Below are positions 1 to 6,214 of a stretch of DNA of 6,214 bases, piece after piece. This DNA comes from a virus (lineage: Duplodnaviria > Heunggongvirae > Uroviricota > Caudoviricetes). The translations under genes were made by a program, and so were the position numbers. The notes beneath the pieces were generated by a model, which worked only from the letters and a program-made list of their open reading frames with translations, had not been told where the DNA came from and searched no databases. The stretch lies in the IMG/VR virus record IMGVR_UViG_3300014522_000013. One strand, 5' to 3'. How positions within the stretch are numbered: position 1 is the first letter of the stretch; each line of letters opens with the position of its first letter.

Positions 1-104
1 GAGTGCGAGGATTGTTATTGTCTTTTCTTCGTGCATTTGTCGCACTTTCGGCACCATCCAGATAGGCACATCCGTCCGCAATTAACACATATAGGCCACA
101 TCAT
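1..104 (-). CDS. Cys-rich small protein, 5' part only (continues beyond the left edge of the window); possible zinc-ribbon protein
   Basis: Hand translation on the minus strand: ATG at 104..102 overlaps the TGA of the upstream gene (103..101) as ATGA. Translation MMWAICVNCGRMCLSGWCRKCDKCTKERQIQSSH... contains C-x2-C-x3-C and C-x2-C-x2-C spacings. GAGGA lies 4 nt upstream. Not in the supplied ORF track; reading frame is still open at position 1. Confidence 0.3.
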
Positions 105-379
105 TTTTCCTCTTTTGGTTTATGAATCTGAATGGTCATGCCACTTTGAGTGGTGACTACAACGACAGAACCAGGCTGAAGACTGTTAAGATTGAATGCT
201 TCGTAAAACGAAGCCAAGGCCAGCGCTTTTTTATTCTTTCGGTTCCACCAACGCCATCCATTGCTACAGGCTACACTGACAATCCACTGTCCACTCCTGT
301 AAGCCATATAAAACCAGATGAGCAAAACCTGAATGAATGCTATCCAGTCAATAATCGTATATTTCGCGAAGGAGACCAT
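101..379 (-). CDS. small hydrophobic (probable membrane) protein, about 92 aa, function unknown
   Basis: Track ORF 101..382 begins at a TTG; the adjacent ATG at 379..377 has AGGAGG 7 nt upstream and overlaps the TGA of the DUF551 gene as TGATG. N-terminal stretch YTIIDWIAFIQVLLIWFYMAY is strongly hydrophobic, followed by a basic patch WRWWNRKNKK. Confidence 0.6.
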   Translation of the reverse strand: MVSFAKYTIIDWIAFIQVLLIWFYMAYRSGQWIVSVACSNGWRWWNRKNKKALALASFYEAFNLNSLQPGSVVVVTTQSGMTIQIHKPKEEK

Positions 380-1194
380 CAATTAACCTCCTGCGGCGGT
401 TCCGGTAGAGGCATCCAGTACAAGGCGTTCCCTAACCACGATAAAGTGCCGTCGCTCAACTCCACGTATTCCCCTTGTACCTGTCCTGCCATATACTCGC
501 CGTGCTTTGAATAAATTAAAATCCAATCATCTTGAGCGGGCATTCGCTCACTACAGCTTATCCAACCATCCGGAGTTACCGGATAGTTGCCAGCCAGTCT
601 ACGCAAAACAGTCTTAACCGCCTCAATACGGTCATCATCGCAACTTTCCAGCGTATCTATGCGATCGAGGATGATGATGGCGTTATCAATATCAGGATTG
701 CCGGTCCACTCATTACCGCGATTGGATTCGGCAGCCTGGTTGCCGCGTACTGGTTGATTCTCGGCTTTACCCTGTCTGTCGTCGCTGCATGAATGCCCTT
801 CCAGCCAGACCAGTGCTTGTCGCATGAAATACGCAATATGCTTGCCGTGGTAATCGTCTTCATCGATGTGAAAAGCGATACTGCGGATATATTCAATTGC
901 GTTTTCAATGGCCTCCGGCGTTACCGGAGTTGGTCCATCGAATTCGGGCATGTCAGGACCTTTTCTGATAGCTTTAGCCAGCTCCAGCGGGTCATCGTAA
1001 AGCCAGTCGCCAGTTTGTGGGTGATTTGCTTCTGCAAGCTGCGCAGCCCATTCAAGACCATCTTTTTGACCTTGGAGATAATCAAGCGGCAACTCTTCAT
1101 GATTACTTGCAGGTTCGGCACCATGAAGCATGGCGTCGCTCCGCTCTATGCCATCCAGCGCGATTCGCAGTGCCTGATAGTCAATCTTGCTCAC
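379..1194 (-). CDS. prophage protein with C-terminal DUF551-like domain (271 aa), GTG start
   Basis: C-terminal segment WISCSERMPAQDDWILIYS...YWMPLPEPP matches the remembered DUF551 signature (W-I-x-V/C-x-E-R-x-P ... W-M-P-L-P-E-P-P) common in enterobacterial prophages. GTG start at 1194 is preceded by AAGGAGG with a 6-nt spacer and overlaps the upstream stop as GTGA. Acidic N-terminal half. Confidence 0.78.
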   Translation of the reverse strand: MSKIDYQALRIALDGIERSDAMLHGAEPASNHEELPLDYLQGQKDGLEWAAQLAEANHPQTGDWLYDDPLELAKAIRKGPDMPEFDGPTPVTPEAIENAIEYIRSIAFHIDEDDYHGKHIAYFMRQALVWLEGHSCSDDRQGKAENQPVRGNQAAESNRGNEWTGNPDIDNAIIILDRIDTLESCDDDRIEAVKTVLRRLAGNYPVTPDGWISCSERMPAQDDWILIYSKHGEYMAGQVQGEYVELSDGTLSWLGNALYWMPLPEPPQEVN

Positions 1195-1766
1195 TGGTTG
1201 CCTCCTTTGCGAAGCTGGGCAGCAAAGTCAACTAACCACTCAGTCATTTCAACCTTCCCTACCAGGTCTGAACCAGGGTGCATACAGCAATCACTCTGCG
1301 CCGCTTTGAAATCCTTATACTCATATTCTTGGACCACCAGATTTTTTGCAGCTTCTATAGCAGCATCCACCCCCTGCGCCCGCACTTCAGACAGGAAAGC
1401 ATCAGTGGCTGGAATGGGCTTTTGTGGTGATATAGCAATGCGAATTGTCTCAAGGTCTGGATCTGTTTCCGCTGCTGGCACCTTGATATAACCCATCTGC
1501 ACCCCATTCATGATGAACCTGCGACGGTCATCACATATCGCCTTTAGCCCCGCACTCTCCGCTGCCAGCGCCGCGCACTTGGCCTCAAGGTTATCAATCG
1601 TGATTCCAGCAGAACGACACTCCCGCAACGCCGTTTCCAGTTTTGATTCAAGCTCACCGAACTTACGCACCAGATATTCAGCGTTTGTTTCGTTAACCTT
1701 TAAATCTCGTGGGATGCATTTACCTTTCAGAAATCCATCCATCTCAATTAGTGACATTTGTTTCAT
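1191..1766 (-). CDS. coiled-coil prophage protein, possibly Ea22-like family; function unknown
   Basis: Track ORF 1191..1784 starts at a GTG with no Shine-Dalgarno; the in-frame ATG at 1766 ([12 protein letters not shown]...) is the more likely start. Central segment [38 protein letters not shown] looks coiled-coil. Stop overlaps the DUF551 gene start. Ea22-like assignment is by position and general character only. Confidence 0.65.
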
Positions 1767-1923
1767 TTCTTCCCACTCCGCCACATCGCATTCAGATATT
1801 TGTTTTGATTTACTGAAGGAAAAGAATTTCTCTTAAGCAATTCCTCTCTCGATGGCATTGGCTTTACTCGTTGGCGAATAATCATTTCTGCCGGAAGAAT
1901 GCCGGGATTGTATGCAAGTCCTC

Positions 1924-2205
1924 TCATGATTTACTCTCCACTAACTGGTCAATAGCCATGCTAAGTGACATACCTAAAGTTTCGATATGCTGCTGAATAT
2001 CCTGTAGCGTCTGCGCCTGAGATAACAGGATTTCACGGTTGCATAACTCTTTAACCAGATGCTCAAACTTGCTGTAATAACCGATACGACTTAGTGTTTC
2101 TTTCCCTGCATTCTCGCCTTCTTTGATAATTCCTCTTTCACTAAGAATCAGGTCGTGTTTGGTTCCGGTAATAACGTATTTTCCGAGGTCGATGTTTAGC
2201 TTCAT
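1924..2205 (-). CDS. hypothetical phage protein (93 aa)
   Basis: ATG at 2205 with GGAGT 8 nt upstream; 16 nt after the stop of the preceding gene; codon usage consistent with neighbours. No family recognised. Confidence 0.65.
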
Positions 2206-2221
2206 TGTTAATTACTCCATG

Positions 2222-2536
2222 TTAATTTATTCGTATGCCTGCTCTTTCTTCATCGAGTTTTTTTAGCTTGTATCGCATAGCTCTTACTGAATAAATTGAG
2301 CGGCAGGTTGCAATTGCTATTTCTTCTGCGGAGAACTTACCGAAAAGTGATACTTCGGCTCTTGTCCAGCGTCTTCCACGAAGTCGGCTAACAATGTCAG
2401 CGCCAATCCTTGTTGCTTTTGCCATTACTGCTTTTTCAGTCCTTTCCAGTTTTTCAGCGATAACTTGAACTGGCATTGTCGCCGCTACTTCGCGCAAGAA
2501 ATCGACTTCCCATTTCTCCCATGGAGTCTTTTTCAT
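2222..2536 (-). CDS. small protein with two internal HTH-like (Myb/SANT-like W-x3-E-V-x2-L...I-A...R-x4-A-x-R-x-K-L) repeats; putative DNA-binding protein
   Basis: Residues ~5-45 (PWEKWEVDFLREVAATMPVQVIAEKLERTEKAVMAKATRIG) and ~56-94 (RWTRAEVSLFGKFSAEEIAIATCRSIYSVRAMRYKLKKL) align as a duplicated motif. ATG at 2536 lies 11 nt after the Gp157 stop and has only a weak Shine-Dalgarno, so re-initiation is likely. Confidence 0.65.
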   Translation of the reverse strand: MKKTPWEKWEVDFLREVAATMPVQVIAEKLERTEKAVMAKATRIGADIVSRLRGRRWTRAEVSLFGKFSAEEIAIATCRSIYSVRAMRYKLKKLDEERAGIRIN

Positions 2537-2547
2537 AGTCGATACCG

Positions 2548-3030
2548 TTATTTGATAAGAAGTGAAGGTTTCCCAACCTTGAGTTGAGCGCCGGGGATAT
2601 TTATTCCTGCTTTTAGTTGGTGCTTGATTGCCAACTTGTCGGCTTTAATTGTCGTTTCGAACTCAACGTATTCAGGAGGAAGGGCGCTTGAGTCGATGAT
2701 TTCTACAGTTTCTGACGGTTTGCGGATTGTTACCTGGTGAATACCTGCTCTAATCTTTTTCTTGCCAACCATTTCAAGCGATGACGCTATATATGATTTG
2801 ATGCTGTCAATCTTATTTTGAATTACTGCGGCTCGCTCATTCAGCGACTTTGCCTCTTCCTTGAGGCGTTCAGCATAACCAGATTCATTTTTAATGACGG
2901 AAAGAAGTTGCTCTATTTTATCGGTAAATTCTCCTTCCATGCCTTCTATTGTGTCAGCAATCATCTCTGGTTCTAAATCTGAATCCATCAATTTTGCGTA
3001 TTCATTGGCAATTTCATACAGTTTGCTCAC
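2548..3030 (-). CDS. Siphovirus Gp157-family protein (recombination-module accessory protein), about 160 aa
   Basis: Translation (..SKLYEIANEYAKLMDSDLEPEMIADTIEGMEGEFTDKIEQL...IPGAQLKVGKPSLLIK) has the size and pattern remembered for the Sipho_Gp157 family. Track start is a TTG at 3036 that abuts GGAGG; the GTG at 3030 has GGAGG with a 6-nt spacer and is the likely start. Overlaps the RecT 3' end by 17 nt. Confidence 0.78.
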   Translation of the reverse strand: MSKLYEIANEYAKLMDSDLEPEMIADTIEGMEGEFTDKIEQLLSVIKNESGYAERLKEEAKSLNERAAVIQNKIDSIKSYIASSLEMVGKKKIRAGIHQVTIRKPSETVEIIDSSALPPEYVEFETTIKADKLAIKHQLKAGINIPGAQLKVGKPSLLIK

Positions 3031-3916
3031 TGGCAACCTCCAGTTTCGCTTTGCATTCTGCGTAAATGGCTTGTACGTTCTGCTGCAATTTCATTCCAGA
3101 TGTCAGGCGATATGCTTCTGCAAAATATCGCTTCAAATCATCCATGTTTTCTGCCTGAGCCATTTCATCGCAAAGAAGTTGTGCTTTATCCATTATTTCC
3201 TGCTGGCGTTTCCGTTCATCTTCGCGGATATCTTCCTCTGATTTGTGCGGCATAACTGGTTCCTGATGCATACCTTCATCTTCGTTAAGAAGGTGAATGG
3301 CATTATCCAGTCGCTGGGCTTTAGGCCAGTATTTGCTGGCGCGTTTAACTATTGTTTTACGCGCCATCTCTTCCCAGAATGTTTTCCACGGTCCATTCTT
3401 TGCCTTGCTCGTTGCTTCCACAGCTTTAATTTCTGCCAGACTCATTTCTTCAGTCAGGTAGTCACCATCTGCTGTTTTAACCGTGCAATAACCTCCAACA
3501 ATAGAGCCTCGCTCACCAAATGCGTTGTATTTGTGGGTTGGTGCTGAATCAAGGCCATTTGATTCATAGGTGTCGTTTGAGTACACCAGTTTGCATTGCC
3601 CCCACTTAATTGATCCTGTCGATTGCGCAAGATGAAGTAATCCCATGTAACTGATATCAAGGCACACCATGCCGTCGCGAGGAACCAGATAAGCCAGTTT
3701 GCTGGCCGGGTTTAAGGTGATGCCGATCGCCGCAACATTGATGATGGCGTTCTGTGCGCTGGTTGGATTTGCCAGTGCTGTTTTAGCCAGGTAATCGTTT
3801 TTCTGGAAATACTGAATTGCAAACTGGCTTTCCTTAGCCCATGTCACCGTCTGTTCAGTCAATGCTCCGCAGAATAACTGCTCCTGCTGTTTAACGAATT
3901 CAACGATATTGCTCAT
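3014..3916 (-). CDS. recT: RecT-family single-strand annealing protein (phage recombinase)
   Basis: 300-aa translation carries the RecT/Red-beta core motif ...KNGPWKTFWEEMARKTIVKRASKYWPK..., comparable to E. coli RecT ...NGPWVTHWEEMAKKTAIRRLFKYLPV.... ATG at 3916 overlaps the stop of the upstream 103-aa gene as ATGA; GGAGAAG Shine-Dalgarno upstream. Confidence 0.9.
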   Translation of the reverse strand: MSNIVEFVKQQEQLFCGALTEQTVTWAKESQFAIQYFQKNDYLAKTALANPTSAQNAIINVAAIGITLNPASKLAYLVPRDGMVCLDISYMGLLHLAQSTGSIKWGQCKLVYSNDTYESNGLDSAPTHKYNAFGERGSIVGGYCTVKTADGDYLTEEMSLAEIKAVEATSKAKNGPWKTFWEEMARKTIVKRASKYWPKAQRLDNAIHLLNEDEGMHQEPVMPHKSEEDIREDERKRQQEIMDKAQLLCDEMAQAENMDDLKRYFAEAYRLTSGMKLQQNVQAIYAECKAKLEVASEQTV

Positions 3917-4224
3917 GCAGCTTCTCCAAAAATGTGTCTGCGTTTGAATATTGCGAAGGCATATTCAGCCTTAACTCTTTCGGTTATTGCATCCCAGAAC
4001 CATTCAGCGGCTTTTTCCTGATAGTTACAGTCATCATCTTCCAGCCAGTCGATAGCGTCCTTAGTGTGTTCATCTGGTTTATATGAGCGAAGCATTTCGC
4101 TTATTGGGTCGCAACGTTTGCAGAGACGATCAACTTCACTGTTGATTCGTTCGTAATCTTCATCAGTAAAACTTGCGATTATTTGCGATATTTCACGCTT
4201 ATCATTCAGAGTCAGAATCATCAT
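3913..4224 (-). CDS. hypothetical acidic 103-aa protein translationally coupled to recT; function unknown (possible host-nuclease modulator, by position only)
   Basis: ATG-ATG start at 4224/4221 with AGGAG 4-7 nt upstream; ATGA overlap with recT. Acidic and Trp/Cys-containing (DWLEDDDCNYQEKAAEWFWDAITERVKAEYAFAIF). No similarity to lambda Gam recognised. Confidence 0.72.
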   Translation of the reverse strand: MMILTLNDKREISQIIASFTDEDYERINSEVDRLCKRCDPISEMLRSYKPDEHTKDAIDWLEDDDCNYQEKAAEWFWDAITERVKAEYAFAIFKRRHIFGEAA

Positions 4225-4309
4225 CTTTCTCCTGTTCTTTGTGCTGATTGAGCATTTTGTTCATCTGACGAATGAATTCTTCGTCTGACCAGTTATCTGT
4301 AAAACTCAT
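4202..4309 (-). CDS. candidate 35-aa acidic micro-protein (MSFTDNWSDEEFIRQMNKMLNQHKEQEKDDDSDSE)
   Basis: Hand translation; ATG at 4309..4307 overlaps the TGA of the Kil-like ORF (4308..4306) as ATGA, and its 3' end overlaps the 103-aa gene start by 23 nt. Weak Shine-Dalgarno. Not in the supplied track (below its length threshold). Confidence 0.3.
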   Translation of the reverse strand: MSFTDNWSDEEFIRQMNKMLNQHKEQEKDDDSDSE

Positions 4310-4458
4310 TTCCTGCGATACCACGGAAGGTTGATAGCTGATTTCATCGCTTTATTTGCTTCAAACCACATTTTTGAATCACCAATAAATCTGGCTATTA
4401 CTGCTTTGTTCTGTGCAGCACGAAGCATCTGGTGATTAATGGCTATTTCATTGCGCAT
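4306..4458 (-). CDS. kil: Kil-like small protein (candidate host cell-division inhibitor), 50 aa
   Basis: Hand translation MRNEIAINHQMLRAAQNKAVIARFIGDSKMWFEANKAMKSAINLPWYRRK; GAGG Shine-Dalgarno 7 nt upstream of ATG 4458. Its start overlaps the 3' end of the cIII homologue by 16 nt, as kil overlaps cIII in lambda. The FIGD-x-KM segment recalls lambda Kil, but that recollection is uncertain. Confidence 0.5.
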   Translation of the reverse strand: MRNEIAINHQMLRAAQNKAVIARFIGDSKMWFEANKAMKSAINLPWYRRK

Positions 4459-4574
4459 AATAAGACCTCAACTCTTTTCCATCCGTCACGTAATTTANNN
4501 NNNNNNNNNTCAAGTAAAGATTCATTTAATTGGAAGGCACCCATGCGAGCGCCTCCCGCGATTGCGTAAATCAT
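4443..4574 (-). CDS. cIII: CIII-like protein (FtsH/HflB protease inhibitor that stabilises CII), about 43 aa; four and a half codons are masked by the N-run
   Basis: Hand translation MIYAIAGGARMGAFQLNESLL-[E/D]-xxx-[x]-KLRDGWKRVEVLLCAMK against lambda CIII MQYAIAGWPVAGCPSESLLERITRKLRDGWKRLIDIL.... Readable bases in the two partly masked codons (GAN and NNT) fit Glu and Arg(CGT) of lambda ERITR. AAGGAA Shine-Dalgarno 7 nt upstream of ATG 4574. Missed by the ORF track because of the Ns. Confidence 0.82.
   Translation of the reverse strand: MIYAIAGGARMGAFQLNESLLXXXXXKLRDGWKRVEVLLCAMK
4498..4509. other. 12-nt run of N (masked or unresolved bases) inside the cIII-like coding sequence
   Basis: Literal n characters in the sequence; flanking reading frame is continuous if the run length is correct. 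Confidence 0.95.
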
Positions 4575-4598
4575 GGGTGGTTCCTTATGTTGGTTTTA

Positions 4599-5567
4599 TT
4601 AGTAGGTTATTTTTGTTGCGAATACTTCGCCTTTTACGATGGCTGTTATGATATTTTTAGCAACATCTTCTGGTGCGCCAACCTTGATAAGGTCAGCAAG
4701 TATTTTGTTATTTACTTCTTTCCGGTGAGCTTTATCCTTTGCTCTACGCTCTTCTTCGTCCTTGATTCTTTTTTCTTCTGCTATTCTGGCTTGCTCTTTT
4801 GCTTCAGCCTCGCGCCGGATTCGTTCAGCCTCCTCCTGTGCTTTTCGGCGTTCTGCTTCAATTGCCGCCTGCTTTTCTCTTTCAGCTCGTTCTGCTGCCT
4901 CTTTTGCTTCGCGCTGTGCTCGTTGCTCGGCTTCAATGCGTTCACGCTCTGCACGTTCCGCTGCGGCCTTAGCTTCTGCTTCTCGCCTTGCTGCTGCTTC
5001 AATTTCGGCTTTTGCCTTTGCTTCGGCTTCAGCTCTGGCTTTCTCTTCAGCTTCTCTTTGTAAGCGTTCTTCATGCTCTCGCTTTTCCTGCTCCGCTTTG
5101 AGTCTTGCCTCTTCTCTTTGGCGGTCAAATTCGCGATCCATCAAAATCGCTATTTCATGGTCAGACTCAATTTGCTTTGCGAGAGCTTCAGCTGCTGCCT
5201 TAGCTTCTTCTTCGGCTTTAATCCGCGCCTGTTCTTCCTCATAATCAGTAAGAGGCTGGCGCGCCTTGGCTTTCAGTTCATCAAGGCGATCGCGCACTGT
5301 CTTGCGGTTGGCATCAATTAGCTTTGGAATTTCCTTCAGTTCAGCAACAAGGTCTTTGCCAAGACCATCGAGATATGTTTTCGTCTGCGCAACTTTATAC
5401 GCCAGAGAAGCGATCTCCTTTCTGCCCTTTGCCGTTGTGATATCAGGCACAAAGGACATAACTTCACGTTCAACCTTTTGAAGGATTTCTTCAATCTGGT
5501 CGGCAGACTGAAATACAGTCATTGCATTTGCTTTTTCAATAACAACTAAATCTGTTACTTCACTCAT
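4599..5567 (-). CDS. 322-aa protein: globular N-terminal domain (~105 aa), ~170-aa Glu/Arg/Ala/Lys-rich predicted single alpha-helix or coiled-coil, short C-terminal domain; function unknown
   Basis: Long ORF with GGAGG Shine-Dalgarno 4-5 nt upstream of ATG 5567. Central region is runs such as EAEAKAKAEIEAAARREAEAKAAAERAERERIEAEQRAQREAKEAAERAEREKQAAIEAERRKAQEEAERIRREAEAKEQARIAEEKRIKDEEERRAKDKAHRKE. Stop lies 24 nt upstream of cIII. Confidence 0.85.
   Translation of the reverse strand: MSEVTDLVVIEKANAMTVFQSADQIEEILQKVEREVMSFVPDITTAKGRKEIASLAYKVAQTKTYLDGLGKDLVAELKEIPKLIDANRKTVRDRLDELKAKARQPLTDYEEEQARIKAEEEAKAAAEALAKQIESDHEIAILMDREFDRQREEARLKAEQEKREHEERLQREAEEKARAEAEAKAKAEIEAAARREAEAKAAAERAERERIEAEQRAQREAKEAAERAEREKQAAIEAERRKAQEEAERIRREAEAKEQARIAEEKRIKDEEERRAKDKAHRKEVNNKILADLIKVGAPEDVAKNIITAIVKGEVFATKITY
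4745..5255 (-). repeat. compositionally biased, codon-repetitive DNA (CT/GC-rich on the plus strand) encoding the E/R/A/K-rich segment of the 322-aa protein
   Basis: Plus strand is dominated by gcttc/ctgc/ttct-type units without exact long tandem repeats; it generates several spurious overlapping ORFs in other frames (4530..5063 +, 4762..5244 +, 4781..5128 -). Confidence 0.6.
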
Positions 5568-5600
5568 ATATCCTCCATCAAAAAATCGCCCTCACATTGG

Positions 5601-5678
5601 NNNNNNNNNNNNNNNNNNNNNNNNNNNNNNNNNNNNNNNNNNNNNNNNNNNNNNNNNNNNNNNNNNNNNNNNNNNNNN
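5601..5678. other. 78-nt run of N (masked or unresolved bases) between the AT-rich orphan gene and the 322-aa gene
   Basis: Literal n characters; content cannot be read. Followed on the minus strand by ccaatgtgagggcgaTTTTTTga and then the Shine-Dalgarno of the 322-aa gene. Confidence 0.95.
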
Positions 5679-5706
5679 TGGAATGAATACACAGTGCTTA
5701 TTCGTA

Positions 5707-6177
5707 CTAATAAAACACCCAATTTTCTGTTTCTTGGTTGTGTCCAAAGTTATATTCAATATCTGGTGTTGATGTATCAATATTCTTCATCCCATCAACA
5801 AGAGTTGATACAACAGCTAAATCTTGTTTGATTCGCATCAAATGGTATTTCTTCCGGCGCAATAAACTTTCAATGGCAAGTTTCTTCGTTGGGAATGCAA
5901 AAGATCTTTCTGCATTTTTTGCTACTTTCTTAATTGCATATCTATTTCTCCTTTGTTTCCATTCCTGTAACCACTGATTTGGTGCTGGTTTAAAATTAAC
6001 AATCCAATGCGCAGGAACCAACCATGCATAATGCTCTGTCTGATGAAAAGCTATATATTGAAGTGCGAATATTTTGATCCCATCTTCTTCAACTGTCGCT
6101 TGGAATCTCCAGAAAACAGGCATTCCATCATGTTCAGTTTCTGATTCAGGAAAAGGTACGCTCCATGATTTTGTCAT
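5707..6177 (-). CDS. 156-aa orphan protein encoded in an AT-rich segment; function unknown (candidate accessory/moron gene)
   Basis: ATG at 6177 with GAGGTGA Shine-Dalgarno about 5 nt upstream. By eye the segment 5680..6214 is roughly 30-38% GC against roughly 45-60% for the rest. No family recognised (MTKSWSVPFPESETEHDGMPVFWRF...RRKKYHLMRIKQDL...). Confidence 0.75.
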   Translation of the reverse strand: MTKSWSVPFPESETEHDGMPVFWRFQATVEEDGIKIFALQYIAFHQTEHYAWLVPAHWIVNFKPAPNQWLQEWKQRRNRYAIKKVAKNAERSFAFPTKKLAIESLLRRKKYHLMRIKQDLAVVSTLVDGMKNIDTSTPDIEYNFGHNQETENWVFY

Positions 6178-6214
6178 ATCTCACCTCAAATAATTCAGTG
6201 CAGTGTTTATTCTG

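What the first reader, a model, noticed from the sequence alone, without database searches (positions are those of the whole stretch)
1..379. Coupled small membrane protein and Cys-rich ORF at the distal end of the operon
A 92-aa hydrophobic protein is coupled by TGATG to the DUF551 gene and by ATGA to a Cys-rich ORF (CVNCGRMC...WCRKCDKC) that runs off the window. A membrane protein paired with a possible zinc-ribbon protein near the int-proximal end of a prophage is the kind of place where small toxins, superinfection-exclusion factors or excision regulators occur. The partner ORF is incomplete here.
Basis: partly seen in the sequence, partly recalled or inferred. Interest (0 to 1): 0.4.

Follow-up and report, generated by a model that had tools for sequence, protein, structure and literature searches.

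The report
Membrane protein plus tiny cysteine-rich phage protein
The end of this prophage operon carries a small membrane protein of a known but uncharacterised family, followed by a complete, conserved 28-residue cysteine-rich micro-protein that most genome annotations miss. The two are independent accessory genes, not a dedicated pair.

Summary
The ORFs and both overlaps (TGATG, ATGA) are present as described. The Cys-rich ORF does not run off the window; it stops at TAA 17..15, giving 28 aa from the conserved ATG or 29 aa from the extra one.

The 92-aa protein is a clear Pfam DUF4752 member. It has one N-terminal transmembrane helix and a basic, probably cytoplasmic, C-terminal part. The family is confined to Enterobacterales prophages and its function is unknown.

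The small ORF is a real gene. I found 129 copies in viral and metagenome contigs, with 29 distinct DNA versions of the 22-codon core. They share MWPICxxCGRxCxxxWCxxCD and are 24-29 aa long. Thirteen residues are invariant while synonymous sites are saturated. Nearly every copy starts on or next to the stop codon of an upstream gene. It matches no Pfam, PHROGs, NCBIfam or PADLOC model. I read it as a minimal zinc-ribbon-like micro-protein, but zinc binding is inferred only.

The two genes are not a system. Two thirds of E. coli DUF4752 genes lack the micro-ORF, and the micro-ORF follows at least seven unrelated gene families, including in siphoviruses and a myovirus. No test supports a toxin, exclusion or excision role. 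Interest is modest.

The parts
379..1194 (-). DUF551-domain gene (271 aa), immediately upstream. Context only.
   Evidence: ORF. Pfam PF04448 at E 6e-11 over residues 210-268. Annotated as a DUF551 protein in the 99.3%-identical E. coli MS1657 prophage.
377..381 (-). TGATG junction: the stop of the DUF551 gene overlaps the start of the DUF4752 gene.
   Evidence: Read directly from the sequence.
101..379 (-). DUF4752 gene, 92 aa plus stop. A small bitopic inner-membrane protein.
   Evidence: Pfam PF15944 at E 2.7e-34, 117.5 bits against a cutoff of 27. phrog_667 at E 9e-38. RefSeq calls it 'DUF4752 family protein'.
299..358 (-). Codons 8-27 of DUF4752: the predicted transmembrane helix.
   Evidence: Kyte-Doolittle peak 1.82 at residues 8-26; net charge +1 in the N flank and +6 in the C flank. 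AlphaFold2 helix 5-48 with pLDDT 81-89 over residues 11-40. The Kapi1_004 record notes 'DeepTMHMM: TMhelix residues 9-27'. The hydrophobic N-terminus is kept in homologues of 20-30% identity.
108..114 (-). AAGAGGA Shine-Dalgarno-like motif inside the last codons of DUF4752, 4 and 7 nt upstream of the two ATGs of the micro-ORF.
   Evidence: Sequence. An SD-like motif lies upstream of 125 of 129 family members.
15..101 (-). Micro-ORF, 28 aa plus TAA: MWPICVNCGRMCLSGWCRKCDKCTKKRQ. An extra in-frame ATG at 104..102 would give 29 aa.
   Evidence: Translation. HK106 gp30. Homologues begin at MWPIC. Protein-level selection shown.
1..14 (-). First half of a terminator-like hairpin (AATCCTCGCACTCGCGGGGATT followed by a T-run), cut by the window edge.
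   Evidence: The full hairpin, and a second one 30 nt further on, are seen in L001 and other relatives.

Best explanation
Window 1-379 holds the last two genes of this part of the early-left (exo-xis type) operon of a lambdoid prophage. They are two unrelated accessory genes.

Gene 1 is a DUF4752 protein. It has one N-terminal transmembrane helix, probably N-out/C-in. Its roughly 60-residue basic C-terminal part is predicted as a helix plus a beta-hairpin. It is made by translational coupling to the DUF551 gene. From position alone, I infer it acts on some inner-membrane-associated host process early in lytic growth.

Gene 2 is a complete 28-aa micro-protein of an uncatalogued family, MWPICxxCGRxCxxxWCxxCD, with five invariant Cys. 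I infer that four of them (C5, C8, C17, C20) bind one zinc ion as a minimal zinc ribbon. I also infer that the small, basic (net +6) protein acts by binding a host or phage macromolecule.

The micro-ORF is translated by ribosomes that terminate on, or just before, its start codon, helped by an SD inside the upstream gene. It travels as its own mosaic module, consisting of about 25 nt of upstream sequence with the SD, the ORF and the terminators. It can sit behind many different genes.

Shown: the gene structures, family membership, coding selection, the overlap rule and independent distribution. Inferred: membrane topology, zinc binding, actual reinitiation and any biological role.
For: - DUF4752 membership.
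- TM helix and topology.
- The micro-ORF ends inside the window.
- Homologues at 64-76% amino-acid identity in siphoviruses C1, KFS-SE2, ST1UNAM and CF-SP1 and in myovirus Tr1. tblastn E is 1e-5 to 4e-5 for the closest; Tr1 is 7e-4 and CF-SP1 8e-3.
- Window versus those copies: pS 0.78-1.15 against pN 0.14-0.24. Within the siphoviruses dN/dS is 0.06-0.29.
- Across 29 distinct DNA versions, variable columns by codon position are 9/8/19 of 22. Gly9 uses 4 codons and Arg10 uses 5.
- Two independent DNA patterns, one leaving the C-terminus free and one leaving the N-terminus free, recover the same set. W16, C17, C20, D21 and MWPI are invariant without being imposed.
- Of 129 copies, 123 overlap the upstream stop (TGATG or TAATG) and 5 have a 1-nt gap. 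125 have an SD-like motif and 122 are intact at 24-29 aa.
- Independent distribution.
- Module boundary about 25 nt upstream of the ATG.
- CxxC-x8-CxxC with W before the third Cys also occurs in the Zn ribbon of RNA polymerase III RPC2. The match is not significant and serves as an analogy only.
- Terminator-like hairpins follow the ORF.
Against: - There is no experimental or structural evidence for zinc binding.
- A fifth invariant Cys (C12) is not explained by a simple Cys4 site.
- The C-terminal part of DUF4752 is modelled with low confidence (pLDDT about 50-60) and has no fold match. Its role is a guess from location.
- In 60 of 85 IMG/VR copies the upstream gene is DUF4752. A functional link in the E. 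coli lambdoid lineage cannot be excluded. Those copies are near-identical (at least 97% in E. coli genomes) and probably reflect shared ancestry.
- No expression data were found.
Confidence: 0.7

Rival explanations
1. DUF4752 and the Cys-rich peptide form a dedicated two-component system. Examples would be a membrane toxin with a zinc-ribbon antidote, or an exclusion module.
For: The genes overlap by ATGA/TGATG. DUF4752 is the upstream gene in 60 of 85 IMG/VR copies and in 37 of the 40 sampled E. coli rows.
Against: - Only 184 of 546 E. coli genomes with DUF4752 carry the micro-ORF. ST104 and CUS-3 have an ASCH-domain gene there instead, and PA28 has nothing.
- Divergent DUF4752 genes lack it.
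- The micro-ORF follows TraR/DksA-like, phrog_7798, phrog_12449 and other unrelated genes.
- The one other membrane-protein partner (L032) is not a DUF4752 relative; hhalign probability is 2.5%.
- No PADLOC hits.
Confidence: 0.1
2. DUF4752 is a superinfection-exclusion or membrane-acting protein, and this is the main biological point of the locus. The micro-ORF is incidental.
For: It is a small single-pass inner-membrane protein in a prophage accessory region. From general knowledge, small phage membrane proteins such as T4 Imm, P22 SieA and HK97 gp15 block DNA entry.
Against: - No homology to any defence or exclusion model.
- The gene sits inside the N-dependent early-left operon, coupled to DUF551.
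- No sigma-70-like promoter was found within 2.3 kb. Expression in a lysogen, which classical exclusion needs, is therefore unsupported. The consensus scan is a weak test.
Confidence: 0.15
3. The Cys-rich frame is not a gene. The conserved 100 nt would instead be a regulatory or terminator RNA element or a recombination boundary.
For: - The segment is unusually uniform in E. coli, at least 97% identical in 184 genomes.
- It is followed by two terminator-like hairpins.
- Mosaic junctions fall at its edges.
- RefSeq's annotation pipeline does not annotate it in any of the 40 sampled rows.
- Three annotators chose three different frames.
Against: - Synonymous sites are saturated while 13 residues are invariant.
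- The reading frame, start and length are kept in phages with otherwise unrelated flanks.
- No Rfam match reaches its threshold.
- The other two annotated frames are not conserved outside the lambdoid copies.
Confidence: 0.03
4. A -1 ribosomal slip on the A-run before the DUF4752 stop (GAA AAA TGA TG) fuses the zinc-ribbon peptide to the membrane protein.
For: The micro-ORF is in the -1 frame. AAA Lys can re-pair one base back in GAAAAAT (sequence).
Against: The A-run is absent upstream of the micro-ORF behind other partners, for example GGATGTGATG, GTGAAGTGATG and GGATTGATATG. Every member keeps its own ATG and SD.
Confidence: 0.03

Closest known systems
Pfam DUF4752 (PF15944) / PHROG 667
   Same: The 92-aa protein matches over the full length, at E 2.7e-34 and 9e-38. 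It has the same length, N-terminal hydrophobic helix and C-terminal ALxxxYxAFxL...PG...T..G motif as members from Serratia, Klebsiella, Raoultella, Kosakonia, Erwinia and Citrobacter.
   Different: Nothing differs; it is an ordinary member. The family has no known function and no paper in the searched library mentions it.
Escherichia phage HK106 gp30 (YP_007151700.1), 29-aa hypothetical protein
   Same: Same ORF in the same position after DUF4752, with one residue different (K27Q).
   Different: It is annotated only as hypothetical. Most records leave it unannotated or annotate another frame. HK106 starts it at the first ATG, whereas homologues point to the second.
Minimal Cys4 zinc ribbons, e.g. 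the C-terminal Zn ribbon of RNA polymerase III subunit RPC2 (PDB 5fj8_B, residues 1094-1110)
   Same: CxxCG ... WCxxC with the same 8-residue spacer, and W before the third Cys.
   Different: The match is not significant (E 0.85-1.6). RPC2's ribbon is a domain of a 1149-aa protein, whereas this is a free-standing 24-29-aa protein with a fifth invariant Cys. Metal binding is untested.
Small proteins of the lambda exo-xis region (Ea22, Ea8.5, Orf60a/61/63/73)
   Same: Same genomic neighbourhood between the recombination genes and xis/int, transcribed early from pL. PMC10834534 describes the region as poorly characterised. From my own knowledge, Ea8.5 is a zinc-binding small protein and Orf73 is TraR-like.
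   Different: No sequence similarity was detected to any Pfam model of these. The micro-protein is far smaller and also occurs outside exo-xis regions, in nin regions and in virulent-type phages.
Small phage membrane proteins that block superinfection (T4 Imm, P22 SieA, HK97 gp15)
   Same: Small size, membrane anchoring and an accessory location in the phage genome. This is an analogy from general knowledge.
   Different: No homology. DUF4752 is in a lytic early operon with no detected promoter of its own.

Membership tests
Pfam DUF4752 (PF15944) | Score above the curated gathering threshold over the full model | tested here: met
   117.5 bits against a cutoff of 27, model positions 2-84 of 84.
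Pfam DUF4752 (PF15944) | Shared architecture: about 85-94 aa, N-terminal hydrophobic helix, conserved C-terminal motif | tested here: met
   A 55-sequence alignment has A54 and A61 invariant and W32, F62, G70, T77 and I83 at 90% or more. The helix is seen.
Cys4 zinc ribbon / zinc knuckle | Two CxxC knuckles separated by a short hairpin-forming spacer | tested here: met
   C5xxC8 and C17xxC20 are invariant in 29 distinct versions with a constant 8-residue spacer.
Cys4 zinc ribbon / zinc knuckle | Binds one zinc ion through four Cys | not testable with these tools
   Needs metal analysis of the purified peptide.
Cys4 zinc ribbon / zinc knuckle | Zinc-ribbon fold (two beta-hairpins) | not tested
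Any curated protein family for the micro-protein (Pfam, PHROGs, NCBIfam, PADLOC, PDB) | Significant profile or sequence match | tested here: not met
   No hits, or only E above 0.03. One source labels it 'DUF1244', which hmmscan did not reproduce.
Two-gene system (toxin-antitoxin-like or exclusion pair) | The two genes co-occur across lineages | tested here: not met
   184 against 546 E. coli genomes. There are other partners for the peptide. Divergent DUF4752 genes have no peptide ORF downstream.
Superinfection-exclusion / anti-phage defence proteins | Homology to a known defence or exclusion protein | tested here: not met
   No PADLOC hit at E up to 1 for either protein.
Superinfection-exclusion / anti-phage defence proteins | Expression from the repressed prophage (own promoter) | tested here: inconclusive
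   0 promoter-like sites in L001 5000-7300, against 2.7 expected. A consensus scan is weak evidence.
Excision regulators (Xis / RDF / TorI-like) | Winged-helix or HTH DNA-binding domain next to int | tested here: not met
   Neither protein hits such a model. Separate HTH, excisionase or TorI genes lie next to int in relatives.

The most novel reading that the evidence does not exclude
The MWPIC micro-protein is an uncatalogued, horizontally mobile family of 24-29-residue zinc-binding phage proteins. It is among the smallest conserved phage proteins known. In this reading it acts as a host-directed inhibitor, for example of a defence system, a nucleic-acid enzyme or the transcription/translation apparatus. 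It would be shared by temperate lambdoid and P22-like phages, several siphovirus genera and a large myovirus, and expressed only through termination-reinitiation on whatever gene precedes it.
Probability: 0.25. Interest if true: 0.55.

Novelty: new member of a known kind. Interest (0 to 1): 0.3.

Why it matters
The membrane protein is an ordinary member of a known family of unknown function.

The useful result is the micro-ORF. It is a clearly selected 24-29-aa, five-Cys protein. RefSeq's annotation pipeline leaves it unannotated in every sampled E. coli genome. Three annotators placed it in three different frames. It is absent from Pfam, PHROGs and NCBIfam. It occurs in about 3% of complete E. 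coli genomes and in unrelated virulent-type phages.

It is a clean example of how very small phage genes are missed. It is also a tractable candidate for a minimal zinc-binding effector, and a natural case of obligate stop-start coupling. If it proves to target a host function it could be a compact tool. If not, the correction still improves annotation of the exo-xis and nin regions.

Tried and rejected
- **Exact-sequence cluster look-up:** it found the peptide, but it is grouped with unrelated 473-480-aa outer-membrane-type proteins. I treat this as a clustering artefact and ignore it.
- **Genome-contig scan with DUF4752:** returned a single contig labelled as a Segatella MAG (92% protein identity to the window's DUF4752; I suspect E. 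coli contamination), which was uninformative.
- **DUF4752 structure:** two AlphaFold2 runs (8 and 55 sequences) gave mean pLDDT 62 and 64.5. Only the N-terminal helix was confident. Foldseek against the PDB gave nothing below E 2.8. I ran no further fold searches because the model is too weak.
- **HMMER against 1.84 billion representatives:** it found few true relatives. The long multi-repeat hits are WD40 or other repeat proteins and are spurious.
- **PDB sequence search for DUF4752:** no hit.
- **Is the L032 membrane-protein partner a remote DUF4752 relative?** Rejected; hhalign probability is 2.5%.
- **ADH structural-zinc-site resemblance (E 0.036):** it depends on the sixth Cys, which is not conserved in the family, so I rejected it.
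- **Rfam scan:** nothing above threshold.
- **Literature:** no paper mentions DUF4752 or the peptide sequence. The Enterobacteriaceae microproteome preprint has nothing specific.
- **NinF annotation under one E. coli hit:** this is a prophage deletion junction, not homology.

Full report
**1. What is in the sequence**

All genes in the window are on the minus strand.

- The DUF551-domain gene is at 379..1194. It ends with TGA at 381..379.
- The A of that stop is the first base of the ATG (379..377) of a 92-aa ORF at 101..379.
- The 92-aa ORF ends with TGA at 103..101. An ATG at 104..102 overlaps it as ATGA. A second in-frame ATG at 101..99 overlaps it as TGATG.
- Translating from 104 gives MMWPICVNCGRMCLSGWCRKCDKCTKKRQ followed by TAA at 17..15.

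The Cys-rich ORF is therefore complete inside the window. It is 29 aa from the first ATG and 28 aa from the second. The claim that it runs off the window is wrong.

**2. Genomic setting**

An E. coli chromosome (MS1657) carries a prophage 99.3% identical over window 1-1200. Reading along the minus strand, its gene order is:

- N, Kil, RecT, Sipho_Gp157, DUF2737, a hypothetical gene, DUF551, DUF4752;
- the unannotated micro-ORF;
- two small hypothetical genes, an HTH/excisionase-like gene and integrase, next to sbcB.

Pfam hits on the window's own ORFs agree: Kil, RecT, Sipho_Gp157, DUF5405 and DUF2737. This is the distal, int-proximal part of the early-left operon, equivalent to the lambda exo-xis region. 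PMC10834534 describes that region as poorly characterised.

Right after the micro-ORF, relatives carry two terminator-like hairpins with T-runs. Window positions 1-14 are the first half of the first hairpin. No sigma-70-like promoter was found in the 2.3 kb around the locus. No Rfam family reaches its threshold.

**3. The 92-aa protein**

It is a full-length member of Pfam DUF4752, at E 2.7e-34 and 117.5 bits against a cutoff of 27. It also matches PHROG 667, of unknown function. It has no hit in NCBIfam, PADLOC or PDB sequences.

Evidence for one N-terminal transmembrane helix:

- Only about the first 30 residues are hydrophobic. The Kyte-Doolittle 19-residue maximum is 1.82 at residues 8-26.
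- The N flank has net charge +1 and the 25 residues after the helix have +6. This predicts N-out/C-in.
- The Kapi1 phage record notes 'DeepTMHMM: TMhelix residues 9-27' for its homologue.
- AlphaFold2 with 55 homologues gives a confident helix 5-48, with pLDDT 81-89 over residues 11-40.

The rest of the model is a low-confidence helix (50-61) and hairpin (73-85), with mean pLDDT 64.5. Foldseek against the PDB found nothing.

The family is small and confined to Enterobacterales:

- 31 representatives at E up to 1e-3 among 1.84 billion proteins, several of them spurious repeat proteins;
- 96 clusters at 90% identity, from Escherichia, Serratia, Klebsiella, Raoultella, Kosakonia, Erwinia and Citrobacter.

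No paper in the library mentions it.

**4. The micro-ORF is a real gene**

tblastn against phage genomes found the lambdoid copies and also diverged copies. The diverged copies are 64-76% identical. E-values are 1e-5 to 4e-5 for the closest, 7e-4 for Tr1 and 8e-3 for CF-SP1. They occur in siphoviruses C1 (Deseoctovirus), KFS-SE2 (Skatevirus), ST1UNAM and CF-SP1 (Swiduovirus), and in the 154-kb myovirus Citrobacter Tr1. In all of these the region is unannotated. They read, for example, MWPICKHCGRMCLNSWCRKCDKPSK*.

Selection tests:

- Between the window and these copies, the proportion of synonymous differences is 0.78-1.15, which is saturated. The non-synonymous proportion is 0.14-0.24.
- Among the siphoviruses dN/dS is 0.06-0.29.

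Two degenerate DNA patterns were scanned over IMG/VR and the metagenome collection. One fixed only the N-terminal half and the other only the Cys core.

- Both returned the same family. There was one spurious GC-rich hit.
- In total there are 129 copies. 122 are intact and 24-29 aa long.
- There are 29 distinct DNA versions of the 22-codon core. Variable columns by codon position are 9/8/19 of 22.
- Thirteen residues are invariant: M1 W2 P3 I4 C5 C8 G9 R10 C12 W16 C17 C20 D21. They are kept through multiple synonymous codons.
- Every copy begins at MWPIC. The motif never occurs inside a larger protein.
- The sixth Cys of the window copy (C23 of the 28-aa form) is specific to the lambdoid version.

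The conserved start is therefore the second ATG (101..99).

A few copies are decayed:

- JEP4 has three Cys codons changed.
- One contig has a Cys codon changed to a stop.
- Vi II-E1 has a remnant where the upstream genes are deleted.

**5. How it is expressed (inferred)**

- In 123 of 129 copies the ATG overlaps the stop of the upstream gene (TGATG or TAATG). In 5 there is a 1-nt gap.
- 125 of 129 have an SD-like motif inside the upstream gene. In the window this is AAGAGGA at 108..114.

This fixed arrangement, behind unrelated genes, argues for translation by termination-reinitiation. It has not been shown experimentally.

**6. Are the two genes a pair? No.**

- The micro-ORF segment (window 1-106) is in 184 of 5426 complete E. 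coli genomes. The DUF4752 gene (107-379) is in 546.
- Homology to the other DUF4752 loci breaks at about position 107. In ST104 and CUS-3 an ASCH-domain gene follows, and in PA28 nothing does.
- In E. coli CFSAN064035 the micro-ORF follows an unrelated 147-aa protein. That protein shares only its last 9 residues with DUF4752, which places the module boundary about 25 nt upstream of the ATG.
- In IMG/VR the upstream gene is DUF4752 in 60 of 85 copies. In 12 it is a TraR/DksA-like zinc-finger protein, in nin regions and followed by NinX. The rest are phrog_7798 proteins and several other unknowns.
- One partner is a 213-aa membrane protein, but it is not a DUF4752 relative.
- Divergent DUF4752 genes in Serratia (between DUF551 and an MT-A70 methylase), Klebsiella (after the O/P replication genes) and Kosakonia have no micro-ORF downstream.

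**7. What the micro-protein probably is**

- It matches no Pfam, PHROGs, NCBIfam or PADLOC model.
- It matches no PDB sequence significantly.
- One source labels it 'DUF1244'. I could not reproduce this.
- The best, non-significant PDB alignment is to the Cys4 zinc ribbon of RNA polymerase III RPC2. That ribbon has the same CxxCG-x-WCxxC layout and 8-residue spacer.

The peptide has two invariant CxxC knuckles, no signal peptide and net charge +6. From these I infer a minimal cytoplasmic zinc-ribbon-like protein that binds a macromolecular partner. The fifth invariant Cys (C12) is unexplained. Zinc binding, fold and target are all untested.

**8. Comparison and novelty**

DUF4752 is an already known family of unknown function. 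The micro-protein has been deposited as a hypothetical protein (HK106 gp30) but belongs to no curated family, and I found no literature on it. Small Cys4 zinc-ribbon proteins are a familiar kind in phages, so I class it as a new member of a known kind.

**9. Verdict**

Interest is modest (0.3). The membrane protein is ordinary. The micro-protein is a tidy, testable, under-annotated family with an interesting expression rule, but no function can yet be assigned.

Noticed in passing
window about 4490-4505 and about 5600-5690: Runs of masked bases (N; shown as X in ORF translations) interrupt two stretches of the window.
   Followed up: no
window 4599-5567 (-): A 322-aa ORF with a long Glu/Ala/Lys/Arg-rich, coiled-coil-like middle (…EAEAKAKAEIEAAARREAEAKAAAERAERE…) and no Pfam hit. 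The otherwise near-identical MS1657 prophage has different genes at this position.
   Followed up: partly
window 101-114 (-): The DUF4752 gene ends GAA AAA TGA TG. A -1 slip of tRNA-Lys on the A-run would read into the micro-ORF frame and fuse the two products. The A-run is absent behind other upstream partners, so this is probably incidental.
   Followed up: partly
L017 2001-2087 (phage JEP4); L011 about 2238; L108 about 8442; L153 1486-1581 (Vi II-E1): Rare decayed copies of the micro-ORF. JEP4 has three Cys codons changed (to R, R and F). L011 has a Cys codon changed to a stop. L108 has P3L. Vi II-E1 keeps only a frameshifted remnant where the upstream mini-operon genes are missing.
   Followed up: partly
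L002 4015-4104, L003 2480-2581, L005 2349-2588: Three phage records annotate three different reading frames over the same 100 nt. Only HK106 gp30 is the conserved frame. RefSeq's annotation pipeline annotates none in the sampled E. coli genomes.
   Followed up: yes
L107 5150-5985 (Kosakonia radicincitans prophage): About 2 kb downstream of a divergent DUF4752 gene lie genes with Acb2/Tad1-hairpin and Tad2-like Pfam hits, which are anti-defence families. This suggests the accessory region can host counter-defence genes.
   Followed up: no
L105 3259-3520 (Klebsiella oxytoca prophage): After a divergent DUF4752 gene come a 26-aa hydrophobic ORF (MTEIYIAESLTGLIAIIGLFYVRRKW) and a 55-aa Cys/His-containing ORF (…YYTCRCIHCGK…). 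Both are unrelated to the MWPIC family.
   Followed up: no
L009 2500-2800 (E. coli 06_3235): A defective prophage in which a deletion joins ninF directly to the micro-ORF module. The junction is at the same boundary (…GATTCATAAACCAAAAGAGG) used in mosaic exchanges.
   Followed up: partly
L012-L014, L016 positions about 880-2080: In Deseoctovirus, Skatevirus and Swiduovirus phages the micro-ORF closes a 3-4-gene mini-operon of unknown-function genes. The operon is wedged, on the opposite strand, between the lysis genes and the head-morphogenesis gene. It ends at a strong bidirectional-looking terminator.
   Followed up: partly

What the first reader, a model, noticed from the sequence alone, without database searches (positions are those of the whole stretch)
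2222..2536. 104-aa protein built from two HTH-like repeats
The two halves share a W-x3-E-V-x2-L ... I-A ... R-x4-A-x-R-x-K-L pattern reminiscent of Myb/SANT-type DNA-binding repeats. A small tandem-HTH protein directly after the recombination genes could be a regulator or a DNA-binding accessory factor.
Basis: seen in the sequence. Interest (0 to 1): 0.38.

Follow-up and report, generated by a model that had tools for sequence, protein, structure and literature searches.

The report
Abc1-like tandem HTH phage protein
This small prophage gene encodes a real, conserved protein made of two Myb-like DNA-binding repeats; it is a distant relative of phage P22 Abc1 and phage T5 D5 and sits just after the phage recombination genes, so it is an ordinary member of a poorly understood family, not a new kind of thing.

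Summary
The ORF is real: 2222-2536 on the minus strand, 104 aa, in the early-left (PL) operon of a lambdoid E. coli prophage, directly downstream of RecT and a Gp157/Mu-Gam-like gene. It is under purifying selection (dN/dS 0.08 against phage SEN22).

The two-repeat idea holds, but not in this sequence alone. A Smith-Waterman alignment of the two halves scores no better than shuffles. Family profiles of the halves do match (P 1e-5; z about 8.6 against column shuffles). Citrobacter homologues carry a third copy, and related proteins carry arrays of up to nine.

The protein falls in PHROG 323 together with P22 Abc1 and T5 D5. A profile comparison with Abc1 is collinear (91% probability), and the Abc1 model has the same 3+3 helix layout and the same fold neighbours. 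Homologues almost always lie just 3' of recombination modules of four different types.

Most likely it is a bipartite HTH protein that binds double-stranded DNA and acts as an Abc1-like accessory or regulator. DNA binding and role are inferred, not shown. It is a new member of a known kind, of modest interest.

The parts
2222..2536 (-). Complete gene for the 104-aa Abc1/D5-like tandem-HTH protein (pI 10.1, 12.1 kDa).
   Evidence: ORF. PHROG 11492 (E 4e-23) and PHROG 323 (E 6e-20). dN/dS 0.08. pI.
2399..2524 (-). Repeat 1 (residues 5-46): three helices at 8-17, 23-30 and 34-43. Motif W6/W9-E10..F13-L14 ... I26-A27-E-K-L-E-R32-T ... A41..R43-I44-G45.
   Evidence: AlphaFold2 secondary structure. 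Conserved columns. Weak NarL/RcsB HTH match. The repeat-1-type profile hits Cbp2, Myb and GcrA.
2372..2398 (-). Basic linker (residues 47-55, DIVSRLRGR; R56 follows immediately and opens repeat 2). Low model confidence, probably flexible.
   Evidence: pLDDT below 50 at residues 50-53. Analogous to the Arg-rich linker of Cbp2, which tethers two HTH domains (PMC3597662).
2258..2371 (-). Repeat 2 (residues 56-93): helices 59-66, 70-77 and 81-103. Motif R-W57-T58-x2-E61-V-x-L64-F65 ... E71-E72-I73-A74 ... T77-x-R79-S80 ... V84-R85..R88.
   Evidence: hhalign against repeat 1 and against repeat 3 of the 152-aa homologues. Consensus of 45 repeat units is xRxWTxxExxLLGxxxDxEIAxxTGRSxxSVxxKRxxL.
2222..2257 (-). 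C-terminal tail (residues 94-104, LDEERAGIRIN) plus the stop codon. It varies among homologues.
   Evidence: Alignments.
2548..3036 (-). Context: upstream neighbour, a Sipho_Gp157 / 'Mu Gam-like end protection' protein (162 aa), part of the recombination module.
   Evidence: Pfam PF05565 (E 2.5e-38). PHROG 253 (E 1e-54).
3014..3916 (-). Context: RecT-family single-strand annealing protein (300 aa).
   Evidence: Pfam PF03837 (E 2.5e-33). PHROG 148 (E 9e-92).
1924..2205 (-). Context: downstream neighbour, a DUF5405 / Sf6 gene-24-like protein (93 aa).

Best explanation
The gene encodes a small, basic, bipartite helix-turn-helix protein. It has two homologous tri-helical (Myb/homeodomain-like) units connected by a flexible Arg-rich linker. 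[quoted passage not shown]

Inferred mechanism: it is made early from the PL operon together with the recombination module. Each unit places its third helix in a major groove of double-stranded DNA, and the basic linker tethers the two units so that they read adjacent half-sites, as in Myb R2R3, the Tc3 bipartite domain and archaeal Cbp2. Through this DNA binding it acts as a non-essential accessory to phage recombination and replication, or as a modulator of gene expression, as reported for Abc1 and D5.

Shown here: gene reality, repeat homology, predicted fold, family membership and conserved position.

Inferred, not shown: DNA binding, the DNA target and the physiological role.
For: Real gene:
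- dN/dS 0.08 against SEN22.
- Present in 299 E. coli genomes.

Repeats are homologous:
-.
- 2-, 3- and up to 9-unit versions exist.

Fold:
- 3+3 helices.
- Many ~100-aa phage proteins in BFVD have similar predicted structures.

Sequence profiles:
- Cbp2 E 5e-7, c-Myb E 8.5e-6, RcsB 1e-4, GcrA 9e-3.

Family:
- PHROG 323 is hit by the window protein (6e-20), by P22 Abc1 (1.3e-23) and by T5 D5 over its full length (1.2e-71).
- hhalign of the family against Abc1 gives probability 91%, P 1e-6, 76 collinear columns. Against D5 it gives probability 79.5%, P 1.5e-5.

Position:
- The gene lies immediately 3' of RecT+Gp157 (window; L021, L025, L026), Gam-RecT-YqaJ (L006), RecT-YqaJ (L012), ExoVIII+PHROG 11517 (L015, L010, SEN22, L027) and Erf (P22).

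Charge:
- pI 10.1, with repeat 2 plus the linker most basic.

Literature:
- Abc1 aids P22 recombination but is not essential, and its mechanism is unknown (PMC12315714; PMC9836394).
- Abc1 carries an HTH and triggers cell death that depends on the P4 satellite (bioRxiv 10.1101/2023.04.06.535777).
- The T5 record describes D5 as a DNA-binding protein required for replication and late transcription.
Against: - No experiment on this protein exists, so DNA binding is inferred from fold and charge only.
- Pairwise BLASTP against Abc1 finds nothing. The Abc1 and D5 links rest on profile methods at 80-91% probability and on a PHROG built by remote-homology clustering of a repetitive HTH motif, which can attract unrelated HTH proteins.
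- The window protein passes no curated Pfam or NCBIfam model.
- Conserved position in lambdoid phages may reflect general synteny and not functional coupling. Two contexts (L017, L024) lack a recognisable recombination module.
- No candidate binding-site repeats, promoter or terminator were found nearby.
- pTM is 0.45, so the relative orientation of the two units is not defined.
Confidence: 0.65

Rival explanations
1. It is a dedicated transcription regulator, in the style of T5 D5, GcrA or LuxR. It binds specific operators in phage, satellite or host DNA and changes transcription, for example of host surface-polysaccharide or satellite genes. Its position next to the recombination genes is only synteny.
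For: - PHROG 323 is labelled 'transcriptional regulator, D5-like'.
- The T5 record says D5 is needed for late transcription and for shutoff.
- The best structural match is the DNA-binding domain of the transcription factor GcrA.
- Repeat 1 resembles NarL/RcsB HTH domains.
- Silas et al. suggest Abc1 perturbs P4 transcriptional regulation, and that its phage-sensitising effect is phenocopied by O-antigen or capsule disruption (PMC12373910).
Against: - It has no effector, oligomerisation or sigma-binding domain. GcrA needs its C-terminal sigma70-binding domain, which is absent here.
- No operator-like repeats were found in the window.
- Adjacency to four unrelated recombination-module types persists across mosaic genomes.
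- Genetics for P22 Abc1 point to recombination.
Confidence: 0.25
2. It is a protein-binding adaptor, used the way SANT domains are. The two helical units bind RecBCD, the annealing protein or another host protein, not DNA, and so modulate recombination or host defence.
For: [quoted passage not shown]
- SANT and Myb-like domains such as CoREST and MTA1 appear among the fold matches.
- Many anti-defence proteins are small.
Against: - The protein is strongly basic (pI 10.1) and has conserved Arg/Lys at the turn and in the third helix (R32, R79, R88), as in DNA-contacting HTHs.
- Affinity-purification mass spectrometry of Abc1 gave no clear partner (PMC12373910).
- The same gene at 90% identity accompanies entirely different recombination proteins, which argues against a specific phage partner.
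- D5 is described as a DNA-binding protein.
Confidence: 0.08
3. The 'repeat' is a chance resemblance between two unrelated helical segments, or the ORF is not a real gene.
For: - The single-sequence self-alignment is no better than shuffles.
- With a shallow alignment, repeat 1 against repeat 2 gave only P 0.045.
Against: - Profile comparison z is about 8.6 against column shuffles, and P is 1.8e-13 with broad profiles.
- Homologues carry a third repeat or long arrays.
- The model shows two equivalent 3-helix units.
- Selection is purifying.
Confidence: 0.02

Closest known systems
Phage P22 Abc1 (gp35, 'anti-RecBCD protein 1', 94 aa)
   Same: - Same PHROG (323).
- Collinear profile match (probability 91%).
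- Same size class and a basic pI (10.3).
- Same predicted architecture: 3 helices, linker, 3 helices.
- Same genomic slot, immediately after the single-strand annealing protein gene in the PL operon.
- The annotators of phage Gally already labelled the orthologue 'similar to P22gp35_Abc1'.
   Different: - No pairwise BLAST similarity.
- Abc1's first unit lacks the Trp/Glu signature.
- Abc1 is followed by Abc2 and preceded by Erf. Here there is no Abc2, and the partners are RecT plus a Gp157-like protein.
- The mechanism of Abc1 is itself unknown.
Phage T5 D5 protein (256 aa DNA-binding protein, the name-giver of PHROG 323)
   Same: - Built from the same kind of ~45-aa HTH units, e.g. 'VAEIAEKTGKSERGVKSMLSRRGL' against 'VIAEKLERTEKAVMAKATRIG'.
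- hhalign probability 79.5% across two units.
   Different: - Four units, and an acidic to neutral pI (6.3).
- It belongs to a lytic phage replication gene cluster.
- It is essential for replication and late transcription according to the T5 record.
- The similarity is remote.
Archaeal CRISPR-repeat-binding proteins Cbp2 (PDB 2LVS, 105 aa) and Cbp1
   Same: - Two (Cbp2) or three (Cbp1) imperfect HTH repeats of three helices each, joined by a disordered Arg-rich linker that tethers the domains for high-affinity binding to specific dsDNA.
- Helix boundaries are nearly superimposable on the model here (PMC3597662).
- Best PDB sequence hit of the repeat-1-type profile (E 5e-7).
   Different: - It is archaeal and binds CRISPR repeats.
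- The narrow orthologue profile gives only E 0.25.
- There is no evidence of common function. It is an architectural analogue and possibly a distant homologue.
Eukaryotic Myb R2R3 / SANT repeats (Pfam PF00249) and the Caulobacter GcrA DNA-binding domain (PF07750)
   Same: - 'W-[ST]-x2-E-[ED]' start and 'I-A-x3-G-R-[ST]' before the recognition helix.
- Tandem arrangement.
- Related long proteins do pass the Pfam Myb and GcrA models.
   Different: - The window protein passes neither Pfam model.
- Only the first of the three Myb tryptophans is kept.
- It has no GcrA C-terminal sigma70-binding domain.

Membership tests
PHROG 323 (T5 D5 / P22 Abc1-like) and PHROG 11492 | Significant match to the family profile HMM | tested here: met
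   - PHROG 11492: E 4.1e-23.
- PHROG 323: E 6.4e-20.
- Abc1 against PHROG 323: 1.3e-23.
- D5 against PHROG 323: 1.2e-71 over its full length.
P22 Abc1-like recombination accessory | Collinear homology to Abc1 over both units | tested here: met
   hhalign of the family against the Abc1 alignment gives probability 91%, P 1e-6, 76 columns. Pairwise BLASTP finds nothing.
P22 Abc1-like recombination accessory | Gene located within or at the 3' edge of the PL-operon recombination module | tested here: met
   The window, HK140, SEN22 and loci L006, L012, L015, L010, L014, L021, L025, L026 and L027 all show it. The exceptions are L017 and L024.
P22 Abc1-like recombination accessory | Contributes to phage recombination or anti-RecBCD activity in vivo | not testable with these tools
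   Only genetic reports for P22 Abc1 are available, cited at second hand.
Myb/SANT DNA-binding repeat (Pfam PF00249/PF13921) | Passes the Pfam gathering threshold | tested here: not met
   The window protein has no Myb hit even at E<=1. Only 5 of 45 repeat units give weak hits.
Myb/SANT DNA-binding repeat (Pfam PF00249/PF13921) | Three regularly spaced Trp (or aromatic) core residues per ~50-aa repeat | tested here: not met
   Only the first Trp is conserved (W6/W9 and W57). The later core positions are I26/I44 and I73/L91.
Myb/SANT DNA-binding repeat (Pfam PF00249/PF13921) | Tri-helical HTH fold in tandem | tested here: met
   - AlphaFold2 model.
- Profile A3 hits c-Myb at E 8.5e-6.
GcrA cell-cycle regulator (PF07750) | N-terminal DBD plus C-terminal sigma70-region-2-binding domain; Pfam match | tested here: not met
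   [not shown]
Sigma-70 family sigma factor (NCBI's name for Abc1 homologues) | Region 2 (-10 recognition and core binding) together with region 4 | tested here: not met
   Homologues give only faint or sub-threshold Sigma70_r4_2 hits. The window protein gives none. The protein has no region 2 and is too short.
LuxR/FixJ (GerE, PF00196) tetra-helical HTH | Pfam match and a four-helix DBD with HTH at helices 2-3 | tested here: inconclusive
   Profile hits on repeat 1 are NarL at E 0.0085-0.04 and RcsB at 0.017. There is no Pfam GerE hit. The model shows three helices per unit, not four.
Cbp1/Cbp2 CRISPR-repeat-binding proteins | Two or three imperfect HTH repeats plus a basic linker; binds CRISPR repeats | tested here: inconclusive
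   The architecture is met. The broad repeat profile gives E 5e-7, but the narrow profile gives E 0.25. DNA specificity cannot be tested here.

The most novel reading that the evidence does not exclude
Abc1-like tandem-HTH proteins are a module-independent DNA-binding cofactor of phage recombination. The same small bipartite dsDNA binder would serve Erf, RecT/Gp157, RecT/YqaJ/Gam and ExoVIII modules alike, for example by marking or protecting phage DNA or by directing annealing and anti-RecBCD activities to it. Alternatively it could read a DNA feature such as Dam methylation, as the GcrA DBD does. If true, this would finally give the 35-year-old 'Abc1' function a mechanism and link it to T5 D5.
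Probability: 0.2. Interest if true: 0.55.

Novelty: new member of a known kind. Interest (0 to 1): 0.3.

Why it matters
P22 Abc1 has been listed as a recombination accessory of unknown mechanism since the 1980s and is still called uncharacterised in papers from 2022 to 2025.

This widespread 'hypothetical protein' is found in about 5% of complete E. coli genomes. Placing it in one repeat family with Abc1 and T5 D5 gives a concrete hypothesis: these proteins are Myb/Cbp2-like bipartite HTH proteins with two or three units, they follow recombination modules of unrelated types, and they act by binding double-stranded DNA and not by binding RecBCD. That hypothesis can be tested directly.

The result also corrects database names such as 'sigma-70 family sigma factor', 'AsnC family' and 'replication initiation'. 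Beyond that the finding is ordinary: a small HTH accessory gene of a lambdoid prophage.

Tried and rejected
Searches and tests that gave nothing useful:
- Smith-Waterman alignment of the two halves of the single sequence scored the same as the shuffle mean.
- hhalign with a shallow 16-sequence alignment gave only P 0.045 for repeat 1 against repeat 2. More divergent homologues from the representative search were needed.
- Direct Pfam and NCBIfam scans gave only a sub-threshold HTH_12 hit and noise.
- BLASTP against P22 Abc1 gave no alignment. An hmmsearch of the A1 profile against Abc1 was weak, covering one 22-residue stretch.
- tblastn against the phage collection found only close orthologues, in 16 records.
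- The search for related loci failed with the divergent alignment and returned only 7 loci with a closer one.
- Promoter, terminator and repeat scans around the gene found nothing above chance and no candidate operator arrays.
- The Rfam and tRNA scans were empty.
- A literature search for T5 D5 biochemistry found nothing usable. One search was rejected because a term was too short. The primary Abc paper PMC203970 is not held.

Readings considered and rejected:
- A sigma factor: the protein has no region 2.
- A true GcrA: it has no sigma-binding domain.
- A Mu Gam or anti-RecBCD protein in its own right: there is no evidence for this.
- A chance repeat.
- A spurious ORF.
- The overlapping plus-strand ORFs 2123-2266 and 2465-2587 as genes: they are short, have no homologues and lie antisense to a gene under selection.

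Full report
**Where we are**

The window is part of the early-left (PL) operon of a lambdoid, P22/HK97-like, E. coli prophage. All real genes are on the minus strand.
- megablast finds 93-96% identity to phages vB_EcoP-683R2, Louie, HK140, mEpX1, Kapi1 and Gally.
- Annotated relatives show the gene order N ... cIII-kil-(103 aa)-RecT-Gp157-like-[this gene]-DUF5405-...-Ea22-...-xis-int.
- In the window, RecT is at 3014-3916 (PF03837, E 2.5e-33). A Sipho_Gp157 / 'Mu Gam-like end protection' protein is at 2548-3036 (PF05565, E 2.5e-38; PHROG 253). A DUF5405 protein is at 1924-2205.

**Checking the observation**

The ORF 2222-2536 lies on the minus strand and encodes 104 aa. It is a genuine gene.
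- Near-identical copies occur in 16 phage records and in 299 of 5426 complete E. coli genomes. All are chromosomal and all are named 'hypothetical protein'.
- Against the Salmonella phage SEN22 orthologue (90% aa, 84% nt identity), dN/dS is 0.08 at dS 0.79.

- W6-x3-E10-V11 corresponds to W57-x3-E61-V62.
- I26-A27 corresponds to I73-A74.
- The third element is exact only in the second half.

A formal test on this sequence alone fails. The best local alignment of the halves scores 21 against a shuffle mean of 21.2. The repeat becomes significant only with evolutionary information.
- Homologues of 150-155 aa in Citrobacter, Enterobacter and Scandinavium prophages carry a third unit, 'REWTxEELAxLMRYTNAEVAEITGRSIEEVGDKR'. 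It matches half 2 at P 3e-10 to 1e-17.
A null of 150 column-shuffled alignments has mean 8.6, sd 1.9 and maximum 15.9.
- With broader unit profiles (A3 against A2), the probability is 98% and P is 1.8e-13. One caveat applies: part of A3 was harvested from long repeat proteins and may overlap in kind with A2.

**Structure**

AlphaFold2 with the family alignment gives mean pLDDT 79.
- There are two three-helix units: H8-17, H23-30 and H34-43, then H59-66, H70-77 and H81-103.
- The connector between them (residues 44-58) has low confidence and contains the basic stretch SRLRGRR.
- pTM is 0.45, as expected for two units on a flexible tether.

- then Tc3 transposase, CEF1/Cdc5 and c-Myb repeats (24-27% identity);
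- then homeodomains and sigma region 4.

Foldseek against BFVD finds dozens of ~100-aa, mostly unnamed phage proteins with the same two-unit layout.

**How big the family is**

A profile search of 1.84 billion representative proteins gives 1582 hits at E<=1e-3 and 247 at E<=1e-10.
- Many hits are 300-800 aa proteins matched in 3-8 stretches.
- Re-scanning the top 145 with the unit HMMs shows tandem arrays of up to 8-9 units at a period of about 45 aa.
- The unit consensus is xRxWTxxExxLLGxxxDxEIAxxTGRSxxSVxxKRxxL.
- No curated Pfam family covers it. Individual units touch Sigma70_r4_2, HTH_23 and Myb_DNA-binding at or below threshold.

Sequence profiles against the PDB:
- The repeat-1-type profile hits Cbp2 (2lvs, E 5e-7), c-Myb (8.5e-6), v-Myb and B-Myb, RcsB (1e-4), NarL and GcrA (9e-3).
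- The narrow orthologue profile reaches only NarL (0.0085) and RcsB (0.017).

So the units sit in the homeodomain-like/Myb and LuxR/sigma-r4 neighbourhood of HTH space. The 'Myb-like' label describes fold and motif. It is not Pfam membership.

**The Abc1 and D5 connection**

PHROG scans place the protein in PHROG 11492 (unknown function, E 4e-23) and in PHROG 323, 'transcriptional regulator, D5-like' (E 6e-20). RefSeq uses the latter name for the HK140, mEpX1 and SEN22 orthologues. The annotators of phage Gally called the orthologue 'Anti-RecBCD protein 1, similar to P22gp35_Abc1'.

I tested the Abc1 link directly.
- P22 Abc1 is 94 aa and is encoded directly after erf.
- It shows no BLASTP similarity to the window protein.
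- It hits PHROG 323 at 1.3e-23.
- It aligns collinearly with the family profile: hhalign probability 91%, P 1e-6, 76 columns covering both units.
- Its AlphaFold2 model has the same layout, H8-14/20-26/31-40, linker, H54-65/70-77/81-93 (pLDDT 80.5).

T5 D5 (256 aa) matches PHROG 323 end to end (1.2e-71). It is visibly built from four such units and aligns to the family at probability 79.5%. The T5 record describes it as a DNA-binding protein required for replication and late transcription.

**Genomic context of homologues**

The gene sits immediately 3' of a recombination module in nearly every locus examined, although the modules are unrelated:
- RecT + Gp157-like: the window, HK140, L014, L021, L022, L025, and L026, where an HNH gene is inserted.
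- Gam-RecT-YqaJ: L006.
- RecT-YqaJ: L012 and L013.
- ExoVIII + PHROG 11517: L015, L016, L010, L011, L027 and SEN22.
- Erf: P22 Abc1.

SEN22 carries a 90%-identical copy behind a completely different module. The exceptions are a decayed prophage (L017) and a Scandinavium locus (L024). In L024 the 3-unit homologue appears fused to an excisionase-like domain.

**What it most likely does**

The most parsimonious reading combines several observations.
- The protein has two or three tethered tri-helical HTH units.
- The linker and the second unit are strongly basic, and the overall pI is 10.1.
- Arg/Lys are conserved at the turn and in the recognition helix (R32, R79, R88).
- It has a close architectural analogue with a solved structure. 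Cbp2 has two imperfect HTH repeats and a disordered Arg-rich linker that tethers them for high-affinity binding to specific dsDNA (PMC3597662).

From these I infer a bipartite dsDNA-binding protein. Its role is probably that reported for its homologues.
- Abc1 'aids in, but is not essential for' P22 recombination and has no known mechanism (PMC12315714; PMC9836394).
- Abc1 carries an HTH, triggers P4-satellite-dependent cell death and has a broad phage-sensitising effect (bioRxiv 10.1101/2023.04.06.535777; PMC12373910).
- D5 binds DNA and affects replication and transcription.

The data cannot decide whether this protein acts as a recombination accessory or as a transcriptional modulator. I rate the generic statement (a bipartite HTH DNA binder homologous to Abc1 and D5) at about 0.65. 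I split the specific role roughly evenly between those two options. A protein-adaptor role is a minor third option.

**What was not found**

- There are no promoter, terminator or operator-like repeats near the gene beyond chance.
- There are no Rfam or tRNA features in the window.
- The plus-strand ORFs that overlap the gene are spurious.

**Verdict**

The protein is a new member of a known but mechanistically uncharacterised family, not a novelty. Its value is that it links 'hypothetical' prophage genes, P22 Abc1 and T5 D5 into one repeat family with a testable DNA-binding mechanism.

Noticed in passing
window 4498-4509 and 5601-5678: There are two runs of N, 12 and 78 bases long. The first interrupts the cIII/kil region. 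The second lies in the gap between the 322-aa gene and the 156-aa gene. ORF calls across them show X residues.
   Followed up: partly
window 4599-5567 (-): A 322-aa protein with a long E/A/K/R-rich, coiled-coil-like middle (PHROG 1376/21365, function unknown). It is annotated 'TolA protein' in vB_EcoP-683R2. Its low-complexity codons produce the DNA direct repeats at 4769-5213.
   Followed up: no
window 1924-2205 (-): A 93-aa DUF5405 protein, like Sf6 gene 24, carries the PHROG 154 label 'replication initiation protein'. That label looks doubtful for a 93-aa PL-operon accessory gene.
   Followed up: no
L020 (Salmonella phage SEN22) 1611-3315; L015 3593-5288; L010 1-1411; L027 1726-3782: A conserved ~190-aa protein of unknown function (PHROG 11517) always lies between an exonuclease VIII-like gene and the HTH gene. 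By position it is a candidate uncharacterised single-strand annealing protein.
   Followed up: partly
L024 3486-4208 (Scandinavium manionii prophage): A 3-repeat homologue appears fused in frame to an excisionase-like C-terminal domain (PHROG 539, E 2e-30), giving a 240-aa ORF. It could be a real fusion, a sequencing frameshift or read-through.
   Followed up: partly
L006 5923-7305; L017 5288-6952: Dam-type, and in L017 also Dcm-type, DNA methyltransferase genes lie zero to one gene downstream of the HTH homologue in two prophages. This is suggestive because the best fold match is the methylation-sensing GcrA DBD, but it may be coincidence.
   Followed up: no
P0124-P0265 (representative proteins): Hundreds of 300-800 aa proteins consist largely of tandem arrays (up to 8-9 units, period about 45 aa) of this 'WT..E..LLG..D.EIA..TGRS..SV..KR..LG' unit. 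Some are fused to helicase or HNH domains. No dedicated Pfam family seems to describe the unit.
   Followed up: partly
P0267-P0291 (Salmonella Abc1 homologues): NCBI names P22 Abc1 homologues 'sigma-70 family RNA polymerase sigma factor' on the strength of a Sigma70_r4_2 hit. These 94-aa proteins lack region 2, so the name is misleading.
   Followed up: yes

What the first reader, a model, noticed from the sequence alone, without database searches (positions are those of the whole stretch)
2548..3030. Gp157-family gene in a lambda-type cIII/kil context (mosaic recombination module)
The Sipho_Gp157 family was defined in siphoviruses of Gram-positive bacteria, where it accompanies RecT or Erf. 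Here it sits in an enterobacterial operon with lambda-like cIII and kil, illustrating module exchange. Its function remains poorly defined.
Basis: partly seen in the sequence, partly recalled or inferred. Interest (0 to 1): 0.4.

Follow-up and report, generated by a model that had tools for sequence, protein, structure and literature searches.

The report
Gp157: RecT's partner gene in prophage
This is a real, already-annotated prophage gene of the "Gp157" family that sits directly after the RecT recombinase gene, in the place where sister phages carry an exonuclease gene. It is common in E. coli prophages and has never been tested experimentally, and it most likely helps RecT work on broken DNA ends.

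Summary
The minus-strand ORF 2548..3030 (160 aa, GTG start, GGAGG 6 nt upstream) matches Pfam PF05565 Sipho_Gp157 over its full length (E 2.5e-38). It overlaps the end of recT by 17 nt and lies downstream of genuine kil (PF06301) and cIII (PF02061) genes.

It is not new. Identical DNA is annotated "siphovirus Gp157 family protein" in E. coli, and 299 of 5426 complete E. coli genomes carry it. Coliphages HK140, mEpX1, Kapi1, Louie and HK639 also have it, labelled "Mu Gam-like end protection".

Module exchange among lambdoid phages is real: HK446 has Erf/Abc2 and SEN22 has an exonuclease pair between the same flanks. A Gram-positive import is not supported. The enterobacterial clade is broad and at most 35% identical to anything else, and the nearest RecT relatives are from gammaproteobacterial phages.

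The main new point concerns RecT. RecTs with 74-75% identical cores are followed either by a YqaJ exonuclease or by Gp157, and the RecT C-terminal tail co-varies with that partner.

Similarity to Mu Gam is weak but above shuffled controls; fold searches did not confirm it.

Best reading (about 0.45): a Gam-like DNA-end-binding partner of RecT that replaces the exonuclease. Interest is low to moderate.

The parts
2548..3030 (-). Gp157-family CDS, 160 aa, GTG start. Residues 1-45 form an acidic helical N-terminus carrying the family's best-conserved motif (L4 Y5 ... D26 T27 L E ... K38). Residues about 46-88 form a long helix. Residues 89-160 form a basic beta-rich domain.
   Evidence: PF05565 E 2.5e-38, full length. 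phrog_253 E 8e-55. AF2 model pLDDT 83: helices 3-15 and 21-88, then six or seven strands and one helix. Net charge -9 / 0 / +6 by region, conserved across the family. Third-position substitution bias.
3037..3041 (-). GGAGG ribosome-binding site, 6 nt before the GTG start. It lies inside the last codons of recT, which suggests translational coupling.
   Evidence: Sequence read. Identical junction in HK140, Dewey and Gally.
3281..3916 (-). RecT annealing core (residues 1-212).
   Evidence: PF03837 E 2.5e-33. 74-75% identical to RecT of phiON-2011 and Aeromonas phage 56, and 75-84% to HK639 and Pantoea PA-1.
3014..3280 (-). RecT C-terminal tail (residues 213-300 plus stop). This part co-varies with the downstream partner gene.
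   Evidence: Tail identity is 43-55% among Gp157-linked RecTs and 6-22% to exonuclease-linked RecTs, at equal core identity.
3913..4224 (-). 103-aa ORF (phrog_3486, no Pfam match) immediately upstream of recT. It is part of the cassette exchanged relative to HK446. A lambda Gam gene occupies its slot in phage Dewey.
2222..2536 (-). 104-aa phrog_323 'D5-like' ORF immediately downstream of gp157. This is the last gene of the cassette exchanged relative to HK446.
   Evidence: Weak similarity to Mu gp9, the gene next to Mu gam.
4306..4458 (-). kil.
   Evidence: PF06301 E 2.7e-19.
4443..4574 (-). cIII (contains the N-masked run 4498-4509).
   Evidence: PF02061 E 1.3e-9. N run located.
2210..4259 (.). 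Mosaic cassette relative to HK446: 103-aa ORF, recT, gp157 and the D5-like ORF. HK446 has Erf, an SSB-like gene and Abc2 here.
   Evidence: Local blastn breakpoints. HK446 annotation.
2537..3912 (.). Inner mosaic unit relative to SEN22: exactly recT+gp157. SEN22 has a DUF3799 PD-(D/E)XK exonuclease plus a 189-aa ORF here.

Best explanation
Gp157 is the accessory partner of the RecT single-strand-annealing protein in an exonuclease-free recombination module of a lambdoid prophage. It is made from the pL early transcript and is probably translationally coupled to RecT. The proposed mechanism has three parts. It dimerises through its long helix. Its basic C-terminal, Mu-Gam-like domain binds double-stranded DNA ends and shields them from RecBCD. 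It is tethered to RecT through RecT's C-terminal tail, so that RecT is delivered to ends, rolling-circle tails or gaps. Shown here: family membership, operon position, occupancy of the exonuclease slot, co-variation with the RecT tail, and absence of any phage exonuclease, lambda Gam or Abc2 in four complete genomes that carry it. Inferred: DNA-end binding, dimerisation, contact with the RecT tail, and protection from RecBCD.
For: (1) Tight linkage to SSAP genes of unrelated folds, always abutting or overlapping. RecT is followed by Gp157 here (17-nt overlap) and in HK639 and Pantoea PA-1 (4-nt overlaps). Sak4 is followed by Gp157 in Klebsiella phage VLCpiS13c. Gp157 is followed by Sak4 in S. 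thermophilus phage 2972. Gp157 sits upstream of erf or sak4 in Firmicutes phages, alternating there with true Mu Gam homologues (PMC8093625).
(2) Exonuclease slot. RecTs whose cores are 74-75% identical to this one (phiON-2011, Aeromonas phage 56), and 50-54% identical (Yersinia vB_YenM_12, Marinomonas P12026), have an annotated exonuclease after recT: directly after it in three, and beyond an inserted homing endonuclease in Yersinia vB_YenM_12. YqaJ (PF09588) membership was confirmed for phiON-2011 and Aeromonas phage 56. RecTs that are 75-84% identical (HK639, PA-1) have Gp157 there.
(3) The RecT tail (residues 213-300) is 43-55% identical among Gp157-linked RecTs but only 6-22% identical to exonuclease-linked ones. 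This includes phiON-2011, which infects the same host species. In lambda, the Red-beta C-terminal domain is the Exo- and SSB-binding element (PMC6393309, title and abstract seen).
(4) The annotated genomes of HK140, Kapi1, Louie and mEpX1 contain no Exo/RecE/YqaJ, lambda Gam or Abc2.
(5) Gam link. Of 91 diverse family members, 23 also hit PF07352 Phage_Mu_Gam at E<=1 (best 5.3e-6). Where coordinates were printed, the matches run collinearly over Gp157 about 45-160 and PF07352 about 17-148. The HK639 orthologue scores E 0.0038. The hhalign score of 27.8/24.7 exceeded all 100 whole-alignment shuffles and all 100 within-domain column shuffles (z 4.6-7). PHROGs labels both phrog_253 (Gp157) and phrog_491 (Mu Gam) 'Mu Gam-like end protection'.
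(6) The C-terminal domain is basic (+6), as expected for a DNA-binding surface.
Confidence: 0.45

Rival explanations
1. Gp157 is an SSAP accessory factor that does not bind DNA ends itself. Instead it recruits or re-programmes a host nuclease or loader, as P22 Abc2 does with RecBCD, or it helps the SSAP onto SSB-coated single-stranded DNA. The phage therefore needs no exonuclease of its own.
For: Gp157 occupies the slot of the exonuclease. The cassette containing it replaces the Erf/Abc2 cassette of HK446. The conserved, strongly acidic N-terminus (net -9, family mean -8.2) resembles a protein-interaction or DNA-mimic surface more than a DNA-binding one. Gp157 works beside three unrelated SSAP folds. 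No structural match to Gam or Ku was found.
Against: There is no similarity to Abc2, lambda Gam or any known mediator. Dewey combines it with lambda Gam, which would block a RecBCD-hijack route. The weak but collinear Gam signal is left unexplained.
Confidence: 0.25
2. Gp157 belongs to the replication machinery (origin or replisome accessory) rather than to recombination, and its adjacency to SSAP genes only reflects the layout of early operons.
For: In S. thermophilus and Klebsiella phages it lies among helicase, SSB and primase genes. In Sfi21-type phages it lies in the cro-ori region.
Against: In this window the replication genes are in the other (pR) operon, as the HK140, Kapi1 and Louie maps show. 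In SEN22 it is exchanged as a unit with recT. The RecT tail co-varies with it.
Confidence: 0.1
3. Gp157 is itself a small, unrecognised nuclease that resects ends for RecT.
For: It sits exactly where YqaJ exonucleases sit. The Foldseek/BFVD tail of hits includes phage PD-(D/E)XK, RecB-like and COG5377 exonucleases of 300-400 aa (E 0.013-0.7).
Against: There is no nuclease family hit. The near-invariant residues (L4, Y5, D26, T27, K38, Y80, P118, K132, G142, G147) do not form a D...(D/E)xK or other known catalytic set. The protein is only 160 aa, half of it a single helix. The BFVD hits are weak and partial.
Confidence: 0.07
4. Gp157 is a phage-resistance (superinfection exclusion or abortive infection) protein. 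Pfam-derived labels such as 'resistance protein' imply this, as does, from memory, the Pfam description of PF05565.
For: Only labels support this: 'MAG TPA: resistance protein', 'Resistance protein' in BFVD, and the discussion in PMC6356513.
Against: The paper that discusses the resistance label (PMC6356513, citing Foley 1998) attributes the resistance to a 302-bp non-coding origin element that acts by copy number. PMC8093625 cites the same 1998 paper for orf157 itself. There is no PADLOC match. The gene is in the lytic early pL operon and coupled to recT, not in a lysogen-expressed moron position.
Confidence: 0.03

Closest known systems
E. coli prophage protein WP_001580128.1 / phage HK140 gp40, mEpX1 gp33, Kapi1_011, Louie CDS0030
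   Same: Identical DNA in E. coli MS1718 and E1. Phage copies are 95-99% identical at the protein level. Same neighbours (103-aa ORF, RecT, D5-like ORF) and same junction with recT.
   Different: Nothing of substance. The upstream context varies: kil is present here and in Kapi1 and Louie but absent from HK140 and MS1718. Some records annotate a shorter 146-aa product starting at an internal ATG.
Sipho_Gp157 prototypes: S. thermophilus phage Sfi21 orf157 / phage 2972 gp33
   Same: Same Pfam family and length. About 30% identity over 94% of the protein. Directly abuts an SSAP gene, with no exonuclease nearby.
   Different: There it lies upstream of a Sak4 (RecA-like) or Erf annealase inside the replication module. 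Here it lies downstream of RecT in a lambda-type pL operon.
Phage Mu Gam (PF07352; solved relative 2P2U), the Ku-like double-strand-end binding protein
   Same: Similar size (174 versus 160 aa). The Gp157 model has a long helix followed by a small beta-rich domain; no Gam structure was examined here. Sub-threshold, collinear profile matches and above-shuffle hhalign scores. Mu Gam homologues alternate with Gp157 in the same slot next to erf or sak4. Both have a phrog_323 protein as a neighbour.
   Different: Below every curated or conventional threshold. Not recovered by fold search. Gp157 has an extra acidic N-terminal domain where Mu Gam has a short basic tail. Mu Gam acts without an SSAP partner (own knowledge).
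YqaJ / lambda Exo-type exonuclease partners of RecT and Red-beta (two-component recombinases)
   Same: Same gene position (immediately after recT and overlapping it). The same kind of partner-specific RecT tail, as expected from the Exo to Red-beta C-terminal-domain interaction (PMC6393309).
   Different: No sequence or fold similarity and no catalytic motif. This is a positional and possibly functional analogy only.
P22/HK446-type Erf + Abc2 module and lambda Gam-Bet-Exo module
   Same: Alternative cassettes in the same slot of the pL operon between kil and the DUF5405/DUF2737 genes. Dewey shows the order gam-recT-gp157, parallel to lambda's gam-bet-exo.
   Different: No homology to Abc2, lambda Gam or Exo. 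The module here has neither a known RecBCD modulator nor an exonuclease.

Membership tests
Sipho_Gp157 (PF05565 / phrog_253) | Full-length match to the family HMM above the curated cut-off | tested here: met
   132.1 bits against a cut-off of 28.6, E 2.5e-38, profile 1-162/162. phrog_253 E 8.4e-55.
Sipho_Gp157 (PF05565 / phrog_253) | Family-wide conserved residues present (L4, Y5, D26, T27, K38, Y80, P118, K132, G142, G147, I159) | tested here: met
   All are present in the window protein. Each is conserved in at least 80% of the 142 aligned sequences (the window protein plus 141 cluster representatives).
Sipho_Gp157 (PF05565 / phrog_253) | About 160-aa single-domain protein encoded next to a phage single-strand-annealing protein gene | tested here: met
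   160 aa, overlapping recT by 17 nt. The same adjacency is seen in HK639, PA-1, VLCpiS13c and 2972.
Phage_Mu_Gam (PF07352) / Ku-like end-binding proteins | HMM match above the gathering score | tested here: not met
   No hit at E<=0.1 for the window protein. The orthologue in HK639 scores 17.6 bits against a cut-off of 28.3. 23 of 91 relatives hit only sub-threshold.
Phage_Mu_Gam (PF07352) / Ku-like end-binding proteins | Significant profile-profile similarity | tested here: inconclusive
   hhalign probability 23.5% and 6.9%. The score nevertheless exceeds 100/100 column shuffles, z 4.6-7, with a collinear alignment of about 100 columns.
Phage_Mu_Gam (PF07352) / Ku-like end-binding proteins | Fold similarity to a solved member (2P2U) or to the Ku core | tested here: not met
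Phage_Mu_Gam (PF07352) / Ku-like end-binding proteins | Binds double-stranded DNA ends and blocks exonucleases | not testable with these tools
   This is a biochemical property. The only indirect evidence is the basic C-terminal domain.
Lambda Red-type two-component recombinase module (annealase + 5'-3' exonuclease, with or without Gam) | Annealase gene in the pL operon downstream of cIII and kil | tested here: met
   RecT PF03837, kil PF06301, cIII PF02061, all on one strand.
Lambda Red-type two-component recombinase module (annealase + 5'-3' exonuclease, with or without Gam) | Cognate exonuclease gene adjacent to the annealase | tested here: not met
   No ORF scanned in the window matched a nuclease family: 13 ORFs against Pfam and 9 against NCBIfam. 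None is annotated in the whole genomes of HK140, Kapi1, Louie or mEpX1.
Lambda Gam (PF06064) / Abc2 RecBCD modulators | HMM match | tested here: not met
   No such hit for any window ORF. By contrast the Dewey gam gene scores E 1.5e-50.
Anti-phage defence proteins (PADLOC-DB) | Match to any defence-system model | tested here: not met
   No hit at E<=0.01 for Gp157 or six neighbouring ORFs.

The most novel reading that the evidence does not exclude
RecT+Gp157 is a distinct, exonuclease-free kind of two-component phage recombinase. In it, a Gam/Ku-like end-binding protein with a family-specific acidic N-terminal domain docks on the RecT C-terminal tail and substitutes for the 5'-3' exonuclease. 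By extension, Gp157 would be the general end-handling partner of Erf, Sak4 and RecT annealases in hundreds of phages of both Gram-positive and Gram-negative bacteria.
Probability: 0.35. Interest if true: 0.55.

Novelty: already known. Interest (0 to 1): 0.3.

Why it matters
As a sequence feature it is routine. It is an annotated prophage gene found in about 1 in 18 complete E. coli genomes. Its value lies in an open question. Gp157 is a very large family (8007 clusters at 50% identity) that sits beside phage annealases of three unrelated folds, and no experiment on any member was found. The pattern documented here gives a concrete, testable hypothesis: Gp157 takes the exonuclease's place, and the RecT tail switches with the partner. 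If Gp157 does deliver RecT to DNA ends without a phage exonuclease, that would explain how many annealase-only phages recombine and survive RecBCD. It could also matter for recombineering with double-stranded DNA in hosts where RecE or Exo partners work poorly.

Tried and rejected
2. A separate model of the C-terminal domain, meant to escape the dominance of the long helix, reached only pLDDT 61 and was not searched.
3. PDB sequence and profile searches with alignments A1 and A2 found nothing meaningful.
4. Chi-site test, after Bobay et al. 2013 (PMC3784561), asking whether Gp157 phages behave as if RecBCD were inhibited. HK140 has 4 Chi sites, mEpX1 has 6, and Kapi1 and Louie have 0. The Abc2-carrying control HK446 has 6 Chi sites in the same structural region, five of them at positions corresponding to mEpX1's, so the count follows the structural module. 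The test is uninformative. Their supplement does not list these phages.
tblastn against annotated phages was used instead.
6. The claim in phage Gally's annotation that the downstream 104-aa ORF is P22 Abc1-like could not be confirmed. tblastn at E<=1e-3 reaches no P22 record, and the P22 stretch I fetched was the wrong region.
7. My recollection that the 322-aa coiled-coil protein might be DUF1351-like was not supported by Pfam, even at E<=10.
8. The defence reading was rejected: there is no PADLOC hit, and the label traces back to a non-coding origin element.
9. Rfam and the promoter/terminator scan found nothing beyond chance expectation.

Full report
OBSERVATION

The window is the early-left (pL-type) operon of an E. 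coli lambdoid prophage, and all of its genes are on the minus strand. It runs from 3030 down to 2548 (stop TAA at 2548-2550). It starts with GTG at 3030, which lies 6 nt after a GGAGG at 3041-3037.

Three observations support this start. The junction sequence is identical in phages HK140, Dewey and Gally. HK639 and Pantoea PA-1 have ATG at the same codon. The near-invariant family residues L4 and Y5 follow it.

The 160-aa product matches Pfam PF05565 Sipho_Gp157 end to end (E 2.5e-38, 132 bits against a cut-off of 28.6). It also matches PHROG 253 (E 8e-55). Differences from six phage orthologues fall mainly on third codon positions of this frame.

Going upstream on the same strand, the genes are:
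- RecT at 3014..3916 (PF03837, E 2.5e-33), whose last 17 nt overlap the Gp157 start.
- A 103-aa ORF at 3913..4224.
- A 40-aa ORF at 4202..4324.
- kil at 4306..4458 (PF06301, E 2.7e-19).
- cIII at 4443..4574 (PF02061, E 1.3e-9).

No Rfam family, and no excess of promoter-like or terminator-like sites, interrupts this stretch.

IS IT NEW?

No. The 483-bp gene is 100% identical to genes in E. coli MS1718 and E1 that NCBI annotates as "siphovirus Gp157 family protein" (WP_001580128.1). It is found in 299 of 5426 complete E. coli genomes, always on the chromosome. Protein copies 95-99% identical occur in coliphages Louie and mEpX1, and the surrounding DNA is 93-94% identical in vB_EcoP-683R2, Louie, HK140, mEpX1 and Kapi1. 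PHROG-based annotation calls these copies "Mu Gam-like end protection".

Orthologues at 64-97% identity occur across Salmonella, Citrobacter, Klebsiella, Raoultella, Enterobacter, Yokenella and Serratia. Phage copies at 63% and 59% are found in HK639 and Pantoea PA-1. The family is very large: an exhaustive search of 1.84 billion cluster representatives gave 8007 clusters at E<=1e-3 and 1355 at E<=1e-10.

Mosaic exchange of the recombination module among lambdoid phages is real, and I mapped it.
- HK446 shares window 1542-2209 (95.5%) and 4260-4460 (99%). Between these flanks it carries a short ORF annotated "recombinase", Erf, an SSB-like gene and Abc2. The exchanged cassette in the window is therefore 2210-4259: the 103-aa ORF, recT, gp157 and the 104-aa "D5-like" ORF.
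- SEN22 keeps both outer genes (window 2202-2536 at 84%, 3913-4309 at 97%). It replaces exactly recT+gp157 with a DUF3799 PD-(D/E)XK exonuclease plus a 189-aa ORF of unknown family.
- Dewey keeps recT, gp157 and the D5-like ORF but has a true lambda Gam (PF06064, E 1.5e-50) in place of the 103-aa ORF.

The idea that this shows a Gram-positive element moved into an enterobacterial operon is not supported.
- Among 50,697 phage genomes, tblastn finds Gp157 in 629. These include Streptococcus 230, Vibrio 100, Staphylococcus 90, Clostridium 32, Escherichia 17, Klebsiella 11 and Pseudomonas 10.
- The lambdoid clade (at least 59% identity) is at most 35% identical to everything else. It is equally distant from Salmonella or Klebsiella phages and from Listeria or Streptococcus phages.
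- The next-nearest named relatives are from Pseudomonadota.
- The nearest relatives of the accompanying RecT are RecTs of HK639, Stx2a phages, and Aeromonas, Yersinia and Marinomonas phages. Gram-positive and actinobacterial RecTs are at most 35% identical.

In Firmicutes phages the published survey places Gp157 upstream of erf or sak4. RecT there pairs with YqaJ, DUF3799 or DUF1351 (PMC8093625). The statement that Gp157 "accompanies RecT or Erf" in Gram-positive phages is therefore only half right.

WHAT IT IS: ANATOMY

An AlphaFold2 model built on 31 orthologues (pLDDT 83) has a short helix (residues 3-15) and a very long helix (21-88). These are followed by a compact C-terminal domain of six or seven short strands and one helix (92-159).

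The charge is strongly polarised, and this is conserved across 142 family sequences. Residues 1-45 have net charge -9 (family mean -8.2, sd 1.7), while residues 89-160 have +6. The best-conserved residues are L4, Y5, D26, T27, K38, Y80, P118, K132, G142 and G147. These do not form any recognisable nuclease motif.

WHAT IT IS: THE MU GAM QUESTION

PHROGs gives the same label to phrog_253 (Gp157) and phrog_491 (Mu Gam itself). I tested the link in several ways.

Evidence for the link:
- Of 91 diverse Gp157 proteins, 23 also hit PF07352 Phage_Mu_Gam at E<=1 (best 5.3e-6).
- Where coordinates were shown, the matches are collinear and nearly full length. Gp157 about 45-160 aligns to profile about 17-148 of 149.
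- The HK639 orthologue scores E 0.0038.
- Reciprocal hmmsearch matches are collinear.
- hhalign aligns about 100 columns in register. Its score of 27.8 (Mu clade) or 24.7 (Mu plus Desulfovibrio clades) compares with 12-13 (sd 2-3) for column-shuffled Gam alignments. None of 100 whole-alignment shuffles or 100 within-domain shuffles reached the real score.

Evidence against the link:
- hhalign's own probability is only 23.5% and 6.9%.
- The window protein has no PF07352 hit at E<=0.1.
- Coiled-coil families give comparable sub-threshold noise.
- Residues 1-45, the most conserved part of Gp157, have no Gam counterpart.

I conclude that a remote relationship to Mu Gam is plausible but unproven. 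Gp157 should not be filed as a Gam-family member.

WHAT IT IS: THE EXONUCLEASE SLOT AND THE RecT TAIL

This is the most informative result. I compared the window RecT with six relatives.

Exonuclease-linked RecTs:
- phiON-2011 (Stx2a phage of E. coli): core residues 1-212 are 74% identical to the window RecT.
- Aeromonas phage 56: core 75% identical.
- Yersinia vB_YenM_12: core 54% identical.
- Marinomonas P12026: core 50% identical.

In phiON-2011, Aeromonas phage 56 and Marinomonas P12026 an annotated exonuclease follows recT directly. In Yersinia vB_YenM_12 it follows after an inserted homing endonuclease. YqaJ (PF09588) membership was confirmed for phiON-2011 and Aeromonas phage 56.

Gp157-linked RecTs:
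- HK639: core 75% identical.
- Pantoea PA-1: core 84% identical.

In both of these the gene after recT is Gp157.

At equal core divergence the C-terminal tail (residues 213-300) behaves differently. It is 43-55% identical among the three Gp157-linked RecTs but only 6-22% identical between these and the exonuclease-linked ones.

Host SSB cannot explain this, because phiON-2011 and the window element both live in E. coli. In lambda, the C-terminal domain of Red-beta is the element that binds Exo and SSB (PMC6393309). The unit that has been exchanged therefore appears to be "RecT tail plus partner gene". This argues that Gp157 contacts RecT and stands in the place of the exonuclease.

Other observations fit this reading.
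- The annotated genomes of HK140, Kapi1, Louie and mEpX1 contain no Exo, RecE, YqaJ, lambda Gam or Abc2. They do carry NinB/Orf and RusA.
- Gp157 also abuts Sak4 annealases, with no exonuclease nearby, in Klebsiella phage VLCpiS13c and S. thermophilus phage 2972.
- Dewey's order gam-recT-gp157 mirrors lambda's gam-bet-exo.

MECHANISM

My best reading (about 0.45) is as follows. Gp157 is a dimeric, Gam-like DNA-end-binding accessory subunit, made together with RecT. It holds and shields double-stranded ends and delivers RecT through RecT's tail, so the module needs no exonuclease of its own.

What is shown:
- Family membership.
- Operon position and coupling to recT.
- Slot equivalence with the exonuclease.
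- Co-variation of the RecT tail with the partner.
- Absence of a phage exonuclease, lambda Gam or Abc2.

What is inferred:
- End binding.
- Dimerisation.
- Contact with RecT.
- Protection from RecBCD.

The main rival (about 0.25) keeps the partnership but has Gp157 recruit or re-programme a host nuclease or loader through its acidic N-terminus, in the manner of Abc2. Lesser rivals are:
- A replication accessory role (0.1).
- A cryptic nuclease (0.07). Weak BFVD hits to phage PD-(D/E)XK exonucleases are the only hint.
- A "resistance protein" (0.03). The paper that discusses this label attributes the resistance to a non-coding origin element that acts by copy number, and PADLOC has no match.

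A Chi-site test of RecBCD inhibition was uninformative. Chi counts follow the structural module rather than the recombination module.

VERDICT

The gene itself is already known and common. No experimental study of any Gp157 protein was found. The exonuclease-slot and RecT-tail pattern gives a specific hypothesis to test. Interest is 0.3.

Noticed in passing
window 3913..4224 (-): This 103-aa ORF (phrog_3486, no Pfam, NCBIfam or PADLOC match) travels with recT-gp157 in HK140, Kapi1 and Louie. A 312-nt ORF holds the same position in Pantoea PA-1 and in SEN22, where it sits beside the DUF3799 exonuclease pair. In phage Dewey its exact slot holds a true lambda Gam. It is therefore a candidate occupant of the 'Gam slot' (anti-RecBCD?), and nothing is known about it.
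   Followed up: partly
window 2222..2536 (-); L006 2483-2782 (Mu gp9): The 104-aa ORF after gp157 belongs to phrog_323 ('D5-like', an internally repeated HTH-like protein). This is the same PHROG as Mu gp9, which lies immediately next to Mu gam (pairwise E 1e-4). Phage Gally's authors call it Abc1-like, but tblastn does not reach P22. The adjacency of a phrog_323 protein to both Gam and Gp157 may be meaningful.
   Followed up: partly
L004 (Salmonella phage SEN22) 2827-3396 and 3396-4217: SEN22 replaces exactly recT+gp157 with a DUF3799 PD-(D/E)XK exonuclease and a 189-aa protein (phrog_11517) that has no Pfam match. If the pair is a two-component recombinase, the 189-aa protein would be an unrecognised annealase.
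   Followed up: no
L005 (phage Louie) 3528-3995; L019 (Yersinia vB_YenM_12) 2413-2901: HNH or homing endonuclease genes are inserted precisely between recT and its partner gene, in two unrelated phages. In Louie the partner is gp157; in the Yersinia phage it is the exonuclease.
   Followed up: no
BFVD hits to model md426881e9c52: Beyond Gp157-like proteins, the Foldseek list includes several 280-400-aa phage PD-(D/E)XK, RecB-like and COG5377 exonucleases (E 0.013-0.7, 100-180 aligned columns). This could reflect a Gp157-like domain fused to exonucleases, or it could be chance. The sequences could not be retrieved.
   Followed up: no
window 4599..5567 (-): This 322-aa protein has a 160-residue central stretch that is 28% Glu, 26% Ala, 16% Arg and 9% Lys. 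It is annotated 'TolA' or 'coiled-coil protein' elsewhere (phrog_1376) and lies upstream of cIII. It has no Pfam family and causes the extreme AT skew of the window at 4500-5250.
   Followed up: partly
window 4498-4509 and 5601-5678: Two runs of N (masked bases). The first lies inside cIII. The second lies between the 322-aa ORF and the 156-aa ORF at 5707..6177.
   Followed up: yes
L010 (HK140), L013 (mEpX1), L014 (HK446): All 16 Chi sites (GCTGGTGG) in these HK97/HK022-like genomes are on the same strand, and all but one lie in the structural-gene half, several at corresponding positions in different phages. This holds whether the phage carries Abc2 or RecT+Gp157. The P22-like Kapi1 and Louie have none.
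   Followed up: partly
window 1763..1927, 1924..2205, 1191..1784, 379..1194 (-): The downstream genes are typical lambdoid 'ea/nin-left' cargo: DUF2737, DUF5405 (which PHROG labels 'replication initiation protein'), an Ead/Ea22-like protein and a DUF551 protein. None is functionally characterised.
   Followed up: no

What the first reader, a model, noticed from the sequence alone, without database searches (positions are those of the whole stretch)
4306..4458. Kil-like small ORF overlapping the 3' end of cIII, as in lambda
A 50-codon ORF with a GAGG Shine-Dalgarno begins 16 nt inside the end of the cIII homologue and ends in an ATGA junction with the next micro-ORF. In lambda, kil overlaps the end of cIII in the same way and encodes a ~47-aa cell-division inhibitor. 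Sequence resemblance is from uncertain memory of lambda Kil.
Basis: partly seen in the sequence, partly recalled or inferred. Interest (0 to 1): 0.45.

Follow-up and report, generated by a model that had tools for sequence, protein, structure and literature searches.

The report
Known phage Kil cell-division inhibitor gene

Summary
There is a 50-codon ORF (ATG 4458, TGA 4308-4306). It has a GAGG 7 nt upstream, a 16-nt overlap with the end of a cIII homologue, and an ATGA stop/start junction with the next small ORF.

The interpretation also holds. The protein matches Pfam Lambda_Kil over the whole profile (68.8 bits; cut-off 27.6) and PHROG 2055 end to end. It is 49/50 identical to the HK022 Kil deposited in 1989 and 17/30 identical to the lambda Kil core. 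Its DNA is identical to an E. coli gene that RefSeq names "host cell division inhibitory peptide Kil". The same gene is annotated in 789 of 5,426 complete E. coli genomes.

Across 40 DNA alleles, 18 of 19 distinct changes are synonymous in the kil frame. The predicted fold is a helix / Gly-Asp turn / helix hairpin, as published for lambda Kil.

The likely mechanism, inferred by homology, is ZipA-dependent disruption of FtsZ rings when the pL operon is derepressed.

Two qualifications. P22 "Kil" belongs to a different family. I found no direct test of the HK022-type peptide, whose tail reads YRRK rather than RSSK.

Verdict: already known; low interest.

The parts
4306..4458 (-). kil: 50-aa Kil peptide gene of the HK022/HK97 type (stop codon included)
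   Evidence: Pfam PF06301 Lambda_Kil 68.8 bits, profile 1-31/31. PHROG 2055 covers 1-50/50, E 2.4e-35. 49/50 identical to HK022 Kil. DNA identical to E. coli E1 kil, WP_001518153.1. 18 synonymous against 1 non-synonymous change.
4466..4469 (-). GAGG Shine-Dalgarno of kil, 7 nt before the ATG, lying inside the cIII coding sequence
   Evidence: Read directly from the sequence. A GAGG/GGAGG is kept at this position in 82 of 83 related loci, in two different sequence contexts. HK022 record X16093 annotates a putative ribosome binding site at this position.
4443..4574 (-). cIII homologue (43 aa; 12 bases masked as N at 4498-4509), overlapping kil by 16 nt
   Evidence: The alignment with lambda and ON470594 cIII shows the conserved ESLLERITRKLRDGWKR core. 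Pfam Lambda_CIII 56 bits for the unmasked equivalent. RefSeq name: 'protease FtsH-inhibitory lysogeny factor CIII'.
4306..4309 (-). ATGA stop/start junction between kil and the next small ORF
   Evidence: Read from the sequence. Conserved in 83/83 related loci.
4202..4309 (-). 35-aa acidic micro-ORF downstream of kil (MSFTDNWSDEEFIRQMNKMLNQHKEQEKDDDSDSE), probably translationally coupled to it; function unknown
   Evidence: PHROG 17766, E 7.6e-16, unknown function. Annotated as a hypothetical protein in phage ON470594 but not in RefSeq E. coli E1. The N-terminal 15-16 residues are shared by nearly all 83 loci.

Best explanation
This is the kil gene of an HK022/HK97/Sf6-type lambdoid prophage of E. 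coli, sitting in the early-left (pL) operon. That operon reads leftward: 156-aa ORF, coiled-coil ORF, cIII, kil, micro-ORF, 103-aa ORF, recT, gp157/Gam-like, and so on. Shown here: it is a real gene under purifying selection, a member of the Lambda_Kil family, with a predicted two-helix hairpin joined by a Gly-Asp turn. Inferred from lambda Kil and HK629 Kil experiments (PMC3961180, PMC11762379): the prophage repressor keeps it silent. On induction or infection, pL transcription makes the peptide from its own SD, which lies inside the end of cIII. The peptide then disassembles FtsZ rings in a ZipA-dependent way, so the host stops dividing and filaments during the lytic programme. Prolonged expression kills the cell.
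For: Family membership: Pfam Lambda_Kil 68.8 bits against a 27.6 cut-off, full profile, and PHROG 2055 'Kil protein for bacterial septation inhibition' over 1-50/50. Direct alignment to lambda Kil: 17/30 identical across the core, QxLxAxQxKxxIAxFIGDxKMxxEAxxAxK. 98% identity to the annotated Kil of HK022, HK97, Sf6 gp31 and CUS-3. RefSeq annotates the identical DNA as kil. Same position as in lambda and HK022, directly after cIII and overlapping it. Purifying selection: 40 alleles give only 2 protein variants, with 18 synonymous and 1 non-synonymous change. dN/dS is 0.29 against phage Dewey. Against Cronobacter phage ENT47670 synonymous sites are saturated while pN is 0.24. AlphaFold2 single-sequence model, pLDDT 85: H2-25, turn G26-D27, H28-42. 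This matches the helix / G19-D20 turn / helix reported as essential in lambda Kil (PMC11762379). No Rfam family on either strand, and no terminator-like site between cIII and the 103-aa ORF.
Against: The function of this particular subtype rests on homology only. In the paper library I found no experiment on the HK022/HK97-type Kil; the tested peptides are lambda Kil and HK629 Kil. Outside the 30-residue core the peptide differs from lambda: it has 7 extra N-terminal residues and a C-terminal tail NLPWYRRK. PMC11762379 says an RSSK/RSK motif is present in nearly all lambda Kil homologues and suggests it matters. NCBIfam has no HMM hit for it, so the RefSeq name probably comes from another rule. 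Expression in this prophage was not measured.
Confidence: 0.93

Rival explanations
1. It is a true Kil-family peptide, but the HK022-type tail and N-terminal extension give it a different partner or mechanism from lambda Kil. For example, it might inhibit FtsZ without ZipA, or act on another divisome or elongasome protein, as Rac KilR does on both.
For: The C-terminus is YRRK, not RSSK/RSK, and there are 7 extra N-terminal residues. PMC11762379 assigns a functional role to the termini: losing both abolishes activity. No direct experiment on this subtype was found.
Against: The whole helix-turn-helix core that is necessary in lambda Kil is conserved, including the FIGD turn. The tail is still a basic cluster at the aligned position. 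Lambda Kil tolerates loss of either terminus alone.
Confidence: 0.06
2. The ORF is a chance reading frame or an untranslated remnant. On this view the conserved DNA serves something else, such as the antisense ORF 4331-4435(+) or an RNA element of the pL transcript.
For: A 50-codon ORF is unremarkable in this window, which has 87 ORFs of 25 aa or more. Third codon positions of kil coincide with third positions of the antisense ORF, so position bias alone does not separate them.
Against: In the kil frame there are 18 synonymous changes against 1 non-synonymous. In the best antisense frame there are 13 against 6, plus a new stop. The antisense ORF is broken by stops in phages Dewey and ENT47670, while kil stays open. 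No Rfam hit. The protein is homologous to an experimentally characterised peptide.
Confidence: 0.01

Closest known systems
Kil of phages HK022, HK97, Sf6 (gp31), CUS-3 and mEp/HK-series lambdoid phages; E. coli RefSeq WP_001518153.1
   Same: Same length (50 aa), 98-100% identity, same 16-nt overlap with cIII, same ATGA junction with the next ORF. The F32 allele of this window is found in 6 of 83 related loci and is DNA-identical in E. coli strain E1.
   Different: One residue differs from the common allele (F32 instead of L32). Here it is paired with a lambda-like cIII rather than the HK022-like cIII. That is ordinary lambdoid mosaicism.
Bacteriophage lambda Kil (47 aa; NP_040619; Pfam PF06301)
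   Same: Same Pfam family. 57% identity over the 30-residue helix-turn-helix core, including the FIGD turn. Same position after cIII in the pL operon, overlapping it. Same predicted helical hairpin (PMC11762379).
   Different: 7 extra N-terminal residues. Tail NLPWYRRK instead of ILKLRSSKSIH. 16-nt instead of 32-nt overlap with cIII. Downstream neighbour is a micro-ORF and a recT module rather than gam, which lambda kil also overlaps. Function tested for lambda, not for this subtype.
HK629 Kil (37 aa; tested in PMC11762379)
   Same: A Kil-family peptide with the same hairpin core. It shows that a non-lambda family member inhibits division in a ZipA-dependent way.
   Different: HK629 Kil is a close lambda-type sequence ending in RSK. 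The present peptide is of the more distant HK022 type.
Phage P22 Kil (62 aa; Pfam DUF5444)
   Same: Same name and same position, directly after c3 (the cIII equivalent) and overlapping it in the pL operon.
   Different: No significant sequence similarity (E 0.26) and a different Pfam family. It is a positional analogue, not a detectable homologue.

Membership tests
Lambda_Kil (Pfam PF06301) / PHROG 2055 | Sequence match to the family profile above the curated threshold | tested here: met
   68.8 bits against a gathering score of 27.6, profile 1-31/31, E 2.7e-19. PHROG 2055 covers 1-50/50, E 2.4e-35. Lambda Kil itself scores 72.3 bits in the same search.
Lambda_Kil (Pfam PF06301) / PHROG 2055 | Pairwise similarity to the founding member, lambda Kil | tested here: met
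   BLASTP 17/30 identical, no gaps, E 6e-9.
Lambda_Kil (Pfam PF06301) / PHROG 2055 | Small peptide (about 37-60 aa) folding as helix / Gly-Asp turn / helix; all three elements are required in lambda Kil (PMC11762379) | tested here: met
   AlphaFold2 single sequence, mean pLDDT 85.4: H2-25, G26-D27, H28-42. The turn aligns with lambda G19-D20. This is a prediction, not a solved structure.
Lambda_Kil (Pfam PF06301) / PHROG 2055 | Location in the early-left (pL) operon immediately downstream of cIII and overlapping it | tested here: met
   16-nt overlap with a Lambda_CIII homologue. Same order as in lambda, HK022, ON470594 and E. coli E1. 81/83 related loci keep the overlap.
Lambda_Kil (Pfam PF06301) / PHROG 2055 | C-terminal RSSK/RSK motif, said to occur in nearly all lambda Kil homologues (PMC11762379). 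This is a suggested functional motif, not a formal family criterion. | tested here: not met
   The tail is NLPWYRRK: a basic cluster at the aligned position but no RSK. The whole HK022 subtype shares this tail.
Lambda_Kil (Pfam PF06301) / PHROG 2055 | Expression causes filamentation through ZipA-dependent loss of FtsZ rings | not testable with these tools
   Shown for lambda Kil (PMC3961180) and HK629 Kil (PMC11762379). No report found for the HK022 type.
P22 Kil (Pfam DUF5444) | Sequence match to P22 Kil or its profile | tested here: not met
   BLASTP E 0.26. The window protein hits only Lambda_Kil and P22 Kil hits only DUF5444.

The most novel reading that the evidence does not exclude
The HK022/HK97-type Kil is present in about 15% of complete E. 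coli genomes and is apparently untested. With its different termini (N-terminal MRNEIAI extension, PWYRRK tail in place of RSSK), it might inhibit division by a route that differs from lambda Kil, for instance without ZipA or through another divisome partner. It might also act together with the translationally coupled acidic micro-ORF downstream.
Probability: 0.07. Interest if true: 0.3.

Novelty: already known. Interest (0 to 1): 0.06.

Why it matters
It matters little beyond correct annotation. The gene was named kil in the HK022 sequence record X16093 and is named routinely by RefSeq and PHROGs. The useful results are a confirmation that the first-stage reader can recognise a 50-codon overlapping gene from raw sequence, and a reminder of two facts. 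The most widespread E. coli Kil subtype has, as far as the searchable literature shows, only been characterised by proxy through lambda. And P22 'Kil' is a different family that shares the name.

Tried and rejected
It is rejected as a test of the hypothesis, not as evidence against it.

(2) NCBIfam scan: no hit for kil, cIII or the neighbours, so it is uninformative.

(3) Rfam scan of the whole window: nothing at gathering thresholds, so no RNA-element alternative.

(4) Promoter/terminator scan of 3900-4700: 2 promoter-like sites against 2.0 expected, and no terminator. There is no sign of an independent kil promoter, which fits read-through from pL.

(5) Antisense ORF 4331-4435(+), considered because its third codon positions coincide with those of kil: rejected on synonymous/non-synonymous counts and on stops in divergent relatives.

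(6) Literature searches for experiments on HK022/HK97 Kil: none found. The library covers open-access papers only, so older subscription papers may have been missed.

(7) The large homology searches (search for homologous proteins, the search of protein representatives) and fold search were deliberately not run. The answer was already unambiguous and their cost was not justified.

Full report
**1. Observation**

The feature lies on the minus strand. Read 5'->3' on that strand, an ATG at 4458 opens a 50-codon frame that ends with TGA at 4308-4306. The product is MRNEIAINHQMLRAAQNKAVIARFIGDSKMWFEANKAMKSAINLPWYRRK.

GAGG sits at 4469-4466, 7 nt before the ATG. The upstream ORF (4574->4443, 43 codons, with 12 bases masked as N at 4498-4509) ends with TAG at 4445-4443. 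So kil starts 16 nt inside it. The kil stop overlaps the ATG of the next small ORF as ATGA (4309-4306).

An ORF of this size is not significant by itself, because the window holds 87 ORFs of 25 aa or more. The case rests on what follows.

**2. Identity**

- The protein matches Pfam PF06301 (Lambda_Kil) across the entire 31-position profile at 68.8 bits, against a gathering score of 27.6.
- It matches PHROG 2055, 'Kil protein for bacterial septation inhibition', end to end (1-50/50, E 2.4e-35).
- Against lambda Kil itself (NC_001416, 33187-33330), BLASTP gives 17/30 identities without gaps over the core (E 6e-9).
- Against the HK022 Kil of record X16093, annotated 'kil gene product (AA 1-50)', it is 49/50 identical. 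The only difference is F32 for L32.
- tblastn finds the same 50-aa protein at 96-98% identity in HK97, Sf6 (gene 31), CUS-3, the HK and mEp series and Stx-converting phages. More distant members occur in phages of Cronobacter, Serratia and Proteus, and all of these pass the Pfam threshold.
- In E. coli strain E1 the DNA is identical, and RefSeq names it 'kil: host cell division inhibitory peptide Kil', WP_001518153.1.
- A 191-nt query around the gene finds it at 95% identity or better in 789 of 5,426 complete E. coli genomes, with that same annotation in every listed row that covers kil.

**3. Context**

All substantial ORFs of the window are on the minus strand and make up a lambdoid early-left operon:

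- 156-aa ORF (5707-6177)
- 322-aa coiled-coil ORF (4599-5567)
- cIII
- kil
- 35-aa micro-ORF
- 103-aa ORF (3913-4224)
- RecT (3014-3916)
- Gp157/Gam-like protein (2548-3036)
- DUF5405, Ea22-like and DUF551 proteins

In the closest phage, vB_EcoP-683R2 (97.4% identity), this block is followed upstream by N, cI and cro.

The upstream ORF is a genuine cIII. It aligns with lambda cIII through the ESLLERITRKLRDGWKR core, and its unmasked equivalent hits Pfam Lambda_CIII at 56 bits.

No terminator-like site, and no excess of promoter-like sites, lies between cIII and the 103-aa ORF. No Rfam family matches either strand.

**4. Is it a real, selected gene?**

From 83 related loci (80 IMG/VR contigs plus annotated records) I extracted 40 distinct DNA alleles of the 153-nt gene. 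They encode only two proteins, L32 and F32. Of the 16 variable columns, 14 are third codon positions.

Third positions of kil coincide with third positions of the antisense ORF 4331-4435(+), so I also classified every change in all six frames:

| Frame | Synonymous | Non-synonymous | Other |
|---|---|---|---|
| kil frame | 18 | 1 | none |
| best antisense frame | 13 | 6 | 1 new stop |

The antisense frame is interrupted by stops in phages Dewey and ENT47670, where kil remains open.

Against Dewey (76% protein identity) dN/dS is 0.29. Against ENT47670, synonymous sites are saturated while pN is 0.24.

The overlap geometry is conserved too. The ATGA junction is kept in 83/83 loci, the 16-nt cIII overlap in 81/83, and a GAGG/GGAGG before the ATG in 82/83.

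**5. Fold**

AlphaFold2 on the single sequence gives mean pLDDT 85.4. The model has helix 2-25, a turn at G26-D27, helix 28-42 and a low-confidence tail.

Naha, Cameron and Margolin (PMC11762379) report the same architecture for lambda Kil: helix 4-18, G19-D20, helix 21-38. They show that deleting either helix or the turn abolishes activity, while either terminus alone is dispensable. The G-D turn of the window protein aligns with that of lambda.

**6. Mechanism**

Shown here: a conserved, selected peptide gene of the Lambda_Kil family, sitting in the pL operon with its own SD inside cIII.

Inferred from lambda: expression after repressor inactivation disperses FtsZ rings in a ZipA-dependent manner. 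This causes filamentation and loss of viability, and it modestly lengthens the latent period (PMC3961180). A second family member, HK629 Kil, behaves the same way (PMC11762379).

I put this at about 0.93.

The remaining uncertainty is that I found no experiment on the HK022 subtype itself. Its termini also differ from lambda: it has a 7-residue N-terminal extension and a PWYRRK tail, where lambda has the RSSK motif that the 2025 paper considers functionally relevant. A basic cluster is still present at the aligned position.

**7. Comparison and membership**

The gene is a member of the Lambda_Kil family. The profile match, the pairwise match to the founder, the predicted fold and the synteny are all met. 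The RSK motif is not met, but it is not a formal criterion. The phenotype is untestable here.

It is not related in sequence to P22 Kil, which is Pfam DUF5444 although it occupies the equivalent slot after c3. A study of lambdoid mosaicism likewise found several Kil protein clusters with little or no mutual similarity (PMC9836094).

**8. Verdict**

Both the observation and the interpretation are correct, and the gene is already known and routinely annotated. Interest is low (0.06).

The only mildly open point is whether the very common HK022-type Kil works exactly like lambda Kil. A single induction experiment would answer that.

Noticed in passing
window ~4260-4475 (minus strand), compared with loci L005-L084: kil sits in a small mosaic cassette. 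Two very different cIII types (lambda-like MIYAIAGG... and HK022-like MMHFQLAGSG...) both end in ...LCAMK* and overlap kil by 16 nt, but with different SD contexts. So one recombination joint lies just 5' of the kil ATG. A second joint lies after about codon 16 of the downstream ORF (~4260), where a 35-aa type and a 52-56-aa type diverge.
   Followed up: partly
window 4202-4309 (-): A 35-aa, very acidic micro-ORF starts at the ATGA junction with kil. Its N-terminus MSFTDNWSDEEFIRQ is shared by nearly all 83 related loci. It matches PHROG 17766 (unknown function) and weakly matches a 52-aa PHROG labelled 'recombinase'. It is annotated in phage ON470594 but left unannotated in RefSeq E. coli E1. 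It overlaps the start of the 103-aa ORF (ATGATG at 4224) by 23 nt.
   Followed up: partly
window 4498-4509 and 5601-5678: Two runs of masked N (12 and 78 bases). The first falls inside cIII, where relatives read ...ERITR... The second lies in the spacer between the coiled-coil ORF and the 156-aa ORF.
   Followed up: yes
window 4599-5567 (-): A 322-aa ORF has a long Glu/Ala/Lys/Arg-rich coiled-coil middle. It is labelled 'TolA protein' or 'cell envelope biogenesis protein TolA' in some records and 'coiled-coil domain-containing protein' in RefSeq. It has no Pfam hit and its PHROGs are of unknown function. The TolA label looks like a composition artefact.
   Followed up: no
L085 (phage P22) 2002-2190 (-): P22 'Kil' carries the same PHROG-derived product name as lambda Kil in the RefSeq phage record. 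However, it belongs to Pfam DUF5444 and shows no significant similarity to the Lambda_Kil family. The shared name hides two unrelated-looking peptides in the same genomic slot.
   Followed up: yes
annotated phage records under: cIII is labelled 'CIII anti-termination' in many phage records (PHROG-derived), whereas RefSeq bacterial records call it 'protease FtsH-inhibitory lysogeny factor CIII'. From my own knowledge of lambda biology, the anti-termination label is a misnomer.
   Followed up: no
window 3913-4224 (-) and 5707-6177 (-): Two well-conserved pL-operon ORFs (103 aa, PHROG 3486; 156 aa, PHROG 1636) have no Pfam or NCBIfam match and no known function.
   Followed up: no

What the first reader, a model, noticed from the sequence alone, without database searches (positions are those of the whole stretch)
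4443..4574. cIII homologue hidden by a masked N-run and absent from the ORF track
Reading the minus strand by hand gives a 43-codon ORF with a good Shine-Dalgarno whose product aligns with lambda CIII across the conserved helix (ESLLE....KLRDGWKR). Even the readable bases of the two partly masked codons are consistent with lambda's Glu and Arg. This anchors the whole window as the early-left operon of a lambdoid phage and fixes the transcription direction.
Basis: partly seen in the sequence, partly recalled or inferred. Interest (0 to 1): 0.55.

Follow-up and report, generated by a model that had tools for sequence, protein, structure and literature searches.

The report
Known phage cIII gene, partly masked
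The 43-codon minus-strand ORF is an ordinary, already annotated copy of the lambdoid-phage cIII gene, whose small product inhibits the host FtsH protease and favours lysogeny; the masked 12 bases almost certainly read ACGAATCACCCG, giving Glu-Arg-Ile-Thr-Arg.

Summary
Window 4443-4574 (-) is a 43-codon ATG ORF with an AAGGAA Shine-Dalgarno ending 6 nt before the ATG. It contains an in-frame 12-base N-run (4498-4509).

Even with the masked residues as X, it passes Pfam Lambda_CIII (38.4 bits, cut-off 25.7). The next ORF (4306-4458, -) is Kil and overlaps it by 16 nt.

An E. coli prophage (strain E1) matches the window over 4.4 kb with only five real mismatches. There the masked bases read ACGAATCACCCG, as they do in Sf6, lambda, HK629 and phiSTEC801. 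This gives MIYAIAGGARMGAFQLNESLLERITRKLRDGWKRVEVLLCAMK.

That exact protein is RefSeq WP_000638547.1, 'protease FtsH-inhibitory lysogeny factor CIII'. It is identical to Sf6 gp32 and seen on at least 1000 contigs.

It keeps 18 of 24 residues of lambda's essential region and all five residues whose alanine substitution kills lambda CIII. dN/dS against P22-type and Erwinia homologues is 0.11-0.15.

The E1 context (cII, cro, cI, N-like gene, terminator, cIII, kil, RecT) confirms an early-left operon transcribed on the minus strand.

The C-terminal tail differs from lambda's because of a mosaic junction. Nothing here is new, and interest is low.

The parts
4443..4574 (-). cIII coding sequence, 43 codons plus TAG. 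Product: MIYAIAGGARMGAFQLNESLL[ERITR]KLRDGWKRVEVLLCAMK, bracketed residues inferred.
   Evidence: ORF; Pfam PF02061, 38.4 bits; BLASTP against lambda CIII, E 1e-13; identical to WP_000638547.1 and Sf6 gp32 outside the mask; dN/dS 0.11-0.15.
4498..4509 (.). Masked N-run of 12 bases: the last base of codon 22, codons 23-25, and the first two bases of codon 26. Inferred minus-strand sequence ACGAATCACCCG.
   Evidence: coordinates; same 12 nt in E. coli E1, Sf6, lambda, HK629, phiSTEC801; surrounding 48-nt patch matched at 100% by the listed E. coli hits.
4581..4586 (-). Shine-Dalgarno AAGGAA at -12..-7 from the ATG.
   Evidence: same UAAGGA at the same spacing as in lambda.
4458..4529 (-). Codons 16-39, the equivalent of lambda CIII residues 14-37 (the essential and sufficient amphipathic helix region). 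18 of 24 residues identical.
   Evidence: identity; hydrophobic moment 0.78, reached by 6 of 2000 shuffles; S19, R26, L28, R29, R34 match lambda S17, R24, L26, R27, R32; PMC1838920.
4476..4523 (-). 48-nt patch, codons 18-33 (ESLLERITRKLRDGWK), identical at nucleotide level to lambda cIII. Only the 36 unmasked bases are read directly from the window. Flanks are diverged, so this is a mosaic homology patch.
4525..4592 (-). Translation-initiation region able to form two competing mRNA folds. Closed: SD and CACCCAUG pair with codons 10-14 (CAUGGGUG..CCUU), -22.2 kcal/mol. Open: a hairpin inside the coding region with the ribosome-binding site free, -20.6 kcal/mol.
   Evidence: constrained folds; z = -3.0; MFE is closed, centroid is open. 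The analogy with lambda's published alternative structures is an inference.
4306..4458 (-). kil, 50 codons. Its ATG lies inside the 3' end of cIII, with a 16-nt overlap.
   Evidence: Pfam Lambda_Kil, 68.8 bits; PHROG 2055, 121 bits; annotated kil in E1.
4599..5567 (-). Upstream gene of the same transcription unit: a 322-aa Lys/Ala/Glu-rich coiled-coil protein, labelled 'TolA' or Sf6 gene 33 in records. Function unknown. It ends 24 nt before the cIII ATG.
   Evidence: PHROG 1376; no Pfam hit.
5576..5607 (-). Intrinsic-terminator-like hairpin plus T-run upstream of the 322-aa gene. Its 5' arm (5601-5607) lies under the second N-run. It corresponds to the site annotated tL2A in Sf6.
   Evidence: L001 4094-4115 plus tail; Sf6 annotation; 96.7% identity to the lambda ea10-ral intergenic region.

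Best explanation
This is the cIII gene of a P22-like/lambdoid (Sf6, HK620, mEp043-type) prophage or phage of E. coli/Shigella. It lies in the N-dependent early-left (pL) operon and is transcribed on the window's minus strand.

Its 43-aa product is a small peptide whose central amphipathic helix (residues about 16-39) binds the membrane protease FtsH (HflB). It acts as a competitive inhibitor and is itself an alternative substrate. This transiently protects the phage activator CII (and host sigma-32) from degradation and so pushes the lysis-lysogeny decision towards lysogeny.

Expression is probably limited in two ways. Transcription must read through an upstream tL2a-like terminator, which requires N antitermination. 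Translation initiation probably depends on an equilibrium between a closed mRNA fold that sequesters the SD and AUG and an open fold, as described for lambda cIII.

Shown here: the ORF, family membership, identity to annotated CIII proteins, purifying selection, synteny, helix amphipathicity, and the two near-isoenergetic folds.

Inferred from lambda: FtsH inhibition, CII stabilisation, N dependence, and control by mRNA structure or RNase III.
For: - **Family.** Pfam Lambda_CIII 38.4 bits against a 25.7 cut-off with masked residues as X. PHROG 550 74 bits. BLASTP against lambda CIII E 1e-13.
- **Identity.** The E. coli E1 prophage has 5 real mismatches in 4432 nt around the gene and reads ACGAATCACCCG under the mask. 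The same 12 nt occur in Sf6, lambda, HK629 and phiSTEC801. The exact 43-aa protein is named 'protease FtsH-inhibitory lysogeny factor CIII' and is seen on at least 1000 contigs. tblastn finds it at 100% identity in listed phage genomes including mEp213, mEp043, HK544, mEp234 and Sf101; 30 phage records match at 99% or more.
- **Selection.** dN/dS is 0.11-0.15 against P22, S149, epsilon34 and Erwinia phage cIII.
- **Essential residues.** All five lambda residues whose Ala substitution abolishes function are present, one of them inferred. The essential 24-aa region is 18/24 identical, and the hydrophobic moment of 0.78 is reached by 6 of 2000 shuffles (PMC1838920).
- **Synteny.** kil overlaps the 3' end. 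In E1, cI, an N-like gene and a terminator lie upstream and CII is present.
- **mRNA.** The closed fold is -22.2 and the open fold -20.6 kcal/mol, with z = -3.0.
Against: - The 12 masked bases were not read from the source itself, because the exact source was not found.
- The C-terminal nine residues (VEVLLCAMK) differ from lambda's, including the last residues of lambda's 14-37 essential region (LIDIL becomes VEVLL). No experiment on this short-tailed variant was found.
- NCBIfam has no HMM hit, and no solved structure exists for the family.
- The mRNA switch is supported only by thermodynamic prediction. The pairing register differs between homologues, so no true covariation test was possible.
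Confidence: 0.94

Rival explanations
1. It is a decayed or functionally weakened cIII remnant. A mosaic junction just after GWKR replaced the C-terminal part, shortening the protein from 54 to 43 aa and altering the end of the essential helix, so the peptide no longer inhibits FtsH effectively.
For: The tail VEVLLCAMK differs from LIDILNQPGVP... in lambda, P22, S149, epsilon34 and the Erwinia phage. 6 of the 24 essential-region positions differ, 4 of them at its C-terminal end. The tail sequence overlaps the kil start, so kil may be what constrains it.
Against: - The exact 43-aa sequence is maintained on at least 1000 contigs and in functional, plaque-forming temperate phages such as Sf6, mEp043, mEp213 and HK544.
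- All five mutationally defined essential residues are retained.
- Hydrophobic character at the helix end is kept (V, V, L, L).
- In lambda the residues beyond 37 are dispensable (PMC1838920).
Confidence: 0.05
2. In this particular source, the masked 12 bases carry a stop codon or another disabling change, so the gene is a pseudogene here.
For: The bases cannot be read, and the source record was not recovered.
Against: - The mask length (12) equals the length in relatives, and the alignment across it is ungapped.
- Real divergence from E1 is 5 in 4420 readable nt, so about 0.014 changes are expected in 12 nt.
- The 12 nt lie inside a 48-nt patch that the listed E. coli hits match at 100%; 1359 of 1716 matching records are at 99% identity or more.
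Confidence: 0.01
3. The true product starts at the internal ATG (codon 11). That codon is preceded by GGGAGG at about 7 nt and would give a 33-aa peptide still containing the whole active helix. The upstream 10 codons would then be leader rather than coding sequence.
For: GGGAGGCGCTCGCATG in the window. P22 and S149 also have Met at position 11.
Against: - The N-terminal motif M-x-x-A-I-A-G is conserved at protein level in all nine homologues, including lambda and the Erwinia phage, which lack Met11. Kobiler et al. also note it.
- The SD-like GGGAGG is not conserved: GGGAAG in P22 and GGGCGG in S149.
- The conserved CAUGGG is better explained as the pairing partner of the start region in the closed fold.
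Confidence: 0.03

Closest known systems
Shigella phage Sf6 gene 32 / E. coli prophage CIII WP_000638547.1 (also in mEp043, mEp213, HK544, mEp234, Sf101)
   Same: Identical 43-aa protein, assuming the masked residues are ERITR. It has the same flanking genes: the 322-aa coiled-coil gene upstream and an overlapping kil downstream. DNA identity is 97.5-100%.
   Different: Nothing detectable in the gene itself. Downstream recombination modules differ: the window has RecT/Gp157, Sf6 has Erf/SSB.
Bacteriophage lambda CIII (54 aa, NP_040620.1), Pfam PF02061
   Same: The N-terminal M-x-Y-A-I-A-G motif, and ESLLERITRKLRDGWKR identical at both protein level and nucleotide level (48 nt). Also the same SD and spacing, the same position directly upstream of and overlapping kil in the pL operon, and an amphipathic helix.
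   Different: The window protein has a 2-residue insertion before the helix and a different segment at residues 8-16. After GWKR its tail is VEVLLCAMK (43 aa in total) instead of LIDILNQPGVPKNGSNTYGYPD. The cIII-kil overlap is 16 nt here and 32 nt in lambda. Function has been tested only for lambda.
Salmonella phage P22 C3 (52 aa)
   Same: Same 16-residue N-terminal architecture (MI-AIAG-ARMG--QL-ESLL), about 72% identity over 39 residues, and a comparable predicted hairpin and start-region complementarity.
   Different: P22 has the lambda-like ...ILNQPGVP tail. DNA identity is only 79% over 117 nt.
Bacillus SpoVM (a small amphipathic-helix FtsH inhibitor and substrate)
   Same: The mode of action proposed in the literature: a short amphipathic helix that inhibits FtsH and is degraded by it (PMC1838920).
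   Different: No detectable sequence relationship was tested or claimed here. It has a different host and biological role. The comparison is an analogy only.

Membership tests
Lambda CIII family (Pfam PF02061 / PHROG 550) | Sequence match to the family profile above the curated threshold | tested here: met
   Pfam 38.4 bits against a gathering score of 25.7, E 1.3e-9, with the 5 masked residues as X. PHROG 550 74 bits, E 1.6e-20, for the reconstructed protein. NCBIfam has no HMM hit, which is neutral.
Lambda CIII family (Pfam PF02061 / PHROG 550) | Conserved central amphipathic helix (lambda residues 14-37), including residues S17, R24, L26, R27 and R32 required for activity | tested here: met
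   18/24 identical. S19, L28, R29 and R34 are read directly. R26 lies under the mask (NNT; CGT in all relatives). Hydrophobic moment 0.78, reached by 6 of 2000 shuffles (PMC1838920).
Lambda CIII family (Pfam PF02061 / PHROG 550) | Small peptide (about 40-60 aa) with the conserved N-terminal M-x-x-A-I-A-G motif | tested here: met
   43 aa starting MIYAIAGG, aligned with 8 homologues.
Lambda CIII family (Pfam PF02061 / PHROG 550) | Location in the pL (early-left) operon, downstream of N and directly upstream of kil | tested here: met
   kil overlaps the 3' end. In the near-identical E1 prophage, cI, an N-like gene (PHROG 271, 128 bits) and a terminator lie upstream on the same strand. N and pL are outside the window.
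Lambda CIII family (Pfam PF02061 / PHROG 550) | Partner protein CII encoded by the same phage | tested here: met
   CII (PF05269, 144.5 bits) is present in the E1 prophage that shares this segment. It is not in the window, so for the window's own phage this is an inference.
Lambda CIII family (Pfam PF02061 / PHROG 550) | Inhibition of FtsH/HflB and stabilisation of CII and sigma-32 | not testable with these tools
   This is a biochemical or genetic property, known for lambda CIII (PMC1838920).
Lambda cIII-type translational control (alternative mRNA structures, RNase III stimulated) | Two mutually exclusive folds of about -13..+40, one occluding the SD and AUG | tested here: inconclusive
   Closed -22.2 and open -20.6 kcal/mol; z = -3.0; MFE is closed and centroid is open. 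Start-region complementarity to codons 10-12 is also seen in P22, S149 and the Erwinia phage, but in different registers. There is no covariation statistic, and RNase III involvement cannot be tested.

The most novel reading that the evidence does not exclude
The 48-nt helix-coding patch (window 4476-4523) is nucleotide-identical between otherwise diverged cIII alleles (lambda type and Sf6 type) and is matched at 100% by the listed E. coli prophage hits. Homologues from Salmonella and Erwinia phages encode nearly the same peptide with many synonymous differences.

The evidence does not exclude that, in E. coli phages, this patch is also constrained at the nucleic-acid level. It could be an RNA-processing or regulatory site, or a preferred recombination 'boundary sequence' that shuffles N-terminal/leader modules against kil-linked C-terminal modules. 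The chimeric cIII of phiSTEC801 suggests the latter.

Separately, the short-tailed 43-aa variant might differ from lambda CIII in stability or potency.
Probability: 0.1. Interest if true: 0.35.

Novelty: already known. Interest (0 to 1): 0.08.

Why it matters
The practical value is for annotation. The gene orients the window: minus strand, early-left operon of a temperate lambdoid or P22-like phage. It identifies the element as temperate with a CII/CIII-type lysogeny module. It also shows that the N-run hides nothing unusual.

The case illustrates two pitfalls. Short genes are lost by ORF length cut-offs rather than by masking. Masking can also create spurious ORFs on the opposite strand: the 70-aa plus-strand ORF across the N-run is interrupted by a stop in the unmasked relative.

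There is no new biology.

Tried and rejected
- **NCBIfam:** scanning CIII, Kil and neighbouring proteins gave no hits. The RefSeq name must come from another rule.
- **Rfam:** a scan at E up to 1 of the window and of the unmasked E1 locus gave no RNA family.
- **Source record:** an exact 50-mer from the window's mosaic junction (around position 1169) found 0 matches in genome contigs and 0 in viral contigs, so the source was not recovered. No complete E. coli genome or phage record covers the whole window. The best are E1, with 80% of the window at 99.6%, and MS1657, with 88% at 96.6%.
- **Solved structures:** the sequence search found no relative; the only hit was spurious at E 0.93.
- **Antisense ORFs:** the 45-aa and 177-aa plus-strand ORFs have no Pfam or PHROG hits. 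The 70-aa plus-strand ORF contains a stop once the mask is filled in.
- **Literature:** Kornitzer et al. 1991 (PNAS) is not held in the library. I cite it only through Kobiler et al. 2007.
- **Chance ORF:** rejected on family scores, synteny and dN/dS.

Full report
**1. The observation**

On the minus strand, 4574 to 4443, there is an ATG-initiated ORF of 43 codons ending in TAG. AAGGAA lies at -12..-7 from the ATG. Lambda cIII has the same UAAGGA at the same spacing.

The N-run is 4498-4509, exactly 12 bases, so it preserves the frame. It covers the last base of codon 22 (GAN), codons 23-25, and the first two bases of codon 26 (NNT).

The ORF listing does report the ORF with X residues when min_aa is lowered to 30. 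The mask therefore does not hide it. A 43-aa ORF is simply below the usual 60-aa reporting threshold.

**2. Is it more than chance?**

ORF length alone is not evidence, since the window has 73 ORFs of 30 aa or more. The content is.

- With the five affected residues as X, the protein scores 38.4 bits (E 1.3e-9) against Pfam Lambda_CIII, whose gathering score is 25.7.
- The reconstructed protein aligns to lambda CIII with 24/35 identities, E 1e-13.
- It scores 74 bits on PHROG 550.
- Against P22, S149, epsilon34 and an Erwinia phage, dS is saturated (1.2-3.8) while dN is 0.15-0.42. This gives dN/dS of 0.11-0.15, so the frame is under purifying selection as a protein.
- Plus-strand ORFs across the same region have no family support. 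The 70-aa one, 4439..4651, exists only because of the mask: the unmasked relative has a TGA there (this caused the errors).

**3. The masked bases**

The exact source was not found in the species-representative genomes or in IMG/VR.

The E. coli strain E1 prophage (NZ_CP104503) aligns without gaps across 4432 nt with 17 mismatches. Twelve of these are the Ns, so only 5 are real differences. E1 reads ACGAATCACCCG under the mask, which gives Glu-Arg-Ile-Thr-Arg.

Sf6, lambda, HK629 and phiSTEC801 have the same 12 nt. A 76-nt query centred on the mask has matches in 1703 of 5426 complete E. coli genomes, and 1359 of 1716 matching records are at 99% identity or more. The listed partial hits cover only the central 48 nt, at 100% identity, and every listed hit is annotated as CIII.

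With about 0.1% local divergence, the expected number of changes in 12 nt is about 0.014. Arg) is correct, and the refutation condition (a stop or frameshift) is very unlikely.

**4. What it is**

The full protein is MIYAIAGGARMGAFQLNESLLERITRKLRDGWKRVEVLLCAMK.

- It is in the public collection on at least 1000 contigs as 'protease FtsH-inhibitory lysogeny factor CIII' (WP_000638547.1).
- It is identical to Sf6 gene 32.
- tblastn finds it at 100% identity in listed phage genomes including mEp043, mEp213, HK544, mEp234 and Sf101; 30 phage records match at 99% or more.

The next ORF, 4306..4458 (-), is Kil (Pfam 68.8 bits, PHROG 121 bits) and starts 16 nt before the cIII stop. Further downstream on the same strand lie a RecT recombinase, Gp157, DUF5405, DUF2737, an ead/Ea22-like region, DUF551 and DUF4752.

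Upstream in E1 are cII and cro (divergent), then a LexA-type cI, an N-like antiterminator (PHROG 271), two small ORFs, the 156-aa ORF, a terminator, and the 322-aa coiled-coil gene. All but cII and cro read in the cIII direction. This is the early-left operon of a P22-like/lambdoid temperate phage. The best overall phage matches are podoviruses of the Sf6, HK620 and vB_EcoP-683R2 kind.

**5. How it most likely works**

From the literature on lambda (Kobiler et al. 2007, PMC1838920):

- It forms oligomeric amphipathic helices.
- It competitively prevents binding of CII, and it also stabilises sigma-32.
- Residues 14-37 are essential and sufficient.
- S17A, R24A, L26A, R27A and R32A are null mutations.

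The window protein keeps 18 of 24 residues of that region and all five of those residues (S19, R26, L28, R29, R34). R26 is the one inferred from relatives. The 18-residue window 19-36 has a helical hydrophobic moment of 0.78, reached by 6 of 2000 shuffles. I therefore infer the same mechanism: transient inhibition of FtsH, a rise in CII and a bias towards lysogeny. The activity itself was not testable here.

Expression control is also inferred.

- **Transcription.** A hairpin plus T-run precedes the 322-aa gene (E1 locus 4094-4115, which is window 5586-5607). It corresponds to the site annotated tL2A in Sf6. It lies in a 121-nt patch 96.7% identical to the lambda ea10-ral intergenic region. 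cIII should therefore need N antitermination, like lambda's delayed-early genes.
- **Translation.** The -18..+50 RNA has an MFE fold of -22.2 kcal/mol, in which AAGG and CACCCAUG pair with CAUGGGUG..CCUU of codons 10-14. With the ribosome-binding site forced open it forms a coding-region hairpin of -20.6 kcal/mol. The z-score is -3.0, the MFE has an ensemble frequency of 0.26, and the centroid is the open hairpin. This resembles the alternative-structure control reported for lambda cIII (Altuvia et al. 1989, as cited in PMC6524683). P22, S149 and the Erwinia phage also show start-region complementarity to codons 10-12, but in shifted registers. I could not run a proper covariation test, so this remains a plausible unproven feature.

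**6. How it differs from lambda**

The window protein has a two-residue insertion and a diverged segment at residues 8-16. It also has a different, shorter C-terminus after GWKR: VEVLLCAMK instead of LIDILNQPGVPKNGSNTYGYPD.

At DNA level only 48 nt (4476-4523) match lambda, at 100%, with diverged flanks. phiSTEC801 combines the window-type N-terminal part with the lambda tail. The helix-coding patch is therefore a mosaic crossover point, and the CIII tail travels with the kil module that overlaps it.

The last residues of lambda's essential region change from LIDIL to VEVLL. Hydrophobicity is largely retained, but this variant has not, to my knowledge, been tested. That leaves a small probability of weakened function.

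**7. Verdict**

Both the observation and the interpretation are right. The feature is a well-known, routinely annotated gene, so novelty is 'already known' and interest is low.

The only mildly interesting residue is the nucleotide-invariant 48-nt patch. Both N-runs in the window fall inside the window's only two long patches of near-identity to lambda (one search also lists a 19-nt match at 6196-6214).

Noticed in passing
window 5601-5678: A second N-run of 78 bases lies in the intergenic region between the 156-aa ORF (5707-6177, -) and the 322-aa coiled-coil ORF. The E1 relative has 81 nt there, so there is a 3-nt length difference. It hides the 5' arm of a tL2a-like intrinsic terminator (window 5586-5607 plus T-run) and part of a hairpin just upstream.
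   Followed up: partly
window 4476-4523 and 5580-5697: These are the only two long patches of the window with near-identity to phage lambda: 48 nt at 100% in cIII, and 121 nt at 96.7% in the ea10-ral/tL2a region. One search also lists a 19-nt match at 6196-6214. Both N-runs fall inside these two patches. The masking may therefore be tied to similarity with a reference sequence rather than being random. The reason is unknown.
   Followed up: partly
window 4439-4651 (+): The 70-aa plus-strand ORF listed across the N-run is an artefact of masking. With the bases from the E1 relative it contains a TGA stop.
   Followed up: yes
L008 (phiSTEC801-Stx1a) 401-571, compared with window 4443-4574: A chimeric cIII has the window/Sf6-type N-terminal half (MIYAIAGGARMGAFQLN) joined to the lambda-type C-terminal tail. 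This shows recombination within the invariant 48-nt helix-coding patch.
   Followed up: partly
window 4529-4559 (-), codons 6-15: An in-frame internal ATG (codon 11) is preceded by GGGAGG at SD-like spacing. The same CAUGGG is complementary to the CCCAUG of the true start and forms the closed mRNA fold. Met11 is shared with P22 and S149 but not with lambda or the Erwinia phage.
   Followed up: partly
window 4599-5567 (-): This 322-aa protein has a long Lys/Ala/Glu/Arg-rich coiled-coil middle. Records label it variously 'TolA', 'cell envelope biogenesis protein' or 'coiled-coil domain-containing protein'. It has no Pfam or NCBIfam hit and matches PHROG 1376, of unknown function. It is conserved directly upstream of cIII in Sf6 (gene 33) and in an Erwinia phage.
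   Followed up: no
window 4202-4324 (-): A 40-aa ORF between kil and the 103-aa ORF matches only the N-terminal 20-32 residues of PHROG 17766 and PHROG 2123 (the latter labelled 'recombinase'; PHROG 17766 is of unknown function). It is not annotated in E1, so it is probably a remnant left at a mosaic junction.
   Followed up: no
database labels for window 4443-4574: PHROG 550 and many RefSeq phage records call this protein 'CIII anti-termination'. That is a misnomer, because CIII is an FtsH protease inhibitor, not an antiterminator.
   Followed up: yes
window 1-1168: The promoter-distal end of the window (DUF551 and DUF4752 genes) no longer matches the E1 prophage, which otherwise matches at 99.6%. 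Other E. coli prophages (MS1657, VTB96929v) cover it at about 96.6%. This is typical ead/Ea22-region mosaicism.
   Followed up: no

What the first reader, a model, noticed from the sequence alone, without database searches (positions are those of the whole stretch)
5707..6177. AT-rich orphan gene in the ral/sieB-type slot upstream of cIII: candidate defence or anti-defence moron
The 156-aa ORF has a strong Shine-Dalgarno and clean frame, but its GC content is clearly lower than the rest of the operon, suggesting separate acquisition. It lies upstream of cIII/kil/recT, where lambda and P22 carry ral, sieB, ea10 and gene 17 (restriction alleviation, abortive infection, superinfection exclusion). 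I recognise no family. A masked 78-nt block and a T-tract separate it from the next gene, so it may be its own transcription unit.
Basis: partly seen in the sequence, partly recalled or inferred. Interest (0 to 1): 0.78.

Follow-up and report, generated by a model that had tools for sequence, protein, structure and literature searches.

The report
Uncharacterised lambdoid early gene (HK97 gp45)
The ORF is a real, conserved phage gene, identical to the never-characterised 933W L0079 / HK97 gene 45, inserted as a bare 0.5-kb cassette into the variable slot after antiterminator N where related phages carry Ral, SieB or a Nun-like protein; its function is still unknown.

Summary

Compared with lambda, the ORF is a precise 498-nt insertion: an 18-nt leader with the SD, the ORF, and 9 further nt, flanked by a 6-nt GCACTG repeat. 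The same junctions bracket Ral, SieB+Ral, a Nun-like protein or other unknown ORFs in relatives, so the "ral/sieB slot" reading is correct. The masked block hides a structured RNA and the upstream arm of a terminator. Both belong to the recipient backbone (lambda has them too), not to the gene. No promoter was found.

The function is unresolved. My best guess is an early, pL-transcribed, non-enzymatic basic binding protein acting in phage-host or phage-phage conflict.

The parts
5707..6177 (-). 156-aa ORF (18.6 kDa, pI 9.1), identical to 933W L0079 and equivalent to HK97 gp45; phrog_1636
   Evidence: dN/dS is 0.17 and 0.09 against the 85%- and 64%-identical homologues. The AF2 model has pLDDT 95.4.
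6182..6187 (-). Shine-Dalgarno GAGGTG, 4 nt upstream of the ATG
   Evidence: It is conserved in all lineages.
5698..6195 (-). The inserted cassette relative to lambda: 18-nt leader with the SD, the 471-nt ORF, and 9 further nt (498 nt in all)
   Evidence: Lambda reads AACAGAATAAACACTGCACTG^TGTATTCATTCC without interruption, whereas the window, E1 and phi367 carry the insert at ^. In 71 IMG/VR loci, flank identity collapses about 20-60 nt upstream of the ATG.
6196..6201 (-). Upstream copy of the 6-nt direct repeat GCACTG at the insertion joint. Positions 6196-6214 are lambda-type spacer.
5692..5697 (-). Downstream copy of the 6-nt direct repeat GCACTG at the insertion joint
5608..5692 (-). Backbone structured RNA leader, not part of the cassette: a 12-bp hairpin (5' arm 5681-5692 visible, 3' arm masked) and a second hairpin (masked)
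   Evidence: Read from E1, 933W, HK97 and 683R2. Fold energy is -50.6 kcal/mol, z -4.9. Near-identical in lambda, imm21, 434 and the Stx1 phage. No Rfam family matches.
5580..5607 (-). Backbone intrinsic terminator: stem 5586-5607 (5601-5607 masked) and T-run 5580-5585
   Evidence: Annotated as a putative terminator in HK97 and as a terminator in 434. The loop varies while the stem is kept, and 2 of 71 loci carry a different terminator at this position.
4599..5567 (-). Next gene downstream in this lineage: 322-aa coiled-coil protein annotated 'TolA' (phrog_1376); context only

Best explanation
What it is (shown). This is the lambdoid early-left gene catalogued as 933W L0079, HK97 gene 45 and phi24B vb_24B_11c (phrog_1636). 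It is a functional protein-coding gene carried as a minimal cassette of Shine-Dalgarno plus ORF, with no promoter or terminator of its own. The cassette sits in the hypervariable cargo slot between antiterminator N and the conserved structured-leader/terminator/ea10 (or cIII) junction of the pL operon.

How it is expressed (inferred from the anatomy). It is transcribed from pL during infection or induction.
- In HK97, 933W, 683R2 and the 71-83%-identical homologues, it follows N directly with no intervening terminator and is followed at once by one. There it should be made together with N as an immediate-early product.
- In the window's lineage (E1/phi367 type) a terminator-like hairpin also precedes it. 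There expression should require N antitermination.

How it works (inferred, low confidence).
- The protein is soluble and has no membrane segment.
- It is basic: residues 57-130 have pI about 10.9.
- Positions conserved in the distant relatives are mostly K/R, with G, E, T, A and aromatic positions, lying on a strand-plus-long-helix element (positions 75, 83, 84, 87, 92, 109, 118).
- No conserved set of catalytic-type residues is evident.
- I therefore propose that it acts stoichiometrically, binding a nucleic acid or an acidic host or phage protein early in lytic growth.
- I propose it is dispensable conflict cargo, more likely counter-defence or host takeover than prophage-expressed defence.
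For: Identity and selection:
- Family match, identical copies and prevalence.
- Purifying selection.

Cassette anatomy and slot:
- Insertion boundaries and flank divergence.
- Alternative cargo between the same junctions: Ral, SieB+Ral, a Nun-like protein and unknown ORFs.
- Ral lies immediately adjacent in phi367.

Transcription architecture:
- The HK97 order is pL-like promoter, N, gene 45, terminator, with no convincing terminator-like hairpin between N and gene 45 (the scan's only intervening hit is a weak 5-bp stem inside N with no T-run).
- In L100 and L101 the N-like gene ends 2-8 nt before the ORF, and a different terminator (GGCCGCATAGTCGGCC plus a T-run) follows immediately.
- No promoter consensus was found upstream.

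Protein properties:
- pI and conserved positions.
- No Pfam, NCBIfam or PADLOC match.
- High-confidence model with no PDB neighbour.
- All fold relatives are uncharacterised phage proteins. Some come from phages that I believe are virulent (my own knowledge, not checked here), where a lysogen-expressed defence role would make no sense.

Context of distant homologues:
- They always sit in early or integrase-proximal operons among small ORFs.
- A DNA methyltransferase lies within about 5.5 kb (under 3 kb in four) in 5 of the 13 divergent-homologue loci examined, and Lar is nearby in one.

Distribution: essentially absent from plasmids.
Against: - There is no experimental or homology evidence for any function.
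- The slot also carries defence or exclusion cargo (SieB, Nun-like), so guilt by association does not give the direction of the effect.
- Methyltransferases are common in prophage early regions, and I computed no background rate.
- Rho-dependent terminators and weak or non-consensus promoters cannot be excluded by the scans. An extended -10-like TGGTATAAA lies just outside the window in the E1 lineage.
- DefenseFinder anti-defence models, run by others on phages that carry this gene, flagged only methyltransferases, Ral and Gam (PMC12502783).
- 'Basic, so it binds nucleic acid' is a weak inference.
Confidence: 0.35

Rival explanations
1. Prophage-expressed defence or superinfection-exclusion gene, that is, a true moron like SieB, Rex or HK022 Nun. 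It would be made in the lysogen and abort or exclude other phages.
For: - The same slot carries SieB in lambda and PhiR63_2 and a Nun-C-peptide protein in 434.
- The gene is AT-rich.
- In the window's lineage it lies between two terminator-like hairpins.
- A possible extended -10 (TGGTATAAA) lies upstream.
- It is very common in E. coli prophages, with up to 4 copies per genome.
Against: - There is no PADLOC match above noise (best hit Cas1_II, E 0.018, 12 bits).
- The protein has no membrane segment, whereas to my knowledge SieB is a membrane protein (not checked here).
- No consensus promoter was found.
- In HK97, 933W, 683R2, L100 and L101 it abuts N inside the repressed pL operon.
- Structural relatives occur in phages I believe are virulent.
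Confidence: 0.15
2. Regulator or accessory factor of the phage's own development. It would be a small nucleic-acid-binding protein that modulates transcription or antitermination, recombination, or integration and excision.
For: - The central region is basic and carries conserved K/R positions.
- The gene sits directly after N in lambdoids.
- It sits directly before xis/int in Pectobacterium and other prophages.
- It is the first or second gene of an early operon in Salmonella NX263, L099 and a Vibrio phage.
Against: - The gene is present or absent among otherwise collinear phages and is missing from lambda, 434 and 21-type phages, so it is not a core regulator.
- It occurs with at least three unrelated N families and in phages without N.
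- It has no fixed partner gene.
Confidence: 0.2
3. The conserved, selected element is the RNA (the structured 3' region and terminator), and the ORF is incidental or decaying.
For: - The 3' block is 100% conserved at positions +10 to +100 in 71 loci.
- It is strongly structured, with z -4.9.
Against: - That block is backbone sequence present without the ORF in lambda, 434 and imm21.
- The ORF shows dN/dS of 0.09-0.17.
- Its length is conserved down to about 55% identity, and full-length relatives exist at 20-27% identity.
Confidence: 0.02

Closest known systems
933W L0079 (ST933Wp19, NP_049479) / HK97 gp45 (AAF31125) / phi24B vb_24B_11c; PHROG family phrog_1636
   Same: 100% (933W) and 99.4% (HK97) amino-acid identity, the same length, and the same operon.
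   Different: Nothing of substance differs. In the window's lineage the gene follows an extra ORF plus a terminator-like hairpin rather than abutting N, and it is followed by a coiled-coil gene instead of ea10 or cIII. None of these entries has an assigned function.
Lambda Ral (PF11058), restriction alleviation
   Same: Both are small, dispensable pL-operon cargo in the same N-to-ea10 slot. In lambda imm21 Ral lies between the same two junctions that bracket this ORF in 933W; lambda itself shares only the downstream junction.
   Different: There is no sequence or profile similarity. Ral is 66 aa and this protein is 156 aa. The two co-occur side by side in phi367, so they are not functional alleles.
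Lambda SieB (superinfection exclusion / abortive infection)
   Same: It occupies the same variable region between N and ea10.
   Different: There is no similarity. This protein has no hydrophobic segment. SieB is annotated on the opposite strand in the lambda RefSeq record. No promoter was found for this ORF.
HK022 Nun / phage 434 'Nun C-terminal peptide-containing protein'
   Same: In 434 the Nun-like gene occupies the same slot, directly after N and before the same terminator and ea10.
   Different: The sequences are unrelated, and the 434 protein is 289 aa. I did not test for a Nun-type Arg-rich or C-terminal motif beyond the absence of any Pfam or PHROG match.
[not shown]
   Same: The N-terminal three-stranded sheet aligns weakly over 42-70 residues.

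Membership tests
phrog_1636 (HK97 gp45 / 933W L0079 family) | Full-length profile match | tested here: met
   E 2.7e-112, residues 1-156 against profile positions 1-156 of 156. All 64 distant members also hit this profile.
phrog_1636 (HK97 gp45 / 933W L0079 family) | Near-identity to the named phage genes | tested here: met
   100% to 933W and 99.4% to HK97 over 156 aa.
Ral (PF11058) | Profile match to the Ral family | tested here: not met
   No Pfam hit at E up to 0.1. As a positive control, phi367 Ral scores E 2.2e-48.
SieB | Profile match to the SieB family (Pfam/PHROG); membrane segments, which are a SieB feature as I recall it | tested here: not met
   No Pfam or PHROG SieB hit. By inspection the sequence has no hydrophobic stretch long enough for a membrane segment.
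N antiterminator | N_peptide / Arg-rich motif profile | tested here: not met
   No hit. N is a separate upstream gene in all relatives.
Ea10/Ssb | Homology to lambda Ea10 | tested here: not met
   No Pfam or PHROG hit to an Ea10 family. Ea10 is a separate gene downstream of this ORF in 933W.
Known anti-phage defence systems (PADLOC-DB 2.0) | Match to any defence-protein profile | tested here: not met
   The only hit is Cas1_II at E 0.018 and 12.4 bits, which is noise.
Known anti-defence proteins (DefenseFinder anti-defence / dbAPIS) | Match to an anti-defence profile | not testable with these tools
   These libraries are not available here. A published DefenseFinder run on phi296, phi367 and related phages, which carry this gene, reported only methyltransferases, Ral and Gam (PMC12502783).
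Moron (sensu Hendrix) | Extra gene inserted between sequences that are contiguous in related phages | tested here: met
   A 498-nt insert in the lambda-type spacer, with a 6-nt GCACTG repeat at both joints.
Moron (sensu Hendrix) | Deviant base composition | tested here: met
   GC 36.3% against a window mean of 45.5%, lower than every other 471-nt window. The gene is below its flanks in 12 of 13 homologue loci.
Moron (sensu Hendrix) | Own promoter | tested here: inconclusive
   No consensus promoter was found upstream, and the 18-nt leader is too short to hold one. An extended -10-like TGGTATAAA lies in the recipient spacer.
Moron (sensu Hendrix) | Own terminator | tested here: not met
   The downstream terminator is backbone sequence, present in lambda, imm21, 434 and the Stx1 phage without this ORF.
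Moron (sensu Hendrix) | Expression from the repressed prophage | not testable with these tools
   This needs RNA-seq or a reporter assay.

The most novel reading that the evidence does not exclude
The gp45/L0079 family would be a previously unrecognised class of phage early conflict protein with a fold not represented in the PDB. It would be made with, or just after, N. It would neutralise a widespread bacterial immune or housekeeping factor, or alternatively exclude rival phages. It is carried by the Shiga-toxin phages of EHEC and by about 11% of E. coli genomes, with structural relatives in phages of Pseudomonas, Vibrio, Rhizobium, Erwinia and Bacteroidota hosts.
Probability: 0.3. Interest if true: 0.7.

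Novelty: already known. Interest (0 to 1): 0.42.

Why it matters
- The gene sits in model phage HK97 and in the Stx1 and Stx2 phages of EHEC O157:H7, in one of the first transcribed positions of the lytic programme. Even so, it has no function, no Pfam family and no structural neighbour.
- It occupies exactly the slot that holds Ral, SieB and Nun-type proteins, which makes it a well-defined candidate for a new phage-host or phage-phage conflict function.
- If it counteracts a defence system, it would bear on Stx-phage host range and toxin-gene spread.
- As it stands, this is a catalogued hypothetical gene with good circumstantial context, not a discovery.

Tried and rejected
Searches that found nothing:
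- Pfam, NCBIfam and PADLOC scans of the ORF and of 64 distant relatives.
- A profile search of PDB sequences gave only noise, E at least 0.2.
- The AFDB50 library was unavailable.
- BFVD returned only uncharacterised phage proteins.
- Rfam on the unmasked equivalent region found nothing.
- Ten literature searches found nothing on this protein. They covered gene names, accessions, locus tags, PHROG ids, peptide strings, and the supplements of accessory-gene screens.

Analyses that did not help:
- The first AF2 run used 22 close homologues and gave pLDDT 59. I discarded it in favour of the 85-sequence run.
- The multi-domain hits P0059 and P0081 were repeat or low-complexity artefacts.
- The neighbour-partner search found no strict partner, only generic winged-helix/ParB-type proteins and DNA methyltransferases.
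- Plasmid leading-region association: only 11 of 72,556 plasmid records carry the gene, all predicted non-mobilizable.

A conclusion I revised:
- From I first concluded that the structured 3' region and terminator were part of the gene's cassette.
- Searches showed that they are backbone sequence shared with lambda, so I rejected that conclusion.

A possible H-E-T-x-C-x3-C plus His metal site in distant relatives is not conserved in the E. coli clade or across subfamilies, so I did not use it.

Full report
**1. Observation**

The window encodes, all on the minus strand, a lambdoid early-left (pL) operon segment. In transcription order it holds the following genes:
- the ORF in question (5707-6177, 156 aa);
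- a 322-aa coiled-coil ORF;
- cIII (PF02061);
- kil (PF06301);
- two small ORFs;
- RecT (PF03837);
- a Gp157-family protein;
- several exo-xis-region ORFs, including Ea22-like proteins.

The ORF starts with ATG, preceded by GAGGTG 4 nt upstream. Its GC is 36.3% and its GC3 is 28.0%. That is the lowest of the 14 genes and lower than every one of the 5,089 other 471-nt windows (minimum 37.7%).

**2. Not an orphan**

The protein matches phrog_1636 end to end (E 3e-112). Close relatives and prevalence:
- It is 100% identical to 933W L0079, phi24B vb_24B_11c and BP-4795.
- It is also identical in many Stx1 and Stx2 phages, in the P22-like vB_EcoP-683R2 and in BASEL phage Huey.
- It is 99.4% identical to HK97 gp45.
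- The exact sequence is on at least 1,000 contigs, always named hypothetical or 'prophage protein'.
- The gene is in 598 of 5,426 complete E. coli genomes, with up to 4 copies per genome.

More distant relatives:
- Homologues of 55-85% identity occur in Salmonella, Pectobacterium, Cronobacter, Brenneria and Rosenbergiella.
- An exhaustive profile search found 87 cluster representatives at E up to 1e-3. These include a distant family of 130-155-aa proteins at 20-27% identity.
- All 64 of those scanned map to unknown-function PHROGs (1636, 13631, 25384). None has a Pfam domain.

dN/dS is 0.17 and 0.09 for the two comparisons in which dS is not saturated. The gene is therefore a real protein-coding gene under purifying selection.

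**3. Structure**

With 22 close homologues, AlphaFold2 gave pLDDT 59. With an 85-sequence alignment that included the distant family, it gave pLDDT 95.4 and pTM 0.82. The model contains:
- three long beta-strands (19-30, 33-46, 50-55);
- two short helices;
- a short strand (83-86);
- a 33-residue helix (98-130);
- an ordered C-terminal tail.

Comparisons with known structures:
- Foldseek against the PDB found nothing (best E 0.79, TM at most 0.23).
- A profile search of PDB sequences was negative.
- BFVD gave 12 hits at E below 1e-3. All are uncharacterised proteins, from phages of Erwinia, Tenacibaculum, Achromobacter, Sinorhizobium, Rhizobium, Delftia and Cellulophaga.

Protein properties:
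- The pI is 9.1. Residues 57-130 have pI 10.9 and contain 17 K/R.
- Across 68 distant members, the positions conserved at 60% or more include K/R at 24, 75, 83, 84, 87, 92, 109 and 118. Also conserved are G33, E46, T47, A94, A101 and aromatic residues.
- No consistent catalytic set is conserved.
- The sequence has no hydrophobic stretch long enough for a membrane segment.

**4. Anatomy of the locus**

The 78 masked bases can be read from near-identical phages. Together with their flanks they form a 12-bp hairpin, a second hairpin, and an intrinsic terminator (GCCCTC-CAATGT-GAGGGC followed by T6). The fold energy is -50.6 kcal/mol with z -4.9.

Across 71 IMG/VR loci carrying the identical gene, sequence identity to the reference holds from about 20-60 nt upstream of the ATG to just past the T-run, then collapses. 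On that basis I first took the 3' block to be part of the gene's cassette. That was wrong.

A query spanning 933W N, the ORF and ea10 showed two things:
- Lambda, 434, lambda imm21 and others share the 3' block, terminator and ea10 at 98-99.6% identity without the ORF.
- The same two junctions bracket alternative cargo in different phages:
  - this ORF in 933W;
  - Ral in lambda imm21;
  - SieB plus Ral in PhiR63_2 (lambda itself also carries SieB and Ral upstream of the same 3' block);
  - a 289-aa 'Nun C-terminal peptide-containing protein' in 434;
  - an 83-aa unknown ORF in the Stx1 phage.

In phi367 a true Ral (PF11058, E 2e-48) sits immediately upstream of this ORF.

A base-level comparison fixes the insertion. 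Lambda reads AACAGAATAAACACTGCACTG^TGTATTCATTCC. The window, strain E1 and phi367 carry 498 nt at ^:
- an 18-nt leader with the SD;
- the 471-nt ORF;
- 9 further nt.

GCACTG is repeated at both joints. In window coordinates the insert is 5698-6195 and the repeats are 5692-5697 and 6196-6201.

The gene is thus a minimal, independently acquired cassette with no promoter or terminator of its own. The 'own transcription unit' inference is not.

**5. Expression (inferred)**

In HK97 the scan finds a pL-like promoter, then N, then gene 45 with no convincing terminator between them (the only intervening hit is a weak 5-bp stem inside N with no T-run), then the terminator.

In the 83%- and 71%-identical homologues the N-like gene ends 2-8 nt before the ORF. 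A different terminator (GGCCGCATAGTCGGCC plus a T-run) follows at once. The N-ORF-terminator order is therefore conserved while the terminator sequence is not. This suggests co-expression with N as an immediate-early product in those phages.

In the window's lineage (100% match to an E. coli E1 prophage) the order is an N-like gene, an 87-aa ORF (phrog_33140), a terminator-like hairpin, this ORF, and then the backbone terminator. Expression there should need N antitermination.

The upstream gene is an N of three different families in 56 of 69 loci. The downstream gene varies: Ea10, cIII, the coiled-coil ORF and others.

More distant homologues are not tied to N:
- Some are the first or second gene of an early operon, in Salmonella NX263, L099 and a Vibrio phage.
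- Others are the last gene before xis/int, in Pectobacterium and L008.
- All sit among small unknown ORFs.
- DNA methyltransferases lie within about 5.5 kb (under 3 kb in four) in 5 loci, and Lar is nearby in one.
- No strict partner gene exists.

The family is essentially absent from plasmids.

**6. Function**

Nothing here or in the accessible literature assigns a function. All ten literature searches were negative for this protein. A published DefenseFinder run on carrier phages did not flag it (PMC12502783).

My best-supported reading is that it is a dispensable, early, pL-transcribed, non-enzymatic basic binding protein that serves as conflict cargo. I think counter-defence or host takeover is more likely than prophage-expressed defence, for four reasons:
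- It has no promoter of its own.
- It lies inside the repressed operon.
- It has no membrane segment.
- It has fold relatives in phages I believe to be virulent (my own knowledge, not verified here).

The direction of its action is not established, because the slot holds both anti-defence cargo (Ral) and exclusion cargo (SieB, Nun-like).

**7. Verdict**

- The sequence observation is largely correct.
- 'Orphan' and 'own transcription unit' are wrong.
- The slot argument is right and is now demonstrated at base resolution.
- The object itself has been catalogued since the 933W and HK97 genomes were sequenced, so it is not new as a sequence.
- Its function and fold remain open.
- Interest is moderate: it is a clean, testable candidate but not a surprise.

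Noticed in passing
window 5580-5692 (-), partly masked; equivalent to L107 (lambda NC_001416) about 33,905-34,045: A block of about 115 nt between the variable cargo slot and ea10 (or the next gene). It holds a 12-bp hairpin, a second hairpin and an intrinsic terminator. It is near-identical in lambda, lambda imm21, 434, Stx1 and Stx2 phages, HK97 and this window, and 100% conserved at +10 to +100 in 71 loci. Fold z is -4.9 and there is no Rfam family. It may be one of the lambda tL2-cluster terminators (my recollection, not verified) and also serves as a mosaic recombination joint. The function of the two upstream hairpins is unknown.
   Followed up: partly
window 4599-5567 (-): A 322-aa, highly charged Glu/Lys/Ala/Arg coiled-coil ORF annotated 'TolA protein' or 'coiled-coil domain-containing' (phrog_1376 and phrog_21365, unknown function). 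It occupies the position where 933W and lambda have ea10. It starts only about 12 nt after the terminator T-run.
   Followed up: no
The window is 3 nt shorter than E1, 933W, HK97 and 683R2 across this stretch. Either there is a 3-nt deletion in the source or the mask does not preserve length. The 12-nt run lies inside cIII.
   Followed up: partly
L103 (phage 434) 1285-2154: A 289-aa 'Nun C-terminal peptide-containing protein' sits directly after N of phage 434, in the same cargo slot and before the same terminator and ea10. It is a possible transcription-termination exclusion factor in a phage that also has N.
   Followed up: no
L013 (E. coli E1 prophage) about 8510-8545, just outside the window's right end: Upstream of the cassette in the window's lineage lies a terminator-like hairpin (AGGCCGCATAGTCGGCCT followed by TCTTTTGG), then TGGTATAAA, which resembles an extended -10 element. 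Lambda and phi367 have TGGCATAAA at the same place. This could be a weak promoter in the recipient spacer. The same hairpin sequence follows the ORF directly in the 83%-identical homologue (L100).
   Followed up: no
Alignment A4 columns corresponding to query residues 45-53 and 115: Many distant family members carry H-E-T-x-C-x3-C plus a His in the long helix, which could be a metal site. The E. coli clade has H45-Q-T-E-H49 and lacks both Cys, and another subfamily has a single Cys. The motif is therefore not universal.
   Followed up: partly
window 2548-3916 (-): The recombination module is RecT (PF03837) plus a Siphovirus Gp157-family protein (PHROG label 'Mu Gam-like end protection'), with overlapping reading frames. 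It replaces lambda's exo-bet-gam. A 103-aa ORF (phrog_3486, unknown function) and a 40-aa ORF lie between it and kil.
   Followed up: no
L019-L098 upstream flanks; L001, L002 and L003 about 60 nt before the ATG: The roughly 60 nt upstream of the cassette (GTGACTTGTGTTGGTCGCCAGAAAATGAAATTAGGCAGCAAACCACTT) is shared by phages with different N genes. It encodes the C-terminus of the 99-aa N type but is non-coding after the 127-aa 933W/HK97 N.
   Followed up: no
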